The position numbers and the translations under genes were made by a program. Below are positions 1-64,000 of a stretch of 64,000 nucleotides of DNA, piece after piece. How positions within the stretch are numbered: position 1 is the stretch's first letter; every line of letters starts with the position of its first letter. The stretch comes from a virus (taxonomy: Duplodnaviria > Caudoviricetes), in the IMG/VR virus record IMGVR_UViG_3300009873_000004, positions 19,827 to 83,826 of that record. One strand, written 5' to 3'. The notes beneath the pieces are model-generated. The model saw nothing but the letters and a program-made list of their open reading frames with translations. It ran no database searches and had not been told where the DNA came from.

Positions 1-1
1 C

Positions 2-2749
2 CCCATACGCCCAGGCCGTGCCCCACACCTGGCCTTGCAAGACTGCCAAGCCGTAGAGCGGAGCCTGGGTGTGAGCCAGCCCGCGCCCTTGCGCCATCAA
101 AGCGCCCGTTGCGCTCGGAGCCGCCAGGGCCAGGGCACTTCCAGCCGCCTGTCCATTCAAGGCCAGCCGCGCCAGCAGCCCGCCGTAAGCCAGGGCGTAG
201 CTGCGAGCCAGGCCCGAGAGCGCCCCTTCCGTCAGGCCCTGGGCCAGGGCCAGCGCCAGGGCGTAGCCCCGCGCCTGACCGGCCAGCGAGCCCAGGGCCT
301 GCGGGCTGGCCTGCGCCCAGGACAATCCGCTGGCCTGGGCTTGCAGACTGCCCAGGCCGCTGGCCTGCGCCAGCGCCAGGCTGATTCCAACGGCCCGGCC
401 GGAAATGGATCCCAGGGCCAGGCCTTGCACCAATCCGAAGGCCAGCGCCTCGCCAAAAGCCTGGCCGCTCAGGGCTCCCAACCCAGCCAGGTTGCCAAAG
501 GCCAGCGCCACCGCCCGCGACTGGCCGTTCAGGGCCAGCGAGCCGCTCAGGGTGCCCAGGACCCAGGCTTCCCCGAAGGCCCGGCTGGACAGGCTGCCGA
601 TCGCGCTGGGAAGCCCTACAGCCTGCCCATTCCCGTAGGCCCGAGCATTTAGGCTCACCAGCCCCGAAAGGCCCCCCAGCGCCGCGCCTGTGCCCCTGGC
701 CTGCCCATTTAGGGCCAGGTTGCCCAGCAGGTTTGCCAGCGCTCGGGCTGAGCCCCAGGCCAGCCCGGACAGCGCTCCCTCGACCAGGCCCTGCGCCAGG
801 CCGTAAGCCGCCGCCACGCCTCGCGCCTGGGCGCTGAGCGCTCCCATTCCAGTTAGAGCGCCCTGTCCCTGGGCCGTGCCATAGCTCTGGGCATTTAGCG
901 CCAGGTCGGCCAGCAGGTCGGCCAGGATGTAGGCGCTGCCCCGCGCCTGAGCATTCAGGGCACCACTGCCGGTGAGTGCGCCCTGGGAAAAAGTGGATCC
1001 AGCCGCCTGCCCGGACAACGCTCCGGGTGAGTTGATCTGGGTCAGGGTCCAGGCGCTACCGATCACCCGGCCAAACAACGCGCCCAGTCCGGCCAGAGCG
1101 CCCTGCCCCTGGCTGCTGCCCCGCGCCCGGCCTACCAACCCGGTCGTGACTTCAACATCGAACGAGCGCGTGGCCGACCAGGAGCCGTAAGTGTTGGAGC
1201 CGGACGGGTCGATGCCGCGCACCCGCCAGAAGTACAGCCCGTCGTCCAGGGCATCCCCGGCCTGGACCGTAAAGCTCACCTGTTGCCCGCTGGCAAACGG
1301 ATCGCTGTTGTCCGGCGAGCCCGAGAAGCCGCTGTCGGTGCCCGAGACCTTGTCCAGCAACAGGCCTTCTTCGTAGACTCGGAACTTCAGGTCGTACTGC
1401 GGCTGGGCTCCGTTGTTGGCCGGTTGCGCTCCGTCGTTGTAAAGATTGCCATTGTGCGCCGAGCCGGAAGTCAGGGCGTCGGCGTCAATCGCAATCGAGT
1501 TTTCGAAGGTGCGATCAGTTGGAACCCAGTCGATGACCAGCACATATTTCTCGCCCGCCGTCAACCGCACCCGGTTGGCCCCGGAAAAGTCCAGGGTGCG
1601 CCAGTCCTTTCCCGATACCCCCGGTGCGAACGGCAAGGCATCGGAGATCGCCAGCCAGCCGGGCGTGGGCGTGTCGGCCGGGAGCGCGGCGTTTAGGGGC
1701 TCGGAACTGGTGCCGAATGTTCCATCATGCGTATAGATCCGGCAGTAAGCGCTGCCGCTGGTGGCCGCAGGCGTGCTCTCGTGCGCTCCAAAGAAGACCT
1801 CGACGCTGTCGATAAGGCCGCCATTGGCCGTAAAGCTCTGGCCGGGTCGGTCATCTATCTGGATGTTGCCATTCCAGGCCGTGGCAGAAGCATCCGGGTT
1901 AGGGTGCATGACCACCCCGGAGGCCGTCTCCAGTTTGTCCTGGAGTGCCACCCCGGAGGTGAAGTCCGAGCTATCGCTGATCTGGATGTTGTAACGGACA
2001 TCATCGCCATCCGGATCCGTGCCGGTAAACGCCAGCGTCGGCGTTTCGTCGTTGAAGACCGTCTCGTCGGCCGTGTCCTGGGCCACGGTCGGCGGATCGC
2101 CCGCGTCCGCCTCGTAGTACACCGCGACCGCAAAGCCAAAGGTCGTGCTTTGACCTGTGGCGCTGCGGTTCCAGCCGACTGTTTCGGACGTACCATCGGC
2201 AATCAGGTAGCCGGTTCCGGCAACGTTGCCGCCCTGGTCCCAATCATCCAGAACGGACAGGTTATCGCCAGCCGCCACGTTGTTGTCCTGGCTGGCGTAG
2301 CCGCCGATGACCAGCGCCCCGATGACAGTCGTGACGGTAACAGTCGTCGGATCACTATTGGCGCTGGAACTGTCGTTGTCGAGCAGGTCTAGAGCGGCAT
2401 CGCTCTCCGAGTAGGAAACAGCGATGTTTAAGATCAGCGCACCGGTGGTCGTCCCGTTGCCACTGAAGTTCACTACCACGTCATACGTGCCAGACGGCGG
2501 ATCGTACAGCCGCCAGGTGTCACTGAATGGCGCGGTATCGCCCGAAGTGGCGTCCCGCGTCATGTTGTTGCCGTCCGCCGTGACGCTGGTTGGATCGCCA
2601 CCCGCGCCCTGAACGGAGATTACATTGACGAAGACATTCAAAATACCATGCGCCATCGAGGGGACGGTAACAGAGATCGTCCGCTGGATGGTGATGACAT
2701 TCGAAATGTCAACGGCCGTAGCCGCCTGGGTCGGCGGGTCGATCGCCAT
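2..2749 (-). CDS. Large virion structural/fibre protein, 3'-partial (>=916 aa): S/T/D-rich beta domains, FN3/Ig-like module, then G/A/L-rich 20-aa repeats
   Basis: Hand-translated from ATG 2749 (MAIDPPTQAATAVDIS...) with no stop to the window edge, so absent from the ORF track. FN3-like motifs PTLAFTGTDPDGDDVRYNIQIS and DGLYFWRVRGIDPSGSNTYGSWS. Lies downstream of the capsid gene. Confidence 0.75.
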   Translation of the reverse strand, partial: MAIDPPTQAATAVDISNVITIQRTISVTVPSMAHGILNVFVNVISVQGAGGDPTSVTADGNNMTRDATSGDTAPFSDTWRLYDPPSGTYDVVVNFSGNGTTTGALILNIAVSYSESDAALDLLDNDSSSANSDPTTVTVTTVIGALVIGGYASQDNNVAAGDNLSVLDDWDQGGNVAGTGYLIADGTSETVGWNRSATGQSTTFGFAVAVYYEADAGDPPTVAQDTADETVFNDETPTLAFTGTDPDGDDVRYNIQISDSSDFTSGVALQDKLETASGVVMHPNPDASATAWNGNIQIDDRPGQSFTANGGLIDSVEVFFGAHESTPAATSGSAYCRIYTHDGTFGTSSEPLNAALPADTPTPGWLAISDALPFAPGVSGKDWRTLDFSGANRVRLTAGEKYVLVIDWVPTDRTFENSIAIDADALTSGSAHNGNLYNDGAQPANNGAQPQYDLKFRVYEEGLLLDKVSGTDSGFSGSPDNSDPFASGQQVSFTVQAGDALDDGLYFWRVRGIDPSGSNTYGSWSATRSFDVEVTTGLVGRARGSSQGQGALAGLGALFGRVIGSAWTLTQINSPGALSGQAAGSTFSQGALTGSGALNAQARGSAYILADLLADLALNAQSYGTAQGQGALTGMGALSAQARGVAAAYGLAQGLVEGALSGLAWGSARALANLLGNLALNGQARGTGAALGGLSGLVSLNARAYGNGQAVGLPSAIGSLSSRAFGEAWVLGTLSGSLALNGQSRAVALAFGNLAGLGALSGQAFGEALAFGLVQGLALGSISGRAVGISLALAQASGLGSLQAQASGLSWAQASPQALGSLAGQARGYALALALAQGLTEGALSGLARSYALAYGGLLARLALNGQAAGSALALAAPSATGALMAQGRGLAHTQAPLYGLAVLQGQVWGTAWAYG

Positions 2750-2761
2750 GCGACCTGCCGG

Positions 2762-3457
2762 TTAGTCTTCCTGGATCACCAGCGCCCCGATGGCGAACTC
2801 GGGTGTCACGTTCTGGCTGATCGACAGCGTGCGAGCCTCATACGCCACCCCGTCGCCGACCGCCGAGATGTTGACCGCGCCGCCGCCCTGGGTTTCTGAG
2901 ACGGTGATGTCATCGCCGGAGACCGTGATCACCCAGTACAGGGTGCCCTCGGTGATGCCGGTCGGGAGCGAAGAGCCAAAGGCCGGGTAGAAAGCCACCC
3001 GCTCGTCGACCGCCAGGGTGTGGCCCGGAATGGTGATCGTGTCGTCGGTCTTGGCCGTGAAGGGTCCCTGGCAGACGGTGCCCAGGGGTCCCTTGTAGAG
3101 CACCATGCCCGCGCCCGATCCGGCCGTGCCCAGCGCCCAGTGAGTCGCCACCTGGGCCGCCCCGGCGTCGGTGCGCTGGGGGAAGGTGATGGCCGCCGCA
3201 TTGGAGACCTGGTTGGACGAGACCGTCCAGCCGGAGGCCGTGCGCACGATCCCACGCCGGACGTAAGGCGTGTAGGTGACTTCGTTGGTGGTCTGATCGC
3301 CGGTCTCGCCCACCTCGCCGGTATGCAGCGAGCAGTAGAGCGAGCCGCCTGTGGCCGAGGGCTGGAGGCCGGACGAGTCGCCGATCAGGCCGATGGCCTC
3401 GTTCAGAAAGATCAGGTCCAGGAGTTCGTTCTCAAAAACGTCGCTCTTAGACGACAT
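2762..3457 (-). CDS. Phage tail-fibre/structural protein (Gp80-like family) with an inserted domain
   Basis: Family-typical motifs FENELLDLIF, LYCSLHTG, Y.R..I.R...GW, N..AITFP, THWALG; inserted LPTGITEGTLYWV domain. Confidence 0.7.
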   Translation of the reverse strand: MSSKSDVFENELLDLIFLNEAIGLIGDSSGLQPSATGGSLYCSLHTGEVGETGDQTTNEVTYTPYVRRGIVRTASGWTVSSNQVSNAAAITFPQRTDAGAAQVATHWALGTAGSGAGMVLYKGPLGTVCQGPFTAKTDDTITIPGHTLAVDERVAFYPAFGSSLPTGITEGTLYWVITVSGDDITVSETQGGGAVNISAVGDGVAYEARTLSISQNVTPEFAIGALVIQED

Positions 3458-3467
3458 GGGTTACTCC

Positions 3468-4049
3468 TTAGTTCGGCAGCCGGTCGATCCGCGCCAGTTC
3501 CTTCTGGACCAGTTCGATCACGCTGCGCCGGGCCTGCCAGCGCTTCTCCAGATCGAGCAGGGCGTGCAGAAACGGCCGGTGGGTCTCGCGCAGGTAAGCG
3601 ACCGTGACGCGGGTGTTGTCGGTGCGCGGCTGGCCGTTGTCATTGACCAACTGGCCGATAGTGATCATCGCCTTCTGCTGGGGGTTGAGTTCTTTGGCCT
3701 CGACCGAGCACAGGTGGTAGACGAACTGGCGCTGGTCGGGCTTGAGCAGGTTGTCCCACTTCTGGGCGATCGCCAGGTCGCGCTCGACGGGCGGCTCGGT
3801 CGCCCGAGCGCCCTCGAACTTGCCGGTCTTCAGATCGCGCCGGAAGATTCCGTGCTGCTCGTAAACCGGATGAACCTCCACCCAGCGGTTGGGCGGCAGG
3901 ATCAGATCGGGTACGTCTTCCTTGGGCCGGGGGCTGGGATAAGCCAGCGTCCCCGGCCCAGGATTGCGCACGTACAGCCGCTCATTACCGGGCGCGAGCA
4001 GCGCTTCAGCGGCAGCCGCCGCTGCTTTGGTAGCCGATTTGGTTGGCAT
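3468..4049 (-). CDS. Hypothetical head-associated protein
   Basis: SD (AGGAG) before ATG; immediately downstream of the major capsid gene. Confidence 0.6.
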   Translation of the reverse strand: MPTKSATKAAAAAAEALLAPGNERLYVRNPGPGTLAYPSPRPKEDVPDLILPPNRWVEVHPVYEQHGIFRRDLKTGKFEGARATEPPVERDLAIAQKWDNLLKPDQRQFVYHLCSVEAKELNPQQKAMITIGQLVNDNGQPRTDNTRVTVAYLRETHRPFLHALLDLEKRWQARRSVIELVQKELARIDRLPN

Positions 4050-4064
4050 GCCTGATCTCCTAAG

Positions 4065-4078
4065 TTCCAGATTTGGAA
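4065..4078. promoter_or_regulatory. 14-bp palindromic operator-like site TTCCAGATTTGGAA
   Basis: Intergenic between capsid stop and next SD; one of 8 near-identical copies. Confidence 0.6.
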
Positions 4079-4083
4079 GCCGG

Positions 4084-5046
4084 TTAGCTGATGCGGATGC
4101 GGGCCAGGGTCAGCGCCGAGCCGACGTAGTACGAGTGCTCGGCATCGCGGATGGCGTGCAGGTCGACGCCCTTGGTGATGTCGACATCGCTGGCGACGTT
4201 CACCGAGCCCTTGGTCAGGTGCCAGCCGACCATGTCGGCCGGTCCCGCAAACAGCACCTCGTTGGTCGGGAAGTTCGGGTTGGTGAACCAGTCCACCCCG
4301 CCATAGTTCATCAGAATCAGGGTCCGCAGCAGTTGGCGGGCCTCTTCGGGCGGCAGTTGGAAGTTGGTGCCGCCCCAGTTGAAGTCGCCCATCGCCATCA
4401 GCGTGGCGGGGTTCGCCAGGGCGCGAGTGACCGGATAGCCGATCTCGGCCTGGTCCTTGAGCACCGTGTCGACGATGGTCTTGGACAGGTTGGTCGCCAC
4501 CAGGTACTCGTGCGACGGCAGGATGGCCGCCCGCAGGGTGTTGCCCGCCAGTTCATCGCGCTTGCGGGCGAGTTCGGCCGTGGCGTATTCCATCTGCCGC
4601 GCCAGGTAGTTCCAGCCCGCCCGGCGCAGGGCCTTCCACGGCACTTCGACGCCAGTGTCGAAGGTCACGAACTCCGGCCGGACCCAGGAGAAGCCCGAGC
4701 GGACGTACATGATCTCGGAGTCTTCGTGGGTCTGGAAGGCCAGGGCGACGATGTCCTCGACCGGGATGGTGGCGTCTTCCAACTCGCCCACGTTCCAGGG
4801 CTGGTAGAAGACGTCATACATCTCCTGGTAGGGGATGATCTGCCGGATCGGATCCACAAACTGCTGGGCCAGCAGTTCATGGTCTTCCCGCGAGCCCGAG
4901 CGCGACAATTCCGCCAGGAAGGCGTCCATGTCGGCCTGGTTGATGCTGTCGCGGGAAGCGGTCAACTGGTTGCCCGCCAGGTCGTGCGTCCCGACCGTGT
5001 AGCGGCGGTTCTTGAAGTCGTAACCAACGCAGTCTTTGAGAAGCAT
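4084..5046 (-). CDS. Major capsid protein (probable HK97 fold)
   Basis: 320 aa; position after protease/scaffold and decoration gene; capsid-like composition and E-loop/P-domain-like pattern. Confidence 0.7.
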   Translation of the reverse strand: MLLKDCVGYDFKNRRYTVGTHDLAGNQLTASRDSINQADMDAFLAELSRSGSREDHELLAQQFVDPIRQIIPYQEMYDVFYQPWNVGELEDATIPVEDIVALAFQTHEDSEIMYVRSGFSWVRPEFVTFDTGVEVPWKALRRAGWNYLARQMEYATAELARKRDELAGNTLRAAILPSHEYLVATNLSKTIVDTVLKDQAEIGYPVTRALANPATLMAMGDFNWGGTNFQLPPEEARQLLRTLILMNYGGVDWFTNPNFPTNEVLFAGPADMVGWHLTKGSVNVASDVDITKGVDLHAIRDAEHSYYVGSALTLARIRIS

Positions 5047-5069
5047 GCTCAGGTCCTCCTGCCGGTTGG

Positions 5070-5534
5070 TTACGGCTCAAAGTGGAACATGACGACCGCC
5101 AGCGATTGCAGAGCTCCGGTTCCACCGACCGGCTCCGTGCGCTTGACGGTCTGGACGTAGGTGCCAACCTTGTTGGCCGTAACGTTGGTCGTCCACTTGC
5201 CTGACTGGCTGGCGTAGATCGCCGTGCCGGGGGTGGACGGCAGCGCCGCTTCGTCGAAGAAGTCGACGCTCATGGCGGCAAAGCCCTGCCCGGTGACGAG
5301 CACGACCTCTTCGCCCGAGTCGTAGGTCTGGCTCGCCGGGCGGTACTCGCGGTAGCGCAGGCCGAACAGGAAGCCGAAGGGCTTGGTGGCAGCCGCCGAC
5401 CCGGAGGTCGTGACCGTCGAGCCGGAGGTGTCCAGCTTCGCCATCAACCCCTGGTAGTAGCCCGAGGTCGAGGTCTTCAGCCCCTTGCCGTAGCGGATCC
5501 CCCCATTCATCAGTTGAAAGACTTTAGCGGCCAT
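5070..5534 (-). CDS. Head decoration/cement protein
   Basis: 154 aa, G/T/S-rich beta protein between scaffold and capsid genes; PGTAIYASQSGKWT motif typical of decoration proteins. Confidence 0.55.
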   Translation of the reverse strand: MAAKVFQLMNGGIRYGKGLKTSTSGYYQGLMAKLDTSGSTVTTSGSAAATKPFGFLFGLRYREYRPASQTYDSGEEVVLVTGQGFAAMSVDFFDEAALPSTPGTAIYASQSGKWTTNVTANKVGTYVQTVKRTEPVGGTGALQSLAVVMFHFEP

Positions 5535-5549
5535 TCTTCATTCTCCCGT

Positions 5550-6791
5550 TTAGCGCAGGCTGATCTTGCGAGCGCCGTTCTGAGGTGCGCCAGCGTCGGG
5601 TTCTGGCAGGCCACCCCGCAGTCCCCCGCCCAATTGCACCCGCGAGCGCCTGCCCTCTTCCAGGGAGGCCACCACGGTATTGAAAGCGTCGTCATCGAGG
5701 CCCAGCAGGGTGTCCTGCTTCTCGGCCGCGACCAGATCCTTGAGCCGAGTCTTGCGCTCGGTCTGCTTGCGCTCGGCCTCGGTCTTCTCGGCCTGGGCGA
5801 TCTTGGCTTCAGCCGCCGTCAGCGCCTCGGCCTTGGCCGTCAGGTCGGCCTCCGCCTGAGCCCTGGCGGCTTCGAGCGTGGTCTTCTCCTGGGTCAGCGT
5901 CTCGACCTGCGCTTCCAGGGTGGCGGTCTTTTCCTCGGCCGCCGTCTTGGCCTTAAGGGCCTCGTTCAAGTCGGCCAGCAGGGCAGCCGCGCTCATCGAC
6001 CGGCCGCACTTGCCGCACTTATCGCCCTCGCCCTCGGCACCACAATGGGGGCATTTGTGCATCGGTTCCTCCTCTTCAGCTTCAGCATGGTTGGCGACGA
6101 AGTACATCTGGTTGCGATCGAAAACGGTGTCGCTGCCAGCCGGATTGCGGACAATGCCCGCGCCCTTGCCGCGCAGCCCCCGCAGTTGGCGGCGGGCACC
6201 GGATTTCTTCTTGGAACGGAGATGCTCGCAGTAGTCGCGGCGGGCCGTAAAGGCGTTGCCGCAAGCCGAGCAGGTAACGGTGGTGGCGTCGGCTTCGACC
6301 GAGAGCTTGTGGGTCCCGGCCTGCACCCCGGCGATCTCGTCTGGGTAGCGGTCAACCCACAGCAGGCCGTCAATGGCGAGGGACTTCTTGCCTTTGAAGG
6401 TGACGGCGCGAGCGGCCGAGACGAACCCGGCGTTTTCCTGCTGGTGATGCTCGATGTCGATTGCCCGGCCGACGATAGTGGTCGCCAGTTCCTCGATCCC
6501 GTCGTCGAAGATCTCGTCGTTGTTGCGGTTGGTCTCGACGTGGCACAGAATGGCGTTCTTGAAATGCAGCAGATCGCCGTCTTCCGTGGCCTGAAGAGTC
6601 AGATCGAGGGTGCCGTTGACTTGCGCGAAGGAGAGAAGATCGGAGAGGTCGGCCGCTTCCAGTTCGCCCTTGTTGAGCATGTCCTGGCCGATGGCCCAGG
6701 CCCGATCGCGGCGCTCAGAATCAGGAAGATCCGGATAGAAATCCGGATCCGCGAGTCGGCTCTGGACGAATCGTTCGACAACCTTTGGCAC
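5550..6791 (-). CDS. Prohead maturation protease fused to coiled-coil scaffold
   Basis: N.N.D.F, IDIEH (catalytic His-like), LSVEA (catalytic Ser-like), CSACG...YCEHL zinc motif, A/E/K-rich coiled-coil C-terminus. Confidence 0.75.
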   Translation of the reverse strand: MPKVVERFVQSRLADPDFYPDLPDSERRDRAWAIGQDMLNKGELEAADLSDLLSFAQVNGTLDLTLQATEDGDLLHFKNAILCHVETNRNNDEIFDDGIEELATTIVGRAIDIEHHQQENAGFVSAARAVTFKGKKSLAIDGLLWVDRYPDEIAGVQAGTHKLSVEADATTVTCSACGNAFTARRDYCEHLRSKKKSGARRQLRGLRGKGAGIVRNPAGSDTVFDRNQMYFVANHAEAEEEEPMHKCPHCGAEGEGDKCGKCGRSMSAAALLADLNEALKAKTAAEEKTATLEAQVETLTQEKTTLEAARAQAEADLTAKAEALTAAEAKIAQAEKTEAERKQTERKTRLKDLVAAEKQDTLLGLDDDAFNTVVASLEEGRRSRVQLGGGLRGGLPEPDAGAPQNGARKISLR

Positions 6792-6819
6792 TCAGCCCGT
6801 TGGACGCCAGGCTGCAAAT

Positions 6820-6856
6820 AAAAAAAGAGAGCGGGGGCTTTATGCGCCCTGCTCTC
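6820..6856 (-). terminator. Intrinsic terminator upstream of the protease/capsid operon
   Basis: GAGAGC-(inner GC stem)-GCTCTC hairpin followed by T7 on the minus strand. Confidence 0.7.
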
Positions 6857-6896
6857 CTGGAAAAAACGACCCTAAATTCGTGATGCGCTTGCGCAC

Positions 6897-6924
6897 ATCA
6901 TAACCAAATTTTGGGCTATGTCAA
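6897..6924 (-). promoter_or_regulatory. Sigma70-type promoter TTGACA-16-TATGAT
   Basis: Consensus -35 and near-consensus -10 directly after the last glycosyltransferase stop. Confidence 0.6.
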
Positions 6925-6927
6925 GCG

Positions 6928-7929
6928 TTAGCTTTCTGTCAACACCTTCTCCAGCCGGGTGATGACCTCCGGCCAGCGATAGCGAGCGGCCGTGTCCGGC
7001 CCGGTTTTGGCGAACTTCTGGCGCAGATCGCGGTCGTGGTTGAGCCGTTCCAGCGCCTTGACCAGCCCGAGCGCGTCATCGGCCACCAGGCAGTTTTCCT
7101 CCGGCTGGAGGTACTCATGGTTGCCATGGCTGTCAGTCGTGACGACCGGCGTGCCGCAGGCCATGGCCTCTAGCGCGGTCAGGTTGAAGCCCTCGTGCTG
7201 GGAGGTGGACAGGAAGGCCTGGCAGCTTTGATAGAGCTTGAGCACCGCGTCGTCGGGCGGGCGCGAGAAGTGCTGGGAGACCGGCACGATCATGGGCAGT
7301 TTCTTGTCCAGCCCGTAGGTGATGATCTTGCCCCCGCTCTGGGTGATGTAGCGGATGCACTCGCACAGCAGGTCCCAGCCCTTGAGAGCCTGCATCCGGG
7401 CGCAGGCCAGGAAGACTCCGCCATGACGCTTGTCCTTCTTGGGAGGCCGCCAATCATTCCCCAGCCCGATGCCGATGTGCAGGGTGCCCGGCAGTTGCGC
7501 TTCCACCCAGCGGCTGGTCGTCACCTGAAGCAGGCCCATCTCATACGTCTGCATGACCTGCTTGGCCCACACCGGCTGGGAAGTGTACGACGTCTCCACG
7601 TCCTGGATCAGATAGACGCCCTCGTCCTGCTGGGCGGCCTGGTCGACGATGTAGGCCGTGCGCCAGTAGGTCGCCATCTTCCAGCCGCGCTGCTTTTGAA
7701 GCAGCACCCCCAGCGGCTGGTAGTCAGCGATCGTGCCGGTCTTGAAGAAGTCGACCCACTTGACCTGCGGGTCGAGCTTGAACCAGTCGGTCAGGGTCTC
7801 GCGCTTATTGACCGACCAGATCGTCACCGGCCACTCACGCCGCGACAGGCGATTGGCGATCTCGCCCACCACCCGCACGCCCCCGGCCAGGCTGCCGGTC
7901 TCCAGGACGATGTGGACCGGGCGCTTCAC
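6928..7929 (-). CDS. Glycosyltransferase, GT-B fold (family 4-like)
   Basis: GGVRVVGEIAN N-terminus; STSQHEGFNLTALEAMACGTPVV (EX7E) motif. Confidence 0.9.
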   Translation of the reverse strand: MKRPVHIVLETGSLAGGVRVVGEIANRLSRREWPVTIWSVNKRETLTDWFKLDPQVKWVDFFKTGTIADYQPLGVLLQKQRGWKMATYWRTAYIVDQAAQQDEGVYLIQDVETSYTSQPVWAKQVMQTYEMGLLQVTTSRWVEAQLPGTLHIGIGLGNDWRPPKKDKRHGGVFLACARMQALKGWDLLCECIRYITQSGGKIITYGLDKKLPMIVPVSQHFSRPPDDAVLKLYQSCQAFLSTSQHEGFNLTALEAMACGTPVVTTDSHGNHEYLQPEENCLVADDALGLVKALERLNHDRDLRQKFAKTGPDTAARYRWPEVITRLEKVLTES

Positions 7930-8765
7930 GCCGCCACCTGTTCGTCAAAGGCCCGCTGGCGCTCCAGGGCAGCCTGGATGTAATCGGTCATGTAGCGCGG
8001 GTGGGTGCCGCTGAAAGGCTGGAACTCTCCCCGGCTGGCGGCCACGTCGAAGACGCGCATGTAGTCGAGATACCCCTGCTCCCACTGGGCCTTGACCTTG
8101 GGATCGGGGAAGCCCAGTTCGGTGTAAAGCTCCTGGAAGGAGCGCTCCTTCTCCAGCGCCTCGGGCATGCGCCCGGTGTGGACCTTGCCGTAGTGCATGA
8201 TTTGCAGGCGGGTCTGCCATTCGGCCCCGCCGCCCAGGGCGCAGGCATCCCCGCCCTTGCCGGTGTCATAGCGCAGCCCGGCGTGCGTGCGCGAGAGCAC
8301 CGCCTTGGAGTCATAGATAAACGGGAAGGTGGTCCCAAAGTCCGGGCAGAAGTGAGTGTAGGTTGGCCGCCCGAGCGGCACCCGCCGCAGGGCCATCGAG
8401 CCCAGGTCGTGCCGGAAGGCTTCGAAGCTGGCTTCGTGGATGACCTCGTCGGCGTCGAGCTTGAGCGCGAACTCATAGCGCGTGCCGATCTCGTTCAGCA
8501 GGAAGTTGCAGATGTAGGCCTGGATGGTGTGGTGGTCGCCCCAGGGATGGCGGCGCAGGTTGAGTTCGCCGTTGGCGATCTCGCGGTTGAAGCGGGTGGT
8601 GATGCGCAGCAGCGAGTCGTCAATGCTGTCGCACTCGCCGTAGTAGACCGCCCCCTGCCCGTTCACAAAGCGCGTCAGGTCCAGGGCGCTCTCGATCGAC
8701 TCCAGATAGGGATAGCGGATCTTCTCAAGGTTGTGCCCGAACAGGTAAACCGCAAGCGTGTCCAT
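7926..8765 (-). CDS. Glycosyltransferase, GT-A fold (family 2-like, divergent)
   Basis: YP..ESIES, EC.S.D.S and ALKLDADE (DxD) motifs; IMHYG. Confidence 0.7.
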   Translation of the reverse strand: MDTLAVYLFGHNLEKIRYPYLESIESALDLTRFVNGQGAVYYGECDSIDDSLLRITTRFNREIANGELNLRRHPWGDHHTIQAYICNFLLNEIGTRYEFALKLDADEVIHEASFEAFRHDLGSMALRRVPLGRPTYTHFCPDFGTTFPFIYDSKAVLSRTHAGLRYDTGKGGDACALGGGAEWQTRLQIMHYGKVHTGRMPEALEKERSFQELYTELGFPDPKVKAQWEQGYLDYMRVFDVAASRGEFQPFSGTHPRYMTDYIQAALERQRAFDEQVAA

Positions 8766-8767
8766 GC

Positions 8768-9472
8768 CTATTCTCCTGGTCCGGTGAAGATGAGCGGGCG
8801 AACGTAATCGGGCAAGGGCTTGATAATTCCGAGCTTGTGGGCGTTCTCTACCCGACCGATGTACTCATGCCAGGGTCCGATCCCGATCTCGCCCTGGTGA
8901 ACCTGATAGCGCCAGCCCTTGGCGATCAACTTCTCGCGAGAGGCGCAGGAGGTGTGGTCGAAGAAGTACACCCCCTGAGCCAGCATCTTGATCCTGAGCT
9001 TCTCAGCCTGTGGCTCGGTATGCACTCGCTGGGAAAAATGGACGCCCGGCAGGCGCTTGAAGAGCCGCTGGGCCGGTCCTTCGCCTCCGGCGTGGTGATA
9101 GCGGTCCAGGATAGTCGACCACTTCAAGAACTCCCAGATGTGCCCGTCGCGCCAGTTGGAGGTGCGCAGCCACTCGGCGAAGTTGCTGGTGAAGGTCTCG
9201 TCAGCGTCCAGGTAAAGGATCCATTCTGAGGTGAGCGGCTCAAGAGCCAGATTGCGAAGTTTTCCGTGATGGCTATGACGATGCTCGTGCTGTAGCACGA
9301 TGTTGAGTCGGGATCGAAATGACTCAACAATGGCAAGAGAAGCATCGGTGCTCCCATTATCGACGATCGAGAGGGTGCCCAGCAGGTCGCCCAAGGAGCA
9401 GAAGCTCTCCAGGGCGTAGGGCAGCAGTTCTTCTTCGTTGAGCAGGATCAGGAAGGCATCCAGCAGGCTCAT
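8768..9472 (-). CDS. Glycosyltransferase family 2
   Basis: LNEEELLPYALES, IVDNGSTDAS, EWILYLDADE. Confidence 0.9.
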   Translation of the reverse strand: MSLLDAFLILLNEEELLPYALESFCSLGDLLGTLSIVDNGSTDASLAIVESFRSRLNIVLQHEHRHSHHGKLRNLALEPLTSEWILYLDADETFTSNFAEWLRTSNWRDGHIWEFLKWSTILDRYHHAGGEGPAQRLFKRLPGVHFSQRVHTEPQAEKLRIKMLAQGVYFFDHTSCASREKLIAKGWRYQVHQGEIGIGPWHEYIGRVENAHKLGIIKPLPDYVRPLIFTGPGE

Positions 9473-9738
9473 TTCACACAGATCGCGGTGGCCGGGAAGA
9501 GCGGGTCGAGCGTGACCCGCAGCCCGTAAATCATCTCCACGTCCACCGTCCCAAAGTGATACTCCAGGGAGATCGGATTGATCACCAGTTCGACCGGGAC
9601 CTGGCCGAAGTTGGCATGGTGATCCAGGATCACCCGGACCAGATCGTACATGCGCTCAAAGCGAGTCAGGCGGCGCGTGAGTTCCTGGTGGCTCGCCACC
9701 GCCTCCAATTCCTCCAAGACCAAGTTCGCCGGTTCCAT
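9469..9738 (-). CDS. Hypothetical protein (89 aa)
   Basis: GAGG SD before ATG 9738; ATGA overlap with downstream GT2. Confidence 0.5.
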   Translation of the reverse strand: MEPANLVLEELEAVASHQELTRRLTRFERMYDLVRVILDHHANFGQVPVELVINPISLEYHFGTVDVEMIYGLRVTLDPLFPATAICVK

Positions 9739-11188
9739 ATTCGCCTCGCGCTCCAATGTCGGACTCTCTCACCCCCCAGTCCATAATATCCACCTGCTTG
9801 AGTTTCTTGCCCCCCGCCTTCAGTTCATAGCGGCTCGACGCCCACTTGAGCAGCCGCTCGATCAGCCATTTCTCCAGCCGGAAGTGGGTAAAGAAGCGCT
9901 TGCGCCAGCGCCAGGAGGCCAGGGCTTCAAGCGGCCAAATAAATGCCCGTCGCCAACCTGGAAAGTTGCGTTCAGTTTTGTCGCCGCGACCACGATGAAA
10001 ATGCAGTCCGCCGATGTGATACAGGTTAGAGGCCCGCACGTCCAGGGTCTGGTTGAGTGAATAGTTGGACCACTCTGCCATTGTTTGGGGCAGGGAATCC
10101 GGATCCACCAACTCAAATAGCGGACTGCCAGGGAGCGCCACATAGGCGTAAAAGTTCTGCGTAAGTCGGCCGTCATGGATACGATTGAGCCGATCCGCCT
10201 GGTCCAGAGTCTCATTGATCTCCTCGGGAGTCTCGGTCGGGAAGCCGGTGATCCAGTAATACAAGGGCCAGATGCCGTGGTTGGCGAGCGCCTGCGCACA
10301 GCGAACCTGGTCGTCCCGCGTAATGTCTTTCTCTGTGAGTTCGAGCATCCGCTTGCTGGCCGTCTCCATGCCGATGGAGATGTGCTTGATGCCCATGTCG
10401 GCCATTTCGCGAGCCACTTCATCTGTGACCTGGTGGGCTCGGATCGACGGGCGGTACTCAATGCCAAGGTCCCGCAGGTAGCGGATGATCTCTCGGGCTC
10501 GGGGCCAGCGACCAATCCAATCGTCACCATGCTCGTATTTCCTGACGCCAGCGTTCTCCAATAGATACTTTACATCCCACTTCCAGCGATCCAGGTCGAC
10601 CGATTGCCAACTGCGCTCGAAGAACTGCTGGATGTAGCAGAAGCCGCACCGAAACGGGCAACCCCTGGACGTCATCAAGACGCTGTCGCCGGTTCGGGCG
10701 GAACGACGAAAGTGAAGGAGGGTGTGTGGACTAACCGGGGAAACATGGTCAGCAGTTCCTGACAGATGTCCATGGGCACGTTGTTTAGGTCCACCGTGTA
10801 TAGCTTCAAGGACTGCCCACTCTCCCTCTGAAAGAACCACAGCGTCAACGTAGTCTTCTGCCAGGCACTGGTCGGGCTGCATGGTGACATGGATACCGCC
10901 CAGGATAGTTCGCTTGCCATGCGCCTTGGCTCCTTTGAGGATCTCGATCGCGCCCTGTAACTGGTAGCCCGTCATCGACGACACGCCTACCACGTCCGGC
11001 CAGGACAGGTCCGGCCAGGGATCGTAGCGCCCATCCCAATAGCGCACGTCGTAGGTCTCATCGCTCTTGCCCCTGGCTTTTGCTTCGACCAGCGCCTGGC
11101 CGACGTGCAGGATCGAAAGCGGCGGGCTCTTCTGCGGCGAGCTAACCGATGGTCGCGGGTAGGCCAGCAGGACTTTAGTCGTGCCCAT
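9656..11188 (-). CDS. Cobalamin-binding radical SAM enzyme (class B methyltransferase-like)
   Basis: N-terminal B12 domain (PPLSILHV, DVVGVSSMT, ILGGIHVT, VVLSEGE); SRGCPFRCGFC CxxxCxxC; IGMETAS; WITGFPTET. Confidence 0.92.
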   Translation of the reverse strand: MGTTKVLLAYPRPSVSSPQKSPPLSILHVGQALVEAKARGKSDETYDVRYWDGRYDPWPDLSWPDVVGVSSMTGYQLQGAIEILKGAKAHGKRTILGGIHVTMQPDQCLAEDYVDAVVLSEGEWAVLEAIHGGPKQRAHGHLSGTADHVSPVSPHTLLHFRRSARTGDSVLMTSRGCPFRCGFCYIQQFFERSWQSVDLDRWKWDVKYLLENAGVRKYEHGDDWIGRWPRAREIIRYLRDLGIEYRPSIRAHQVTDEVAREMADMGIKHISIGMETASKRMLELTEKDITRDDQVRCAQALANHGIWPLYYWITGFPTETPEEINETLDQADRLNRIHDGRLTQNFYAYVALPGSPLFELVDPDSLPQTMAEWSNYSLNQTLDVRASNLYHIGGLHFHRGRGDKTERNFPGWRRAFIWPLEALASWRWRKRFFTHFRLEKWLIERLLKWASSRYELKAGGKKLKQVDIMDWGVRESDIGARGEYGTGELGLGGIGGGGEPPGTHAPPDSL

Positions 11189-12110
11189 CGGCAATACTTT
11201 CCAGATAGCTGTCCCAGCGCCGGACGGTGATGCCCGGATCGAAATGGGTCAGTGTCCAATTGTAGGCCGGGTCGACCATTTCCAGGTAGGGAGCCGGGTC
11301 CCTCAGAAAGGCGTGGATGTGGTTGACGAACTCTTCCGAGTTGCGGGCGAAGTGGGCGAAGCCGCCCGTCGTCTCGCGCAGGGCCGGAATGTCCTGGCAT
11401 ATGACCGGCACCCTGCCCATCTGCGCCTGGGCGACGGAGGTGCAGCAGCACTCGTCCCGTGTGGGGAAGACGAACAACTTCAGGTTGCGATAGAAGATCT
11501 TGGGGTTGACCCAGCCGGTGATCAGGCAGTTGGACGGCGCTCGCTTCTGGCAGACTTCCAGCAACGGCCCGTCTCCGGCTAGGGCAAAGGGCTGTGCTGC
11601 AAAGACCCAGGCCAGGGCGATAAACTCCAGCGGGCACTTCTCGTCCGCCAGGCGGCTGAGTTTTCCGATCACGGTCGGGGTTACTTCCGGATCGCGTTCC
11701 ATGCGCTCAACGATCGCGTAGATCGTGGTGCGGTTGGGCATGCGCAGGTTGCGCTCGGAGGCCAGATGGCTCATCGCCACAAAACCGTCCACCAGTTCGG
11801 GCGGGGTCGGGCTGGCCGCGATCGAGTGCATGCACTCCACGAACTTCGCCCCCCACTCGTGCGCCAATCTGGCGTTGTCGGCATAGCTCCAGCCGCCAAC
11901 CGTGTGGCCGACGACGACTTTGTAAGTGCTCTTGAGTTCTTCCGGGGGTCCGCCTGGGAATAGGCGCATGCCCTCCAAGCGCATCTGCTCGGCCATTGAG
12001 CCATCCGCCGCCCAGAAGTCGTGAACATGCTTGGAGTGCCGGTGCAGGCGCAGCAGGTTGGCCTGGATGCCGCCCCTATGACTCACGTCGAGACAATGAA
12101 GAATATTCAT
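11175..12110 (-). CDS. Glycosyltransferase, GT-B fold (family 4-like)
   Basis: IGKLSRL..EK, LAGDGPL, FVFPTRDECCCTSVAQAQ...VPVICQDIPALRE; start refined to ATG 12110 (MNILHCLD). Confidence 0.85.
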   Translation of the reverse strand: MNILHCLDVSHRGGIQANLLRLHRHSKHVHDFWAADGSMAEQMRLEGMRLFPGGPPEELKSTYKVVVGHTVGGWSYADNARLAHEWGAKFVECMHSIAASPTPPELVDGFVAMSHLASERNLRMPNRTTIYAIVERMERDPEVTPTVIGKLSRLADEKCPLEFIALAWVFAAQPFALAGDGPLLEVCQKRAPSNCLITGWVNPKIFYRNLKLFVFPTRDECCCTSVAQAQMGRVPVICQDIPALRETTGGFAHFARNSEEFVNHIHAFLRDPAPYLEMVDPAYNWTLTHFDPGITVRRWDSYLESIADGHD

Positions 12111-12661
12111 TCCTTCCACGACCTGCCAACAATAATGGCACTAATGTTTGCCCGTTTGACGCCATAGTTGTCAGCCAACTGCTGCTGTGTCATCACACGC
12201 TCCTTGTAGAGCCTGCGTATTTCTCGCACATCATCCCAGGTCAAAACCGCCCTGGCCGCATTTTCCCCTCTCGGGTAAGGCGTCTTGCGATTTTTCTTGA
12301 CTCGCCCCAGGCCATTATCTGTGGCCCGCTTGATATTTTCTAGCTGAGTTACCGGCTCCAGATTGGACGGACAATTGTTGTGCTTATTGCAGTCCTTGTG
12401 ATCGATCTCAAGATCGTCAATAACATCCCCAAAAAAGTAGATGTAGACCACTCGATGCGCCGAGGCCTTGATCGACTGCCCGTCCTTGAATGTCGAAAGC
12501 CTAAGATAGCGCCCAGCATTCTCTGCTCGCTTTGGCTTTTTGAGTCTGATCCTTCCAGCAAACGGATGGATCCACCAATGACGCCAGATTCGGCCTTCAT
12601 CATCAATCGATAGTGTTCCATTTTGGACCAGACTCAGAAAGAACTTCTCCCCAGGTCGCAT
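12107..12661 (-). CDS. HNH homing endonuclease (HNH_3) with C-terminal HTH
   Basis: AHRVVY..FFG, IDHKDCNKHNNCPSNLEPVTQLEN; A.LT..DV.EIR and QQQLADNYGVKRANISAI HTH; ATG 12661 with AAGGAG SD. Confidence 0.92.
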   Translation of the reverse strand: MRPGEKFFLSLVQNGTLSIDDEGRIWRHWWIHPFAGRIRLKKPKRAENAGRYLRLSTFKDGQSIKASAHRVVYIYFFGDVIDDLEIDHKDCNKHNNCPSNLEPVTQLENIKRATDNGLGRVKKNRKTPYPRGENAARAVLTWDDVREIRRLYKERVMTQQQLADNYGVKRANISAIIVGRSWKE

Positions 12662-12695
12662 TGTCATCTCCTTGGTAAAAGATGACAATAGTATA
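12660..12695 (-). promoter_or_regulatory. RBS-sequestering hairpin and -10 box (TATACT) of the HNH gene
   Basis: Perfect 10-bp inverted repeat ATTGTCATCT/AGATGACAAT (12660-12669, 12680-12689) covering part of the SD and the start codon; TATACT at 12690-12695. Confidence 0.7.
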
Positions 12696-12751
12696 CAGCA
12701 AATGGTGGTATTCAGAAAGCCGGTTGGAATTGTCCAGGCAGTGCAGGATAT

Positions 12752-13405
12752 TCATTTCTTGATCCCCAGCCACCAGATGACGACCGGATGCAGGCCATCG
12801 GGCGGCGTGTTCCAGGAAGGCACTTCCTGCTGCGCCAATCGCACCGGGATCCACTCGCCCGTCATGCCCCGGCTGATCTTCGAAGCGTACAGTTCCTGGA
12901 TGATTGCCCGGTTCCCCCAACTGCCGAACTCGACCGTCTCCCACCAGAGCTCCGGGAAGAGAAAGCGGTAGCCGTCAGGCGAGATCCGCCAGCAGTCCAG
13001 GGGAGCCGGGTGAGTTGGATGCAGGTAAGGCGTGGCGACGATCGCCAGCCCACCCGGCTTCAAGACCTTGTAGATCTCCAGCGCAGCAGCGAAGATGTTT
13101 TGCACATGCTCCAGCACCTGGTCGACGATCAGCACGTCCCAATGGCCGGTCCACTCATTGGGCAGAATCTGAATGTCGATCTGTGGGTAGTCACATACCT
13201 GGGCCTCCACCCGCTGGCCGTGCAGGGACTTGAGCATGCGAATGATCGACGTCGTCGGCTCCCTGGCCCCGATCTCCATCACCCGCAAAGGATCGGCCAG
13301 CATCATCGTCCGCTTGAGAGTCGCGAAGATGCGCTCGTACATGACATGGCGCACCAGGTCGTGGTGCGCCCAAGAGCCATCAATCGGCCGCCAGATGTCG
13401 CTCAT
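12752..13405 (-). CDS. Class I SAM-dependent methyltransferase (Methyltransf_11-like)
   Basis: VMEIGA motif I, WDVLIVDQVLEHV, YKVLKPGG, DCWR; start by ATGA coupling. Confidence 0.88.
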   Translation of the reverse strand: MSDIWRPIDGSWAHHDLVRHVMYERIFATLKRTMMLADPLRVMEIGAREPTTSIIRMLKSLHGQRVEAQVCDYPQIDIQILPNEWTGHWDVLIVDQVLEHVQNIFAAALEIYKVLKPGGLAIVATPYLHPTHPAPLDCWRISPDGYRFLFPELWWETVEFGSWGNRAIIQELYASKISRGMTGEWIPVRLAQQEVPSWNTPPDGLHPVVIWWLGIKK

Positions 13406-13986
13406 GCTCGCCCCAGCAACATCCCGTTCCAGTCCAGCCAGTGGCAATGTCGGTAAATGGGGTCTTGGTGAATGTGGGCCTGGATCTGATCGCTCAGTGC
13501 ATGCTTGTGAATGCCGTGCTGGCCGAACTTCTCCAGCCAGTATTCCTTGGTCGCTTCGCCGTAATGCCCCTCACCCCCCTGCCCCGGCCGGGCCGCCGAG
13601 AAGTAGATCAGCGGAGCGCACTTGACCAGGGTAGCGACCAGCGTGTCGTGAAACTCGAAGTGCAGGTGCTCGCCGACTTCGATGCACAGGGCTAGATCAA
13701 AGACTTGGGGCGGGTCCCAGGCGGCCCGTAGATCAACAATTTGGAACTCTTCTGGAGCCACGGATTCCCCGCCTGCCGGACAGCCGTCGATCGCCAGGAC
13801 CTGGCAACCACGTTCCTTGAATGGGACGAGATAAATGCCCGGCCCAGCGCCCACATCAATAACAGACTTAGGCTGAAGCCGGTCATGCAGTAAAGCGCCC
13901 AGCGCCATGGCTTGCTCAGTTTCATGTTTGAGCACCTCCTTCATCAGCCAGGTGTATTCTTCGAGATTGAAATAGCGCTCGGTCAT
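13402..13986 (-). CDS. Class I SAM-dependent methyltransferase
   Basis: VIDVGAGPG, LAIDG, DLR, FDLALCIEVGEHL, PGQGGEGH. Confidence 0.9.
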   Translation of the reverse strand: MTERYFNLEEYTWLMKEVLKHETEQAMALGALLHDRLQPKSVIDVGAGPGIYLVPFKERGCQVLAIDGCPAGGESVAPEEFQIVDLRAAWDPPQVFDLALCIEVGEHLHFEFHDTLVATLVKCAPLIYFSAARPGQGGEGHYGEATKEYWLEKFGQHGIHKHALSDQIQAHIHQDPIYRHCHWLDWNGMLLGRA

Positions 13987-14195
13987 GCCAGCCTCGCCCA
14001 GGTCTCCACCGCCAGCTTGAAACGATCGAAGTCTGGATGGGCGCGGTGGATCGAGTAGGTCGCCACCTCTTCGCCGTTTGCCAGCAGGAAGTGCGCCCGC
14101 AGCATGATCCCGTCGTCGCGCATCTCGACCTTATCGGCTTCGATGTGCAGGTGCTTGCCGTCGATCCTCCGTCCTTTGAAGACGAACTCTTTCAT
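13983..14195 (-). CDS. Hypothetical protein (70 aa)
   Basis: ATGA-coupled at both ends. Confidence 0.55.
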   Translation of the reverse strand: MKEFVFKGRRIDGKHLHIEADKVEMRDDGIMLRAHFLLANGEEVATYSIHRAHPDFDRFKLAVETWARLA

Positions 14196-14437
14196 CTTTC
14201 CCTCAATGGAGTTGCCGGATTGTCTACGTACAGTTGCATTTCTCCTATCTTACCCAGCATTTCTTTGGACGTTTTCAAGAGAGATGCGTACATTTCCCTG
14301 AAGTAAGGCGATAGGAGCAGTTGTTGCTCCTTGCCAAACATTTCCGAACCAACATTCACGGTCTGCCTAACAAGCCCCATGAAGACTTTCAGAAACTCCT
14401 CGTCACTTTCGTTTACGTCGATTCTGACAGTCTTCAT
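14192..14437 (-). CDS. Hypothetical protein (81 aa)
   Basis: GGAGG SD before ATG 14437; lower GC than neighbours. Confidence 0.5.
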   Translation of the reverse strand: MKTVRIDVNESDEEFLKVFMGLVRQTVNVGSEMFGKEQQLLLSPYFREMYASLLKTSKEMLGKIGEMQLYVDNPATPLRER

Positions 14438-15333
14438 CCGAACACCTCCCGCAGTTCCAGAGTTGTAGCCTCGGCTGTGTAGCACAGGCTCCAGTCATAG
14501 GCCTGCTGGCGGATCCGCTCGCGAGCAGTCTCATCCCCGCGCAGGAGCTTGAGCCCGTCGACCACTTCAGCCACAAAGCGCGAGGGCGAGCCGTGCCCGC
14601 CGTTGTCGGGATCCTGCACCACCCAGGCCGTCTCGCGGTGGAACATGAACTCGTTTCCGCCACCCCCGGTCGTGCCGACCACCACCGCCCCCGAGCGCAT
14701 CGCTTCCAGGCAGGCCATCGGAAAGCCTTCCGGGTGAGTCAGGTGGGCGTAGTAGTCGCATTCGGCCAGCAGGTCGGCCAACTGGGCCTGGGTCTGCGGC
14801 TCGGTCACGTAGACCACGCCAAAGCCTTCGGCCTCCAGCGCCACTTTGAGCATCTGGTGGTAGGGATTGCGCCGGGCCATGACCAACACCCAGTTCTTCT
14901 GCTTGATGCCCACGCGCCAGGGAGAGAGTTCCAGGAAAGGCGTCACCTTGCGCAGGGCCTTGACATCGAAGACGCGCTGCATGTGGTTTGCCAGGAAGCG
15001 CGAGCAGACCAGCACCTCGCCCGGATCGCGCAGAAACTCCAGCCGGTCTAGCCAGACGTAGTTCTGCACGAAACACAACGAGCGCACCCCGTCACGATGG
15101 ATATGCGGCCAGAGCACTTCCGGCACCACCAGCACATCCCCCTGCCCCAGGCGGATCTCGGTCGTCAGATACCGGCGCGGAATGGGATTAGCATCCCACC
15201 AGGCCAGGTAGTCGTTCGTCTTCTGCCAGGCCAGGGCGGGCAGACCGGCCTGGTTGAGCAGATCCACCAACTTGTAGAGAAACCAGACTCCGCCTGAAGG
15301 CGTGTCGGGTTTGGGCACATGAAAATAGATCAC
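14434..15333 (-). CDS. Glycosyltransferase, GT-B fold (family 4-like)
   Basis: PSGGVWFLYKLVDLLN; PEGFPMACLEAMRSGAVVVG. Confidence 0.85.
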   Translation of the reverse strand: MIYFHVPKPDTPSGGVWFLYKLVDLLNQAGLPALAWQKTNDYLAWWDANPIPRRYLTTEIRLGQGDVLVVPEVLWPHIHRDGVRSLCFVQNYVWLDRLEFLRDPGEVLVCSRFLANHMQRVFDVKALRKVTPFLELSPWRVGIKQKNWVLVMARRNPYHQMLKVALEAEGFGVVYVTEPQTQAQLADLLAECDYYAHLTHPEGFPMACLEAMRSGAVVVGTTGGGGNEFMFHRETAWVVQDPDNGGHGSPSRFVAEVVDGLKLLRGDETARERIRQQAYDWSLCYTAEATTLELREVFG

Positions 15334-15623
15334 CGAACGACCACCTTTCGAGTCCGAGGCCTGATTCCCAGCAGGCGAGCCCAGAATCCCGGATCGTCAT
15401 CTTCATAGTCGGTTGCCTCAAAGCGCACCTGGCCCGGACGCTCAGGTGCTCGCTCGTCGACGCTGGCTCCACATTCTTGACACTTGATCTGTCTCTTCTG
15501 ACTGCCGCAGTAGGCGCAGATCCGCTCCAGACCCTGGTAATTCGGCCAGATGCGTAGGGTTGCCATTGAACCCGAGGTCGGCACATAACTCAACGCTGGC
15601 TGGTCAACATAGATAACGCTCAT
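15330..15623 (-). CDS. Small double zinc-ribbon protein
   Basis: CAYCG...CQECG; coupled at both ends. Confidence 0.5.
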   Translation of the reverse strand: MSVIYVDQPALSYVPTSGSMATLRIWPNYQGLERICAYCGSQKRQIKCQECGASVDERAPERPGQVRFEATDYEDDDPGFWARLLGIRPRTRKVVVR

Positions 15624-16462
15624 CCTGCCTCCATCCCGCCTGCGTGCATGCCCTGGGCGCTAAAACGCATGAAGTCCAGGCCGGTCCACTTCTGAAAGAG
15701 AAAGGCCAGCGAGTGCGCTTCCTTCTCGGCTACCTCCGGCTCCAGCGCCAACTTCTCCTCCAGCGTCCGTCCCCGGCTTGCGCCTTCCTGGTGAATGGCG
15801 TGGGTGTAGCCCAGATAGACGGGCGGCATGCCGCACTGGAAGGACCGCAGGCCCAGGTCGATGTCCTCGGCCGTAAAGCCGAAGCGCCGATCCAGGAGCC
15901 CTGAGCGCATGATGAACTCGCGGGAGACTCCCAATAGCGCTCCCGTCACCAGCCCGGTGCGCATCACCACCGCGTCTGGATCGAGCGCGTCTTCAAAGCG
16001 ACACAGGTGGTCGAAATACCCAGGCAGCGGGCCTTCAGGCGTGGGCACAAAGACCACCCCGGCATGCTGGATGCGCAGGTCCGGATACAGCAGGCGGCAG
16101 CCGATCACCCCGGCTCGCAGCTTCGTTTGCGCGTCGGCCAGCACCTGGAGCGACTCTTCGGTGAAGAGGATGTCGTTGTTGACCAGGAAGACCGAATACT
16201 CGCCGTTGGCCCGCTCGATCCCGGCGTTGCAGGCGGCGGCAAAGCCCTCCCGCTCGATCCGGACCAGTTCCACCTCGAACTCGGTCGCCAGGGCCTGGAG
16301 CAGGTCAAGCGCTTCGCCGTCGTCGCCGTCCGAGACGATAAAGGTCTCGGGGAACATGTGGTCGTGCGTCTGGCGCAGCGATGTCAGGCAAGCGCGGGTC
16401 AACTTCGCCCCCTTGACGCCGTAAGTCGGGATGACGACCGAGGCCCAGGGAGTCTCGATCAT
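15620..16462 (-). CDS. Glycosyltransferase family 2
   Basis: SVVIPTY, IVSDG, GFAAACNAG, FLVNNDI, VTGALLG, EDIDLGLR. Confidence 0.92.
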   Translation of the reverse strand: MIETPWASVVIPTYGVKGAKLTRACLTSLRQTHDHMFPETFIVSDGDDGEALDLLQALATEFEVELVRIEREGFAAACNAGIERANGEYSVFLVNNDILFTEESLQVLADAQTKLRAGVIGCRLLYPDLRIQHAGVVFVPTPEGPLPGYFDHLCRFEDALDPDAVVMRTGLVTGALLGVSREFIMRSGLLDRRFGFTAEDIDLGLRSFQCGMPPVYLGYTHAIHQEGASRGRTLEEKLALEPEVAEKEAHSLAFLFQKWTGLDFMRFSAQGMHAGGMEAG

Positions 16463-17454
16463 GGCGCGTTCCCCCACAACACCTGCTCATAGCGGTCGAC
16501 GTTGCGGTGCATCAGATGATCTCTGGCCCAGGCCAGGCCTTCCTCGCGCAGTTCCCGCCGCAGGCTATTCTCCGTACAGATCCGGCGCAGCGCCTTCTTC
16601 CAGCCGTCGTTGTCAATCAAGAGACCGCCCTTGGGTTTGTGATAGTAGGCATAGTTGAGAGTCGCCACCCAGGGCACGCCCGTCCGGGCATACTCCAGCA
16701 CCTTGAGGTGCGAGCGGTAGCGGTCGTACTGCCCTGAGAGCGGCGCGATCCCGGTTCCAAATTTGGACACTTCCTGCGGCCAGGCTTCATAGCTGACCCA
16801 GGGACGCGAGTCATGCGGAGCCTGGATCAGCGATTGCAGATAGTCGTTGTAGATCACCAGCCGGTGCTCGGGCAGGCCGACCAGCGCCCTGCCAATCCCG
16901 CGACTGATCTCCAGGTTCTGCCAGGTCTGGGCATGCCCGCTCGACCCGCCCCAGCCAATGACCTTGCTGTCCAGGCTGGCCGCGCCTTCCGGCCAGCAGT
17001 CGCCATCCAGAAAATTGCCCAGGAACTGGACCTTGCCGTAGTTGCCGAAATAGCGCACCAGTTCGTGGCTGGGAACCACGGAAAGATCCACCAGCGACAG
17101 CGCCTTCAAAAAGTTGGGGTAGTTCTGCTTCCAGTAGCGCTTGGCGCTGACGATCTCGGGCATGGCCCCGTAGTGATCGTCAAAGGTGCAGATGATGCGT
17201 TTGGCCCCCGCCAGGCGCAGCTTCTCCACCCGCTCGACGGTCAAGTTGCGCTCGATCAGCACCACCTCGGGCACCGGCTCGGTCCAGTCGATGTCGTCGC
17301 GAAACTGGCCCAGGCCGTTGATCTGCCAGGTCGCCAGGCGCAGATGGATGGTGTGTCCCGCCTGTTGAAGGTATTTGCGAGGAATGTGAATGCGATAGTC
17401 GGAGGTGGCCGTCTTTTCGCCCGGCGCATCTCCCTGCAAAAACAGGGCTTCCAA
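16459..17454 (-). CDS. Glycosyltransferase, GT-B fold
   Basis: SDYRI..P..YL, TFDDHY, IGWGGSSGH, GIAPL...YDRYRSHLKVLEY...GVPWVA. TTG start supported by leader GGAGATCAGGC, identical to that before the ATG at 4049. Confidence 0.8.
   Translation of the reverse strand: MEALFLQGDAPGEKTATSDYRIHIPRKYLQQAGHTIHLRLATWQINGLGQFRDDIDWTEPVPEVVLIERNLTVERVEKLRLAGAKRIICTFDDHYGAMPEIVSAKRYWKQNYPNFLKALSLVDLSVVPSHELVRYFGNYGKVQFLGNFLDGDCWPEGAASLDSKVIGWGGSSGHAQTWQNLEISRGIGRALVGLPEHRLVIYNDYLQSLIQAPHDSRPWVSYEAWPQEVSKFGTGIAPLSGQYDRYRSHLKVLEYARTGVPWVATLNYAYYHKPKGGLLIDNDGWKKALRRICTENSLRRELREEGLAWARDHLMHRNVDRYEQVLWGNAP
16755..16768. promoter_or_regulatory. Palindromic site TTCCAAATTTGGAC inside a GT gene
   Basis: Copy of the 14-bp motif, encoded with atypical AT-rich codons. 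Confidence 0.45.
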
Positions 17455-17471
17455 GCCTGATCTCCTTGGCC

Positions 17472-19862
17472 CTAGAGTCGACGACGGCGCAGCCGCCCGT
17501 TGACGGGCGTCTTCAGCCCCTCCTCCACCATGGCCGCGATCTCGTTGCGGTGCGAGGGCACCGGCATCTCGATCGACGGGATGGCTCCCACAAAGTATTG
17601 CAGGTAGAGCGCCTGCGCCCCGCACATCTCGTTGGGGTGCATGACGATAAAGGGCTCGGTGCTGGCATGCACGATCTGGCTGTCAGCCACGCACAGCGGA
17701 CAGGGTCCCGAGGCGCTCTTCTCCGGGTGCAGCACCCGCCGCCAGTGGGACGCGCCCTGCTGCTGAAAGGCGAACATCTGCCCGTTGAGGACCGCCATCT
17801 TATAGCCCTCTTGCGGGTAGAGCATCGCCCGCCAGGCGATGCGGGCCGTCTGGTGCTCGTCGGTGGCGTTCAGATCTTCCAAGAAGCCGTCCGCAAAGGC
17901 GTTGATCCAGGCCGACGACTGGTCGAGCCATTCGTCCAGCGCCGCGCCATTGACGGTCCCAAACGCCCCGCCACTGGCCTCATAGCTGGCCCGCCCGATC
18001 AGCCGGGTGAAGCTGGCGTTGTGCATCTTGAGCGCGGCGATAAAGGCGGCCGGATCCCCCCGCTCCCAGAGCAATTCGCGCAGGGCGGCATAGATCTCGG
18101 CAAACCAGGCCTTGCGATCCGCTTCGTCGTCGGCTGCCTTGAGCGAGGTCTTGGGCCGACCCTGCGGCTTGGTCTGGCTGACGGTCTTGCTCGCGCCGTT
18201 CGGACCCGCCACGGTCTGGGAGAAGGAAGCCGGAGGCCCGAACTTCTCCTTGTTGGGATCGAACTCCTTCTTGCGCTCCAGTTCGGTCTCGTAATCGTAC
18301 CCGGATCGTTCCAGCGTCGTCTGCGGGCTGATCAAGCCGATGGTGTACAACGGCTGGAGTTCTTTCTCGATCTGGCTGCCGACCTCCAGCAGGGACTTGG
18401 AGAACCCGACCTTGGCCGAAGCAATCTTTTCGGCTGCCCTGGACCCGTCGCGCTCGGCCCAGCGGCGGCGATAGCCCTGCTCCCACTTCAAGACCTGCGT
18501 GCGGGCAAACTCCAGCCGCCGCAGGTACATGGTCAGGTCGATGTCCAGGCCCTGGTCGCCGCCTGACGAGCCCGAGAGCAGCTTGTTGCCGGTCGCCAGT
18601 CGGATGTTGGAGCCCAGGTCGCGGTAAACCGCCAGGGTCATCGACTGGTCGATCTGGTCGCCGATGGCGGCTTCCAACCCCTCGGGCACGATCACCTTGA
18701 CTTCCAGCCCGAAGCGCCAAACCAGGTCGCCCGTTCGCTGGCCGTTGAGACCGCCGATGGCGGCCTTGAGCGCGGCCATCTCCTTGGGCGAAGGCGGCAT
18801 GTCCTTGGTGCCCAGGACGAAGAGCCACAACTGGTTCTTGTAGCCTTCGAGCAAGGCCCGGCGCATCTCGCGATAAACCGCCCGCGTCGAGATCGAGCGG
18901 AAGGCGCGAGCATACGGCGGCAGGGGATAGCGCTGCCAGTCAAAGGCCTTGGCCCTGACCGGGTAGAGGTAGTTGGGGTTGATCGGGATGCCCCAGCCCT
19001 GGAGCACCTGCTCATTGAAGTCCGGCCCGAAAGCGTTGTAGGTCATCGGCCGGAAGGCGTTCTGCACCAGATCCTGGGTCCAGGTCTCGCTGTTGTTGAG
19101 CGGCCGGATGGCGTAGGGAGTCGCGGCGTTCTGCGGCAGGCGGGCCTGCTGGCCGTAGGTCAGATGGTTGCCGACCCAGATGTAGCGCGGGGGCAGCATG
19201 AAGATGCTTTCGGCCTGGCCGGTGGCCTTGTCCTGCGGGATCTCGATCGGATAGGCCGAGCCCCACACCCCGACGCACATCATCAACTGGTAAAGCACAT
19301 GGCGCATGTCGATCCCATGCACCGAATAGTGCTCCTGAAGCTGCTTCTCCAGGCCCTTGTCCTTGGGGACCGAGACGGTGATCTCGGGCGAGATCGCCAC
19401 GTCGATGGCGCTCTCCAGGTGCTGCCAGACATCGCCCTCGGTGTTGTTGTAATACTCCGAGAGGTTCATGGCCGAGCGAATGGCGGCCGGGATCGGATCC
19501 GGTGGCCGCTCGTCTTTTCGAGGCTCCTGCCCAACCAGACCGCCCCGGTAATCCGGATCCGGGTCGAGCATCGCCACCAGGCTGTTGAAGCGGTTGGCTG
19601 CCTCCACCAGGACCGGGTCCCGGCGATCAATCGTCTTGCCGCGCTCGCCCTGCCCCACCAGCCGCTCGACCTTGGCGTACAGATCGCTGTCGGGCGTCCG
19701 GTTCCAGATCACCGGAAAGCCAAACTCTCCAGCCTCGTCGTGCTTGGACTGGAGAGTCAGCAGGTCTTTCTCGCGCTTGGAGATGAAGCGCTGGTTGTGG
19801 TTGTCCCACCAGCGCCGGTTCTTGTTCTTGTAGACGAAACGCTCGGTTGGCTTCTTGGGCAT
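17472..19862 (-). CDS. Portal protein with C-terminal MuF/head-morphogenesis-like domain
   Basis: About 800 aa between terminase and protease; portal-like central region; C-terminal WRRVLH..S..GPCPLC...HPNEMC resembles the MuF CxxC...HPNCRC motif. Confidence 0.7.
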   Translation of the reverse strand: MPKKPTERFVYKNKNRRWWDNHNQRFISKREKDLLTLQSKHDEAGEFGFPVIWNRTPDSDLYAKVERLVGQGERGKTIDRRDPVLVEAANRFNSLVAMLDPDPDYRGGLVGQEPRKDERPPDPIPAAIRSAMNLSEYYNNTEGDVWQHLESAIDVAISPEITVSVPKDKGLEKQLQEHYSVHGIDMRHVLYQLMMCVGVWGSAYPIEIPQDKATGQAESIFMLPPRYIWVGNHLTYGQQARLPQNAATPYAIRPLNNSETWTQDLVQNAFRPMTYNAFGPDFNEQVLQGWGIPINPNYLYPVRAKAFDWQRYPLPPYARAFRSISTRAVYREMRRALLEGYKNQLWLFVLGTKDMPPSPKEMAALKAAIGGLNGQRTGDLVWRFGLEVKVIVPEGLEAAIGDQIDQSMTLAVYRDLGSNIRLATGNKLLSGSSGGDQGLDIDLTMYLRRLEFARTQVLKWEQGYRRRWAERDGSRAAEKIASAKVGFSKSLLEVGSQIEKELQPLYTIGLISPQTTLERSGYDYETELERKKEFDPNKEKFGPPASFSQTVAGPNGASKTVSQTKPQGRPKTSLKAADDEADRKAWFAEIYAALRELLWERGDPAAFIAALKMHNASFTRLIGRASYEASGGAFGTVNGAALDEWLDQSSAWINAFADGFLEDLNATDEHQTARIAWRAMLYPQEGYKMAVLNGQMFAFQQQGASHWRRVLHPEKSASGPCPLCVADSQIVHASTEPFIVMHPNEMCGAQALYLQYFVGAIPSIEMPVPSHRNEIAAMVEEGLKTPVNGRLRRRRL

Positions 19863-19894
19863 GATTGAATTGCAGTGTAATTGCAATTCAATCA
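19862..19894. repeat. Perfect 13-bp AT-rich inverted repeat filling the portal leader
   Basis: TGATTGAATTGCA-gtgtaat-TGCAATTCAATCA. Confidence 0.9.
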
Positions 19895-20089
19895 GTCGTC
19901 AAGCGGCTCGTCTTCTTCCGGCTTGCCGGTCTCCGGGTCGATGTAGCGCTTGCCGTGACAGTCGGGGTAGTTGCGGCAGCCCCAGAAGGGAGTCCAGGCT
20001 GCCCTGGGTCCGGGACGGCGCAGGATCATGGGAGACGCGCCGCATTCCGGGCAGGTCGGTTCAGGTTTCACTTGAATGATCGACGGCAT
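19892..20089 (-). CDS. Topoisomerase C4-type zinc-finger protein
   Basis: CPECG..M.LR.....FWGC.NYPDC. Confidence 0.8.
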   Translation of the reverse strand: MPSIIQVKPEPTCPECGASPMILRRPGPRAAWTPFWGCRNYPDCHGKRYIDPETGKPEEDEPLDD

Positions 20090-20378
20090 AGATCCCCAGA
20101 AGATGTGGATAGAGACGAGGCAGGTCGAGCTTATACAGATCCCACATCAATGTGACCAACTGCTCGGTATTCGGCTCACGCCCGTTGTGGTGCGCCATGT
20201 GGCAGGCGTGGCACAGGGAAATGCACAGGTCCTCCACATCCGTAGACTCCCCCTTCCGGCGACAGATGTGGTGGACATCTGTCGCCGGGTTGAGGGCGTT
20301 GTCTTCGGGACGGTACAGGCACCACAGGCACCACGGCCCATCACGCTCCGCTGCCCGGCACTGGGCTTGAGTTCTCAC
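20061..20378 (-). CDS. Small HNH nuclease (possibly packaging-associated)
   Basis: RD...CLWC...ATDVHHI......D.EDLCISLCHACH. Confidence 0.75.
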   Translation of the reverse strand: MRTQAQCRAAERDGPWCLWCLYRPEDNALNPATDVHHICRRKGESTDVEDLCISLCHACHMAHHNGREPNTEQLVTLMWDLYKLDLPRLYPHLLGIYAVDHSSET

Positions 20379-20664
20379 GGATGACGACCTTCCCCTCCCC
20401 GCCCAGATCCAGCGTGAGCGGCAAGACCACCAGGACGGGATCGCCTGGATCGGTCCCCTTGACCAGATGCACGTCCCCAAAACGCTCCTGAAGGCGGGCC
20501 AGGTCGGCGGCGAAGATCAGGAGCAGGTCTTCATCGGGCAGATGCCCTTTCGAAGTAGGCGGCTTGCCGCTCGGGGCTGAGTTCTTTGACGAGCCCGCCG
20601 TAGATCCGCCTGCCGCCCCTTTTCCGTTCCGCGTGCTGGTAGTACCTGCCGGTGACTTCGCCAC
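20341..20664 (-). CDS. Hypothetical protein
   Basis: GGAGG SD before GTG 20664. Confidence 0.5.
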   Translation of the reverse strand: MAKSPAGTTSTRNGKGAAGGSTAGSSKNSAPSGKPPTSKGHLPDEDLLLIFAADLARLQERFGDVHLVKGTDPGDPVLVVLPLTLDLGGEGKVVIRENSSPVPGSGA

Positions 20665-20736
20665 TTCGGTTCCTCCGAGGCCAACACTCAATCCGCCAGC
20701 CAACCTCTTCCGCAGCCCTGACTTTCTGGCCGGTCT

Positions 20737-21447
20737 CTAGGGCTGCGGCGTAGTAGGGTAAGACCCCTTCCTCGGCTCGTTTTGGGTCAACTCCCCCACC
20801 GGCCCCAGGGTGTTGTCGAACTTGCGGCCGTTGCCGTTGGGAGCCGGGCTGCCGATCTGGGTCTCGGGCAGGACCCGCGCCGGTTGGGGCAGGTGTCTCT
20901 GATTCCCCTTGCCACCGCCCTGCCCCCGGAACTGGTTGGGCACAGAAGCAGGATGCGGGTTGTACTGTGACATTTGCTGTGACGCGGGAAAAGCGGGCTG
21001 GTTTTGGCCCTTCTGTTTCTGATTCCGCTCCAGGAAATCCGGCACGCCGTTCTTGTCCTTGTCGAAAAGCTGGATCAAGGCAGCGGTCACAAACGAGCCC
21101 GTCCCCGAGGCGATCGGGATGATGTAGGTCGCCACGATCGCCAGCCAGGGCTCCAGCACCTGGCCGGTCGATAGCCGGTAGGAAATGACCTGGGAAGTCG
21201 CCGAAACCACGCCAAAGAGCGTGATGCCCACGGCTGCCGCCTGCTGCTTGCTGCCGGTCCAGCGCCGAACCGAGTGCATCGTGTAAGCCAGCAGGCCGTC
21301 CACCGTCAGGGCGCTGAGCAGCGCGATGAAGGGTGGGTTGGCCTGGAGATTGACCTGGTAGGTGTGAAATCCGGCGACGATCGCGCCGCCCAGGAAAATC
21401 AGGTAATACAGCATCACGTCAAACCAGGTTTCGCGTTTCTGAGTCAT
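20737..21447 (-). CDS. Multi-pass membrane protein (DUF2637-like) with disordered tail
   Basis: Four hydrophobic helices, ALTVDG motif, DKDKNGVPD motif, Q/P/G-rich C-terminus. Confidence 0.6.
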   Translation of the reverse strand: MTQKRETWFDVMLYYLIFLGGAIVAGFHTYQVNLQANPPFIALLSALTVDGLLAYTMHSVRRWTGSKQQAAAVGITLFGVVSATSQVISYRLSTGQVLEPWLAIVATYIIPIASGTGSFVTAALIQLFDKDKNGVPDFLERNQKQKGQNQPAFPASQQMSQYNPHPASVPNQFRGQGGGKGNQRHLPQPARVLPETQIGSPAPNGNGRKFDNTLGPVGELTQNEPRKGSYPTTPQP

Positions 21448-21668
21448 TTCTTCTTGCCCTTTCCAGGTTTCTGAGTCACTGCCTGATCGCCTTGCTGCTC
21501 TTTGCGCTCCACCCAGTCCAGGGGAATGCGCTTCATCCAGCCCACCGTGAAGTAGGGGATCTCGCCCTTCTGGATCTGGGTCAGCACGTTCTTGTAGCTG
21601 ATTCCCCAGCGTTTTGCCAGGTCGCGTGGCGAGATCGCGCTCTGGGACGTTTGTTCTATCATAGGCAT
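21444..21668 (-). CDS. Excisionase-like (HTH_17) DNA-binding protein
   Basis: SPRDLAKRWGIS..NV...I.KGEIP..TVG...RIP; AAGGAGG SD. Confidence 0.8.
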   Translation of the reverse strand: MPMIEQTSQSAISPRDLAKRWGISYKNVLTQIQKGEIPYFTVGWMKRIPLDWVERKEQQGDQAVTQKPGKGKKK

Positions 21669-21689
21669 ACTTTGCCTCCTTATGCAGTT

Positions 21690-21718
21690 AGATTACACGA
21701 AAGGGAATAAAGTGTCAA
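21690..21718 (-). promoter_or_regulatory. Sigma70-type promoter TTGACA-17-TAATCT
   Basis: Starts immediately after the terminase stop codon. Confidence 0.7.
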
Positions 21719-24571
21719 TTACCAGGGGGCTTGCCAGCCTGTTTCTGATTCCGTTTCGGCCCAGCCCATGGCCGCCAGAAGCTCGTCCTCGGAATATTGG
21801 GCATCCAGCGAGAGCATCGCCTCGTAGATGACGTAGGTGGCGTGGCGCAGCATGTCGGTGTCGTGGTCGACCAGGCGCTTCTTGTCGGACGGATCAGGCG
21901 GGCCGTAGTAGACCGTGTGACCCGACTGGGTCTTCTTCTCGGTCGTGCCGCCCAGTTCGGACTGGAGATCGGGATCCGGACCAAGCCAAAGCTTGCGGCC
22001 GGGGAAGGGGGTGACGGCGTTGATCATCCAGTTGCGCAGGCGCTCGGTCGAGAGTTGCTTGTTGGGAATGTTGACCGTCTCGGCCTTGCGGGCTTCGTCC
22101 GACAGGATCCGGTAGACCTCGGGCTCGCGCTCGCGCAGCTTGTTGACCTCGAAGGTGGTCGAGCCGCCCGGCATGAAATGGCGGTAAAGCTCTTCCAGTT
22201 CCTCCCCGGCCGCCTGCTTGAGCAGTTGCACGGTCGGCAGGTGGTCGGACGAGAAGCCGACGAACTCGCCGGTAAAGACCTTGGTGCGCACATGCTGGAT
22301 GATGTCGATCTGGTGCGGCTGGGCGATGCGGCGCATGGTCAGCTTCACCACCAGCCGCCAGACATCCTCGGCCACGTCTTCATCGCTGAGTTGAGCAACC
22401 ACGCCCAGGACGGATGGATCGGGCGAGTAGCCATAGTCCAGGGCCAGGACAAAGCGCTTGACGCGCTGGCTGCCGAGCTTGAGGATCAGCCCCAGGTCGC
22501 GCATGTCCTCCCGCCCCAGGGCGAAGAGTTCCTGGGTGATGTAGGGGTGCGCCCCAATGGCGATCGAGCCAGGCGGGAAGGACGAGAACAGTTCCTCGCC
22601 CCATTCCCCCAGGACCTGGGTGATGTAGCCGTGGCTCTTCTCCCCGCCGTAGTCCTCGATCAGCTTCTGCTTGGCTTCTTCCGAGTCGTAGAGCGGGTTG
22701 ATGTGGGTCGGGTACTTGTGGCGTGACCAGGACTTGCCCCGATCGGTCTGGTCGAGTTCGTAGAAGGGCGAGCGCCGCACGCCGTTGGGCACGCCCGCCA
22801 GCACCCAATGGCAGAAGGGCAGGGCGGTCTGGAGCAGGGAATTGAAGACCGGGTAGGTGCCGAAGGCCTGCTCGTCGCCCCAGATGTAGTGCGCCCGCAG
22901 GCCGACCACGTTGCGGTCGGTGCCCGACAGGCCCTCGATGCGGAAGTAGATCAGCAGCCCGCCCTTGAAGCGCAGGATCGAGTTGTCGCCGCGCTTCTTT
23001 TCGGCCACGAACCCGCCCAGCAGGATGTTGCGATCCAGCCGGTTCCAGACCCGGTCCAGGAAGGGGTTCATGTGGACGTCGGACGGGGTGAAGAACAGCG
23101 CTTCGACCGTGCCTTCCGACTCGGTCAACAGCCCGGTCTGGATGACGTCGGCTTCCAGGTCGATCGTGTTGTGGGTGATGAAGCCGTTGGCGACAAAATT
23201 GTGCGATCCAGGAACGTTCAAGTCGTAAGTCAATTCCTCACCGTCAGGTGTAATCGACTCGATTTCGTCCCAATACACATGCCCATCCGCCAGGTTGATC
23301 AGATCTCCAATTCGATTGATCCAGCCAACCTTGAGCGCCTTGCTGCGGGAAACCTCGTAGCTTGATTTCAAACGAACGCCAGCATTGACTCCGGCCGTGT
23401 AAACACCGACGCCGGATTGCTCGATCACCGTCCTGACCAGTTGAAGCGGGATGCGATCGTGCTTGCTGGGTCCGGATTGAACAGCTAGATCGACAGCCGC
23501 CTGGACGGCAGCTTCTTTCGAGAAAATGCCGATCTCACTGGCGAAACGAATAACATCCTGGGAGTCGCAGATTTCGAGCGAATAACTCACTCCCCCAAGA
23601 TGCGTCTTTTTTGGATAAATCCTGGCGAAGATCCCAAAACGCAACAGCAGTTCACGCAGATCCTTGATCAATTCCAGGGAGACGCTGGCGTAACCGATGG
23701 AACCCGAGCGGGTGGCATAGCCATCCGTGGCATACAACCTGCTCAAAAAGAGCTTCAGCCCATCTCGACCAAGCGCGAAGATGGCATCGGGAATGAACTT
23801 GGTGTGGCTGTTCTTTCCGTTCAGTCCAAGTTCTACCAGCCGCCGCCTCAAGGGATTGACGATCTCATGGCGTTTGAATTTCTTGTTTGCCACAACGACA
23901 TAGTCGTACTTTCCACGCCGCCTGAGCGACAGGTCCCGATCCATTCGGTTGAGCCAGCCGGTGAAGTCCTGCAAAACATCCGGCGAGGCGGTAGTAAAAA
24001 CCAGCGTTGATCCCGAGATCCCACCATCCCCCAGCAGATAGGCAACCAGGGCAACCTCGCAATCTTCCAGCCCGCTGGTGTCTTCCGTGGGCATGGGCAT
24101 CTTGCGAGCCATGCCAACCAGATCGCCTGGCTTGAGATCTTCGCAGTTGGCCCAGCCGCTACCAGTCAAAAAGGGATGATTGCCGGAAACCCGAATGCTG
24201 GATCCCGATCGTGTTGTCACCTTGAATACCGGAACAACTTCATTAGGCCAGATCTTGGCTTTGGTCGGCCAGATACGCCAATCTCCCGCCAGCGAGGCAA
24301 CGTCCAATGGACCCTTTTCGATGTGGTCGGCTCGTTGTCGTCTTCCGGTATAGGGATCAACAATCAGCGTATCGCCCGCAATACACTTGGCGATCTTGCG
24401 GCCGGTGCAGTAGAGCTTGCGCGGGCTCTCATCGCACCACATCAACTTCTGTTCCCAGGATGGCTCCAGGGTGATCTCGTCCTTGAAGACTTCCTTGCGA
24501 AACAGGACCCGGTCGACCAGGACCAGGCCCGCGTAGAAGTCCAGATCGTCCGGAGCGGTTTCAAGGGTCAT
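21719..24571 (-). CDS. terL: Terminase large subunit containing an intein
   Basis: Walker A GRKIAK|T, Walker B YIWGDEQA, coupling motif GVPNG, nuclease LDYGYSPD and DHDTDMLRH. Confidence 0.9.
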   Translation of the reverse strand: MTLETAPDDLDFYAGLVLVDRVLFRKEVFKDEITLEPSWEQKLMWCDESPRKLYCTGRKIAKCIAGDTLIVDPYTGRRQRADHIEKGPLDVASLAGDWRIWPTKAKIWPNEVVPVFKVTTRSGSSIRVSGNHPFLTGSGWANCEDLKPGDLVGMARKMPMPTEDTSGLEDCEVALVAYLLGDGGISGSTLVFTTASPDVLQDFTGWLNRMDRDLSLRRRGKYDYVVVANKKFKRHEIVNPLRRRLVELGLNGKNSHTKFIPDAIFALGRDGLKLFLSRLYATDGYATRSGSIGYASVSLELIKDLRELLLRFGIFARIYPKKTHLGGVSYSLEICDSQDVIRFASEIGIFSKEAAVQAAVDLAVQSGPSKHDRIPLQLVRTVIEQSGVGVYTAGVNAGVRLKSSYEVSRSKALKVGWINRIGDLINLADGHVYWDEIESITPDGEELTYDLNVPGSHNFVANGFITHNTIDLEADVIQTGLLTESEGTVEALFFTPSDVHMNPFLDRVWNRLDRNILLGGFVAEKKRGDNSILRFKGGLLIYFRIEGLSGTDRNVVGLRAHYIWGDEQAFGTYPVFNSLLQTALPFCHWVLAGVPNGVRRSPFYELDQTDRGKSWSRHKYPTHINPLYDSEEAKQKLIEDYGGEKSHGYITQVLGEWGEELFSSFPPGSIAIGAHPYITQELFALGREDMRDLGLILKLGSQRVKRFVLALDYGYSPDPSVLGVVAQLSDEDVAEDVWRLVVKLTMRRIAQPHQIDIIQHVRTKVFTGEFVGFSSDHLPTVQLLKQAAGEELEELYRHFMPGGSTTFEVNKLREREPEVYRILSDEARKAETVNIPNKQLSTERLRNWMINAVTPFPGRKLWLGPDPDLQSELGGTTEKKTQSGHTVYYGPPDPSDKKRLVDHDTDMLRHATYVIYEAMLSLDAQYSEDELLAAMGWAETESETGWQAPW
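23168..24385 (-). mobile_element. Intein with LAGLIDADG endonuclease (406 aa)
   Basis: CIAGDT N-terminus, SGNHPF block B, YLLGDG and LYATDG blocks, YDLNV..SHNFVANGFITHN|T C-terminus; lower GC. Confidence 0.95.
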
Positions 24572-24798
24572 AGGTTGAGCGAAGCGGTGAAGTAGCCACG
24601 CACGATGTCGCCCGCTTCATCCCCGGCCAGGATCAGCAGGCTGGCAACCCGGTTGTAGATCTTCTCGCGCAGCAGGCGCTGTTCCAGGGCAGACTCTGCC
24701 GCCGTGCAGCGCTCGTCAATCACGATCGACTCGGACTCCCAGAGTTCCTCCAGGGTCTTGCAAGCGATCGCCACGACCTCGCGCAGGTTGTCGCTCAT
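24568..24798 (-). CDS. Hypothetical protein
   Basis: ATGA-coupled to neighbours. Confidence 0.55.
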   Translation of the reverse strand: MSDNLREVVAIACKTLEELWESESIVIDERCTAAESALEQRLLREKIYNRVASLLILAGDEAGDIVRGYFTASLNL

Positions 24799-25001
24799 TC
24801 CAGATTTGGAACCAGGGCCATGGGCTCGTCGACCCGCTTGAACTTGCCGTCCACCACCTGCTCAGACGCAGGCTTCGGTTTCCAACTCCCGGTCTGGTAG
24901 CCCGACAGGTCGGTCAGGGTCTGCATCCGGACGAAGAGCGAGTCCTTCGCCAACTGCTCGATCAGGCTCTCGATGTCGATCTGCCGAAGGAAGGCGCTCA
25001 T
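24795..25001 (-). CDS. Hypothetical protein
   Basis: Coupled ORF in the packaging operon. Confidence 0.5.
   Translation of the reverse strand: MSAFLRQIDIESLIEQLAKDSLFVRMQTLTDLSGYQTGSWKPKPASEQVVDGKFKRVDEPMALVPNLE
24798..24811. promoter_or_regulatory. Palindromic site TTCCAGATTTGGAA at a gene junction
   Basis: Copy of the 14-bp motif overlapping a stop/start junction. Confidence 0.55.
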
Positions 25002-25450
25002 TTTTCCGTTTCTCCACCAGCCATTGAAGGTCGTGCAGATGCCTGCACCAATAGCCGCCTTTCCTCGTTCCGGGGCGGCAGATCAGGAGCGCCTCGGCCC
25101 TGGTAATTAGACCAGCGCGTATGGCCTCCCGAGCGATGGCGTTGAAGGCTCTCCAGCACTTGATAATCGGCCGCTCGGTGGAGATAGCGGACTCGCTTAC
25201 CGCCATCGAACTCGGGCGGGGCATCTCCGGCCGGATAGAGGATAAGGGTCTTGGTGCCTGCGGCGTAGTCATCGACCACCTCGAACTCGACCCAGCCTTT
25301 GATGACGGCATCCACCAGGGCGTGGTCGAAGGTCGTCATCTCTTCCAGGTGCCGAAAGCGACTGCGAGTCAGGACGACTTCGACTCGCCGGGTGTGGTAG
25401 ATCTCCCACAGGCTGACCCCCTGGACGGTGTACTCAGCCAGTTCGTTCAC
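24998..25450 (-). CDS. Hypothetical protein
   Basis: GTGA-coupled ORF. Confidence 0.5.
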   Translation of the reverse strand: MNELAEYTVQGVSLWEIYHTRRVEVVLTRSRFRHLEEMTTFDHALVDAVIKGWVEFEVVDDYAAGTKTLILYPAGDAPPEFDGGKRVRYLHRAADYQVLESLQRHRSGGHTRWSNYQGRGAPDLPPRNEERRLLVQASARPSMAGGETEK

Positions 25451-25551
25451 GACCTTCTCCAGAAGGACCAGGCCTCCAACACAGCATAGATTGAACCGAC
25501 AACCAGAGTGGCGATTACGCCCACGACGACTCCCAGAAAGAATTCAGGCAT
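25447..25551 (-). CDS. 34-aa single-TM peptide (MPEFFLGVVVGVIATLVVGSIYAVLEAWSFWRRS)
   Basis: Overlap-coupled to both neighbours; fills the gap exactly; below ORF-track cutoff. Confidence 0.55.
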   Translation of the reverse strand: MPEFFLGVVVGVIATLVVGSIYAVLEAWSFWRRS

Positions 25552-26264
25552 CAGAACGGCACCTCCGGGAAGGCGACTTGCCCGACCAACTGGATCGGCG
25601 AGCCGCACTTGGGACAGTTGGTCAGAAACGACCAGGGCTGGTCCTGGCGAAAGTGGTACAGGATAAAGCCCAGGTTATAGGACTCCGGGCAGACCGGGCA
25701 GCGAATGGCAACCGTTTCGTTCTCGATGCGGATCCTGGCTGCCTCCCGGAACTTACGGATCTCGTTCTCGATGTTGACCTGCTCGCCTCGGGCCGCCCGG
25801 CCGATGCCCAGGGCCTGCTGCACCAGGCGGTGCTCTCGCGAGAGCGTCGTCTGTGTCTCGGACAGGTCCTTGTGATCGCGAGCGCTTAGCCCACCCGCCC
25901 GCAATTGGGTGTCGATCTCGTCCATCTGCATCTCGATCGAAACCAGGGTTTCGAAGGAGTGCTGATCGTTTGGCGTTATGTTGGTATAGCTTTGGGTGTA
26001 CTTCTCCAAACGGGCCAGGAAATTGGCCGAGCGGATGCGCTCCGCATACTTCGCCCGGCGCTCCAGAGTGTCCGGATCGACCAGGTAAGAGACGATCTCC
26101 TGCACGCCAAACCCATCGGGCCAGCGCCGCTCCAGGGCGGTGCGAGTCCCGGCATGGCGGTACGTCTTCAAGACCGCCTCGCCTTCAATGCCTTCCGGGA
26201 GCTTGAAGGTCTCCAGTTCCTTCTTGAGCTTGGAGACGATGTTCCTAGAAAGTTTCGACGCCAT
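25551..26264 (-). CDS. Probable terminase small subunit with C-terminal zinc ribbon
   Basis: Upstream of terL; helical FETLV.IE....QQALGIGR..R pattern; CPVC...CPKC. Confidence 0.45.
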   Translation of the reverse strand: MASKLSRNIVSKLKKELETFKLPEGIEGEAVLKTYRHAGTRTALERRWPDGFGVQEIVSYLVDPDTLERRAKYAERIRSANFLARLEKYTQSYTNITPNDQHSFETLVSIEMQMDEIDTQLRAGGLSARDHKDLSETQTTLSREHRLVQQALGIGRAARGEQVNIENEIRKFREAARIRIENETVAIRCPVCPESYNLGFILYHFRQDQPWSFLTNCPKCGSPIQLVGQVAFPEVPF

Positions 26265-26607
26265 ACAGGCGGATCTCCAGCCGGGACTCGGGAGCCCAGA
26301 GTTTGCGGCCAACTTCGCTCCAGACCTGCGAGTCGTCGTAGATCAGGGCGTCTTCCACACCCTTGAGGATGTTGGTCATGTCCGGCTTCCTGCGATGCGG
26401 CTTGCCCCACAACTTGGGGTCGGAGGTCTCGAAAAAAGCATGCACCTCAATCGCCTCGGCCGTCTTGAACTTCTGGAGCCGGTTGAAGCCCGTCAGGATC
26501 GTCTTGCAGTAGTTCTGGTAATACTCCAGCACCTTCGGGCTGTGCTTGCCCCGGCTCGTCGTCCGCACGTAGCCCCTGGGGACGACGGAGATACTTGCGG
26601 CCACCAT
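26245..26607 (-). CDS. rusA: RusA-like Holliday junction resolvase
   Basis: KPDMTNILKGVEDAL..DDSQV signature; start uncertain (26607 or 26697). Confidence 0.85.
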   Translation of the reverse strand: MVAASISVVPRGYVRTTSRGKHSPKVLEYYQNYCKTILTGFNRLQKFKTAEAIEVHAFFETSDPKLWGKPHRRKPDMTNILKGVEDALIYDDSQVWSEVGRKLWAPESRLEIRLYGVETF

Positions 26608-27244
26608 CTGCGCCGGGAGATCCGTTAGTAACGTGGCCTTTGACGGGAAATTCGTGGCTGCAATCAGGGCATCGGACAAGAATGGGTTTGCGCTCATGCT
26701 TCTTCCTGACGATCTCCGTGGGCCGCCCATCGTGGTCGCGCAGGCGGCGGCTATCCATATCGCTGCACTTGCGAGAGCAATACTTCTGCCCCGCCCAGGT
26801 GAAGATGCAGATCTTGGGGCAATCGGGCCGGGCGCACTTCTCACGGCGCAAGTTGGGAGCCACAATCTGCTCAAGATTGACTCGCCTGGTCCTCTCGATC
26901 GGGATCATGGGCACTTTGAAGGCCCGGTCGTCCGGCAGGCGCTGAAAGCCTTCAGCGTCCAGTTGCCGGATCATGTCCCGCAGGTTCTCGATGAAGTGCG
27001 GCCCCGGCTTCTCCCCCCGTTCAAAGCGGATGACCGACTGGCGCGAGTAGCCCGTCATCCGGGCCAGGCCCGCCTTGGAAATCAAGCCTGTGGACACCCG
27101 GTACTTTGTGACCCAGATCGGATCCACCGGATCGTCGTTGAGGATGTGCTCAATCGCCTCCCGATCCACATTTTCCCGGTAGATCTTGGTGGCGTTGGTC
27201 AAACGCTCCTCTGTTACATATTGAACGTCCCTGTAGCGTGGCAT
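26447..27244 (-). CDS. XRE-type HTH regulator with zinc fingers
   Basis: SKAGLARMTGYSRQSVIRFERG HTH; CARPDC...QKYCSRKC (CGNR-like); CPDC. Confidence 0.7.
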   Translation of the reverse strand: MPRYRDVQYVTEERLTNATKIYRENVDREAIEHILNDDPVDPIWVTKYRVSTGLISKAGLARMTGYSRQSVIRFERGEKPGPHFIENLRDMIRQLDAEGFQRLPDDRAFKVPMIPIERTRRVNLEQIVAPNLRREKCARPDCPKICIFTWAGQKYCSRKCSDMDSRRLRDHDGRPTEIVRKKHERKPILVRCPDCSHEFPVKGHVTNGSPGADGGRKYLRRPQGLRADDEPGQAQPEGAGVLPELLQDDPDGLQPAPEVQDGRGD

Positions 27245-27252
27245 CGCGTGCC

Positions 27253-27281
27253 ATTGTGTGACATTTTGGACTACGGGTCAA
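27253..27281 (-). promoter_or_regulatory. Sigma70-type promoter TTGACC-17-CACAAT (near-leaderless transcript)
   Basis: -10 ends 8 nt before ATG 27244; no SD. Confidence 0.6.
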
Positions 27282-27289
27282 GGGGGAAA

Positions 27290-27332
27290 GCAAAACGCCA
27301 GTCCTGGCTGGTAAGGTCGGCTGGCGTTTTGC
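27290..27332. terminator. Bidirectional intrinsic terminator
   Basis: GCAAAACGCCAG/CTGGCGTTTTGC 12-bp inverted repeat. Confidence 0.7.
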
Positions 27333-27522
27333 TGGAGCAGATTGGCGTCGGTTAGGACTATAACGGATAGCGTGTAGGAGAGTCAATGACGGGTTTGTAA
27401 TCCACAGGTTAACAACCCGTTACAAATGGACTGGCCCCTGAGTCGTCACTTGGATGTGCGCCCAGGGGCCAGTTGCCCACACGAAGATCCCGCAGCACCG
27501 CGAGACCGAAGGACGAAGGGGA

Positions 27523-27741
27523 TTATAGGCCTGGCGCGGGCAGGTTGTCAACGACGAAGACATCCCAATAAGCGACGACCTTCTCCAGTTCGGTGATGGC
27601 AACGGCGACGTGACGGCCGTAAGCGTTCCAGGCGGACAGGTCCTTGGCCTGATCGCGCAGGCTGGCGTGGACGTCGCGGTACTGGCGCATAGAGCCCAGC
27701 GTGGCGTACAGGGACTGGAGAATCGACTCGGGGTCATTCAT
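27523..27741 (-). CDS. Hypothetical protein (72 aa)
   Basis: GGAGGAG SD before ATG 27741. Confidence 0.6.
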   Translation of the reverse strand: MNDPESILQSLYATLGSMRQYRDVHASLRDQAKDLSAWNAYGRHVAVAITELEKVVAYWDVFVVDNLPAPGL

Positions 27742-27820
27742 TCTGGGAACTCCTCCTGGTGAAAGAGCAGACCCCAGCGCTGAGTGAGGGGGGCACTCAG
27801 AAGCCGGGGCTGCACGGCAG

Positions 27821-27849
27821 ATGGTAAGCCAGGGCAGGGGGATTGTCAA
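27821..27849 (-). promoter_or_regulatory. Sigma70-type promoter TTGACA-17-TACCAT
   Basis: Consensus -35 with optimal spacing. Confidence 0.7.
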
Positions 27850-27939
27850 GAGTCCATCCGCATGGCAGGTTGATGGCCCCAAGCCGGTGCGAACTCGTTG
27901 CGGATGGGTGGTGGGAGCTTGCGAGTTCCAAGCTCTAGA

Positions 27940-28062
27940 AGTATAGCAGAGCGCTGGGGCGGGTCTTTGAAGCAGCGACGGTATGGATCCTTACGTCGTT
28001 TCCGGTTATTTCAACCCGCAGCCTGAACCCCTCGCTTCGAAGGCGGATGGAGTATAGCAGAG
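27940..28062 (-). promoter_or_regulatory. Two tandem extended -10 elements (CTCTGCTATACT) at 27940 and 28051
   Basis: Identical 12-mers containing TGnTATACT. Confidence 0.5.
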
Positions 28063-28630
28063 ATCGGGGCAGGCGGATCTTCTCCCAGTGATCCCTTCGC
28101 CAGGTCGGGTGTCCGGAAGTCGCGGATGCTGTGGCTCGCTGACCGTGTGCCCTGGCACCTGCCCCTAATAGCTATTCGCCCGAGCGTCACAAAACCGGAA
28201 AGGGAGTGTATGATCAACCTGACACATCCGGTGCGCCAGGAGAAGTGGCTCCAAAGCGCTGGGCATCCCCAATCCGGACACGGAAGCCTGTCACCGTGAA
28301 TTCGGAGCCTGTCGAAAGATGGGCTCCTTTTCATTTGGGCAGGCAGCGTTATGTGAAGGTGGGGATTTTGGGGGGTTCAAGTTGTGCGAGGGACTACCTG
28401 GGCCTGCCTCGCTGCGAAGCTGGCGAGTGTGGCGCACATGGGGGGGGGTCTGTAATCGCGTCAGAATGGCCCACGTTCGTTTTGGCGTCTCTAGCTCCGC
28501 ACTACTGCGATTAGGCCCATCCTAGGCCCGCCTGACGCGATTGTGAGCATGTCTAGGCGACAGTCACAAGCCACCGTGCGGCCAAGTGTATTTGTGTCGC
28601 TTGACCGTGTGTTGTAGGATGTTTTTTGCC

Positions 28631-29090
28631 TGACCCATCGCGGGTTTGGCCTTGGCGTCATGCGCCATGGTTCCTTGATAATTCTGCTAGGGGTGGGGTC
28701 AGGCAAAGGTTTCGAGTCTGACCCCTGGCCGAATCGACGTTCGGTCACTGGCCCACTACGCGCATATCGCAAGCACGCGAACCTGACCCCGGTCAGGCAG
28801 AACCGACGGGAGTTTACATAAAGTGACCCCGTTCTAGATCAAGGTTCTCGTGCTTAGGTCAGATGGTAGGGATCATTCTGACCCCGTGGGGAATTGTGTT
28901 GTCAGCCAATAGCAGATGGAACCCGTTGTTCCTTACCAGTCGCATAGCTAGGTTAGTTAGGTGACCCACCCCTGGCCCATAGGCGCATAGGGACTAGCCC
29001 ACTAACCCATCTTGACGCTAGGTCAGACCCCGGAAGGGGTCATAGTCTAGGGGTCAGGGGTGGGTCACTTAACTACGCGGGGTCTGACCC
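28631..29090. repeat. Cluster of 11 TGACCC/GGGTCA motifs in both orientations forming several hairpins
   Basis: Copies at 28631, 28696, 28719, 28784, 28824, 28879, 28962, 29037, 29051, 29062, 29085. Confidence 0.85.
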
Positions 29091-29120
29091 ACCCCGCACT
29101 AATGCCCATAGGAGGCAAAC

Positions 29121-29726
29121 ATGGCACGGAATAGCAAAACGCATCGGTTTTTCGCGGAACCTCTGGAATCACTTCCGGAAGTGGTCACGTTCTTAAACAA
29201 GCACCACAAGTACGGAACCGGGGTTACCGCGACTAGCAAAGACGGCGCGAATGTCAGCCTGACCGCCAAAGGACAGATTGAGTTCGCGCAAGGAACCCGG
29301 CGCCTGACCTACAGCCTAACCATGGCGGGGCCGTTCGCCAAGCTTGGCGAATTGCCCAACACTCGGGGTCAGGCAGAATTTGACCGTAACGCGACGGTCA
29401 AGAACGTGGGTCAGGTAGAATTCCGGCTTGACTGGCCCGAAGTGGCTTATGGCCCGCGCATGATGCGCCAAGCGGAAAAGAACGGGTTTGACAAGTGGTA
29501 CGGTTCGGAGGTACTTCACTTCCGAAATGGCGAATTGACCGTCAAGTATTCCGCCGTCATCACCCCGGTCAAGGCCGATGTCATCATGGGGACCGATGAG
29601 AAATTGGTTTCCAAGCCACTTGACGACAAGGCCCGCCAGTACCAGAGGACGGAAGTGGTCGCCAAGGAACTGACCGAACCCAAACCCACCCCGAACGGCG
29701 CGACGGAACCCGAACCCACCAACTAA
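29121..29726 (+). CDS. First early gene, hypothetical (201 aa)
   Basis: GGAGG SD; atypical codon usage. Confidence 0.7.
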   Translation: MARNSKTHRFFAEPLESLPEVVTFLNKHHKYGTGVTATSKDGANVSLTAKGQIEFAQGTRRLTYSLTMAGPFAKLGELPNTRGQAEFDRNATVKNVGQVEFRLDWPEVAYGPRMMRQAEKNGFDKWYGSEVLHFRNGELTVKYSAVITPVKADVIMGTDEKLVSKPLDDKARQYQRTEVVAKELTEPKPTPNGATEPEPTN

Positions 29727-29745
29727 CCTAGTATGCGACTGGCCC

Positions 29746-29781
29746 AAACTGGCCCACCCCGTTCGGGGTGGGCCAGTTTTG
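29746..29781 (+). terminator. Intrinsic terminator T0
   Basis: AAACTGGCCCACCCC-gttc-GGGGTGGGCCAGTTT 15-bp stem then TTG. Confidence 0.8.
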
Positions 29782-29821
29782 ATTCCCCACCCCACCCCAT
29801 AACCGCATAGGAGGCTGACCC

Positions 29822-30256
29822 ATGGCCCACCCCGCCTATAACGATGACTGGCGGAACCATGGCGCTAGGCCCGCGCATAGCAAGCCGGTTGACCCACCCC
29901 ACCCATGGGAAAAGAATGGGTGGCGCGAGTCTGACTGGGAAGAATTGCGGGCTATCCGCGCCGACGACAAACGCCACAAAACCGAAGAACTGGCGCAATC
30001 CGCTATTGACCGCGCCGAAAAACGCGAAAAGGAATTGATCCGCATCGCCAGACGCGGGCTATCCGACAATGATCGCCTGTATACCTACGCGGAATTGATC
30101 GCTAGTCTACGCTCTAACCGAGAGCAACTTATCTGGGAATTGAATATCGCCCGAACCGCAAACGTCCTTAGCAAGCGGATTCCCGATCCGGAACCCTGGA
30201 AGACCGTCGAATTCCTGGCGCATCTGCTACTGACCCTATCCGACAAGCAAATCTAA
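29822..30256 (+). CDS. Hypothetical protein (144 aa, helical)
   Basis: GGAGG SD; followed by terminator. Confidence 0.65.
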   Translation: MAHPAYNDDWRNHGARPAHSKPVDPPHPWEKNGWRESDWEELRAIRADDKRHKTEELAQSAIDRAEKREKELIRIARRGLSDNDRLYTYAELIASLRSNREQLIWELNIARTANVLSKRIPDPEPWKTVEFLAHLLLTLSDKQI

Positions 30257-30271
30257 TCCGCACTGCAAACG

Positions 30272-30300
30272 AGGGCCGCAAGGCCCTTTTTTGCGTTAAG
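30272..30300 (+). terminator. Terminator T1 plus conserved junction motif
   Basis: AGGGCC-GCAA-GGCCCT, T-run, GCGTTAAG. Confidence 0.8.
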
Positions 30301-30337
30301 CAACCGGCGTTTTCTATCCGCGCACTGGAGGTGCAAT

Positions 30338-30499
30338 ATGCTTATTCTCGCAGTATCCGCCGTCACCCTGCTTATTTGGTGGCGCATCAACTGTTGGCGC
30401 GAAGATCAGCGCCAAAAGCAGTATCCGCGCATCCGCGCCAATACCGTCCTGGACTGGCGCTATCCGCGCCAGAACTCCGACCAGGGATCTATGTGGTAG
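30338..30499 (+). CDS. 53-aa membrane peptide
   Basis: GGAGG SD; N-terminal hydrophobic helix MLILAVSAVTLLIWW. Confidence 0.55.
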   Translation: MLILAVSAVTLLIWWRINCWREDQRQKQYPRIRANTVLDWRYPRQNSDQGSMW

Positions 30500-30513
30500 T
30501 TCCAAATCTGGAA
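30500..30513. promoter_or_regulatory. Palindromic site TTCCAAATCTGGAA
   Basis: Intergenic, directly after a stop codon. Confidence 0.55.
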
Positions 30514-30524
30514 CTATCCGCGTT

Positions 30525-30573
30525 GGGGCAGGGAAGGGCGATTGTGCCTCTCCCTGCCCCTTTTTTGTTTAAG
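30525..30573 (+). terminator. Terminator T2 plus junction motif
   Basis: GGGGCAGGGA/TCCCTGCCCC, T6, GTTTAAG. Confidence 0.8.
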
Positions 30574-30610
30574 TAACCGGCACTATCCGCGCACAGAAAA
30601 GGAGATCAAC

Positions 30611-30799
30611 ATGGGCATTGATCGGGCATTCGCGGTTGTCATTTCCTGGGAGAACGGCGCTTCAACCGTATTCGGCCAGGACAACGACTCCAGCGGCGAG
30701 GGGCACTACGCTGCCGTTTACGCACCGGACGGCATTATCCGCTGGCCGATGTACGACACCGGCTGCGATCCGACCGAAGTCACCGAACTCGACTTCTAG
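30611..30799 (+). CDS. Hypothetical protein (62 aa)
   Basis: AAGGAG SD. Confidence 0.6.
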   Translation: MGIDRAFAVVISWENGASTVFGQDNDSSGEGHYAAVYAPDGIIRWPMYDTGCDPTEVTELDF

Positions 30800-30816
30800 G
30801 CCCTATCCCGGCCGCT

Positions 30817-30854
30817 AAAACGGGCTGCATCGCGCAGCCCGTTTTGCATTTAAG
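30817..30854 (+). terminator. Terminator T3 plus junction motif
   Basis: AAAACGGGCTGC/GCAGCCCGTTTT then GCATTTAAG. Confidence 0.8.
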
Positions 30855-30881
30855 TAACCCGCGTTTTATCAGCACAAGTAG

Positions 30882-31256
30882 TATCCGCGCCGCACCCAGC
30901 TTCCCAGAAAGGAGATGCGCCCATTAAATTTATCCCGGTAGGGTGAACTACCTGAGGGCTTGCACTTCAGGCCACAATCGCATATCGCACTAGAAGATCC
31001 CTTACAAGGGACTCGGGACTGCGCTTTCTCTATAGGCTGTGCCCGTAAACAATTCGCGCATCTCAGACGCGATTCACAATCAAGTATCTGGACCCGGAAG
31101 GTATGGCCGAAGCAGACTGTCACCGGGTAATGAAATCAGCTTGCTTACGGGGCGTCCTGGGCCTGTATGACGGCAGGCAGGCGTCAACACCCATCTATCC
31201 CGTCATTAGGTAGCCTGTTGGACGTGAGGGTCCCAGCCCTGCCAGGCTATCGAAGC
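30882..31256 (+). ncRNA. Candidate structured non-coding RNA (unassigned)
   Basis: Cassette between T3 and T4 without a credible ORF; lower GC; several hairpins. Confidence 0.3.
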
Positions 31257-31297
31257 AAAACAGCCCGCCCTGGGAGGCGGGCTGTTTTGCATTTAAG
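31257..31297 (+). terminator. Terminator T4 plus junction motif
   Basis: AAAACAGCCCGCC/GGCGGGCTGTTTT then GCATTTAAG. Confidence 0.8.
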
Positions 31298-31305
31298 ACA
31301 CCCGC

Positions 31306-31435
31306 TATCCGGGAAGCGATCGGACTCCCGGAACACGACTCGCCACAGGCAGGTGGATCCCTGGAAAGATCTCTCGCCGAGTCGCGTTGCCGACTGCCCG
31401 CCCACTCACCCTCTCAACCCCATCCGCAGCACCCT
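31306..31435 (+). ncRNA. Candidate small structured RNA (unassigned)
   Basis: ORF-less cassette between T4 and T5; stems TCCGGGA/TCCCGGA and CGACTCG/CGAGTCG. Confidence 0.3.
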
Positions 31436-31470
31436 GGCCGGATCTCTGTGTCCGGCCTTTTTGTTTTAAG
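31436..31470 (+). terminator. Terminator T5 plus junction motif
   Basis: GGCCGGA/TCCGGCC, T5, GTTTTAAG. Confidence 0.75.
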
Positions 31471-31496
31471 TAACTCGCTATCCCGGAAAGGAGATT

Positions 31497-31601
31497 ATGG
31501 ACGAGGACATCCGCTACCTCATTGGGCAGACCCGCACCCGCTATCTGCGGATCATTCTATTCGTGGCCCTGGTCCTGGCGACCAAGGTCGCGGGAGGCTA
31601 A
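31497..31601 (+). CDS. 34-aa membrane peptide
   Basis: AAGGAG SD; hydrophobic C-terminus. Confidence 0.55.
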   Translation: MDEDIRYLIGQTRTRYLRIILFVALVLATKVAGG

Positions 31602-31603
31602 CC

Positions 31604-31891
31604 ATGAATTGTGACAAGTGCGGCCATCCGGTCGCCCAGCACGAGGACGCAACCTGGCTGGACGCGATCGCGAATGACAATCCCATCGTCATCCTGTTCA
31701 ATCAGGCACGGCATATTCGCTGCTCGCCCTCGCGAGCCCAATTCATCGTCCATCCGGCTTTCGAGCCTGTTGTCGATGATCGTCCTGAATACGACAAGCG
31801 CCTGCTCGCCTCGAAGGATGCCCATCACCTGGAAATGCACTGCACCCAGGCCTGGGTGCAGCTTCAGCACCATTGCGGCATGGAGGTGTAG
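31604..31891 (+). CDS. Hypothetical Cys/His-rich protein
   Basis: GGAGG SD; CDKCGH...H motif. Confidence 0.6.
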   Translation: MNCDKCGHPVAQHEDATWLDAIANDNPIVILFNQARHIRCSPSRAQFIVHPAFEPVVDDRPEYDKRLLASKDAHHLEMHCTQAWVQLQHHCGMEV

Positions 31892-31893
31892 CC

Positions 31894-32097
31894 ATGTTCC
31901 AACTCTACAACCGAGAAGCCGAAGGCGTTCCGCCAGGGACGGACCTGACTCCTTTCCTGGTCTGGGAAGGCGACTACGACGCTATGATGGCCTATCTGCG
32001 CCAGGCGGGCGATCCCACCGGCGCAACCTTCGTGATCGCCTACACGCCCGCCCTGCTGTGGCGGGTGCTGTATCAGCCCGAGCAGTTGTTCGTCTAA
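31894..32097 (+). CDS. Hypothetical protein
   Basis: GGAGG SD. Confidence 0.6.
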   Translation: MFQLYNREAEGVPPGTDLTPFLVWEGDYDAMMAYLRQAGDPTGATFVIAYTPALLWRVLYQPEQLFV

Positions 32098-32110
32098 GAA
32101 CAGGAGACCC

Positions 32111-32305
32111 ATGACCACCAAAACCAGAGGCAAGCTATCCCGCACCCGGCGCAAGATCGGCGCGTTGGAGCGCCAGATCACCTTCGATACCGCCCGCCTG
32201 GCAGAGGCCAATGCCCGGCCCGACCAGTACTGGGATCGCATTCAGACGCTCAACAAGCGCCTGGAGCGCAACATCCAGGCCCTGAAGAAGATCAACGCCA
32301 TCTGA
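32111..32305 (+). CDS. Small basic coiled-coil protein
   Basis: AGGAG SD. Confidence 0.6.
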   Translation: MTTKTRGKLSRTRRKIGALERQITFDTARLAEANARPDQYWDRIQTLNKRLERNIQALKKINAI

Positions 32306-32317
32306 TCCGTTCGTCCC

Positions 32318-32361
32318 AAAAACGGGCTGGGCCTTGTGTCCCAGCCCGTTTTTGCTTTAAG
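32318..32361 (+). terminator. Terminator T6 plus junction motif
   Basis: AAAAACGGGCTGGG/CCCAGCCCGTTTTT then GCTTTAAG. Confidence 0.8.
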
Positions 32362-32416
32362 CTGACGCCACCACCCAAAGTATCTGTTGGCGTCAATTAC
32401 ATATCGGGAGGCCACC

Positions 32417-32548
32417 ATGCCCACTCGGGAAGATTGGATCATTCTCTTCGAGATGATCCTGGCACTCGGCCTGACCCTGGCCTGCGTGTTGGGGATCAGT
32501 GCCGCCTATCTGGCCTGCCACCAGTGGATGCCCGCCCTGTGCGGGTAA
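32417..32548 (+). CDS. 43-aa membrane peptide
   Basis: GGAGG SD; single TM helix. Confidence 0.55.
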   Translation: MPTREDWIILFEMILALGLTLACVLGISAAYLACHQWMPALCG

Positions 32549-32560
32549 GGGAGAATGCCC

Positions 32561-32680
32561 ATGGAAAAAGATAGCTACGAACGCTTTGTAATTCACCTGT
32601 GCATTGGCATTGGCACGCTGGCCTTTTCGGGCATGCTCTACGCCCTGGGCCAGGTCATCGCTATTCTGAAGGGAGGCTAA
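32561..32680 (+). CDS. 39-aa membrane peptide
   Basis: GGAG SD; single TM helix. Confidence 0.55.
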   Translation: MEKDSYERFVIHLCIGIGTLAFSGMLYALGQVIAILKGG

Positions 32681-32681
32681 C

Positions 32682-32870
32682 GTGGAAGAAAAGACTGTTT
32701 CGTTCGTATTCCGGGGCAGCCCGGAAGCCCTGGAGCGCCTGCACGATCGCATTATTGGCGCGACCAACATCATCGAAAACCTGCATGGCCTGAAGATCGA
32801 AATGGTCGGGCCGTTCGACGAGGAGACGGAAGATGGGCCGCAAACCCCCGAATCCGAAGAACGGCGCTGA
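32682..32870 (+). CDS. Hypothetical protein
   Basis: GGAGG SD before GTG. Confidence 0.55.
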   Translation: MEEKTVSFVFRGSPEALERLHDRIIGATNIIENLHGLKIEMVGPFDEETEDGPQTPESEERR

Positions 32871-33072
32871 GACTATCCGCTATGCTGAGCACCACCCCGA
32901 CTTGCGCTCCATGCGCTGCGAGGGCGACCACTTCACCTTCGAAGGCCCTGACGGCCGCATGACGGCTACCAATTCCAAGTGGGAGTATCCGGGCTGGCTG
33001 CGCAAGAAAGTCGTCCGCCAGTTGATCGCGATCGGTCTGGGAGTCCTGGCCGTGTTGTGGATGCTGCCATGA
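32833..33072 (+). CDS. HicA-like (dsRBD-fold) protein with hydrophobic C-terminal tail
   Basis: R..GDH..F....G......EYPGWLRKKVVRQL resembles the HicA pattern. Confidence 0.4.
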   Translation: MGRKPPNPKNGAETIRYAEHHPDLRSMRCEGDHFTFEGPDGRMTATNSKWEYPGWLRKKVVRQLIAIGLGVLAVLWMLP

Positions 33073-33197
33073 GCCTGCACAAGCAATTGGAACCACTGAA
33101 CGATCCGGAGGCGCTGCCCGAGCAGGGCTGCTGCCTCGTCTGGTTCGTGATCATAATGGCGCTGGTCGCGCTGCTGGCCCGCGCCCTGGGCTACTAG
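33069..33197 (+). CDS. 42-aa membrane peptide
   Basis: ATGA coupling; C-terminal TM helix. Confidence 0.55.
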   Translation: MSLHKQLEPLNDPEALPEQGCCLVWFVIIMALVALLARALGY

Positions 33198-33198
33198 C

Positions 33199-33453
33199 AT
33201 GTTCCCCATTCCTCATCCGCCCGGCAGCGCCCTGGAATACGGTCAGGTGCTGGAGCGCGTCTTATCCGGCTGGGTGCTATTCGGACCCGACACCGAGTTC
33301 CACCGCTCCGAACATGGCACCGACTTGCACGTTGTCGTTTATTCGCTCAGGCTGCATGTGGCTTGCCACGAAGCGGTGCTCTTCATGCACCTGGACCAGT
33401 GGCAGGCCATGGGCGTGGATCCACAACTGGTCTGGAAGCGTTCCTGGAAATAG
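33199..33453 (+). CDS. Hypothetical protein
   Basis: Co-oriented, tightly packed ORF. Confidence 0.55.
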   Translation: MFPIPHPPGSALEYGQVLERVLSGWVLFGPDTEFHRSEHGTDLHVVVYSLRLHVACHEAVLFMHLDQWQAMGVDPQLVWKRSWK

Positions 33454-33464
33454 ATCTCCAACTC

Positions 33465-33505
33465 AAACGGCCCTCCAAGATGCGGAGGGCCGTTTTTGTT
33501 TTAAG
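33465..33505 (+). terminator. Terminator T7 plus junction motif
   Basis: AAACGGCCCTCC/GGAGGGCCGTTT then TTGTTTTAAG. Confidence 0.8.
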
Positions 33506-33539
33506 CAACAGAAGTCTCTATCCGCACAGGAGAAAACCC

Positions 33540-33623
33540 ATGCTAATCTTCTTCATTGGCCTGATCGTCGCCGTGGCTGCGGGCTATCTGGTCTTCAGCC
33601 TGACCCATTCGGAGATCCCATGA
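33540..33623 (+). CDS. 27-aa membrane peptide
   Basis: AGGAG SD; MLIFFIGLIVAVAAGYLVF. Confidence 0.5.
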   Translation: MLIFFIGLIVAVAAGYLVFSLTHSEIP

Positions 33624-33790
33624 GCATGTTTGGCGACGGACCCAAGCAACAATTGTACGAAGCGATCCGCTACAACGGACCCGACTGGCGCGATCTGACC
33701 CTGGCCCAGTTCCTGGTGATGGTCCTGGACGTTGTCCGCGCCATCGTCGAGTACCACCAATCCGACTTTTTCCCGGAGAGCCAGCCATGA
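33620..33790 (+). CDS. Hypothetical protein
   Basis: ATGA-coupled. Confidence 0.55.
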   Translation: MSMFGDGPKQQLYEAIRYNGPDWRDLTLAQFLVMVLDVVRAIVEYHQSDFFPESQP

Positions 33791-34200
33791 CCGACCTGAA
33801 GAACTATCAGCCCAAGCACACTGAAGAGCGGCGCGAGTGGGTTCGCGCCTTCTGGAACAGCCCGCATTGCGGCTTCTCATTCCCCGTCGACCAGGACGGC
33901 AACTATCTGGGAGCGCCGCGTGGCACGGCCTGGGAGAACTATCAGGACTGCCTGGCCGGCAAGCATCCCAGCCTGATCGACCAGGGCGTTATCGAGAACG
34001 TCTGGTACGCCCAGATCCCGGCCAGTGGTACCTGCCGGTGTGGGCGCTTTGTCTGGCTCAACGATGCCCTCTGGAACGCCTGCGACTGCGGGCGCTACTA
34101 CAACCTATCCGGCCAGGAAGTACAGGCTCCGCATTCCGGGCCTTACGAGACCGGCGAGATGCTCAGCGACATCTATCTGGGAAAGGATGAGGATTACTGA
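33787..34200 (+). CDS. Hypothetical Cys-containing protein
   Basis: ATGA-coupled; CRCG...CDCG. Confidence 0.6.
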   Translation: MTDLKNYQPKHTEERREWVRAFWNSPHCGFSFPVDQDGNYLGAPRGTAWENYQDCLAGKHPSLIDQGVIENVWYAQIPASGTCRCGRFVWLNDALWNACDCGRYYNLSGQEVQAPHSGPYETGEMLSDIYLGKDEDY

Positions 34201-34559
34201 TGAAGTGCCAGGCCTGGATCGTCACGCTCACCCAACCGCCCCAGATCCGTACCCGCGCACTCTACATCGTGCAGGTCTCGCACGCCAACCATCCCCGGCA
34301 AATTGCCGAACTCAACTTCATCACGACCCAGAAGTATTACAAGAGCCTCAGCCCGGCGTACAACGCCCACGACCTGCGGCGCTGCCCCGGCCACATTCGA
34401 CCCAAGCTGATGGCTGATAATGGGCAGATTTACATCCAGTACACCTGCGATACTTGCAGACTGGCGGATTTTGAAGGCCTGCCCACCGTGAGCGACGTCG
34501 AGGCCGACCTGGCCCACATGATCGACCGCTTTCCGGATCGCTATTCGAGGGACGAATGA
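34200..34559 (+). CDS. Hypothetical protein
   Basis: TGATG-coupled. Confidence 0.55.
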   Translation: MKCQAWIVTLTQPPQIRTRALYIVQVSHANHPRQIAELNFITTQKYYKSLSPAYNAHDLRRCPGHIRPKLMADNGQIYIQYTCDTCRLADFEGLPTVSDVEADLAHMIDRFPDRYSRDE

Positions 34560-34723
34560 ACGCTACCGAGCGCCGACTGACCTATCGAGTCATTGAACTC
34601 GTCATCAACTTGCTGTTCACCATCCTGTACGCTATCACCCGAAGCGATCCGCGCATACCCGACTTGGGAAGCCGCTGGATCGAACTTGATCGCGACCTGT
34701 CAGATTGGAGCCGGGACGAATGA
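34556..34723 (+). CDS. Hypothetical protein (55 aa)
   Basis: ATGA-coupled at both ends; below ORF-track cutoff. Confidence 0.5.
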   Translation: MNATERRLTYRVIELVINLLFTILYAITRSDPRIPDLGSRWIELDRDLSDWSRDE

Positions 34724-34995
34724 TCCTGCGCACCGCCCACTGCGCTATCTGGCTGCACAAGCCCAACGAGTACGTCAAGGCCCCCTGGACGCCTTATCTG
34801 TATCCGGGCTTTCCCCTGAAGGGCTGCGAGCGCTTCAATCCCACCCGCGCTTTTAGCGCCGCCCTATCCCGCCTGGATCAGCTAGATCAGGAAGCCAGGC
34901 AAGCACTGGACATCCGCCCCTTGCCGAATGTGGAGCAGGGGGCTTACGACCACATCCCAGAAGGAGAATTCGAGGACTGCGATGGCGAAGTATGA
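34720..34995 (+). CDS. Hypothetical protein
   Basis: ATGA-coupled. Confidence 0.55.
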   Translation: MILRTAHCAIWLHKPNEYVKAPWTPYLYPGFPLKGCERFNPTRAFSAALSRLDQLDQEARQALDIRPLPNVEQGAYDHIPEGEFEDCDGEV

Positions 34996-35401
34996 GGAAC
35001 AAGACTATTCGCTGGTCATTGAACCAACCAGCCAACCCGGCGCGTTGGGCTTCAAGATGGTCTTTCGCAGCACGGACGCCACTCTGACCTTTTGGGTCTT
35101 CAAGTGGCCGCGTTATCAAAACGGCAAGATCTTCTGCACCGATCTGGTTCAGCACACGCCTGTTGAGCCTGGCGACTACACGGCCCAGTGCGAGTATTCG
35201 CCCACCGGCCACTGCTCGCCCTACAGCGTCATCCGCTCCACTGGCGCAGGCTGGGAATACCTGATGGAGCCCTACGATCTGGCCTGCACCGTGATCGAGA
35301 CTTTGGTCCGGGGCCATGTTGCAATCACACCCCAGGAAGATGAGCAGATCCTGCACGCCTGCGAGCGCTTCTGGGAAATCGAGCCGCTGCCCAACGAATA
35401 A
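34982..35401 (+). CDS. Hypothetical protein
   Basis: GAGG SD. Confidence 0.6.
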   Translation: MAKYEEQDYSLVIEPTSQPGALGFKMVFRSTDATLTFWVFKWPRYQNGKIFCTDLVQHTPVEPGDYTAQCEYSPTGHCSPYSVIRSTGAGWEYLMEPYDLACTVIETLVRGHVAITPQEDEQILHACERFWEIEPLPNE

Positions 35402-35425
35402 TGTGTCTGACAAGGAGACCAACAA

Positions 35426-35965
35426 ATGAGCTATTACGATGACATTCGCAAGCACGAAGCACGCGGGATCGACTATGACCTGATTGCCTGCCTGGAATAC
35501 AATCCGCAGCGCACGTTCACCGTCGACGACATCGAGCAAGTCCTGGCCGTCTGGACGGGCGAGAATGATGGCGACGACTGGCGCTGGGTCGTGCGCCTGT
35601 CCCCCGATCCAGATTATGGCGAAGCACGCTTTGCCTTCATCCAGGGCGGCTGTGACTATACCGGCTGGGACTGCCAGTCCTGGGCCACACATGCTTTTGC
35701 CGGTTCGGCTCAGGAGGCCGCGCTCAAGGCCCAAGGAGACTTTCCAACCGGCAACTGGAGTCCCCAGAACATGGGCCTCGGCCAGCTAATCAATCTGCTA
35801 TCCGGCGAAACAGGCAAGAACTTCAACGAGGTTGCGCTGGAACTCTTGCGCCAGGTAGCGCAAGGCAAGGACCAGACCTGGCGCGAAAAGAAAGACCAAG
35901 AACTGGGTCTGGACAAGAACCCGCCCAAGACCGTCGATCCTCTCGATCCGATGGGCGATTACTGA
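35426..35965 (+). CDS. Hypothetical acidic protein (GGCDYTGWDCQ motif)
   Basis: AAGGAG SD; high GC3. Confidence 0.7.
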   Translation: MSYYDDIRKHEARGIDYDLIACLEYNPQRTFTVDDIEQVLAVWTGENDGDDWRWVVRLSPDPDYGEARFAFIQGGCDYTGWDCQSWATHAFAGSAQEAALKAQGDFPTGNWSPQNMGLGQLINLLSGETGKNFNEVALELLRQVAQGKDQTWREKKDQELGLDKNPPKTVDPLDPMGDY

Positions 35966-35981
35966 TCTTTCATCCAAGGCC

Positions 35982-36018
35982 AACGGGCTCCCTAACCGGA
36001 GCCCGTTTTGCATTTAAG
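35982..36018 (+). terminator. Terminator T8 plus junction motif
   Basis: AACGGGCTCC/GGAGCCCGTT then TTGCATTTAAG. Confidence 0.8.
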
Positions 36019-36027
36019 CAACCGACG

Positions 36028-36041
36028 TTCCAAATTTGGAA
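36028..36041. promoter_or_regulatory. Perfect palindrome TTCCAAATTTGGAA abutting an SD
   Basis: Intergenic, between T8 and the next SD. Confidence 0.65.
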
Positions 36042-36051
36042 AGGATAACCC

Positions 36052-36267
36052 ATGCAGAAGAGTCTCTATCTGGCAACTTACTACCAGAAAGACAAGCAGA
36101 CCGGCCAGTTGTATTGGGCCTTGCTGCTGGTGCGCGAGGAGAGCCACTTCCGGGCGGAAGCCCAGGCTAAGGCGCTCACGCCCCAGGATTACACCTACCA
36201 CAACACCGAGCACCTGGACGAGCAGAAGCTCGACAAGAAGGGCTACCTGGAACTGTTCTATTCATAG
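36052..36267 (+). CDS. Hypothetical protein
   Basis: AAGGA SD. Confidence 0.6.
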   Translation: MQKSLYLATYYQKDKQTGQLYWALLLVREESHFRAEAQAKALTPQDYTYHNTEHLDEQKLDKKGYLELFYS

Positions 36268-36275
36268 GAGACTGC

Positions 36276-36497
36276 ATGCCTGTATCCATTGGGCGCAATC
36301 CATTCGCCCGCCATGACCTCGTGCGCGAGATCGTGCGCACCCAGAAGGGCTGCTCCTGGTGCGGTCAGAACTTCCGAGGCCGCCTGTTCGCCTACGGCCA
36401 TCACCCGGACGGGATCTACACCCGCCCCGCCTATCTCAAGGGCGAATTCTGCTCCATCGACTGCTGCCGCTCGTACCACGACGGCCAGCCCCAGTAG
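36276..36497 (+). CDS. Small zinc-binding protein
   Basis: CSWCG...FCSIDC; AGGAG SD. Confidence 0.6.
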   Translation: MPVSIGRNPFARHDLVREIVRTQKGCSWCGQNFRGRLFAYGHHPDGIYTRPAYLKGEFCSIDCCRSYHDGQPQ

Positions 36498-36524
36498 GAA
36501 GACTGACCCTATCCGGGTTAGAAC

Positions 36525-36553
36525 TTGCCTTACACGCCCATTTTGTGTAATCT
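36525..36553 (+). promoter_or_regulatory. Sigma70-type promoter TTGCCT-17-TAATCT
   Basis: Shares GTGTAATCTA with the 21690 promoter. Confidence 0.6.
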
Positions 36554-36574
36554 ATTAGCAAAGGAGACTGTTCC

Positions 36575-36835
36575 ATGCCGATTGACGAATTGATCGAGAA
36601 GCTGAAGGCCCTGCAAAAGCTGTATCCGGAGGCGGAGGTCGAGGTTCGCGCCTATGGTCCCAAGGGTGAAAACCTGGACGGTGATCCGCTCTTCTACGCC
36701 AACGTGCGCCACAATCTGGGCCAGAACATCCTGCTGGTCAGCGATCAAGACACCGAGGGCCAGGCCTGGACCACACACTGGGAAGACTGGATGGCAAGCA
36801 CCTACATCATGCGCTATCGGGAGGTAAAACCTTGA
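36575..36835 (+). CDS. Hypothetical protein
   Basis: AAGGAG SD. Confidence 0.6.
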   Translation: MPIDELIEKLKALQKLYPEAEVEVRAYGPKGENLDGDPLFYANVRHNLGQNILLVSDQDTEGQAWTTHWEDWMASTYIMRYREVKP

Positions 36836-37188
36836 TCTTCATCGAGTACGACCCGCACCTATCTGGTGCCGCCTGGCCGGACGGGCAAGCCCTGGAGCGA
36901 GCCCTTAGTATCGCCGAATGGGCCAAAACGATTGATGCCGACATCCACGAAACCTACTCCACCGAAAACATCTTCTACGCCCTGCGGCTGCTGATCGCCA
37001 ACGGCACCCTGCCGCACGATCGCATCCTGTTCGTCTATCAGGGCCACGCCTTCCAGGCCAACGAGTATGGGGCCATTCGCGACTGGCCGGAAGGTTTTTC
37101 CGACCTGACGACTCGCTTCAGCGAGAACATCATCCGCGCCGCCATGCAGAAACGAAAGGACAAAATCCATGGATCTCAAGCCGGGTGA
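36832..37188 (+). CDS. Hypothetical protein
   Basis: GGAGG SD, TTGA coupling. Confidence 0.6.
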   Translation: MIFIEYDPHLSGAAWPDGQALERALSIAEWAKTIDADIHETYSTENIFYALRLLIANGTLPHDRILFVYQGHAFQANEYGAIRDWPEGFSDLTTRFSENIIRAAMQKRKDKIHGSQAG

Positions 37189-37399
37189 TCGCGTGCGAGC
37201 CTATCTGGACCCGAACAACACCACCCTCGACTACGTCGATGGCACGATCCAGCAAGACAACTCCTTGTTGGTCAGCTACGACAACTGGGCGACCGAGTAC
37301 AAAGATGATCCGATGGTCGCCAATCTGGTCGGCCGCGCTATCCCCTTGAAACCGCATTTCAAAATCGAAAAACTGGAGGACCAGCATGGAAGATCCTGA
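37169..37399 (+). CDS. Hypothetical protein
   Basis: AAGGA SD. Confidence 0.55.
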   Translation: MDLKPGDRVRAYLDPNNTTLDYVDGTIQQDNSLLVSYDNWATEYKDDPMVANLVGRAIPLKPHFKIEKLEDQHGRS

Positions 37400-37985
37400 C
37401 AATTTCGACACCGAAGCATTCCGCGAGAAGTACAAGGCCGGGATTGACTACGGCCTGGGCATGAGCAACATCGACCATGAAAATGGCATCCGCTATGGCG
37501 TGATCAGCCAGCACTCGCTGGCGTCCTGGGTCATGGGCGAAGCCGAGCCGATCTATCCGGACTACGAGGTCGAGGTCGAGTGCGAGCACTGTGAAGAGAC
37601 CTTCATGGTGACAGACTCGCAGACCAACGACAACGTCACCTGTCCGGAGTGTGGTGAGCAGACCTGGGCCGAGGGCAACGACTTCATCGAACTGGAGCCG
37701 GTCGGCTGGGACCTGGGCATCGACGAAGACGGCTATGAGACCGACTGGAGCGAGACGCTCAACGCCCTGTTCGTGCTCAAGAGCCCCTACTACACCGAAT
37801 GCCATTACTGCTCGCCCTGCGCCCCAGGCGCGGGCGATCTGGACAGCCCGATGCCGGGCGGCGTGAAGGCTTACGCCTTTGGCCCGGACTTCTTCGACGA
37901 GGACAGCCCCTGCCCGTACCCGATCTATTCGGTGGAGACGGGCGAACTGGTGCAGAAAGGCCCCGACGATGTGGACGCTGACTGA
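37386..37985 (+). CDS. Highly acidic zinc-ribbon protein
   Basis: GGAGG SD; CEHC, CPEC, CSPCAPG; very D/E-rich. Confidence 0.7.
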   Translation: MEDPDNFDTEAFREKYKAGIDYGLGMSNIDHENGIRYGVISQHSLASWVMGEAEPIYPDYEVEVECEHCEETFMVTDSQTNDNVTCPECGEQTWAEGNDFIELEPVGWDLGIDEDGYETDWSETLNALFVLKSPYYTECHYCSPCAPGAGDLDSPMPGGVKAYAFGPDFFDEDSPCPYPIYSVETGELVQKGPDDVDAD

Positions 37986-38175
37986 AGACCGCCTGCCGGA
38001 AGGCCTGCCTGCCACCTACTTCGTGACCATCAAGAACAACAACGGCCGCCGCCGAGTTGACATCGCTCAGTGGACCGGCGACCACTGGAACTACCGCCTC
38101 GACGACTGGAGCGGTGAGTGGATCCTGGCCTGGCGGCCCATCCCCTATCCCGATCCCTACTGGGGAGAATACTGA
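37969..38175 (+). CDS. Small Trp-rich protein
   Basis: High GC3; ILAWRPIP.PY ending. Confidence 0.55.
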   Translation: MWTLTEDRLPEGLPATYFVTIKNNNGRRRVDIAQWTGDHWNYRLDDWSGEWILAWRPIPYPDPYWGEY

Positions 38176-38441
38176 TGAACCCAACTGACATGCAGGCTGT
38201 CGTTGACCAGATGCGCCAGGTGATGTATGAGCGCCACCTGGACTACATCCAGTTTCGATTGATGGACTGGATCGTGGAACTGGGGCCTGGCTACGGCTTC
38301 GACGAAACCTACTGCGGTGCCAAGGTCTGGTATCGCGAGGCTTATCCGATCAGTTACAAAGAGGCCCTGTCGTACAAGCTCTATCTGTACCTGTGCGGCG
38401 AGGCCGAGTTCCCCGAGTTCGCCTGGGAGCCTACCCCATGA
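38175..38441 (+). CDS. Hypothetical protein
   Basis: TGATG-coupled. Confidence 0.55.
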   Translation: MNPTDMQAVVDQMRQVMYERHLDYIQFRLMDWIVELGPGYGFDETYCGAKVWYREAYPISYKEALSYKLYLYLCGEAEFPEFAWEPTP

Positions 38442-38755
38442 TCGTCATACCCGACACCGTCAACCAGGTTGTTTTTGAGTTCCACTACTTCGGTCGGCGC
38501 AAAGGCACCGGCCGAGGATTCTGGGACGATCCCCAGGAGGTGATTGAGTCCAGCCGCGAGCAACTGGACGCCGAGATCGTGCTCAAGAAAGAGGACTGGC
38601 CCTGGCTGTCCGACTGGAACGACTACGGCAGCACCGTCGAGTTTGCTGTCGTCAGGCGCGACCTGGACCTGGATCTGTACTGGGTCGAGCAGCAGTTGAT
38701 CACCCTGCTGCTGCTGTGCGAATACCAATTGGAGGCACCAAATGCGCCTGCCTAA
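38438..38755 (+). CDS. Hypothetical acidic protein
   Basis: ATGA-coupled. Confidence 0.55.
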   Translation: MIVIPDTVNQVVFEFHYFGRRKGTGRGFWDDPQEVIESSREQLDAEIVLKKEDWPWLSDWNDYGSTVEFAVVRRDLDLDLYWVEQQLITLLLLCEYQLEAPNAPA

Positions 38756-39044
38756 GTCTATTCGCCAGGTTGTGTACTTCCTGCGATACAAGAAAGGCGT
38801 TCCTCTCGACACCGCGATCGTCGTAGCCGAGACCGAGATCGCAGAACTGCCCTATGTGCATGAAGTCGAAGCGGGACCGTTTGATCAGGTCCTGTTCTAT
38901 GCCGTCACCGTCAATCTGGACGATGTGTCCCCGTATTACCGATCCGCCTTGACTGGCAACGTCGATGCCGTGGCGCTGGGGCGTGTCGAAGACAGACTGC
39001 GCGAGATCCTGACCAAGTACGGTTTCACCCTGGAGGCACCCTAA
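38742..39044 (+). CDS. Hypothetical protein
   Basis: GGAGG SD. Confidence 0.6.
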   Translation: MRLPKSIRQVVYFLRYKKGVPLDTAIVVAETEIAELPYVHEVEAGPFDQVLFYAVTVNLDDVSPYYRSALTGNVDAVALGRVEDRLREILTKYGFTLEAP

Positions 39045-39302
39045 ATGTTTCCGAAGACCATGGATAGCGTCAACTTCTATATCACCTGGAAGAACTACCG
39101 CTGGGATAACCGCTACGACGGCATGAAAGTGGTGCAAGAACGCCTGCATCGAATTCCCTGGATCATCAACCACTTCGACCCGATGGGCGCAATGAGGCAC
39201 ATCGTGGTCGTAGTCGCCGTCTCTGAGATGCCCGACCTCTTTGAAGCCGAACGCCAGATCAAGCAGGCGTTTATCGACTCGTCTTTCACCCTGGAGGACT
39301 AA
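39045..39302 (+). CDS. Hypothetical protein
   Basis: GGAGG SD. Confidence 0.6.
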   Translation: MFPKTMDSVNFYITWKNYRWDNRYDGMKVVQERLHRIPWIINHFDPMGAMRHIVVVVAVSEMPDLFEAERQIKQAFIDSSFTLED

Positions 39303-39598
39303 TGCGCCTGAAGCCCAATATCTCGCCCATCATCGACGAAGGCAAACGCAAGCGGGCGATCTACAAGCACCTGAAGCTCCTGCCCGACTCCCTGCGGCCG
39401 TACTTCCAACGGCCGCGTTGGGATTCCGAACTGCACATCCTGCTGGGCGTGAATGGCTACGCCATCCGCTATTTTAGCGACCTGCCCAATGGCGGACCGC
39501 GAACAGAAGCCTATCGGCTGTGGATTGATGACGGCGACCGAGACGTCCACCACATCGTCAAGCACGCAATCGCCGTTTCAGGAAAGGAGCGCCCATGA
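39302..39598 (+). CDS. Hypothetical basic protein
   Basis: TAATG-coupled, GGAGG SD. Confidence 0.6.
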   Translation: MRLKPNISPIIDEGKRKRAIYKHLKLLPDSLRPYFQRPRWDSELHILLGVNGYAIRYFSDLPNGGPRTEAYRLWIDDGDRDVHHIVKHAIAVSGKERP

Positions 39599-39882
39599 AG
39601 AAGGTTGATGGCGATTTTGTCATTTCTGGCCCCTATCGCCACTACTGGACTCCCTGGGGCCATGTTATCGGCTACCACGATGTCGTTTACGTCCAGCACC
39701 AGCCCAGCGGCGCAATCTGCGTCGTGGAGAGCCACCAGAAGGCCAGGGGCGTGGGCAAGCGCCACATCGCCAAGACCACCACCCACGGCTATTACGATCA
39801 CCCGGCACCGCGCTTTTTGTCGCAGCGCCAGGCCATCGAAGCAGCAAAAGCCAATTGCCTGAAGGAGGCCCATGACAACTAG
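39595..39882 (+). CDS. Hypothetical protein
   Basis: AAGGAG SD. Confidence 0.6.
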   Translation: MKKVDGDFVISGPYRHYWTPWGHVIGYHDVVYVQHQPSGAICVVESHQKARGVGKRHIAKTTTHGYYDHPAPRFLSQRQAIEAAKANCLKEAHDN

Positions 39883-40588
39883 CTACCGCGTCCTGGAAGC
39901 CAAGCACCACGCCCCCTACGCGGGGGCCTTCTGGGAATGGAACTACTGGCTGATCAGCTTTGAGAATGACCAGCCCTTCACCATCACCCCGATCTACGTT
40001 TCGGGCAAGGACCGGCTGGAATTCACCCGGCTGAAAGAGATGTGGCAGGCGCACCTGGCCCAGAAAGACGAGGGCTACGTCTATCCGCTCGACCACGCCA
40101 GTTTCTATGACCTGGACGACGACCTGGAAAAGCAGATCCCAACCAACCTGGTCCCCGACTTCTGGAAGTTCTTCAACGAGCCGGGCCACAGCCCAATCTT
40201 CCGCCAGTTCATCTTCCGCTGGACCTGCGAGCATTCCGAGAGCCTGACGTCCAACCCGCCGCACGTCATGTCCGGCTACCGGGGCAACGGCGGCGTCGGC
40301 ATTGAGGTCGATGGTTGGGTGTGCGATGACTGCATGCACGCCTACGCCTACGCCCAGTCGATTGAGTGGTGCGCGGAGGAGTTGCGCTTCCACTTCGACG
40401 AGTGGTTCCCCGATCTCGAACTGGAAGAGCTTGAAACTGTCGCCAAGGAAGTCATCCAGCGCCTGTCGCAGGCCCACGACTGGGAATACATCGACACGGA
40501 TGGTACTGGCCGCTATCCGGCCACCGAGTTGGTCCGGACGGCGCTGTTGGAGTTGGGCTACTGCGAGCCCGAGGAGGCAGTCGAGTGA
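39872..40588 (+). CDS. Hypothetical acidic protein (238 aa)
   Basis: GGAGG SD. Confidence 0.65.
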   Translation: MTTSYRVLEAKHHAPYAGAFWEWNYWLISFENDQPFTITPIYVSGKDRLEFTRLKEMWQAHLAQKDEGYVYPLDHASFYDLDDDLEKQIPTNLVPDFWKFFNEPGHSPIFRQFIFRWTCEHSESLTSNPPHVMSGYRGNGGVGIEVDGWVCDDCMHAYAYAQSIEWCAEELRFHFDEWFPDLELEELETVAKEVIQRLSQAHDWEYIDTDGTGRYPATELVRTALLELGYCEPEEAVE

Positions 40589-40902
40589 GGCAATACAAGT
40601 ACGAGAACTACACCCTGGTCCTGGAGGTGGTCGGCGAGGATGGGCACGGCAAGCCCCGCGTACGCTACCACCTGTTCGACCAGGACGGCACGATCTTCGA
40701 GGGGAATGATTTCTATTCCTGGGACGGATCCGATCCCAAGAGCGCCGAGGGGCTGCTGGGATTCCTGACCCTGCGCCAGGGCGATGTGGAGGAGGACTAT
40801 TTCAAGGACTACACCGAGCGCCAGCTCAAGTTCCGCGACAACGAAGCCGAAGACCTGTATTTCTGGCAGGAAGAACTCAACCCGGAGGCCTACAAGGAAT
40901 GA
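40585..40902 (+). CDS. Hypothetical acidic protein
   Basis: GGAGG SD, GTGA coupling. Confidence 0.65.
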   Translation: MRQYKYENYTLVLEVVGEDGHGKPRVRYHLFDQDGTIFEGNDFYSWDGSDPKSAEGLLGFLTLRQGDVEEDYFKDYTERQLKFRDNEAEDLYFWQEELNPEAYKE

Positions 40903-41393
40903 CCCGCCAGCCTGAATGGGAATTGATCGACAACCTGGGCGACCAGGGCGACCCAATCGCTTATGGCGGCTTTTGGGTTTACCGAGACACGACCGGCGTC
41001 TACGAGGAAGAGGCTGAATACTGGGAGCCCTTGGATGATACCCCCAAAGGATTCGCCTACCGCTTCAGCCTGGAGCGCTGCGGCCTGCACGAAGGCCACC
41101 TGGTCCACAAGCGCATCCTGGACAAGCATCCCGACCTGCCCTATCCGCTCGATCGCTACACCAAGTGGTTTGATGACCACATTGACGCTGTGGCCGACTT
41201 TCAAGGACTCCAGCCGGACGAACTGCGGGCCAGCTTCTGCTCAGAAGATCCGATCGCCCGCGCCTGGGCCTATCGGTCCCTGGGCGAATACTTCGGCTTC
41301 TTCGAACTGGACCAGTACCCGCTCGAACTGACGATCGAAGAGGCTCAGGAGCGCTATGGCGATGAAGATCAACAAGCAGGTTCTGAAGACTGA
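40899..41393 (+). CDS. Hypothetical acidic protein
   Basis: ATGA-coupled. Confidence 0.65.
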   Translation: MTRQPEWELIDNLGDQGDPIAYGGFWVYRDTTGVYEEEAEYWEPLDDTPKGFAYRFSLERCGLHEGHLVHKRILDKHPDLPYPLDRYTKWFDDHIDAVADFQGLQPDELRASFCSEDPIARAWAYRSLGEYFGFFELDQYPLELTIEEAQERYGDEDQQAGSED

Positions 41394-41586
41394 AGTCAGC
41401 TACCTGATCCTGCCCCAGGGCGTGCGCTGCCAGTCGATTGACGAGGTGGTCGAGAAGCGCCGCAAACTGGCGGGCGAGACCTGGGTCCGGGAATACACGC
41501 TCGTCACCAAGGCCATCACCATCGAGCATGGGGGCCGCAAAACCCGCGTCAAAGGGGAGTATCTGACCAGCAAAGGAGTGGAATGA
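41356..41586 (+). CDS. Hypothetical basic protein
   Basis: AGGAG SD. Confidence 0.55.
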   Translation: MAMKINKQVLKTEVSYLILPQGVRCQSIDEVVEKRRKLAGETWVREYTLVTKAITIEHGGRKTRVKGEYLTSKGVE

Positions 41587-41777
41587 AGATCGCAATCACC
41601 GTTCGAGAGTTAGGGGCCATTCTGGCGGGCCTGATCACGCTCCGGCGTCACCTGGAAGGCAAGTTGCTCGATACCGGCGACTACGAAGCCGTGCGCGACC
41701 TGCTATCCGACCTGGGCAACTTCGAAGCCCTGTCCCTCGCCGAGATCGACGACCTGTTCGAAAGGCTGAACGCATGA
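41583..41777 (+). CDS. Hypothetical protein
   Basis: ATGA-coupled. Confidence 0.55.
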   Translation: MKIAITVRELGAILAGLITLRRHLEGKLLDTGDYEAVRDLLSDLGNFEALSLAEIDDLFERLNA

Positions 41778-42124
41778 GCGACGTTCATCTGCTGCACTAC
41801 GAATGGGAAACGGCCTACGGCTGGCTGCGCGGCAAGTACAGCCTGCCCGATCAGATCTGGAGCCTGCTTTCAACCCTGGACAGCGACACGATCCAGGACC
41901 AGTTCCAGGACGAGATGGATGCCGACCGCTACTTCGACCTGCTCTTTGACGTCCCCTGCAACGCTTGCGGCAGGCGAGTCTATTCCGATCCCAATGGCAC
42001 GGACGACCTTGATGGGCAGGAATGCCGCCGCTGCCGCGCCGTCTACCACAACACTTGCGGCTTCACCGAAGAGGTCAGCCTGGAAGAGCACATCTGCGAC
42101 GAATGCCAACGGGAGGACTTGTAA
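41774..42124 (+). CDS. Acidic protein with PHD-like (C4HC3) zinc finger
   Basis: CNAC-x15-CRRC-x3-YH-x2-C-x12-CDEC. Confidence 0.6.
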   Translation: MSDVHLLHYEWETAYGWLRGKYSLPDQIWSLLSTLDSDTIQDQFQDEMDADRYFDLLFDVPCNACGRRVYSDPNGTDDLDGQECRRCRAVYHNTCGFTEEVSLEEHICDECQREDL

Positions 42125-42376
42125 ATGGTCATTCTTCTGGAGTACGACAACGGTTGGACGCATGACGACCATCGCCGCTATCCGCTGGGAATCTTCACCG
42201 ACGAGGACCAGGCTCGCCAGGCGGCCGTGTTCTACCTGGTAAGCATGCAGGCCGATTGGGGCTGGCACAGTGACCACCACTGCCGCCTGGGTTGGTACAC
42301 CCCCAACTGGGAGTACGGCGAAGCCGGTCCCGGCCGAGTCGTCACTATCCGCGTTCCACCCAAGGAGACCGAATGA
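42125..42376 (+). CDS. Hypothetical protein
   Basis: GGAGG SD. Confidence 0.55.
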   Translation: MVILLEYDNGWTHDDHRRYPLGIFTDEDQARQAAVFYLVSMQADWGWHSDHHCRLGWYTPNWEYGEAGPGRVVTIRVPPKETE

Positions 42377-42858
42377 GCACCCTGCAAGGCGACATTGAAG
42401 ACTGTATCCGCGAACTGCGCGAGCGCATTGAAGAGAACCCGGACGAGAGGGAGCCGCACGATTGGATCCACGAGATCGCTGACTCGAACGTTCCAATCTA
42501 CTATTCCGACATCCTCCAGTATGCCGCCGATGACATCGACCTGGCAACGGCCGAGCCCGAGATTGGCCCGGCCTTTGACGGCTCGCCCACGCCGATCAAC
42601 GTCATCGCCGCCAACATTTTCGACCGGCTGGAAGAGGCCCTCTGGGAAGAGTGGCGCAGGTTTGAAGACCAGCGCGACGAAGCGCCCGAATGCGCCATCT
42701 GCTACGAGAAGGTCTTCGAGTGGCAGGACTCGATCGTCTGCACCGTTGCCGACTGCGAGGAGGTCATTCACCAGGACTGTGACACCCCCAAAACACCCGA
42801 CCCCTATTTCTGCGACACCCACCTGCCCGAGGAACCCGATGACGACGAAACTGACTAA
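42373..42858 (+). CDS. Ocr (T7 gp0.3)-like DNA-mimic anti-restriction protein with C-terminal PHD-like zinc finger
   Basis: HDWIHEIADSNVPIYYSDI matches T7 Ocr HDAIHMAADNAVPHYYADI; about 47 D/E of 161 aa; AAGGAG SD. Confidence 0.8.
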   Translation: MSTLQGDIEDCIRELRERIEENPDEREPHDWIHEIADSNVPIYYSDILQYAADDIDLATAEPEIGPAFDGSPTPINVIAANIFDRLEEALWEEWRRFEDQRDEAPECAICYEKVFEWQDSIVCTVADCEEVIHQDCDTPKTPDPYFCDTHLPEEPDDDETD

Positions 42859-43105
42859 AGACACCGCCCACGCCTCGATCGACCGCAACTTCGCCCGCGT
42901 CCAGGTCGGCGACCTGGTGCTGTGGTTCTCCTACCAGACCCTGATCGGCTTCTGGGACACCGAGAAGGTCGCCATCCAGAACTACTGGAACAAGACGACC
43001 GGCAAGCACCTGAACACCTTCAGCGACAAGGCCGACCGGGTCAACCGGGAGACCTTCGACGCCAAGTGGGCCGAAGTGCTCAAGAAACACAAGCTGGTGG
43101 GCTGA
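42839..43105 (+). CDS. Hypothetical protein
   Basis: GAGG SD; FSY.TLI.F and TTGKHLN motifs seen in phage early proteins. Confidence 0.6.
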   Translation: MTTKLTKDTAHASIDRNFARVQVGDLVLWFSYQTLIGFWDTEKVAIQNYWNKTTGKHLNTFSDKADRVNRETFDAKWAEVLKKHKLVG

Positions 43106-43106
43106 A

Positions 43107-43433
43107 ATGGAAGATTGGGTGAGAGATCGCGTTGAAAAGGCCCTGAAGACAGGCGTTACCGGCCCCAACCGGATGAAGCCGCCCGAAGAACTGGAGGCGA
43201 TCCGACCGCACATTCAGGGCTGGAAGACCTACGTCCTGCGCGTCCCCGATGAGGACAGTAACGGAGAATTGTCGGACTATGTCGACATCCAGGCCGTGGA
43301 TGAAGACACCGCCATCCGCTACTTTCACGCAGGTTTTTTCCTGACCGACGCTCCTTACGAGATTGTGCGCCGCGAGGTGAACGAGACCATCATCGACGCC
43401 AGCGGCCCCATGAAACCCGGATTGGACCCATAG
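43107..43433 (+). CDS. Hypothetical protein
   Basis: Tightly packed co-oriented ORF. Confidence 0.55.
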   Translation: MEDWVRDRVEKALKTGVTGPNRMKPPEELEAIRPHIQGWKTYVLRVPDEDSNGELSDYVDIQAVDEDTAIRYFHAGFFLTDAPYEIVRREVNETIIDASGPMKPGLDP

Positions 43434-43441
43434 GAGACCTT

Positions 43442-44197
43442 ATGACCCACAACCGCTATGAAGAGATCCTGCCCAAGCTGAGAGGCCGCCAGGGCATGGC
43501 CCCCAGCCGCAAGCTGGAGAACAACACCTACGCCATTCAGGGCGAGGACGAGATCGAAGTGCGCCTGCACGGCCACACCATCCTGGTGCTCTATCCGGAC
43601 AGCTCCGTGAAATACGATAGCTGTGGCTGGAAGACCGTCACCACTAAGGCCCGGCTCAACCGCTACGGCCAACCAGGCGTCGTCATCTCCCAGAAGGGCG
43701 GCCAATGGTTCATCGGCAAGGGTGGCTACCGGAACGAAGCCGACTGGATCCCCTTTGAAGACGGCATGACGATTGGGCCAGGCGGCCAGTTGCCCCTTCC
43801 CAGCCAACCGGCCGTCGACGCGAAGACCCTGCGCAAGCAGGTGAAGAAATACGTCAAAGCCTTCATGGTGGCCCTGACCACCGGCCAGGTGAACGTCCCC
43901 GGCCCCGGCGACTGCTTTTACTGCGCCATGGTCACAGAAGACGGCCAGACGCTGGGCGAAGCCAGCCACGGTTCCGACCACCTCCAGAGTCACATCGAGC
44001 AGGACTACTTCGTGCCTTCGCTCCTGGTGCGCGCCCTGGAGGTCATGCCAACCTCAATTGCCGCCAGGCACAACGTCTGGGCTTACATGCAGCAGGCCGA
44101 CGCGGACCAGTTCTATCCGGCTGCGGACTTCCTCGACAAGCAGATCGAGAAGGCCCTCTGCCGCTACGTGCTGCGGCAATTGGGACAGGCGGCCTAA
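43442..44197 (+). CDS. Hypothetical protein (GW.T.TTK.RLN motif)
   Basis: AGGAG SD; high GC3. Confidence 0.7.
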   Translation: MTHNRYEEILPKLRGRQGMAPSRKLENNTYAIQGEDEIEVRLHGHTILVLYPDSSVKYDSCGWKTVTTKARLNRYGQPGVVISQKGGQWFIGKGGYRNEADWIPFEDGMTIGPGGQLPLPSQPAVDAKTLRKQVKKYVKAFMVALTTGQVNVPGPGDCFYCAMVTEDGQTLGEASHGSDHLQSHIEQDYFVPSLLVRALEVMPTSIAARHNVWAYMQQADADQFYPAADFLDKQIEKALCRYVLRQLGQAA

Positions 44198-44199
44198 GA

Positions 44200-44439
44200 A
44201 TGGACGATCTGGACTTCCAGGAAAATCTCCTGACCATCAACTTTCCGAGCCTGTATCGGATTAGGATCGAGCGCCGAAGCGGAGATACATCCTGGGTCAT
44301 GGCCTATGATCATCGGGGCACGGCGTTCAACTTCAAGACCTGGCGCTTTGATAACGATCACGCCGGGTTTGCTATCCCGATCACGGCGACTCAATTCGCC
44401 AGCCTGGTCTACCTTTGCAACCGGCCTGCGAATGGCTGA
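44200..44439 (+). CDS. Hypothetical protein
   Basis: Tightly packed co-oriented ORF. Confidence 0.5.
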   Translation: MDDLDFQENLLTINFPSLYRIRIERRSGDTSWVMAYDHRGTAFNFKTWRFDNDHAGFAIPITATQFASLVYLCNRPANG

Positions 44440-44538
44440 CCCTGCACCGGAACCCGCGCTGTCTAGAGTAGCGCCTGGAAACAACACGAGCAAGATCCAA
44501 ACACCGAGGACTTGAAAGGAGCTATCGGAAAACCCGAA

Positions 44539-44856
44539 ATGAATACCGACACCCTCCGCACCGTCAACCAGATCCTGGAGCAGGGCTACTACGAAGACCA
44601 CACCGGCCTGGGGGAAGGCGGCTGGGAGCACCTGTACTTCTACATCCGCGACTGGGGGCGCTACATCCTGCGAGCCACCCCTCTGGAAGAACCGTCCGAG
44701 CCCTTCACTCACAAGATCACCGCCCGGACGGAAGCTGAAGCCATCGCCGCTTTCCACAAGCTCTACCGGCTGGACAAGTGCATCTACGAGATCGTGCGCG
44801 TCTACCGGCACGAGGTCATCATCGAAGACAACATTCACGAAAAGGAGAACCAGTGA
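44539..44856 (+). CDS. Hypothetical protein
   Basis: High GC3; start uncertain. Confidence 0.55.
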   Translation: MNTDTLRTVNQILEQGYYEDHTGLGEGGWEHLYFYIRDWGRYILRATPLEEPSEPFTHKITARTEAEAIAAFHKLYRLDKCIYEIVRVYRHEVIIEDNIHEKENQ

Positions 44857-45158
44857 TCGTCGGTCTGAACCTTCAGAAGAACACCTGCCTCATCCAGCGA
44901 GCCGATGACGTCAAGATCTATCGCGAGAGCCTGCTCTGGCACCGGATAAAGCGCGTGCTTCAGCGCCAGGGCTATGACGTGGTCAAGAAGCTCATGTGGA
45001 AGGACGGCTACCTGGTCAGCGATGACCAGTATTACATCCGCCAGCGCAAGTGGGAGTGGGCCATCACCGACTCGCACTATGCCATCCGCTCGCTGTGCGT
45101 CGCGTACAACGCGGGCGAGCCGATCGTCCTGACTGTCCACCAAGGAGAAAACTGGTGA
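44853..45158 (+). CDS. Hypothetical protein
   Basis: AAGGAG SD before GTG. Confidence 0.6.
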   Translation: MIVGLNLQKNTCLIQRADDVKIYRESLLWHRIKRVLQRQGYDVVKKLMWKDGYLVSDDQYYIRQRKWEWAITDSHYAIRSLCVAYNAGEPIVLTVHQGENW

Positions 45159-45406
45159 GCGATAACGCTGTTCGCGCTTTCCTGGTCTTCGCCCCCATGA
45201 CGCGGGGCGGCCACGTCGCCCACGTCCATCGCGTGGGCTGCGCCGATACCCGCAAGGCGCTCTACCAGCACGAAGAGCGCCACATCATCGAGACCGACGA
45301 GGGGCCGGTGGACGCGGCCTTTGCGATCGTCGACCCCGAACTGGGCTACCAGCCCGAGGACTTCAAGATCTTCCCCTGCTGCTATCCGAACTCGGAAGGC
45401 AACTAG
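45155..45406 (+). CDS. Hypothetical protein
   Basis: AAGGAG SD before GTG. Confidence 0.6.
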   Translation: MSDNAVRAFLVFAPMTRGGHVAHVHRVGCADTRKALYQHEERHIIETDEGPVDAAFAIVDPELGYQPEDFKIFPCCYPNSEGN

Positions 45407-45462
45407 CATTACGTCAACCTGTACCTATTTTGCATTCCCAGTTTTTTCTGAAAGGAGAACCC

Positions 45463-45723
45463 ATGAAGGTTTTGCAAATCGAGCACCGGCACGGCACGAA
45501 CTTCTACATCTGCGAGAGCGACGAGGTGGTGCAGATCGTCCTGCGCCACTATGTCGCCGACTGGTGGAAAATGGAAATGGGTGAGCCCCTGCCCAAGCCC
45601 ATGACCGGAGCGGACATCGAGCGCTACTTCGAGATGGCGAACGAGTCCTGGACGGTCTCCGACTACTCGGAACCGATCACCCTGGAACATGCCCGCACGT
45701 TCTATCCGAAAGGTGTGCAATGA
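45463..45723 (+). CDS. Hypothetical protein
   Basis: AAGGAG SD. Confidence 0.6.
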   Translation: MKVLQIEHRHGTNFYICESDEVVQIVLRHYVADWWKMEMGEPLPKPMTGADIERYFEMANESWTVSDYSEPITLEHARTFYPKGVQ

Positions 45724-46046
45724 GCGACCGAGTTTTCGCCCGCTATACGTTCAAGTTCGTGGTCCTGGTCGAGGGGGAGATCCCCGACGACATGAGCCTG
45801 GGCGACATTTACCGGGAAAGCGTGGAAGGCAGCTACTCCGGCCACTGGGAAACCGATAGCCTGGAGTATCTGACGCCTGCGGAGATGGCCGAGGCCCTGA
45901 TTGGGCAGGGCTCCGATCCGGAGTTCTTTCGACTGAACGAGAAAGGTGACGATCTGGAAGACGACGACTACGACCCGCACGAAGAGCCCTATCAGGGCAT
46001 GCAACTGGACGAGAATGGAGACTCTTTCTGGGAAGGCAAACTATGA
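45720..46046 (+). CDS. Very acidic small protein
   Basis: ATGA-coupled; D/E-rich. Confidence 0.6.
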   Translation: MSDRVFARYTFKFVVLVEGEIPDDMSLGDIYRESVEGSYSGHWETDSLEYLTPAEMAEALIGQGSDPEFFRLNEKGDDLEDDDYDPHEEPYQGMQLDENGDSFWEGKL

Positions 46047-46103
46047 AGACTGACCGGATGGTGATCATCGAGGTTCTGGGCGGCATGGCCGACGACCTGC
46101 AAG

Positions 46104-46117
46104 TTCCAAATTTGGAG
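46104..46117. promoter_or_regulatory. Palindromic site TTCCAAATTTGGAG overlapping an SD
   Basis: Right arm overlaps the GGAGG of the 46126 gene. Confidence 0.6.
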
Positions 46118-46125
46118 GACTGACC

Positions 46126-46377
46126 ATGCCGCTCTACACCCTTACCTACGCCAGGGTGGTCATTCTCAAGACCACTCTCTGGGCTGCCAACCAGGCTGCC
46201 GCTACCGACCTGGCCTTCGAGCTAGAACTGACCCAGGAACTGGGCCTGGAAGACTGGACTCCCAAGAAGGGATCCGAAGTGGATGACGTCCAGGATTACG
46301 ACCAGATCTGGGAGGTCGAATACCAGGATCCGGGCGATCCCGCAGACGCTGACTTCGCCTACGAGGCTGAAGCATGA
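46126..46377 (+). CDS. Very acidic small protein
   Basis: GGAGG SD. Confidence 0.6.
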   Translation: MPLYTLTYARVVILKTTLWAANQAAATDLAFELELTQELGLEDWTPKKGSEVDDVQDYDQIWEVEYQDPGDPADADFAYEAEA

Positions 46378-46541
46378 AGCGCCTGCTGTTGATCGCCCTG
46401 TTCCTGCTGCTGACCACCGGCCCGGCCGTGGCCGGGGAGACCCACACCATCTATCTGCCCCTGACGGGCTATTACTGCCCACCGCCTTACGTCTGGACCC
46501 CGGAAGGCTGTGTCGATATTGGCAAGCCGCCTGTTCCCTGA
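46374..46541 (+). CDS. 55-aa secreted peptide with signal peptide and IYLPL motif
   Basis: MKRLLLIALFLLLTTGPAVA|GETHTIYLPLTGYYCPPPYVWTPEGCVDIGKPPVP; ATGA-coupled; below ORF-track cutoff. Confidence 0.6.
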   Translation: MKRLLLIALFLLLTTGPAVAGETHTIYLPLTGYYCPPPYVWTPEGCVDIGKPPVP

Positions 46542-46551
46542 AAGGAGACCC

Positions 46552-47427
46552 ATGAACGACACCTACACCTACGATCCCGATCCGAAGGACCCCGACTCCA
46601 AACTGATCGACCTGGAGATCTTCTACTCGGACGCCGATGAGAGCACCATCCAGGTCCACAAGCTGCCGGACGGCCGCTATCTGGTCGGCTACCTGGCTCG
46701 CGATGATGACTGCTCCGACCCGACCGAGGACAACGGCACGGGCTACATCTGCGCCCATGACAACCATCGCTCGGCTGACTACTGGGCTGCTCGCGGCCAG
46801 ACTCGGTATGGGGAACTGCTGGTCGGTGAAGATGACCTCTTGGAAGAGGTAGCCCGAGAGGTCGATAAGCCGCTCGACGACCTGCTGCGCGAGACCTATC
46901 TGTACAAGCGCGAACAGTCCTGGCAAGAGGCAGACGCAGAACTAAAGCGGATCTACTCCCGCGCCAACCTGAAGCTCCCCTATCGAGGGATCTACGACCG
47001 ACTCCTGGAAGAGCACCGCCAGGCAGGCGATCTGGGCGATCCGGATGCCGTGCTTCTCAGCTACTACGAGCACGGCGGGAGAGCCTACTCCCTGCTGTAC
47101 GAAAACCGCTTCCCTGACCAACAGTGGGACGTGACCAACGGCGGGGCGGTTTGGATTCCCGACGATCACTTGCGCAATGTCAAAGCTAAGGGCCTGACCG
47201 GCAAGAAGCGCCGCGCCAAGATGGAGCAGTGGGCCAGGGAATGTGTCGACACCTACAACGACTGGCTTTCGGGGGACTGCTGGGGCGTGGTGGTGCAGAC
47301 CAACGACGAAGACGGCAACATGATCGACGACGACGCCTGCTGGGGCTACATCGGCTCCAAGTGGGCTAAGGAAGAACTGGCAAGCAGTATCAAGTGGGCT
47401 TTGGAACACCAAAAGGAAACTGCATGA
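46552..47427 (+). CDS. Hypothetical acidic protein (YNDWLSGDCWG...DDACWGYIG motif)
   Basis: AAGGAG SD. Confidence 0.7.
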   Translation: MNDTYTYDPDPKDPDSKLIDLEIFYSDADESTIQVHKLPDGRYLVGYLARDDDCSDPTEDNGTGYICAHDNHRSADYWAARGQTRYGELLVGEDDLLEEVAREVDKPLDDLLRETYLYKREQSWQEADAELKRIYSRANLKLPYRGIYDRLLEEHRQAGDLGDPDAVLLSYYEHGGRAYSLLYENRFPDQQWDVTNGGAVWIPDDHLRNVKAKGLTGKKRRAKMEQWARECVDTYNDWLSGDCWGVVVQTNDEDGNMIDDDACWGYIGSKWAKEELASSIKWALEHQKETA

Positions 47428-47633
47428 AGCAACCCAAATGGTACGTCAAGATCACAAACGAAGATGGAATCGTGATTGCCGAAGCAATCAGGCATACGTC
47501 TCGAACTGCCACAACGGCCCTGTTCGACGTCATGGCCGAGATGGGGGTTGGACCACATGATGTTTTTGAAATCCTGGTCCAACCTGCCTTGCCTGAGTAC
47601 CTTATTGCAAAAATGATGAGAGGGAAGGCATGA
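47424..47633 (+). CDS. Hypothetical protein
   Basis: AAGGA SD. Confidence 0.5.
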   Translation: MKQPKWYVKITNEDGIVIAEAIRHTSRTATTALFDVMAEMGVGPHDVFEILVQPALPEYLIAKMMRGKA

Positions 47634-47884
47634 GTATCTACAACCGCTGGGGTGATGAGATCGAGATCGTCGCCCACCTGGGCGTGCATACCATCCAGGA
47701 ATTTCCCCATCCGCAAGAACTGCTCCTGGTCCGGATCAAGCCCGACAACTTGATGGCGACCTACTGGCTGTTCACCCTGCGAGCCGACGATGGCCTGAAA
47801 GAGATTGCCACCGCCATCCAGAACATTCCCATCTGGGACCTATCCAGCCGCCTACTGCAAGGCGCTATCCTGGCAGCCCAATGA
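47630..47884 (+). CDS. Hypothetical protein
   Basis: ATGA-coupled. Confidence 0.6.
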   Translation: MSIYNRWGDEIEIVAHLGVHTIQEFPHPQELLLVRIKPDNLMATYWLFTLRADDGLKEIATAIQNIPIWDLSSRLLQGAILAAQ

Positions 47885-48159
47885 CCGGCCTGTTCAAGCG
47901 CAAGTACGGCGATAAGCTGAAGGGCCGGGTCGACTGGATCAAGGTCCTGGACCCGGAGGATCAGCAGGTCCTGATCCGGTTGGGATTACAGGCCGCCGAC
48001 TACGGCAGGCGCGGCGGCAAGGTCCGCGCAGAGTGTGCAAAGCGTGACAGGCGAGGCCGCTTCGCCCCTGGAAAAGAAGCCCCGCCAGCGGCTCAGAGTT
48101 ATGTCGAGCCGCCTGTATCCGCCGAGCAGGATTTTTTCGAGCAAGAGCTACCGTTCTAA
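47881..48159 (+). CDS. Hypothetical basic protein
   Basis: ATGA-coupled; GRRGG and RDRRGRF motifs. Confidence 0.55.
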   Translation: MTGLFKRKYGDKLKGRVDWIKVLDPEDQQVLIRLGLQAADYGRRGGKVRAECAKRDRRGRFAPGKEAPPAAQSYVEPPVSAEQDFFEQELPF

Positions 48160-48171
48160 GAAAGGACACCC

Positions 48172-48531
48172 ATGCCCATCGCTCTTGAAGGCACCATGAT
48201 GCACGTTACGCCCAGCGGCCAGGTGATGGCCGAGTGGGTAAACATCGGCGAAGGCTGGTCAGGCGAGTGGGATCCAGACGATCCCGAGGACCAGAACCTG
48301 CTGCGCTTCGACCTGCACGTCCGCGCCCAGGGCGCAACCCAGGACCCGGACGAATGGTGGGAAGACGTCGACGATGCCAGCTACTGTACCCGCATGCCTG
48401 CTGACGCCGACGACGACCTTCTGCACCAGGCCCTGGCCTACATCGCTCGCGAGTTCGAGTGGGCCTATCCGACTCACCACAAGCGCCGCCTGGAAGAGCT
48501 TTCCTGGATCGGCCCGGAGGACTTTGCATGA
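48172..48531 (+). CDS. Hypothetical acidic protein
   Basis: AAGGA SD. Confidence 0.65.
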   Translation: MPIALEGTMMHVTPSGQVMAEWVNIGEGWSGEWDPDDPEDQNLLRFDLHVRAQGATQDPDEWWEDVDDASYCTRMPADADDDLLHQALAYIAREFEWAYPTHHKRRLEELSWIGPEDFA

Positions 48532-48986
48532 AGACCGTTGACGAGCTAACCGACGTGCGCCTGCTGTCCTACGCCTGCCATTTTCTGGCGGCCAATCTGG
48601 ACGAAGACAATCTGAGCAATCTGCTGCGCCTGGGAGATGACGACGCAACTCCCGAATCCCTCTACGACTCCCTGGAGCATCGCCTGGATGACCTGGGTGA
48701 TCGCTTCCGCGACCCGGTCGATGACTCGGGCGAGTGCCATGAGTGTGGCTGTGACTATCAGTGGCAGGGCCTGAGCAACGAGACCTGCCCCAATCCGGAA
48801 TGCCCGTCCAATCTGAATGGTCCCGAGCAAGTGGTGGTGATCGCCAAGAAAGACCTGGTTGACCTTCTCACCCTGCTGTGGGCCGAACTGGACGCTGACG
48901 AAGACAGCCGCCACCTGTTCTGGACTCGCGATCAACTTGATCGCATGATCGCCCTGGGCGAGCACCTGAAGACCTACGCTTTCTGA
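48528..48986 (+). CDS. Acidic zinc-ribbon protein
   Basis: CHECG...CPNPEC; GGAGG SD. Confidence 0.6.
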   Translation: MKTVDELTDVRLLSYACHFLAANLDEDNLSNLLRLGDDDATPESLYDSLEHRLDDLGDRFRDPVDDSGECHECGCDYQWQGLSNETCPNPECPSNLNGPEQVVVIAKKDLVDLLTLLWAELDADEDSRHLFWTRDQLDRMIALGEHLKTYAF

Positions 48987-48998
48987 GAAAGGACCCAC

Positions 48999-49277
48999 AT
49001 GCTTGCAAAACCCGACTACTTCAAGACCACCCTGATCGACGGCGACGGCAACCTCCAGCCGATCGAGATCCGCTTCTATGGCAATGGCATCGGCCTGTAC
49101 ATCTACGGCATGGGGACATCCGATTCGGTAGAAGGCGAAGCGGTCTACCTGGACTGGAACGAGGGCAAGCTGCAACTGGTGCTCAACCTCGACGTCAACT
49201 CGGACGAGCAGACCCTGATCAGCCTGGAAGGCGCTCGCACTTCCCAGTACCAGGGCGAGGAGCAGGGCGATGCTTGA
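48999..49277 (+). CDS. Hypothetical acidic protein
   Basis: AAGGA SD. Confidence 0.6.
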   Translation: MLAKPDYFKTTLIDGDGNLQPIEIRFYGNGIGLYIYGMGTSDSVEGEAVYLDWNEGKLQLVLNLDVNSDEQTLISLEGARTSQYQGEEQGDA

Positions 49278-49476
49278 CCAGATCGCTAAAGCTATGCGCA
49301 CCATCTCCCAGATGGCCGACCACTATGAAGAACTGCTGAGCAAGTTGGACGACCAGTATCACCTGCTGGCCTACGACGACGACACCCCGATCGAAGACCT
49401 GCAAGCCAACATCGACGATTGCCGGGCCACTCTGGCCCAGATCCTGGTCGAGGCGAACTGGCCGGGTTACGGCTAA
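49270..49476 (+). CDS. Hypothetical acidic protein
   Basis: GAGGAG SD. Confidence 0.55.
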   Translation: MLDQIAKAMRTISQMADHYEELLSKLDDQYHLLAYDDDTPIEDLQANIDDCRATLAQILVEANWPGYG

Positions 49477-49483
49477 CTCTCTC

Positions 49484-49513
49484 TTGACCCATCGTATCCG
49501 TTTGTACTAGAAT
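49484..49513 (+). promoter_or_regulatory. Sigma70-type promoter TTGACC-18-TAGAAT
   Basis: Intergenic; 8 nt upstream of ATG 49522. Confidence 0.6.
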
Positions 49514-49521
49514 GGAGCAGT

Positions 49522-49869
49522 ATGGCGAACAACAAACAGGTGTGGACGTATGAGGAGTTTTGGGGCAGTCTCAGAAAGATCGACGATCCCGAGACCTACC
49601 GCCACTGGTGCGAGGCGTTTGGGTTTGCGATCCCCGAGCCTTTGCGGATCCTGATCCAGCCGCGCCTGCGCCAGGCGCTGGACACCTGCTCGGCGCTGGA
49701 ACTGGAGCAGATCCTGACCGGCGCACCCGTCGAACTGACGGCGCTATATATCCACAAGCTGCCGGTGACGGCCGCCCGGCGCATCCTCAAGCGCTACCGG
49801 ATCGAAGATGCCCGCCTGCTGGACCAGGCCTACTACCGGCCACCGCAAATTACTTCAGGAGACCCATGA
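49522..49869 (+). CDS. Hypothetical protein
   Basis: First gene after a promoter. Confidence 0.6.
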   Translation: MANNKQVWTYEEFWGSLRKIDDPETYRHWCEAFGFAIPEPLRILIQPRLRQALDTCSALELEQILTGAPVELTALYIHKLPVTAARRILKRYRIEDARLLDQAYYRPPQITSGDP

Positions 49870-50084
49870 ACCAAGACCGTTTCTGGATGAACCCGTCCGA
49901 CACCGCCCACCCCTTCTCCAGCGTGCGCGCCTATCTGCACGAACACCTGAACGTGCAGTGGGTGGTGCTGACCCTGAACGAAGGCGTGATTTACGGCGCA
50001 CCCGGCCAGGCCGTGCGCCTGACGGCCGGAGAAGCCCACGACCTGGGCCTGGCCCTGATCAACCTCTCGGAGAAAATGGCATGA
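49866..50084 (+). CDS. Hypothetical protein
   Basis: AGGAG SD. Confidence 0.55.
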   Translation: MNQDRFWMNPSDTAHPFSSVRAYLHEHLNVQWVVLTLNEGVIYGAPGQAVRLTAGEAHDLGLALINLSEKMA

Positions 50085-50350
50085 CTAAGAAGCGCAAGCC
50101 CAGCGCCGTACAACGTCTCATCCTGCGCCGGATGCTGGACGGCTGGGAGTTGGGCCTATACGGCGGCCTGGAGGCCCATGTCCGCATTCAGCAGGGCGGC
50201 CTCGGGCGCGGCGGTCAGGCTGAAACCGTCCACCTAAACACCTTTTACTCGCTGCACAAGAACGCCTGGATCGAAGTAGCCAAAGACTCTTACCCGGTCT
50301 CACCCTACCGGCTGACCAACCTGGGGCGGCTGGTCGCCAGAGAATCCTGA
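50081..50350 (+). CDS. Possible winged-helix protein
   Basis: S..Q..IL.RM...; Y.LT..GR ending. Confidence 0.5.
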   Translation: MTKKRKPSAVQRLILRRMLDGWELGLYGGLEAHVRIQQGGLGRGGQAETVHLNTFYSLHKNAWIEVAKDSYPVSPYRLTNLGRLVARES

Positions 50351-50799
50351 TGGCCTGGGTTCCGACCCTCAAGGACTTCGATCACGACCTGCTGCGGCGC
50401 AAGTGGTTCGCTTACCAGGAAAAGGCCTACGCCGCTCAGGCTCACCTGGAGCCCCGGCCGATCGAGCCCTATCCCGGCGAAGTGCCAGTTGCGCAAGCCC
50501 TGGTCGATCGCTATCATGGGCTCAAGTCTCACCGCAATATCCTGGCGCAGATGGCGCAAGACACAACCGAACTGGACCGGCTGATCCGGGCGCACGAACT
50601 GCGCCTGCGGGTCAAGGGCATCCCGATCCCCGAGCATCCGCCCCAGGCCTGCTTCCCGGATGGCTATGTCTATGAGCCCATCGAGCGCGTGGCGGAGAAG
50701 GCGGTCGTGCTGGAAGAGCAGGCGATGAAAGAGCGCCCGAAGAAGACTCGCAAGCGCAAGGCGATCACGCCCAAGAAGGTGAAGATTCAGAAGACATGA
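50350..50799 (+). CDS. Hypothetical protein with basic tail
   Basis: TGATG-coupled. Confidence 0.6.
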   Translation: MAWVPTLKDFDHDLLRRKWFAYQEKAYAAQAHLEPRPIEPYPGEVPVAQALVDRYHGLKSHRNILAQMAQDTTELDRLIRAHELRLRVKGIPIPEHPPQACFPDGYVYEPIERVAEKAVVLEEQAMKERPKKTRKRKAITPKKVKIQKT

Positions 50800-51023
50800 A
50801 GCGCTATCTGCTGGGCAAGAAGTACGTCGGCTGCCACCAGGGCGGCCAATGGCAGTTCTACCTGCTGAGCCAGGCCGACGCTCGCGGGAAGCCACGCTCG
50901 CACACCGTCATCGGAGTCGGCCAGTCCCGCGCTGCCGCCGTTGCCAGCCTGAACCGCCGTCTGCGCAGACTGCGGCGCGTCGTATCCGACCTTGTGGAGA
51001 TCCTGAATGATGGAATGGATTGA
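50796..51023 (+). CDS. Hypothetical basic protein
   Basis: ATGA-coupled. Confidence 0.55.
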   Translation: MKRYLLGKKYVGCHQGGQWQFYLLSQADARGKPRSHTVIGVGQSRAAAVASLNRRLRRLRRVVSDLVEILNDGMD

Positions 51024-51363
51024 GCCCACCACGATCAAGGAAGCTGAACTCAAACGAGCGGCCCTCGCCAAGGACATTCGCTCCATCCAGGTGCAGTTGG
51101 CCGCCCAGACTCGCAGCGATCCAACCACCGGAATACCGCTGTCCCGGAAAGAGTACGAGAACTGGCGGCAGAAGGCGCTGCGGGCGCTCAACGGCAAGAT
51201 GACCGAGATCACCCAGGTCAACGCCTGGCTGAAGGCCAACCGCTCCCAGAATAAGGTCAACTACCTCAAGCGGCTGCTGCGCGAGATCTACCCGCACCTG
51301 CGCGCCCTGCCCGATCTGTTCCCTGAAGACCTGCTGGCCCGGATCGAGAAGGAGACCCGCTGA
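51007..51363 (+). CDS. Hypothetical coiled-coil protein
   Basis: GGAG SD. Confidence 0.6.
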   Translation: MMEWIEPTTIKEAELKRAALAKDIRSIQVQLAAQTRSDPTTGIPLSRKEYENWRQKALRALNGKMTEITQVNAWLKANRSQNKVNYLKRLLREIYPHLRALPDLFPEDLLARIEKETR

Positions 51364-52007
51364 TGCCAGTCCTGTACCGCGACAAAGACACCATCGACCA
51401 GATGCGGCCAAGAATTGATAAAGACGTCTACCTGACCGATCCGCGCCTGCCAGGTCCTGCCTGCCGGATGCTGAAGGACGTCTTCCACCTGGGCCATGAG
51501 CGCGACTTCTCGGTCCTGGATCCGGGAGCAGGGGCAGGCGTATGGGGCCGGGCGGTCCGAGAAGTCTGGCCGCACTCACACCGCACCGGCTTTGACATCC
51601 GCGAGCTAAAACGCCCTGGCCGGGGACTGTACCAGGCCTGGTTCCCCAACTTCAACTTCCCCGGCCACACCTGGGTGCTGGAGGGCCAGCGCTACCACCT
51701 GGCGGTCGGCAACCCGCCCTTCTCCCTGGCCGAGACGTTTGTGCGTGAATGCTTGAAGCTGGCCCACTACGTCTGCTTCCTCTTGCCGTCCGACTTCCTG
51801 CACGGCCAGGACCGGGGACGGCACCTGTACCGCGAGCATCCGCCTGTGGCCGTCATCACCCTGATGCAGCGCCCGCAGTTCACCGGCCCGGAAGGCGAGA
51901 GCCTGGGCGATCGCAACACCGACGTCTACTCGCTGGTGCTGTGGACCTCGCTCTGGCGATTGCATCCCCACGACACCCAGCACAAGTGGCTGGACTGGAA
52001 GGTCTAA
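51363..52007 (+). CDS. Orphan N6-adenine DNA methyltransferase
   Basis: Motif I VLDPGAGAGVWG; motif IV VGNPPF. Confidence 0.85.
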   Translation: MPVLYRDKDTIDQMRPRIDKDVYLTDPRLPGPACRMLKDVFHLGHERDFSVLDPGAGAGVWGRAVREVWPHSHRTGFDIRELKRPGRGLYQAWFPNFNFPGHTWVLEGQRYHLAVGNPPFSLAETFVRECLKLAHYVCFLLPSDFLHGQDRGRHLYREHPPVAVITLMQRPQFTGPEGESLGDRNTDVYSLVLWTSLWRLHPHDTQHKWLDWKV

Positions 52008-52008
52008 G

Positions 52009-52488
52009 ATGATCACCAAGAGCGAACAGGCGCAGGTCGAGCGCCAGACTCGCGATAGCCAGATCCGCTATCGGCGCATCGTCCTGGGCGAGAGCATCTT
52101 CGAGGTCGCCCAGCGCTTTGGGGTCAGCCCCGAGCGCGTGCGCCAGATCGCGCCCGGCTCGATCTTCCCCACCCGTAACCGGCAGGCCAAGGCCCTGCGC
52201 GTCCTGGAGAAGGCTAAGACCGGACCCAATACCGTGCGCGGGATTGCCGAGTCGCTGGGCTACTCAACCGGCTTTGTGCAGAGCGTCCTGGTCGAGCACG
52301 GCGTCAAGCTGCGCATCACCAACGCCGACCTGTTTGAGCAAGGCCTGCGCAGGTGCGCCGTCTGCAAGGGAATCAAGCCGCTCTCGGAGTTTGGCCCGCT
52401 CAAGACCGACCCGCAGGGCTACAACCGCAAGTGCCGCCCCTGCAACCGGGGCGATGCCCGCAAGTATTACCGAAAGGACACCCCATGA
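52009..52488 (+). CDS. Sigma70 region-4-like HTH, second HTH and zinc finger
   Basis: IFEVAQRFGVSPERVRQI; TVRGIAESLGYS; CAVCKGIKPLSEF...CRPC. Confidence 0.65.
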   Translation: MITKSEQAQVERQTRDSQIRYRRIVLGESIFEVAQRFGVSPERVRQIAPGSIFPTRNRQAKALRVLEKAKTGPNTVRGIAESLGYSTGFVQSVLVEHGVKLRITNADLFEQGLRRCAVCKGIKPLSEFGPLKTDPQGYNRKCRPCNRGDARKYYRKDTP

Positions 52489-52886
52489 ACGAGCCGCTGT
52501 TTGAAGTCGAGTGGGAAGTCGCCGACGATCCGACCGCCAATGGGCATGACGTCTTCACCTTCGAAGAAGTCGTGCGCCAGTATCCGGACTTCGCCCGCCT
52601 GTTCCTGGACCCGCACTTCGTCCACCTGCACTTCACCGTCGACCTGACCGAGACCCACATCCGCCGCCTGGAGACCCTGCCCTCCTGTCCGCGTTGCGGT
52701 TTCTATCGCCAACCGGAGGAATGGGTCAACGACTCGAACATCTGCGACGAGTGCCGGGCTGCCCAGGAGACCGAGATGGCCCTGATCGACGAGGACCTGC
52801 GCCAGGAAGCGCTCTGGGACGAGGGCACCGACCCCCTGCTGGATCCCATCCGCTTCGAGGAGCCCGACGACGAAATCCCCTACTGA
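52485..52886 (+). CDS. Acidic zinc-ribbon protein
   Basis: AAGGA SD; CPRC...CDEC. Confidence 0.6.
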   Translation: MNEPLFEVEWEVADDPTANGHDVFTFEEVVRQYPDFARLFLDPHFVHLHFTVDLTETHIRRLETLPSCPRCGFYRQPEEWVNDSNICDECRAAQETEMALIDEDLRQEALWDEGTDPLLDPIRFEEPDDEIPY

Positions 52887-52896
52887 AAATTGCCGC

Positions 52897-52926
52897 TTGA
52901 CTCGAAGTGCCAAGATGCCTTACAGT
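52897..52926 (+). promoter_or_regulatory. Sigma70-type promoter TTGACT-18-TACAGT
   Basis: Intergenic, upstream of a long structured leader. Confidence 0.5.
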
Positions 52927-52985
52927 CTGTGCTGCCCGCAGGTCTCGCCAGCCTGCCTAACAGGGCAAAATCGGTTCCGGGTAAG

Positions 52986-53070
52986 AACCCTTTCGTCGCT
53001 GGTTTGGTGCCCGCCTTGGCCGGTGGGTTTCCGGAACCAACCAGACCAGCAACGAAAGGGTTTTTGTTTT
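52986..53070 (+). terminator. Long-stem terminator/attenuator in the leader of the initiator-like gene
   Basis: AACCCTTTCGT-C-GCTGGT-TTGGT pairs with ACCAG-ACCAGC-A-ACGAAAGGGTT, then TTTGTTTT. Confidence 0.65.
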
Positions 53071-53182
53071 CCCCCTTTCACCAACCCTAAGCAGGCTCAA
53101 GCACTTGGCGTCAGACAATCCCATATCCAGAGCGCCGATCGGTATCTTGCCGTCCGGCTGCCTGGCGCTGAGAGAGGCTGCT

Positions 53183-53644
53183 GTGCCCAGGAAAAAGACC
53201 GTCTACACCCCCAGGCCCGAGTCGTTTGTCACCATGCAGGAGATCGACGACGCCAGGGCCATGATGGGCCTGCACGTCCTGGCCCAACAACCCCCCGAAA
53301 CGATCGTCGTCGAAGACGAGCAGGGGGAACTGCGCTCCTTCAAGACCGTTGGCTGGCTCAAGCTCAGTCGCCATTTTCTGCCCTATCTGGAACGCCTTCA
53401 GGGCTGTCCGCTTTCAGTCTTCCTGGCCCTGGCGATCTTCGCCAACCAGAACAACCGCTGCTTCCCCTCTGTCGACACCCTGGCCCAGGTAACGGGCTAC
53501 AAGAAACGCACCGTCCTGTACGCTCTCAAGAGCCTGGAGGAACAACGCCTGATTATGGTCCTGCGCAGCGGCAGGAACAACACCTACATCATCCGTTTTT
53601 TCACTGCAAATGGAAAGGAGAACCCCGAAGTCCCAATTAAATGA
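53183..53644 (+). CDS. Replication initiator-like winged-helix protein (HTH_36), no C-terminal domain
   Basis: LSVFLAL..FAN.NN.CFPSVDTLAQVTG.K.RTV...LKSLEE..LI...R...NTY. Confidence 0.75.
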   Translation: MPRKKTVYTPRPESFVTMQEIDDARAMMGLHVLAQQPPETIVVEDEQGELRSFKTVGWLKLSRHFLPYLERLQGCPLSVFLALAIFANQNNRCFPSVDTLAQVTGYKKRTVLYALKSLEEQRLIMVLRSGRNNTYIIRFFTANGKENPEVPIK

Positions 53645-53654
53645 TTACGTCAAC

Positions 53655-53707
53655 AGGTGCAGTGTATTGCACCTATTATTGGTTCAATAGGTGCAGTGTA
53701 TTGCACC
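53655..53707. repeat. Two 19-bp direct repeats, each palindromic (AGGTGCAGTGTATTGCACC), 34-bp period
   Basis: 53655-53673 and 53689-53707 with an AT-rich spacer, just past the HTH_36 stop codon. Confidence 0.9.
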
Positions 53708-53921
53708 CTAACAAGAAGAGGTTTTAACAAGAACGCGCTTCGCGCCCCGGCTACGCCGGGAAGGTCTTTCCATAACGATAGTCGGCCTGGCATCCTGTCC
53801 TTCTGAGCCTGTCCGCACCTGCCAACTCTCGAAAGGCTTCAGCAGGGCAGGGGCCTGACAATAACCGTAACCGGCGACTCTTATTATGGGATTCCATACA
53901 GCGGGAACCGAAAGGACAAGC

Positions 53922-54161
53922 ATGCAGCACACGCAGAAAGTGACCATCACCTGTGAACTGACCGCCCTGGAAGCCGCCTCGGCCTGGCTGGCGCTCACGT
54001 TCGGGGTCCGGCATAAGGACAACCCGGTAGAGATGAACCGGGCGATCGTCAAGCTGGCGGACGTCATCCATACCGCGCTACGGAAGGCCAATCTCAGCCT
54101 GATCGAACTGGCCGACATCGTGGAGCGGGGTGGCTCAGAAGAAGAGCAGGTTGGGGAGTGA
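53922..54161 (+). CDS. Hypothetical protein
   Basis: AAGGA SD. Confidence 0.55.
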   Translation: MQHTQKVTITCELTALEAASAWLALTFGVRHKDNPVEMNRAIVKLADVIHTALRKANLSLIELADIVERGGSEEEQVGE

Positions 54162-54197
54162 TCTTTTAGAGCGAACCCGACCGCAATCCGCAGCACC

Positions 54198-54211
54198 TTC
54201 CAAATTTGGAG
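54198..54211. promoter_or_regulatory. Palindromic site TTCCAAATTTGGAG overlapping an SD
   Basis: Right arm is the GGAG of the 54217 gene. Confidence 0.6.
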
Positions 54212-54216
54212 ACCGA

Positions 54217-54603
54217 ATGAAGATCAAGGCATTTGAGCGCAAGCGGCAGGAGATGGCCGAGAGCAGCGCCTGCTACTGGCGTGATGGCAACACGATCATG
54301 GAAGTGCAGGTCGCGCTGAAAGATCCAGCCCAGGCCAAACCTTTTGTGGTCCGTCTCTCCCGCAAGGGGTGGATCCCGGTCAACGTGATCGTCATGGGCG
54401 CGGATGAAGACGAGGCGGTCGACCGACTGCTGGCCGCTCTGCGCTACTGCGTGGAGCACGAGTACGATCGCGACCGAGCGGGACTGGATCCCCAAAACCG
54501 ACGCATCCTGAACGAGTTCAACCAGGGCAAGCTCGAAGTCGAGGCGGTGCATTTCAACCCGTTCTCGATTGTCAAGTGCGATTGGTGTTCGCATGGCTTC
54601 TAA
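54217..54603 (+). CDS. Hypothetical protein
   Basis: GGAG SD. Confidence 0.6.
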   Translation: MKIKAFERKRQEMAESSACYWRDGNTIMEVQVALKDPAQAKPFVVRLSRKGWIPVNVIVMGADEDEAVDRLLAALRYCVEHEYDRDRAGLDPQNRRILNEFNQGKLEVEAVHFNPFSIVKCDWCSHGF

Positions 54604-55060
54604 GAAGGTCATTCACCTGGAGATCACCACCTGGGCCGGAATGTCCATCGGAGCCATCCACTACTACGGCAAACTGGTCGGGGAAGATGAGCAGGGCGAG
54701 TACAAGAAGGTCGAGGTCGAGAAGGGGATGACCGCCCGAGAAGCGCGGGCCATGAACAAGCTGGATGGCACACGCGGCCTGTACAAGGCAGGCAGCACCA
54801 CCTCGCGCTTTGACCGGCGCGAGCAGGTTATCGAGCGGGCGCTGGAGATCTGGAAAGACCATTTCCCCGAAGGCGAGATCCTGCTGATCGGTTCGTCCAG
54901 CACAGTCGACCCACAGGAGGTGCTGGTCGGGCCGGAAGAACTGAAGACGGTCGTGAATGCCTGGGTCAAGCAGTACGAAGACGAGTACGAGGGCTACCCG
55001 GACGAGATCTACCAGCGGTGGCGCAAGTTGATGCGCCCCTGGATGAGGTTGACTGCATGA
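54593..55060 (+). CDS. Hypothetical protein
   Basis: High GC3; co-oriented. Confidence 0.6.
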   Translation: MASKKVIHLEITTWAGMSIGAIHYYGKLVGEDEQGEYKKVEVEKGMTAREARAMNKLDGTRGLYKAGSTTSRFDRREQVIERALEIWKDHFPEGEILLIGSSSTVDPQEVLVGPEELKTVVNAWVKQYEDEYEGYPDEIYQRWRKLMRPWMRLTA

Positions 55061-55425
55061 CTCCCACCATCATTGCCGGTTCACGCTGGATTACTGACTA
55101 TCAGGCTCTGTGCCGGTCGATCGAGATCTCGGGCTTTCGCATCACCGAGGTCGTTTCCGGCACCGCCAAGGGAGTCGACACACTCGGCGAGCGTTGGGCC
55201 AGGGAGCGCGGCATTCCGATCAAGCAGTTCGTCCCTGACTGGCAGAACCATTTCCTGGCAGCCGGTCCCATCCGCAACGGCGAGATGATCGAGTACATTC
55301 GGCCCCAGGGACAGGTGGTCCTGCTCTGGGACGGCACTTCCACCGGCTCGGCTGATCTTTTGAGGAAAGCCCGGCTGGCCCTACCCGAAAGCCACATCTA
55401 CCAGGAGCTTTACCATGGCAAGTGA
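55057..55425 (+). CDS. YspA/cpYpsA-related SLOG-family protein
   Basis: IIAGSR, EVVSGTAKGVDTLGERWA, PDW....AAGPIRNGEM. Confidence 0.85.
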   Translation: MTPTIIAGSRWITDYQALCRSIEISGFRITEVVSGTAKGVDTLGERWARERGIPIKQFVPDWQNHFLAAGPIRNGEMIEYIRPQGQVVLLWDGTSTGSADLLRKARLALPESHIYQELYHGK

Positions 55426-55744
55426 CACCGAGATCTGGAATGGCAAGATCCCCCAGGCGCTGCGGGAGATCCCAGCCCTGGCGATTGCCCAGGCGCAATC
55501 GCTGGTCTACGCCGAACTCAAGCGGGCCTACAGCAAGCACCGCGACATCGGCAGCCTGCATGAAGGCTACGTCGTCACCCTGGAAGAGTTTGAAGAGTTC
55601 TGGGAGCAGGTCAAGATGAAGCGTTCCGAGCGCGACCTGCTCAAGATCCGGGCCGAACTGGTCCAGGTGGCGGCCATGGCAATCCGCACGATCGTCGACG
55701 TGGTCGAGCCCCTACTGGCCGAAGACCCGGCAGGAGGCTTTTAG
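55415..55744 (+). CDS. MazG-like nucleotide pyrophosphatase
   Basis: HEGYVV.LEEFEE.W..VK...ELVQVAAMAIR. Confidence 0.7.
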   Translation: MASDTEIWNGKIPQALREIPALAIAQAQSLVYAELKRAYSKHRDIGSLHEGYVVTLEEFEEFWEQVKMKRSERDLLKIRAELVQVAAMAIRTIVDVVEPLLAEDPAGGF

Positions 55745-56283
55745 TGAGCGACCTGCCTGCCGTCAACCTCTACACCGATGGGGCCGGGGTGTCGATCAAC
55801 CTGGGCAAGATGGGCGGCTATGGGGGCTGGTCTTACCTGCTGCATTACCTGGTCGGCGACCAGATCCTCAACCAGAAGGCCGAGTCGGGCGCAGCCTATC
55901 CGACCACCAACAACCGCATGGAACTGACGGCGGTGGTGATGGGGTTGCGCTCCCTGCGCCGACCGTCCAGGGTGGTGATCTTCTCCGACTCCGAGTACGT
56001 CGTGCTGGGCATCAACGAGCGACTGGACATCTGGAAGAACAGCAGCCGCCCCTGGAAGAACTACCGGGGAGCGCCGATCGCCAACCGCGACCTGTGGGAA
56101 GAGATCGACCGCTACCGCCGCCTGCACGTCATCACCGCCACCTGGATCCGGGGCCACGTCAAGGCCGTCGACCGGACATTTGCCCACGAGATGCAGGACC
56201 TGTGCGACAAGGCGGCCGTCAAGGCCAAGGAGGATCTTTATCGGCTCAACCACTTGACTTCACAACCAAGTAGTGTAGAATAA
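55744..56283 (+). CDS. rnhA: Ribonuclease HI
   Basis: YTDG, TTNNRMEL, SDSEYV, IANRDLW, WIRGH. Confidence 0.92.
   Translation: MSDLPAVNLYTDGAGVSINLGKMGGYGGWSYLLHYLVGDQILNQKAESGAAYPTTNNRMELTAVVMGLRSLRRPSRVVIFSDSEYVVLGINERLDIWKNSSRPWKNYRGAPIANRDLWEEIDRYRRLHVITATWIRGHVKAVDRTFAHEMQDLCDKAAVKAKEDLYRLNHLTSQPSSVE
56254..56281 (+). promoter_or_regulatory. Sigma70-type promoter TTGACT-16-TAGAAT
   Basis: At the end of rnhA, upstream of the replication genes. Confidence 0.55.
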
Positions 56284-56317
56284 GAGTCCATCTTCGAGCA
56301 CCCGGAGACCCATCTGT

Positions 56318-56659
56318 ATGACACCCCGCTTACAACTCAACGAGACAGGCGACTCCGTCGCCATTGGCGACACCGTCTGGGTTGCCCAGTATGGTGGTGA
56401 CGGACTGGTCGAACCCAACGTTTTTCCAGCCCACCTGGTCGACTTCGACGACGAGATGGCTCGTGTCCACTTCCTGGTGGCCGGGATCAGCCAGCCTTTT
56501 GTCAGCCTGTCGATCGGCCAGGTCTACGCCAGCGAGAAGGCCGCCTGGCTGCACATCCTCACCAGGCTTTCCGAGCAATCCCGACACCACTATCATCTGC
56601 ACCTCAAGTACGAAGCCGCCACGCATCTCATCCGCCAGCAGCACCTGGAGTCCGAATGA
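56318..56659 (+). CDS. Hypothetical protein
   Basis: GGAG SD. Confidence 0.55.
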   Translation: MTPRLQLNETGDSVAIGDTVWVAQYGGDGLVEPNVFPAHLVDFDDEMARVHFLVAGISQPFVSLSIGQVYASEKAAWLHILTRLSEQSRHHYHLHLKYEAATHLIRQQHLESE

Positions 56660-56892
56660 TCTACTTCCCGATCCACGGCAATCATCTGGCGAAGATGGGC
56701 GACCTGGCCTGGTTCATCACCGGGGGCGAGATCATCCAGGTCAAGATCCAGACCTTCAATGCAGGCTGGATCCTGGCGAATGACAGCCGGGGCTACAGCT
56801 ACACCGTGTCCGACCAGTACCGGCTGTATCCATCCTTGGAAGATGCCCTGGCGGTTCTGAAAGCCGAGCAGGAACTGGTCGACCTGCAATAA
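56656..56892 (+). CDS. Hypothetical protein
   Basis: ATGA-coupled. Confidence 0.55.
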   Translation: MIYFPIHGNHLAKMGDLAWFITGGEIIQVKIQTFNAGWILANDSRGYSYTVSDQYRLYPSLEDALAVLKAEQELVDLQ

Positions 56893-56911
56893 CACACACA
56901 CGAAGGACACC

Positions 56912-57613
56912 ATGCCCACCATTCACACGGTTTTTGACTCTGAACGCGGCTGCGGCTGGCGCAAGGGCGGCGGCCTGTACCTGGTCGGCGGCGAGTTCTG
57001 GGACGCTTGCGGCAAGTTGCCGCTGCGCCTGGAGGTCTGCCCCTGCTGTGGCTCGGGGGTTCGCCTGACACGCGGGCTGAGCCGCATCAACCCCAGCAGG
57101 CTGTTCGCTGACGCCGAATGCAGCACGCCCAAGAAGTGCCGCCGCTGCAACCTGGCGACCGAGGCCCTGCCGGACCTGGCGTATCTCATGGGGGTGGGGG
57201 CCAAGTTCTATCCGAGCCGAGCCGACTTCATGCGCGAAGCCATCGAGCAGGGGATCTCGAAAAGGATCGCCCAGATCCCCCGCGACTTCAAGATCGGCGA
57301 GACGCAGGTCTTCCTGGCCCACCCCAAGGTCTTCATGGACCTGGTGGATGAAGAGGCGGAAGACACGCCCCTGGAAGTGGACGAGGACGACGAGCAGCAG
57401 CCGCTGGTCCTGGACGGGGAGAGCAAAACGACAGGCCGACAGAAGGCCGTCTACCGGCCGGGGGTCTTTTGCGTCTTTACGCCCCAAAGAATCGAGTACG
57501 TGGTCAAGGGCGACGAGACGGACGACTTCCTGAAGCGGCTGGAGGGCAGGGGGGTGACGCTGGTGAAGGTCATCCGGCGCGAGACCAAGCAACTGCCGCT
57601 GTCGGAGGCGTAG
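56912..57613 (+). CDS. Cys-rich hypothetical protein (RGCGWRKGGGLY motif)
   Basis: AAGGA SD. Confidence 0.7.
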   Translation: MPTIHTVFDSERGCGWRKGGGLYLVGGEFWDACGKLPLRLEVCPCCGSGVRLTRGLSRINPSRLFADAECSTPKKCRRCNLATEALPDLAYLMGVGAKFYPSRADFMREAIEQGISKRIAQIPRDFKIGETQVFLAHPKVFMDLVDEEAEDTPLEVDEDDEQQPLVLDGESKTTGRQKAVYRPGVFCVFTPQRIEYVVKGDETDDFLKRLEGRGVTLVKVIRRETKQLPLSEA

Positions 57614-58432
57614 GTGGACGCTATCACCATCACGCGCTACCTGCTCGAAGGCTTCACTATCACCGATGCCGCTTACTGGCAGCGGTGCGAGACTTGCTGC
57701 GAGTGGCAGCGCGTGCTGGTGCCCAACCTGACTCCGGAAGAGTGGCGACAATTGCAAGAGTCGGGGCGCAGGACCGTCGTCCTGGAAGCCCTACCGCTGG
57801 ACACAGTCCTGCGCTTCCAGGACGACCAGGAGGGAGCCTATTCCCCCGAGGGCTGGTGGACTCCTGCCCCGGTTCCCTATCTGCTGATCCAGGATCTGTG
57901 GCAAGAAAGGCGCATTGAAATGGCCCGTCGCGAAAGCCTGACCCAAAACCTGACGGCCTGGTTCGTCAAGGAGATCCTGGGGCGCGAGATCGCCCCTTCG
58001 GACTGGAAGATCATCGGAGCGCACGCCAAGTCGCTGCTGGCCGACTACGAGTTGGCCGACATCTGCGGCTGCCTGGAGGCGGCCCGCGACGGCCTGCCCG
58101 ATCTGGAACTGCCCGACGACTTTCAAGTCAGCTATATGACCGTCATCCGGCGCTTCGAGCCGCCGCTGATTGAACGGTGGCGTCAGTATAAGCTCGACGA
58201 GCCGCCAAGCTGGATGGCGGGCACGCATCGTGAGTGGGTAGAAAGGACCACCCGGACGTATGAAGAACTTGATCCAATGCTGCGGGCGGAAGAACTGCGG
58301 AGCGCTGCTGAGCCCGCCAAAGCTCGACGACGTCGATCTCCAAAGCCTGTGGCTCCCCGCTTATTACCTGAGCTACATGAAGGGGAGCACCTACCTGGAG
58401 CACACCAAGAAGGATCCGATCTTCGCCAATAA
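57614..58432 (+). CDS. Hypothetical protein, possible replisome organiser
   Basis: GGAGG SD before GTG; directly upstream of the helicase; function from position only. Confidence 0.55.
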   Translation: MDAITITRYLLEGFTITDAAYWQRCETCCEWQRVLVPNLTPEEWRQLQESGRRTVVLEALPLDTVLRFQDDQEGAYSPEGWWTPAPVPYLLIQDLWQERRIEMARRESLTQNLTAWFVKEILGREIAPSDWKIIGAHAKSLLADYELADICGCLEAARDGLPDLELPDDFQVSYMTVIRRFEPPLIERWRQYKLDEPPSWMAGTHREWVERTTRTYEELDPMLRAEELRSAAEPAKARRRRSPKPVAPRLLPELHEGEHLPGAHQEGSDLRQ

Positions 58433-58556
58433 GCGCGAGGCGGCCCTGGAGTATCTCAAGCACATGCACAAGCGTATTCGCCAACAATCCGCGCCCCTCA
58501 AGGAGACCAGGCAGACGGCGCAAGGAAACGACCATGAGCCACCTGCCACCGACTGA
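58260..58556 (+). CDS. Hypothetical protein overlapping the previous gene
   Basis: AAGGA SD; high GC3 throughout its own frame. Confidence 0.55.
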   Translation: MKNLIQCCGRKNCGALLSPPKLDDVDLQSLWLPAYYLSYMKGSTYLEHTKKDPIFANKREAALEYLKHMHKRIRQQSAPLKETRQTAQGNDHEPPATD

Positions 58557-59826
58557 CGAAGCCTTGATCGGATTGATGCTGCACGGCCAGACGGCCGAAC
58601 TGGACCGGATGCTCAAGCCCGAGTGGATGTTGTCCGAGCCCGGACGGGCGGCGGCGGTTGCCGCCATCGAGTTGGCGCGAGAAGGCAAGGCCGTCAACCC
58701 GATCTCGGTATTGGCGCGAGCCAAGCTCGGCTCGCAGTACGCGCCGGACCTGATGCGCCTGTACAAGAACGGCTTCGGCCAGGCGGATCCCAAGGATGCG
58801 GTCGAGCATGCCTTCCAGGAATACGTCCTGCGCGAGCTAGGGGCAGCCCAGGAAGAAATGCGTCTGCTGGCTCAGTCCAAGCCCAGGGACGTGCGCAGGT
58901 GGCTGCCTGAGATCCTGTCCCGCTTTGGCGAGGTCATGCGCTCGGGCGACACCTACGATCCCCGGCCCTCCACGCACTCCAAGAAGGACCTGCCGAGCAT
59001 CTTCGCCCAGAGCCTGATCACCGGGCAGGGGCCAGCCAACAGCATGAACGCCATCCTGGGCGGCGGCTACCGGCGCGGGTATCTCAAGCTGTATGCCGGT
59101 GTCACCAAGCACGGCAAGAGCGTGACCCTGACGTCGCACGCCGTCGATCTGCTGATGCAGAAGTTCCGGGTAGTCGTCATCCGCACAGAGAACACCGAGC
59201 AGGCTGCCACGCACGAGATCGCCTGCGCCCTGACCGGGGTGTCCTACCTGACCGAGATCATGGTCGAGCCGCGCACGTTCAAGGCCAACGAGTGGGAGAC
59301 GGCCAGTGAGCGCGAGGCGCGTTACAACCAGTGCATCCAGTGGCTGGATGAATACTTGCGGGTCTATGACTACAGCTACTGCAACGACGAGCAACTCAAG
59401 CGGCTCGCCAAGTGGAACCCGCCCGATGCCGTCATCATCGACTACCTCAAGCCGCAGCCTGGCCTGTTCGCCCGCAAGAGCACCATGTCCCAGGACGTGG
59501 TGGGCGACTTCGCCGACTGGCTGCTGGTCTACGCCCACGACAACGGGATCTGGCTGGGCACGGCCGGGCAGATCTCGGACGCCATGAGCAAGAAGCTGGT
59601 CAAGCACGACTCGGGCGAGCCGGTCATCATCTACGGTTCGGCCCGCCCAGGCTTTGCGGCCGACCAGTTGACGTTTCTCAAGCGCGACCACGCCCCCAAC
59701 ACCGCCTACTTCCGGGTGCAGTTGCGCCGCTATGGAGGCGAGACTCTCGACACCATCCACCGCATTCCGCTCTCGCCAGTTCGTCGCATTCTGATGATTC
59801 CGCAACTAGAACAAGGAGCAGCATGA
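58534..59826 (+). CDS. DnaB-like (SF4) replicative helicase
   Basis: N-terminal E..LIG.ML helical domain; Walker A AGVTKHGKS; Walker B VIIDYL; DQL..L.R motif. Confidence 0.75.
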   Translation: MSHLPPTDEALIGLMLHGQTAELDRMLKPEWMLSEPGRAAAVAAIELAREGKAVNPISVLARAKLGSQYAPDLMRLYKNGFGQADPKDAVEHAFQEYVLRELGAAQEEMRLLAQSKPRDVRRWLPEILSRFGEVMRSGDTYDPRPSTHSKKDLPSIFAQSLITGQGPANSMNAILGGGYRRGYLKLYAGVTKHGKSVTLTSHAVDLLMQKFRVVVIRTENTEQAATHEIACALTGVSYLTEIMVEPRTFKANEWETASEREARYNQCIQWLDEYLRVYDYSYCNDEQLKRLAKWNPPDAVIIDYLKPQPGLFARKSTMSQDVVGDFADWLLVYAHDNGIWLGTAGQISDAMSKKLVKHDSGEPVIIYGSARPGFAADQLTFLKRDHAPNTAYFRVQLRRYGGETLDTIHRIPLSPVRRILMIPQLEQGAA

Positions 59827-61208
59827 GCGACAAAGCCCTGACCGTAGCCCAACCGGCCATCCCGGTGGCGCAGGCCGTCGAGCAGTACAACCAACTGGTC
59901 GACTTCGTGCGCAACATCATGCAGGAGAACCTCGACTTCGGTGTGATCCCCGGCACCGGCAACAAGCCGACTCTGTATAAACCCGGCGCGGAGAAGCTGG
60001 CCCGCTTCTTCGGACTGGTGCCGATCTTCAAAGAACTGCAAGTCGTCGAGGACTGGACCGGCGAGTTCCACAAGGGCGAGCCGTTCTTTTACAACAAAAC
60101 CCTGTGCCAACTGATGCAGGGCGACCGGGTGGTGGCCGAGTGCATCGCCTCCGCTAACTCCTGGGAAAGCCGCTATCGCTATCGCAAGGCCAGCCGCCAG
60201 TGCCCGCAATGCGGCAAGGAAGCCATCATCAAGGGCAAGGTCGAGTACGGCGGCGGCTGGATCTGTTTCGCCAAGAAGGGCGGCTGCGGCTACAAGTTCC
60301 CTGACGACGACCCGCGTATCACTTCCCAGGTGGAGGGCGAGGTCAAGAACGAGCGCATCTTCGACCTGGTCAACACCCTTCAGAAGATGTCCCAGAAACG
60401 CGCCCTGGTCGGGGCCACCCTGATCGGCACCTCCGCTTCCGAGTTCTTCACCCAGGACCTGGAGGACATCGTCTATGACGGTACCTACCGGGTGGTCGAG
60501 GAGGATCCCAAGAAGGAGTCTAAGCCCAAGGAGAAGCGCCCGACCGACGACTGGGATGAGGATCCGCCTCCGCCTGGGGACCTGCATCCAGCCGAACAGG
60601 CAGTGCAAGCCAAGCTGCCCGCCGTGAGCCCGACCTACCAGGTCGGGGCGCTAACGCTCAAGAAGATCGGCGAGGTGGAGTGGGTCCTGGCCCCAGACGG
60701 CCAGTGGAAGGAGGCCGACGCCAAGGTCTCGGTCACGTCCTCGACCATGGAGCGCTTTGAGCGGCTGTACAAGAACAAGTTCGATCTCCAGGGCTCACTC
60801 AAGAAACACTTCGGCAAGGCCCTGCCGACCTCGCTCACCTGGCGCGAATGGCTGGCGGCGCTCTATATGCGCAAGGATGGAGTCCCTACGCCGCCCTACT
60901 ACGAGGTGCCGAACGCCGAGCCAGTTCTGCCTACCTTCAGCGACACCGTCGCCGAAGAGTTGGTAACGCTTTACGCTCCAAATTTGGAAGACCAGGCCCA
61001 GAAGGAACTGGTCCGCCTGATTTCCAAGCTGCCCGACCCGTATTGCCTCAAGCCGCTGGTCGAGGCGGGTCTGACGATCGCCAATTGCTACGATCAGTAC
61101 GAAGCCCTGACGACCGTATTATCCAATCCCGAGCAAGCCCCCAAGACCAAGGACGAACTGAATGACTACCTCACCTTCATCATCAACGAAGCAACTGCAA
61201 CCCCATAA
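59823..61208 (+). CDS. Putative single-strand annealing/recombination protein with zinc-finger insert
   Basis: DFGVIPGT.KPTLYKPGAEKL and NTLQKMSQKRA...FTQDLED motifs; CPQC...C...GC; AAGGAG SD before ATG 59823. Confidence 0.55.
   Translation: MSDKALTVAQPAIPVAQAVEQYNQLVDFVRNIMQENLDFGVIPGTGNKPTLYKPGAEKLARFFGLVPIFKELQVVEDWTGEFHKGEPFFYNKTLCQLMQGDRVVAECIASANSWESRYRYRKASRQCPQCGKEAIIKGKVEYGGGWICFAKKGGCGYKFPDDDPRITSQVEGEVKNERIFDLVNTLQKMSQKRALVGATLIGTSASEFFTQDLEDIVYDGTYRVVEEDPKKESKPKEKRPTDDWDEDPPPPGDLHPAEQAVQAKLPAVSPTYQVGALTLKKIGEVEWVLAPDGQWKEADAKVSVTSSTMERFERLYKNKFDLQGSLKKHFGKALPTSLTWREWLAALYMRKDGVPTPPYYEVPNAEPVLPTFSDTVAEELVTLYAPNLEDQAQKELVRLISKLPDPYCLKPLVEAGLTIANCYDQYEALTTVLSNPEQAPKTKDELNDYLTFIINEATATP
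60976..60989. promoter_or_regulatory. Palindromic site CTCCAAATTTGGAA inside a CDS
   Basis: Copy of the 14-bp motif. Confidence 0.45.
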
Positions 61209-61914
61209 CGGCACGGTGATCAGCCCCAAATTAGTCGCCGCCTATGAGAAGCGCCAGGCGATCATCGAGCGCGAGCATGCCAAGATCGCCGACGCCAGTA
61301 GCGAATACTGGTGGGCGATGTACGAGATGTATCGCGACGAACTCTGGCGAGCGCGGTTCGAGACCCAGGAAGATTGGCTGGGCGACTGGTCGGCTTCGCC
61401 GTCCGGGCGCTCCAAGAGTACGTTCTACAACGTCAAGGACGGGATCGAGGCCGGGTTCAAGGTCGGCCTGAGCGAGGCGGAGGTGAGGGGGCAGTTGCTC
61501 AAGGGGCGCAAGGTTGCCACCGAGGGCGACTTCAAGCAGCTTTTCACCCGCGAGAAGGGCGGGAAGCTCGGCGAACTGCGCCCGGAAGTGGTCGAGCGGA
61601 TCGAAGCGGGAGGCGAGACCCCCCGCCAGTACCTCTTGCGGCTGGCCGAACTGCCGGATGGCGAAGCCCGAGGCGCAGTGCAGGCCCTGACGCGCACGGA
61701 GCAGATCTTCGTCCATGAAAAGGACGTGGTCGTGACCGACACCATGATCGCCTTCAACGTCCAGCACGAGTCGGAGAAGGGCGGGATTCTCTACAAGGGC
61801 ACGGTCACGCTCAAGATCAGCGAGATCACCAAGCCGCCCCGGCGCAAGAAGGCCAATGAGATCCCGCCCGTCTTGCAGGCCTGGCTGATCAGGAAGTTCG
61901 GGCTCAAGCCGTGA
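61162..61914 (+). CDS. Hypothetical protein
   Basis: High GC3; start uncertain. Confidence 0.6.
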   Translation: MTTSPSSSTKQLQPHNGTVISPKLVAAYEKRQAIIEREHAKIADASSEYWWAMYEMYRDELWRARFETQEDWLGDWSASPSGRSKSTFYNVKDGIEAGFKVGLSEAEVRGQLLKGRKVATEGDFKQLFTREKGGKLGELRPEVVERIEAGGETPRQYLLRLAELPDGEARGAVQALTRTEQIFVHEKDVVVTDTMIAFNVQHESEKGGILYKGTVTLKISEITKPPRRKKANEIPPVLQAWLIRKFGLKP

Positions 61915-62276
61915 ACCGCAGAGACGCCTTACATCATCTGATCGACGACTTCCTGGCCGAGAAGGTGCCCAGCGCAGGCGGGGGCTGGGCACCCGTCGAT
62001 CCCGACCAGGTAAGCCAACTGAACGACATTGTCCATCGCCTGGTGATGCTCAAGTACGGAGCCGACTCGGACGGCGACTATCCGATCGAGTGGGAGATCG
62101 TCGACCGGACGCGCTTTGAGCGCCTGCCTTACAATCTGGTGCCCTACGATCACGCCCCGGACGCCGACCTGGATTACATCTGGCAGGTGCTGCACGATAA
62201 CCTGTCGATTGCGCTACGCGGGCTTCAGGTCTTCATGGACCTGGAGGCGTTCCACGCTCGAAAGGCGACTCGATGA
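61911..62276 (+). CDS. Hypothetical protein
   Basis: GTGA-coupled. Confidence 0.55.
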   Translation: MNRRDALHHLIDDFLAEKVPSAGGGWAPVDPDQVSQLNDIVHRLVMLKYGADSDGDYPIEWEIVDRTRFERLPYNLVPYDHAPDADLDYIWQVLHDNLSIALRGLQVFMDLEAFHARKATR

Positions 62277-62605
62277 TCAAAACCGAGCAGGTGGTCCAGG
62301 CGCGCAAGCGCTATCTCCGCAAGGGCCAGTCCGTGCAGGCGCAGGTCTGCACGGACCTGCTCGTTTCCGGGCTCTCCCGCCAACTGGCAAAGACCTACCA
62401 GGTGGTGCGGAAGTGCCCCGGCATCCCCACCAAGGACGTGGCCCACAAGCTCGGCCTGGCCCAGAACCACACCGGCAATCTGCTGGCGGGGCTGGAAGCC
62501 ATGGGCCTGATCGCTTCGGGCCACATCCGGGGCAAGCCGTCCTACTCGATCTGGTGGGACGACGCTTACAGCTTTCTGGGAAAGGAGGCGGCGTACACGG
62601 CATGA
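62273..62605 (+). CDS. MarR-like winged-helix protein
   Basis: PGIPTKDVAHKLGLAQNHTGNLLAGLEAMGLI. Confidence 0.65.
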   Translation: MIKTEQVVQARKRYLRKGQSVQAQVCTDLLVSGLSRQLAKTYQVVRKCPGIPTKDVAHKLGLAQNHTGNLLAGLEAMGLIASGHIRGKPSYSIWWDDAYSFLGKEAAYTA

Positions 62606-62901
62606 ACGTCTACACCAACGGCAACGACTTCATGGTCGCCGAGAACATCGAGCAGGCCGTCCTGGCCTGGGAAGCCTTTACCGGCGAGTCGATCCAGGAC
62701 TACGACCTGGAGGCCTGGCACATCGTCAATCCCAACCAGGTCCAGACGATTGCCTTTGAATTTGATCCCACCGTATCCGCCAAGATTCCGCCCGGCGTGG
62801 AACTGGTGGTGGTCGACGAGTGGACCCGCAAGGCCACCGCCACCTTCCGCCAGTGGGCGCAGTCCAATGGTCCCGGCTTTCTGTGCAGTCTGGATTACTA
62901 A
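62602..62901 (+). CDS. Hypothetical protein
   Basis: GGAGG SD. Confidence 0.55.
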   Translation: MNVYTNGNDFMVAENIEQAVLAWEAFTGESIQDYDLEAWHIVNPNQVQTIAFEFDPTVSAKIPPGVELVVVDEWTRKATATFRQWAQSNGPGFLCSLDY

Positions 62902-62921
62902 CCCAACGAAAAGAGGAGCAG

Positions 62922-63233
62922 ATGGAAGTCGAGCACACCGTCACCCGTTTTGTCATTTCCGTGGAAGAACTGGCCGCCCTGAGAACCCAGCCCGAGGCGC
63001 TCAAGAGCCTGGTGCAGGGCGCGGTCGGCCAGATCAACGGCGGCAGGCAGGTGGTCGTCGACCACAAGCCGATGCCCGCCGAGCGGCTCCTGCCGTCCGC
63101 TTCCGGGCTGACCTACTCCAACTGCAAGCGCTGCGGCCAGGAGATCTGCGATCGCCGCATGAAGGTCCACCAGCGCAGCCAGACCTGCAAGCGCGGCCGG
63201 GCCAAGTACCAGGCCTTCCTGGAGGGACGATGA
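62922..63233 (+). CDS. Protein with C-terminal C2HC zinc finger
   Basis: CKRCG...H....C; GAGGAG SD. Confidence 0.6.
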   Translation: MEVEHTVTRFVISVEELAALRTQPEALKSLVQGAVGQINGGRQVVVDHKPMPAERLLPSASGLTYSNCKRCGQEICDRRMKVHQRSQTCKRGRAKYQAFLEGR

Positions 63234-63517
63234 ACGACGAACAGAGAGCCCGCTATGAAAGAGCGGCCCACGCCATGCAGAGCGGCGTGGCGATGATGAT
63301 GAACTACGATCCCGGCCCGACCAACCCCAAGCACCTGCGGGTAGGGGTCAATTCGGCGATGGTCGAGCATTCCGCCTTGGGGCACCTACTGATCGAGAAG
63401 GGGCTGATCACTGAAGACGAGTACGTCGAGGCGATCATCATCTTCATGGAGCGTGAAGTGAAGACTTACGAGCGTCTTCTGAAGGAGATCCTGGGAACGG
63501 AGGTTCACCTGCGATGA
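63230..63517 (+). CDS. Hypothetical protein
   Basis: GGAGG SD. Confidence 0.6.
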   Translation: MNDEQRARYERAAHAMQSGVAMMMNYDPGPTNPKHLRVGVNSAMVEHSALGHLLIEKGLITEDEYVEAIIIFMEREVKTYERLLKEILGTEVHLR

Positions 63518-63969
63518 AAGGGGTCTACCTGGTTCATGAGGACCACTACAACGGCGATCCAACCATGATCCCGACGTCGGGTTCTGGCTTTGAAGAACTG
63601 AAGGTCGGCCAGATCATCTTTCACGAGAACATGGTCGTGCCCAAGGAGGTGCTGGAGATCGTCCATCCCGCTCTGGGCAGCGAGTGGATCAAGTTTGTCT
63701 ACGTTAGGGACCGCTTGCCACCCGTTGGTCATCACACTTACCAAGGTCATGGCGGCTGGTTTTCGGCGGGAAGCCATCCCGACTGGGGACCTGACCCAGT
63801 CGTTCTGATCGAATGGATCATCACTGACGATGGACTGGAACGCTTCAATGCCAACAATCCGTACCACCTGGACCTGATCCGCTTTGACATTAGCCACGGC
63901 GATCCGATCGTCGTCGAACACGAAGGCGGATGCACGGTTCAGCCTACCCGGAGGCCGCCGCATGGCTGA
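63514..63969 (+). CDS. Hypothetical protein
   Basis: GGAGG SD. Confidence 0.55.
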   Translation: MKGVYLVHEDHYNGDPTMIPTSGSGFEELKVGQIIFHENMVVPKEVLEIVHPALGSEWIKFVYVRDRLPPVGHHTYQGHGGWFSAGSHPDWGPDPVVLIEWIITDDGLERFNANNPYHLDLIRFDISHGDPIVVEHEGGCTVQPTRRPPHG

Positions 63970-64000
63970 CTACACCCCCCAGATCAACCGCATTTACTGG
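63962..64000 (+). CDS. Partial CDS running off the right edge
   Basis: GGAGG SD, ATG GCT GAC TAC... Confidence 0.45.
   Translation, partial: MADYTPQINRIYW

Follow-up and report, generated by a model that had tools for sequence, protein, structure and literature searches.

Results

An Ocr-finger gene in an uncultured phage. The gene at 42373-42858 encodes an acidic protein of 161 amino acids (pI about 4), in which an Ocr-type DNA-mimic domain is followed by a predicted zinc finger and a short acidic tail (Table 1). The reading frame is free of stops and is preceded by a Shine-Dalgarno sequence, and an ATGA at 42373-42376 makes its start codon overlap the stop codon of the upstream gene. GC content at codon positions 1, 2, and 3 is 0.64, 0.37, and 0.78, as expected of a coding frame in DNA with 61.5% GC. 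The protein has 47 acidic (D+E) and 10 basic (K+R) residues, exactly the count given in a preliminary description of this DNA, and the acidic excess runs through both halves (27 acidic versus 7 basic in residues 1 to 100; 20 versus 3 in residues 101 to 161). Two other readings of the locus were rejected. An antisense ORF (42232-42888; 218 aa) is a by-product of the high GC content, with both homologues and codon-position GC favoring the plus frame, and an upstream TTG start at 42292 was dropped in favor of the ATG with its Shine-Dalgarno sequence and ATGA coupling. We conclude that 42373-42858 is a real gene on the plus strand.

Table 1. Features at and around the Ocr-finger gene (positions in the window)
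Feature	Position	Strand	Remarks
Terminase-like protein, 950 aa	21719-24571	-	intein and LAGLIDADG homing endonuclease domain (Pfam PF14890, PF14528)
Strong terminator	35982-36007		upstream limit of the co-directional block
Acidic Cys-containing protein, 199 aa	37386-37985	+	46 acidic / 7 basic residues, 8 Cys
Second PHD-like finger protein, 116 aa	41774-42124	+	26 acidic / 9 basic residues; canonical C4HC3 signature
Shine-Dalgarno sequence AGGAG	42363-42367	+	five bases 5' of the ATG
Ocr-finger gene, 161 aa plus stop	42373-42858	+	stop-free ORF
Ocr-type DNA-mimic domain	42373-42681	+	residues 1-103; helices 4-21, 29-39, 44-53, 56-59, 74-103
Binuclear PHD/Prok-RING-like finger, predicted zinc-binding	42682-42822	+	residues 104-150; conserved ligands, AF2 and ESM models, profile matches
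Acidic C-terminal tail	42823-42855	+	residues 151-161; follows the finger in most relatives too; T7 Ocr has a comparable acidic tail (PMC3439906)
Downstream gene, 88 aa	42839-43105	+	start overlaps the end of the Ocr-finger gene by 20 bases; PHROG 5643
Kyano_Gp96 domain protein, 251 aa	43442-44197	+	PF23790, scoring 31 bits (cut-off, 27)
Terminator and promoter-like pair	49459-49513		downstream limit of the co-directional block

The gene lies in an uncultured phage genome of ~84 kb, twice the size of that of T7. The IMG/VR virus record comprises 83,826 bp with a direct terminal repeat of 144 bp; the window, by which we mean the whole stretch of 64,000 nucleotides analyzed here, is bases 19827-83826 of that record. 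Among public sequencing runs, the stretch was present in one only, an activated sludge metagenome, which is probably the source sample; no RNA run was listed as containing it. A portal candidate was without match among 50,697 isolated phages, and the nearest isolates to the intein-bearing terminase were large Bacillus phages, at 26% identity. The preliminary description had placed the gene far from T7-like phages, and genome size, terminal repeat, portal, and terminase all bear this out as a matter of description. Ocr-like genes beyond the T7-like phages are nevertheless not new, having been annotated already in actinobacteriophages (Rhodococcus and Streptomyces siphophages). A search for T7-type RNA polymerase (PF00940) in the genome and in the records of five relatives gave no match, and is uninformative since the positive control was equally silent. 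A tRNA scan of the window found none.

The N-terminal domain is homologous to T7 Ocr. Ocr is a textbook DNA mimic that blocks type I restriction and BREX and triggers PARIS. We compared the 161-aa protein with Ocr by sequence and by predicted structure. The Pfam Ocr family (PF08684) matched with 27.8 bits against a curated cut-off of 25 (E value, 3.7e-6), with residues 19 to 93 falling on positions 23 to 95 of the 101-position profile, and PHROG 2568 ("ocr-like anti-restriction") matched at 2.7e-8. HMMER against PDB recovered T7 Ocr chains with E values of 6e-6 to 1e-5 (query residues 18 to 96 on Ocr residues 24 to 100), improving to 8e-8 with a profile built from five fusion relatives. Identity to T7 Ocr is 25 to 30%. 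The preliminary description had aligned three stretches of the protein with T7 gp0.3 and suggested a search with the Ocr family HMM; all three stretches recur in the HMMER alignment to T7 Ocr from PDB, and the family search is the one that exceeds the Pfam cut-off. A tblastn search with the protein against isolated phages and plasmids gave no match, perhaps owing to the low-complexity filter and the acidic composition of the protein.

The AlphaFold (AF2) model of the domain has a pLDDT of 90 to 98 over most of residues 1 to 100, dropping to 69 to 78 in the loop at residues 61 to 70. With this model as the query, Foldseek ranks 1 to 8 were all T7 Ocr chains. VIA-align superposed the model on 1s7z with a Z score of 11.4 (rmsd, 3.0 Å; 103 of 106 residues aligned), compared with 7.1 to 7.3 for the next unrelated chain, and the model reproduces the four-helix arrangement and long last helix of 1s7z. 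The very acidic surface expected of Ocr is also present, given the residue counts for positions 1 to 100. Because PF08684, PHROG 2568, the PDB match, Foldseek, and VIA-align agree, we conclude from sequence comparison and predicted models that homology to Ocr and the Ocr fold are established.

In its homologous helical domain, extreme acidity, acidic C-terminal tail, and small size, the protein resembles T7 gp0.3 Ocr (PF08684; PDB 1s7z and 2y7c), which has 34 acidic and 6 basic residues per 116 aa; like T7 Ocr, it sits among small phage genes of early or host-takeover look. It differs from T7 Ocr in belonging to an unrelated phage of 84 kb and 61.5% GC and in having a predicted two-zinc finger of 47 residues inserted where the last helix gives way to the acidic tail. 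The Ocr-like proteins of PHROG 2568 from Rhodococcus and Streptomyces siphophages are members of the same family outside T7-like phages, but most relatives of this type lack the eight-ligand finger, which was present in just 7 of 283 proteins retrieved. ArdA and other DNA-mimic anti-restriction proteins share with it the presumed acidic, DNA-imitating surface that blocks type I enzymes, but their folds are unrelated, and searches of Pfam and PDB with this protein gave no match to them.

A large clade with a conserved loop. An exhaustive search of 1.84 billion cluster representatives found 423 relatives at an E value of ≤1e-3, 192 of them at ≤1e-10, and a profile search found 411. Most matches from word-indexed searches carried a precomputed PF08684 annotation. 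The clade is thus large; it is almost wholly metagenomic and consists mostly of plain proteins of 100 to 120 aa. Its hallmark is a nearly invariant segment, EPEIGPAFDGSPTP-x-N-IIAAN, which is the most conserved part of the clade and in the HMMER alignment falls on T7 residues E59-D73 or thereabouts, a loop and the start of a helix. In T7 Ocr, this part is indispensable for blocking EcoKI, as mutagenesis showed (PMC3439906). Compared with T7 Ocr, the loop matching residues 59 to 73 is three residues longer here and gives rise to the clade motif EPEIGPAFDGSPTP. Of the six acidic residues in the T7 loop (E59, D62, E64, E66, D67, and D73), three are matched directly, by D53, D56, and E61; E63 and D69 are adjacent to two others, and two positions are Ala, so that three to five of the six have a counterpart.

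A scan of 185,579 species genomes found the clade motif in one contig only, and for this reason the clade seems to live in lytic phages. That contig (L015; JBOGXS010000050.1; 40.8 kb) belongs to a Thermoleophilaceae MAG, bears the motifs PE[IL]GPAFDG and TP[IV]N[IV][IV]AAN, and may be of phage origin, binned together with the MAG. As a clue to actinobacterial hosts it is weak and does not suffice to identify one.

A conserved eight-ligand finger behind the last Ocr helix. Residues 104 to 150 contain the ligand pattern C107-x2-C110-x12-C123-x4-C128-x4-H133-x2-C136-x10-C147-x2-H150. The segment is itself strongly acidic (14 acidic and 2 basic in residues 104 to 156). A six-frame search of the whole 83.8-kb genome with the signature gave two matches only, both within real genes: this one and one in the 116-aa gene upstream. 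Together with the conservation of the ligands in relatives, this shows the pattern to be more than chance. A word-indexed search with the tail alone recovered only the protein itself; relatives with the same fusion required exhaustive HMMER and profile searches to surface. A scan of IMG/VR with the fusion profile gave distant plain Ocr-like proteins only. In all, we found six further proteins with the same Ocr-finger architecture, making seven with the window's own protein (P0001, the reference for the identities that follow): P0186 (162 aa; 58% identity), P0041 (161 aa; 46%), P0048 (166 aa; 44%), P0046 (153 aa; 42%), P0188 (146 aa; 38%), and P0163 (168 aa; 37%). Hence, the fusion is rare but not unique.

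All seven fusions keep C107, C110, C123, C128, C136, and C147. At position 133, five of them have His and the other two Cys; at position 150, His occurs in three and Cys in four, and the fingers of P0048 and P0163 are C4HC3. The residues between the ligands vary across the seven proteins. Conserved ligands with variable intervening residues are the pattern expected of metal ligands under selection.

The finger resembles PHD fingers in predicted structure. We modeled the tail with and without its relatives in the alignment. Once the fusion homologues were included, the AF2 pLDDT of the tail rose from about 50 to 85 to 96, and pTM rose from 0.67 to 0.82. Below the Ocr chains, the Foldseek matches were mostly PHD fingers, with Pygopus at a probability of 0.97 to 1.0 (rmsd, 1.9 Å; 33 columns; 36% identity). 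The wide VIA-align search was filled by the helical Ocr domain and so did not probe the tail; with residues 103 to 153, VIA-align superpositions on the PHD fingers of BRPF1, Pygopus, JADE1, BAZ2A, TAF3, and Alfin gave Z scores of 4.0 to 4.9 (rmsd, 2.1 to 3.4 Å), with 44 to 50 residues aligned out of PHD domains of 50 to 60 residues. An independent ESM Atlas model gave TM scores of 0.55 to 0.63 to the PHD_NSD, PHD_Pygo, and PHD clusters, and of 0.51 to 0.54 to hypothetical proteins of 71 to 77 aa from tailed phages and to bacterial Prok-RING_1 proteins. In these predicted models of the query, the tail has the PHD fold.

Sequence profiles place the finger less narrowly. The fusion profile matched several types of finger in PDB, namely, the RNF4 RING (1.4e-4), the RCHY1 RING (1.1e-3), the rabphilin FYVE domain (3.8e-3), and the BPTF PHD finger (0.033). 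Since the profile matches the RNF4 RING at 1.4e-4, the finger likely belongs to the wider RING/PHD/FYVE superfamily. None of the Pfam zinc-finger families reached its cut-off with P0001 (PHD [PF00628], 11.5 bits against 24; zf-RING_2 [PF13639], 14.2 against 27.3). Among the relatives, PHD scored 15.2 bits with P0186, 15.0 with P0048, and 23.4 with P0041 (cut-off, 24); P0041 also scored 25.4 bits with C1_1 (cut-off, 26.5), and P0048 scored 14.8 bits with Prok-RING_1 (PF14446; cut-off, 29.1). The C4HC3 consensus of PHD fingers is C-x2-C, 9 to 21 residues, C-x2-4-C, 4 to 5 residues, H-x2-C, 12 to 46 residues, C-x2-C. Ligand order and most spacings in P0001 fit this consensus; its last ligand is His, and the last loop, at 7 to 10 residues, is shorter than in the consensus. 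Membership in the RING or Prok-RING_1 families was rejected, as scores fell under the cut-offs and as a Cys fourth ligand followed by a His fifth ligand is not the RING order (C3HC4 or C3H2C3).

The finger resembles PHD fingers (PF00628; Pygopus, BAZ2A, and ING) and Prok-RING_1 in a largely C4HC3-like ligand order and spacing and in a cross-brace-like model with Z scores of 4 to 4.9. Unlike them, it scores under the curated cut-offs, is strongly acidic, has His as the last ligand in three members, and has no chromatin or ubiquitin context. Small stand-alone look-alikes of the finger exist in phages and bacteria. On the predicted models, we place it among the binuclear treble-clef fingers of the PHD/RING/C1 superfamily, with PHD as the nearest modeled shape; to call it a member of the PHD family would overstate the case. 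Because no Pfam zinc-finger cut-off was reached, we use the name PHD/Prok-RING-like. The term "PHD-like finger" in the preliminary description therefore holds for the conserved eight-ligand finger and for the models resembling PHD, but the sequence stays under the Pfam PHD cut-off.

Zinc tails recur across the clade. We sorted the 283 retrieved proteins by what follows the Ocr domain. Plain Ocr-like proteins numbered 206; 34 had two CxxC pairs (ribbon-like), 7 had the eight-ligand finger, and 36 had other long tails. A Cys-rich tail at the same position was therefore found in 41 of 283 proteins (about 14%), in at least three kinds. The automatic tally had placed P0145 in the eight-ligand class; we counted it as ribbon-like, as it has DnaJ-like CxxCxGxG repeats. 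P0145, P0118, and P0196 all have DnaJ-type CxxCxGxG repeats in the tail, which makes a third type of zinc module at this C-terminal site. All these tail modules begin directly behind the last Ocr helix. Because the architectures differ (eight-ligand finger, four-Cys ribbons with varied spacing, and DnaJ-like repeats), the sequences suggest that zinc tails were gained several times independently. The tree built from 280 sequences of this short domain was poorly resolved, with support for 19 of its 277 branches, too few to count the gains.

A second finger protein is conserved nearby. The 116-aa PHD-like protein is encoded 250 bp upstream of the Ocr-finger gene, two genes away from it. Its finger aligned with that of the fusion, ligand by ligand, in an hhalign comparison (probability, 78%; E value, 1.9e-5). 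This relationship emerged from profile-profile comparison alone: a BLASTP search with the tail of the fusion against the 116-aa protein gave nothing. We found no sequence match for the 116-aa protein in Pfam, PHROG, or PDB, and its profile was also without match in PDB.

The contig that encodes P0186 (L004; 33.6 kb) has about ten genes in common with the phage studied here, at 32 to 57% identity, and by this sequence comparison is a distant relative of it. Within 3 kb, this contig carries the Ocr fusion, a free-standing PHD-like protein, and a Kyano_Gp96-like gene. The free-standing protein (L004:10947-11327) is a homologue of the 116-aa protein with 38% identity; the ligands are kept, and the Trp/Tyr-rich N-terminal half is conserved. 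As both finger genes lie close together in both phages, the two finger proteins travel together. The Kyano_Gp96 domain protein downstream of the fusion in the window has its counterpart in L004 at 37% identity.

The Ocr-finger gene belongs to a co-directional block of ~13.5 kb (about 36.0 to 49.5 kb) that runs from a strong terminator to a terminator and promoter-like pair (Table 1); we saw no strong internal terminator within 35982-49513. In ten genes of the plus-strand arm, most of them in this block of small genes, acidic residues outnumber basic ones by at least 0.12 per residue. The block fits a host-takeover or anti-defense operon. One of its products, the 199-aa protein, has weak zinc-ribbon matches at residues 59 to 95, all under the cut-off, and may be a second mimic-like acidic protein equipped with a zinc module.

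Proposed role of the fusion. An Ocr homodimer mimics about 24 bp of bent DNA. By homology, we infer that the N-terminal domain would dimerize, imitate bent DNA, and block the DNA groove of type I restriction-modification and BREX methyltransferases. The finger, predicted to bind two zinc ions, would follow the long last helix and precede the acidic C-terminal tail. In T7 Ocr, each C terminus is found at an outer tip of the dimer, the place at which flanking DNA would exit the enzyme, so that each tip of the dimer would bear one finger. T7 Ocr remains active without residues 99 to 116 (PMC3439906). A finger at the tip, on an end that tolerates change, is unlikely to serve dimerization, and the preliminary description's idea of the finger as a dimerization mode loses ground accordingly. 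A homodimer model with four zinc ions scored 0.35 against a mark of 0.42 and gave no verdict.

We consider it probable, with moderate confidence, that the protein is a DNA mimic of the Ocr family whose finger acts as a rigid acidic accessory, either capping or extending the mimic or making an extra contact with the target; the role of the finger is the weakest step in this proposal. As a rigid acidic module, the finger could lengthen, cap, or stabilize the mimic, or add a contact with the target enzyme. We favor the acidic cap because both the finger and the tail that follows it are acidic and because structurally different zinc modules share that place. At least three kinds of zinc module at one position would fit a generic structural role; they would fit different tails for different partners equally well.

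The finger may instead confer a second target, with the Ocr domain blocking defense enzymes while the finger reads a short, probably basic, peptide of another host or defense protein, thereby tethering the mimic or inhibiting a second system. We judge this unlikely, with several observations in its favor: the best structural matches of the finger are PHD fingers that read histone tails (Pygo, BAZ2A, ING, and TAF3), an acidic finger would suit a basic ligand, and a free-standing PHD-like protein is encoded two genes away and conserved in L004. The aromatic residue that PHD fingers have two positions before the seventh ligand is found in P0001, P0186, and P0041, but it is missing from the other four of the seven fusions, and simpler four-Cys ribbons at the same position in many relatives argue against PHD-type reading across the clade. 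A more specific form, in our estimate somewhat less probable again, is that the finger is a true peptide reader that docks the mimic on a basic tail or loop of a host protein, such as a defense subunit or a histone-like nucleoid protein, with the 116-aa neighbor using the reader alone. If this were so, phage counter-defense would have its first functional PHD-type reader module.

The Ocr fold could also be directed at something other than restriction, with RNA polymerase or a nucleoid protein as the target and the finger aiding the binding of a host-takeover factor. T7 Ocr also binds bacterial RNA polymerase (PDB 6r9b is among the structure matches), identity to T7 Ocr is just 25 to 30%, and the critical acidic loop is partly different. 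However, the family model and the PHROG are both anti-restriction families, and the loop that inhibits EcoKI is the best-conserved part of the clade, which makes a target of this kind improbable. Still less credit goes to evasion, in which tip domains hide the mimic from sensing systems such as PARIS (AriA) while inhibition of restriction is retained. PARIS is triggered when AriA binds T7 Ocr, so that such sensing would select on the shape of the mimic, and varied bulky tails do recur at the exposed tips; this evidence is purely circumstantial, however, and 86% of clade members are without any such tail. Finally, a chance or unstructured Cys/His tail that binds no metal would explain why no Pfam zinc-finger cut-off was reached and why the first model, built without the fusion homologues, had a pLDDT near 50 there, but it is highly implausible given that seven divergent proteins keep the eight Cys/His positions amid variable intervening residues, that two independent predictors give a PHD-like fold, and that the profile matches RING, FYVE, and PHD chains at E values of 1e-4 to 3e-2.

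Novelty and further fusion forms. Homology to Ocr is in itself ordinary; what seems new is that a conserved PHD-like finger is joined to it and that zinc tails occur more widely among Ocr-like mimics. In the limited library of papers on Ocr, BREX, PARIS, and anti-defense that we searched, we found no mention of a zinc-finger fusion or of zinc tails on Ocr. The conserved finger at the presumed dimer tip, together with a zinc module in roughly one in seven clade members, suggests that phages extend DNA mimics in a modular fashion. Comparison of proteins with and without the tail could show how mimics gain affinity, acquire new targets, or escape mimic-sensing defenses. Few PHD/RING-like fingers are on record outside eukaryotes, and the fusions add some from phages.

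Two clade members have other arrangements. P0092 (904 aa) has an intein with an HNH endonuclease behind its Ocr-like domain, and in P0056 (492 aa), the Ocr domain lies at the C terminus behind an unassigned N-terminal part. These two proteins are either further fusion forms of the family or gene-calling artifacts.
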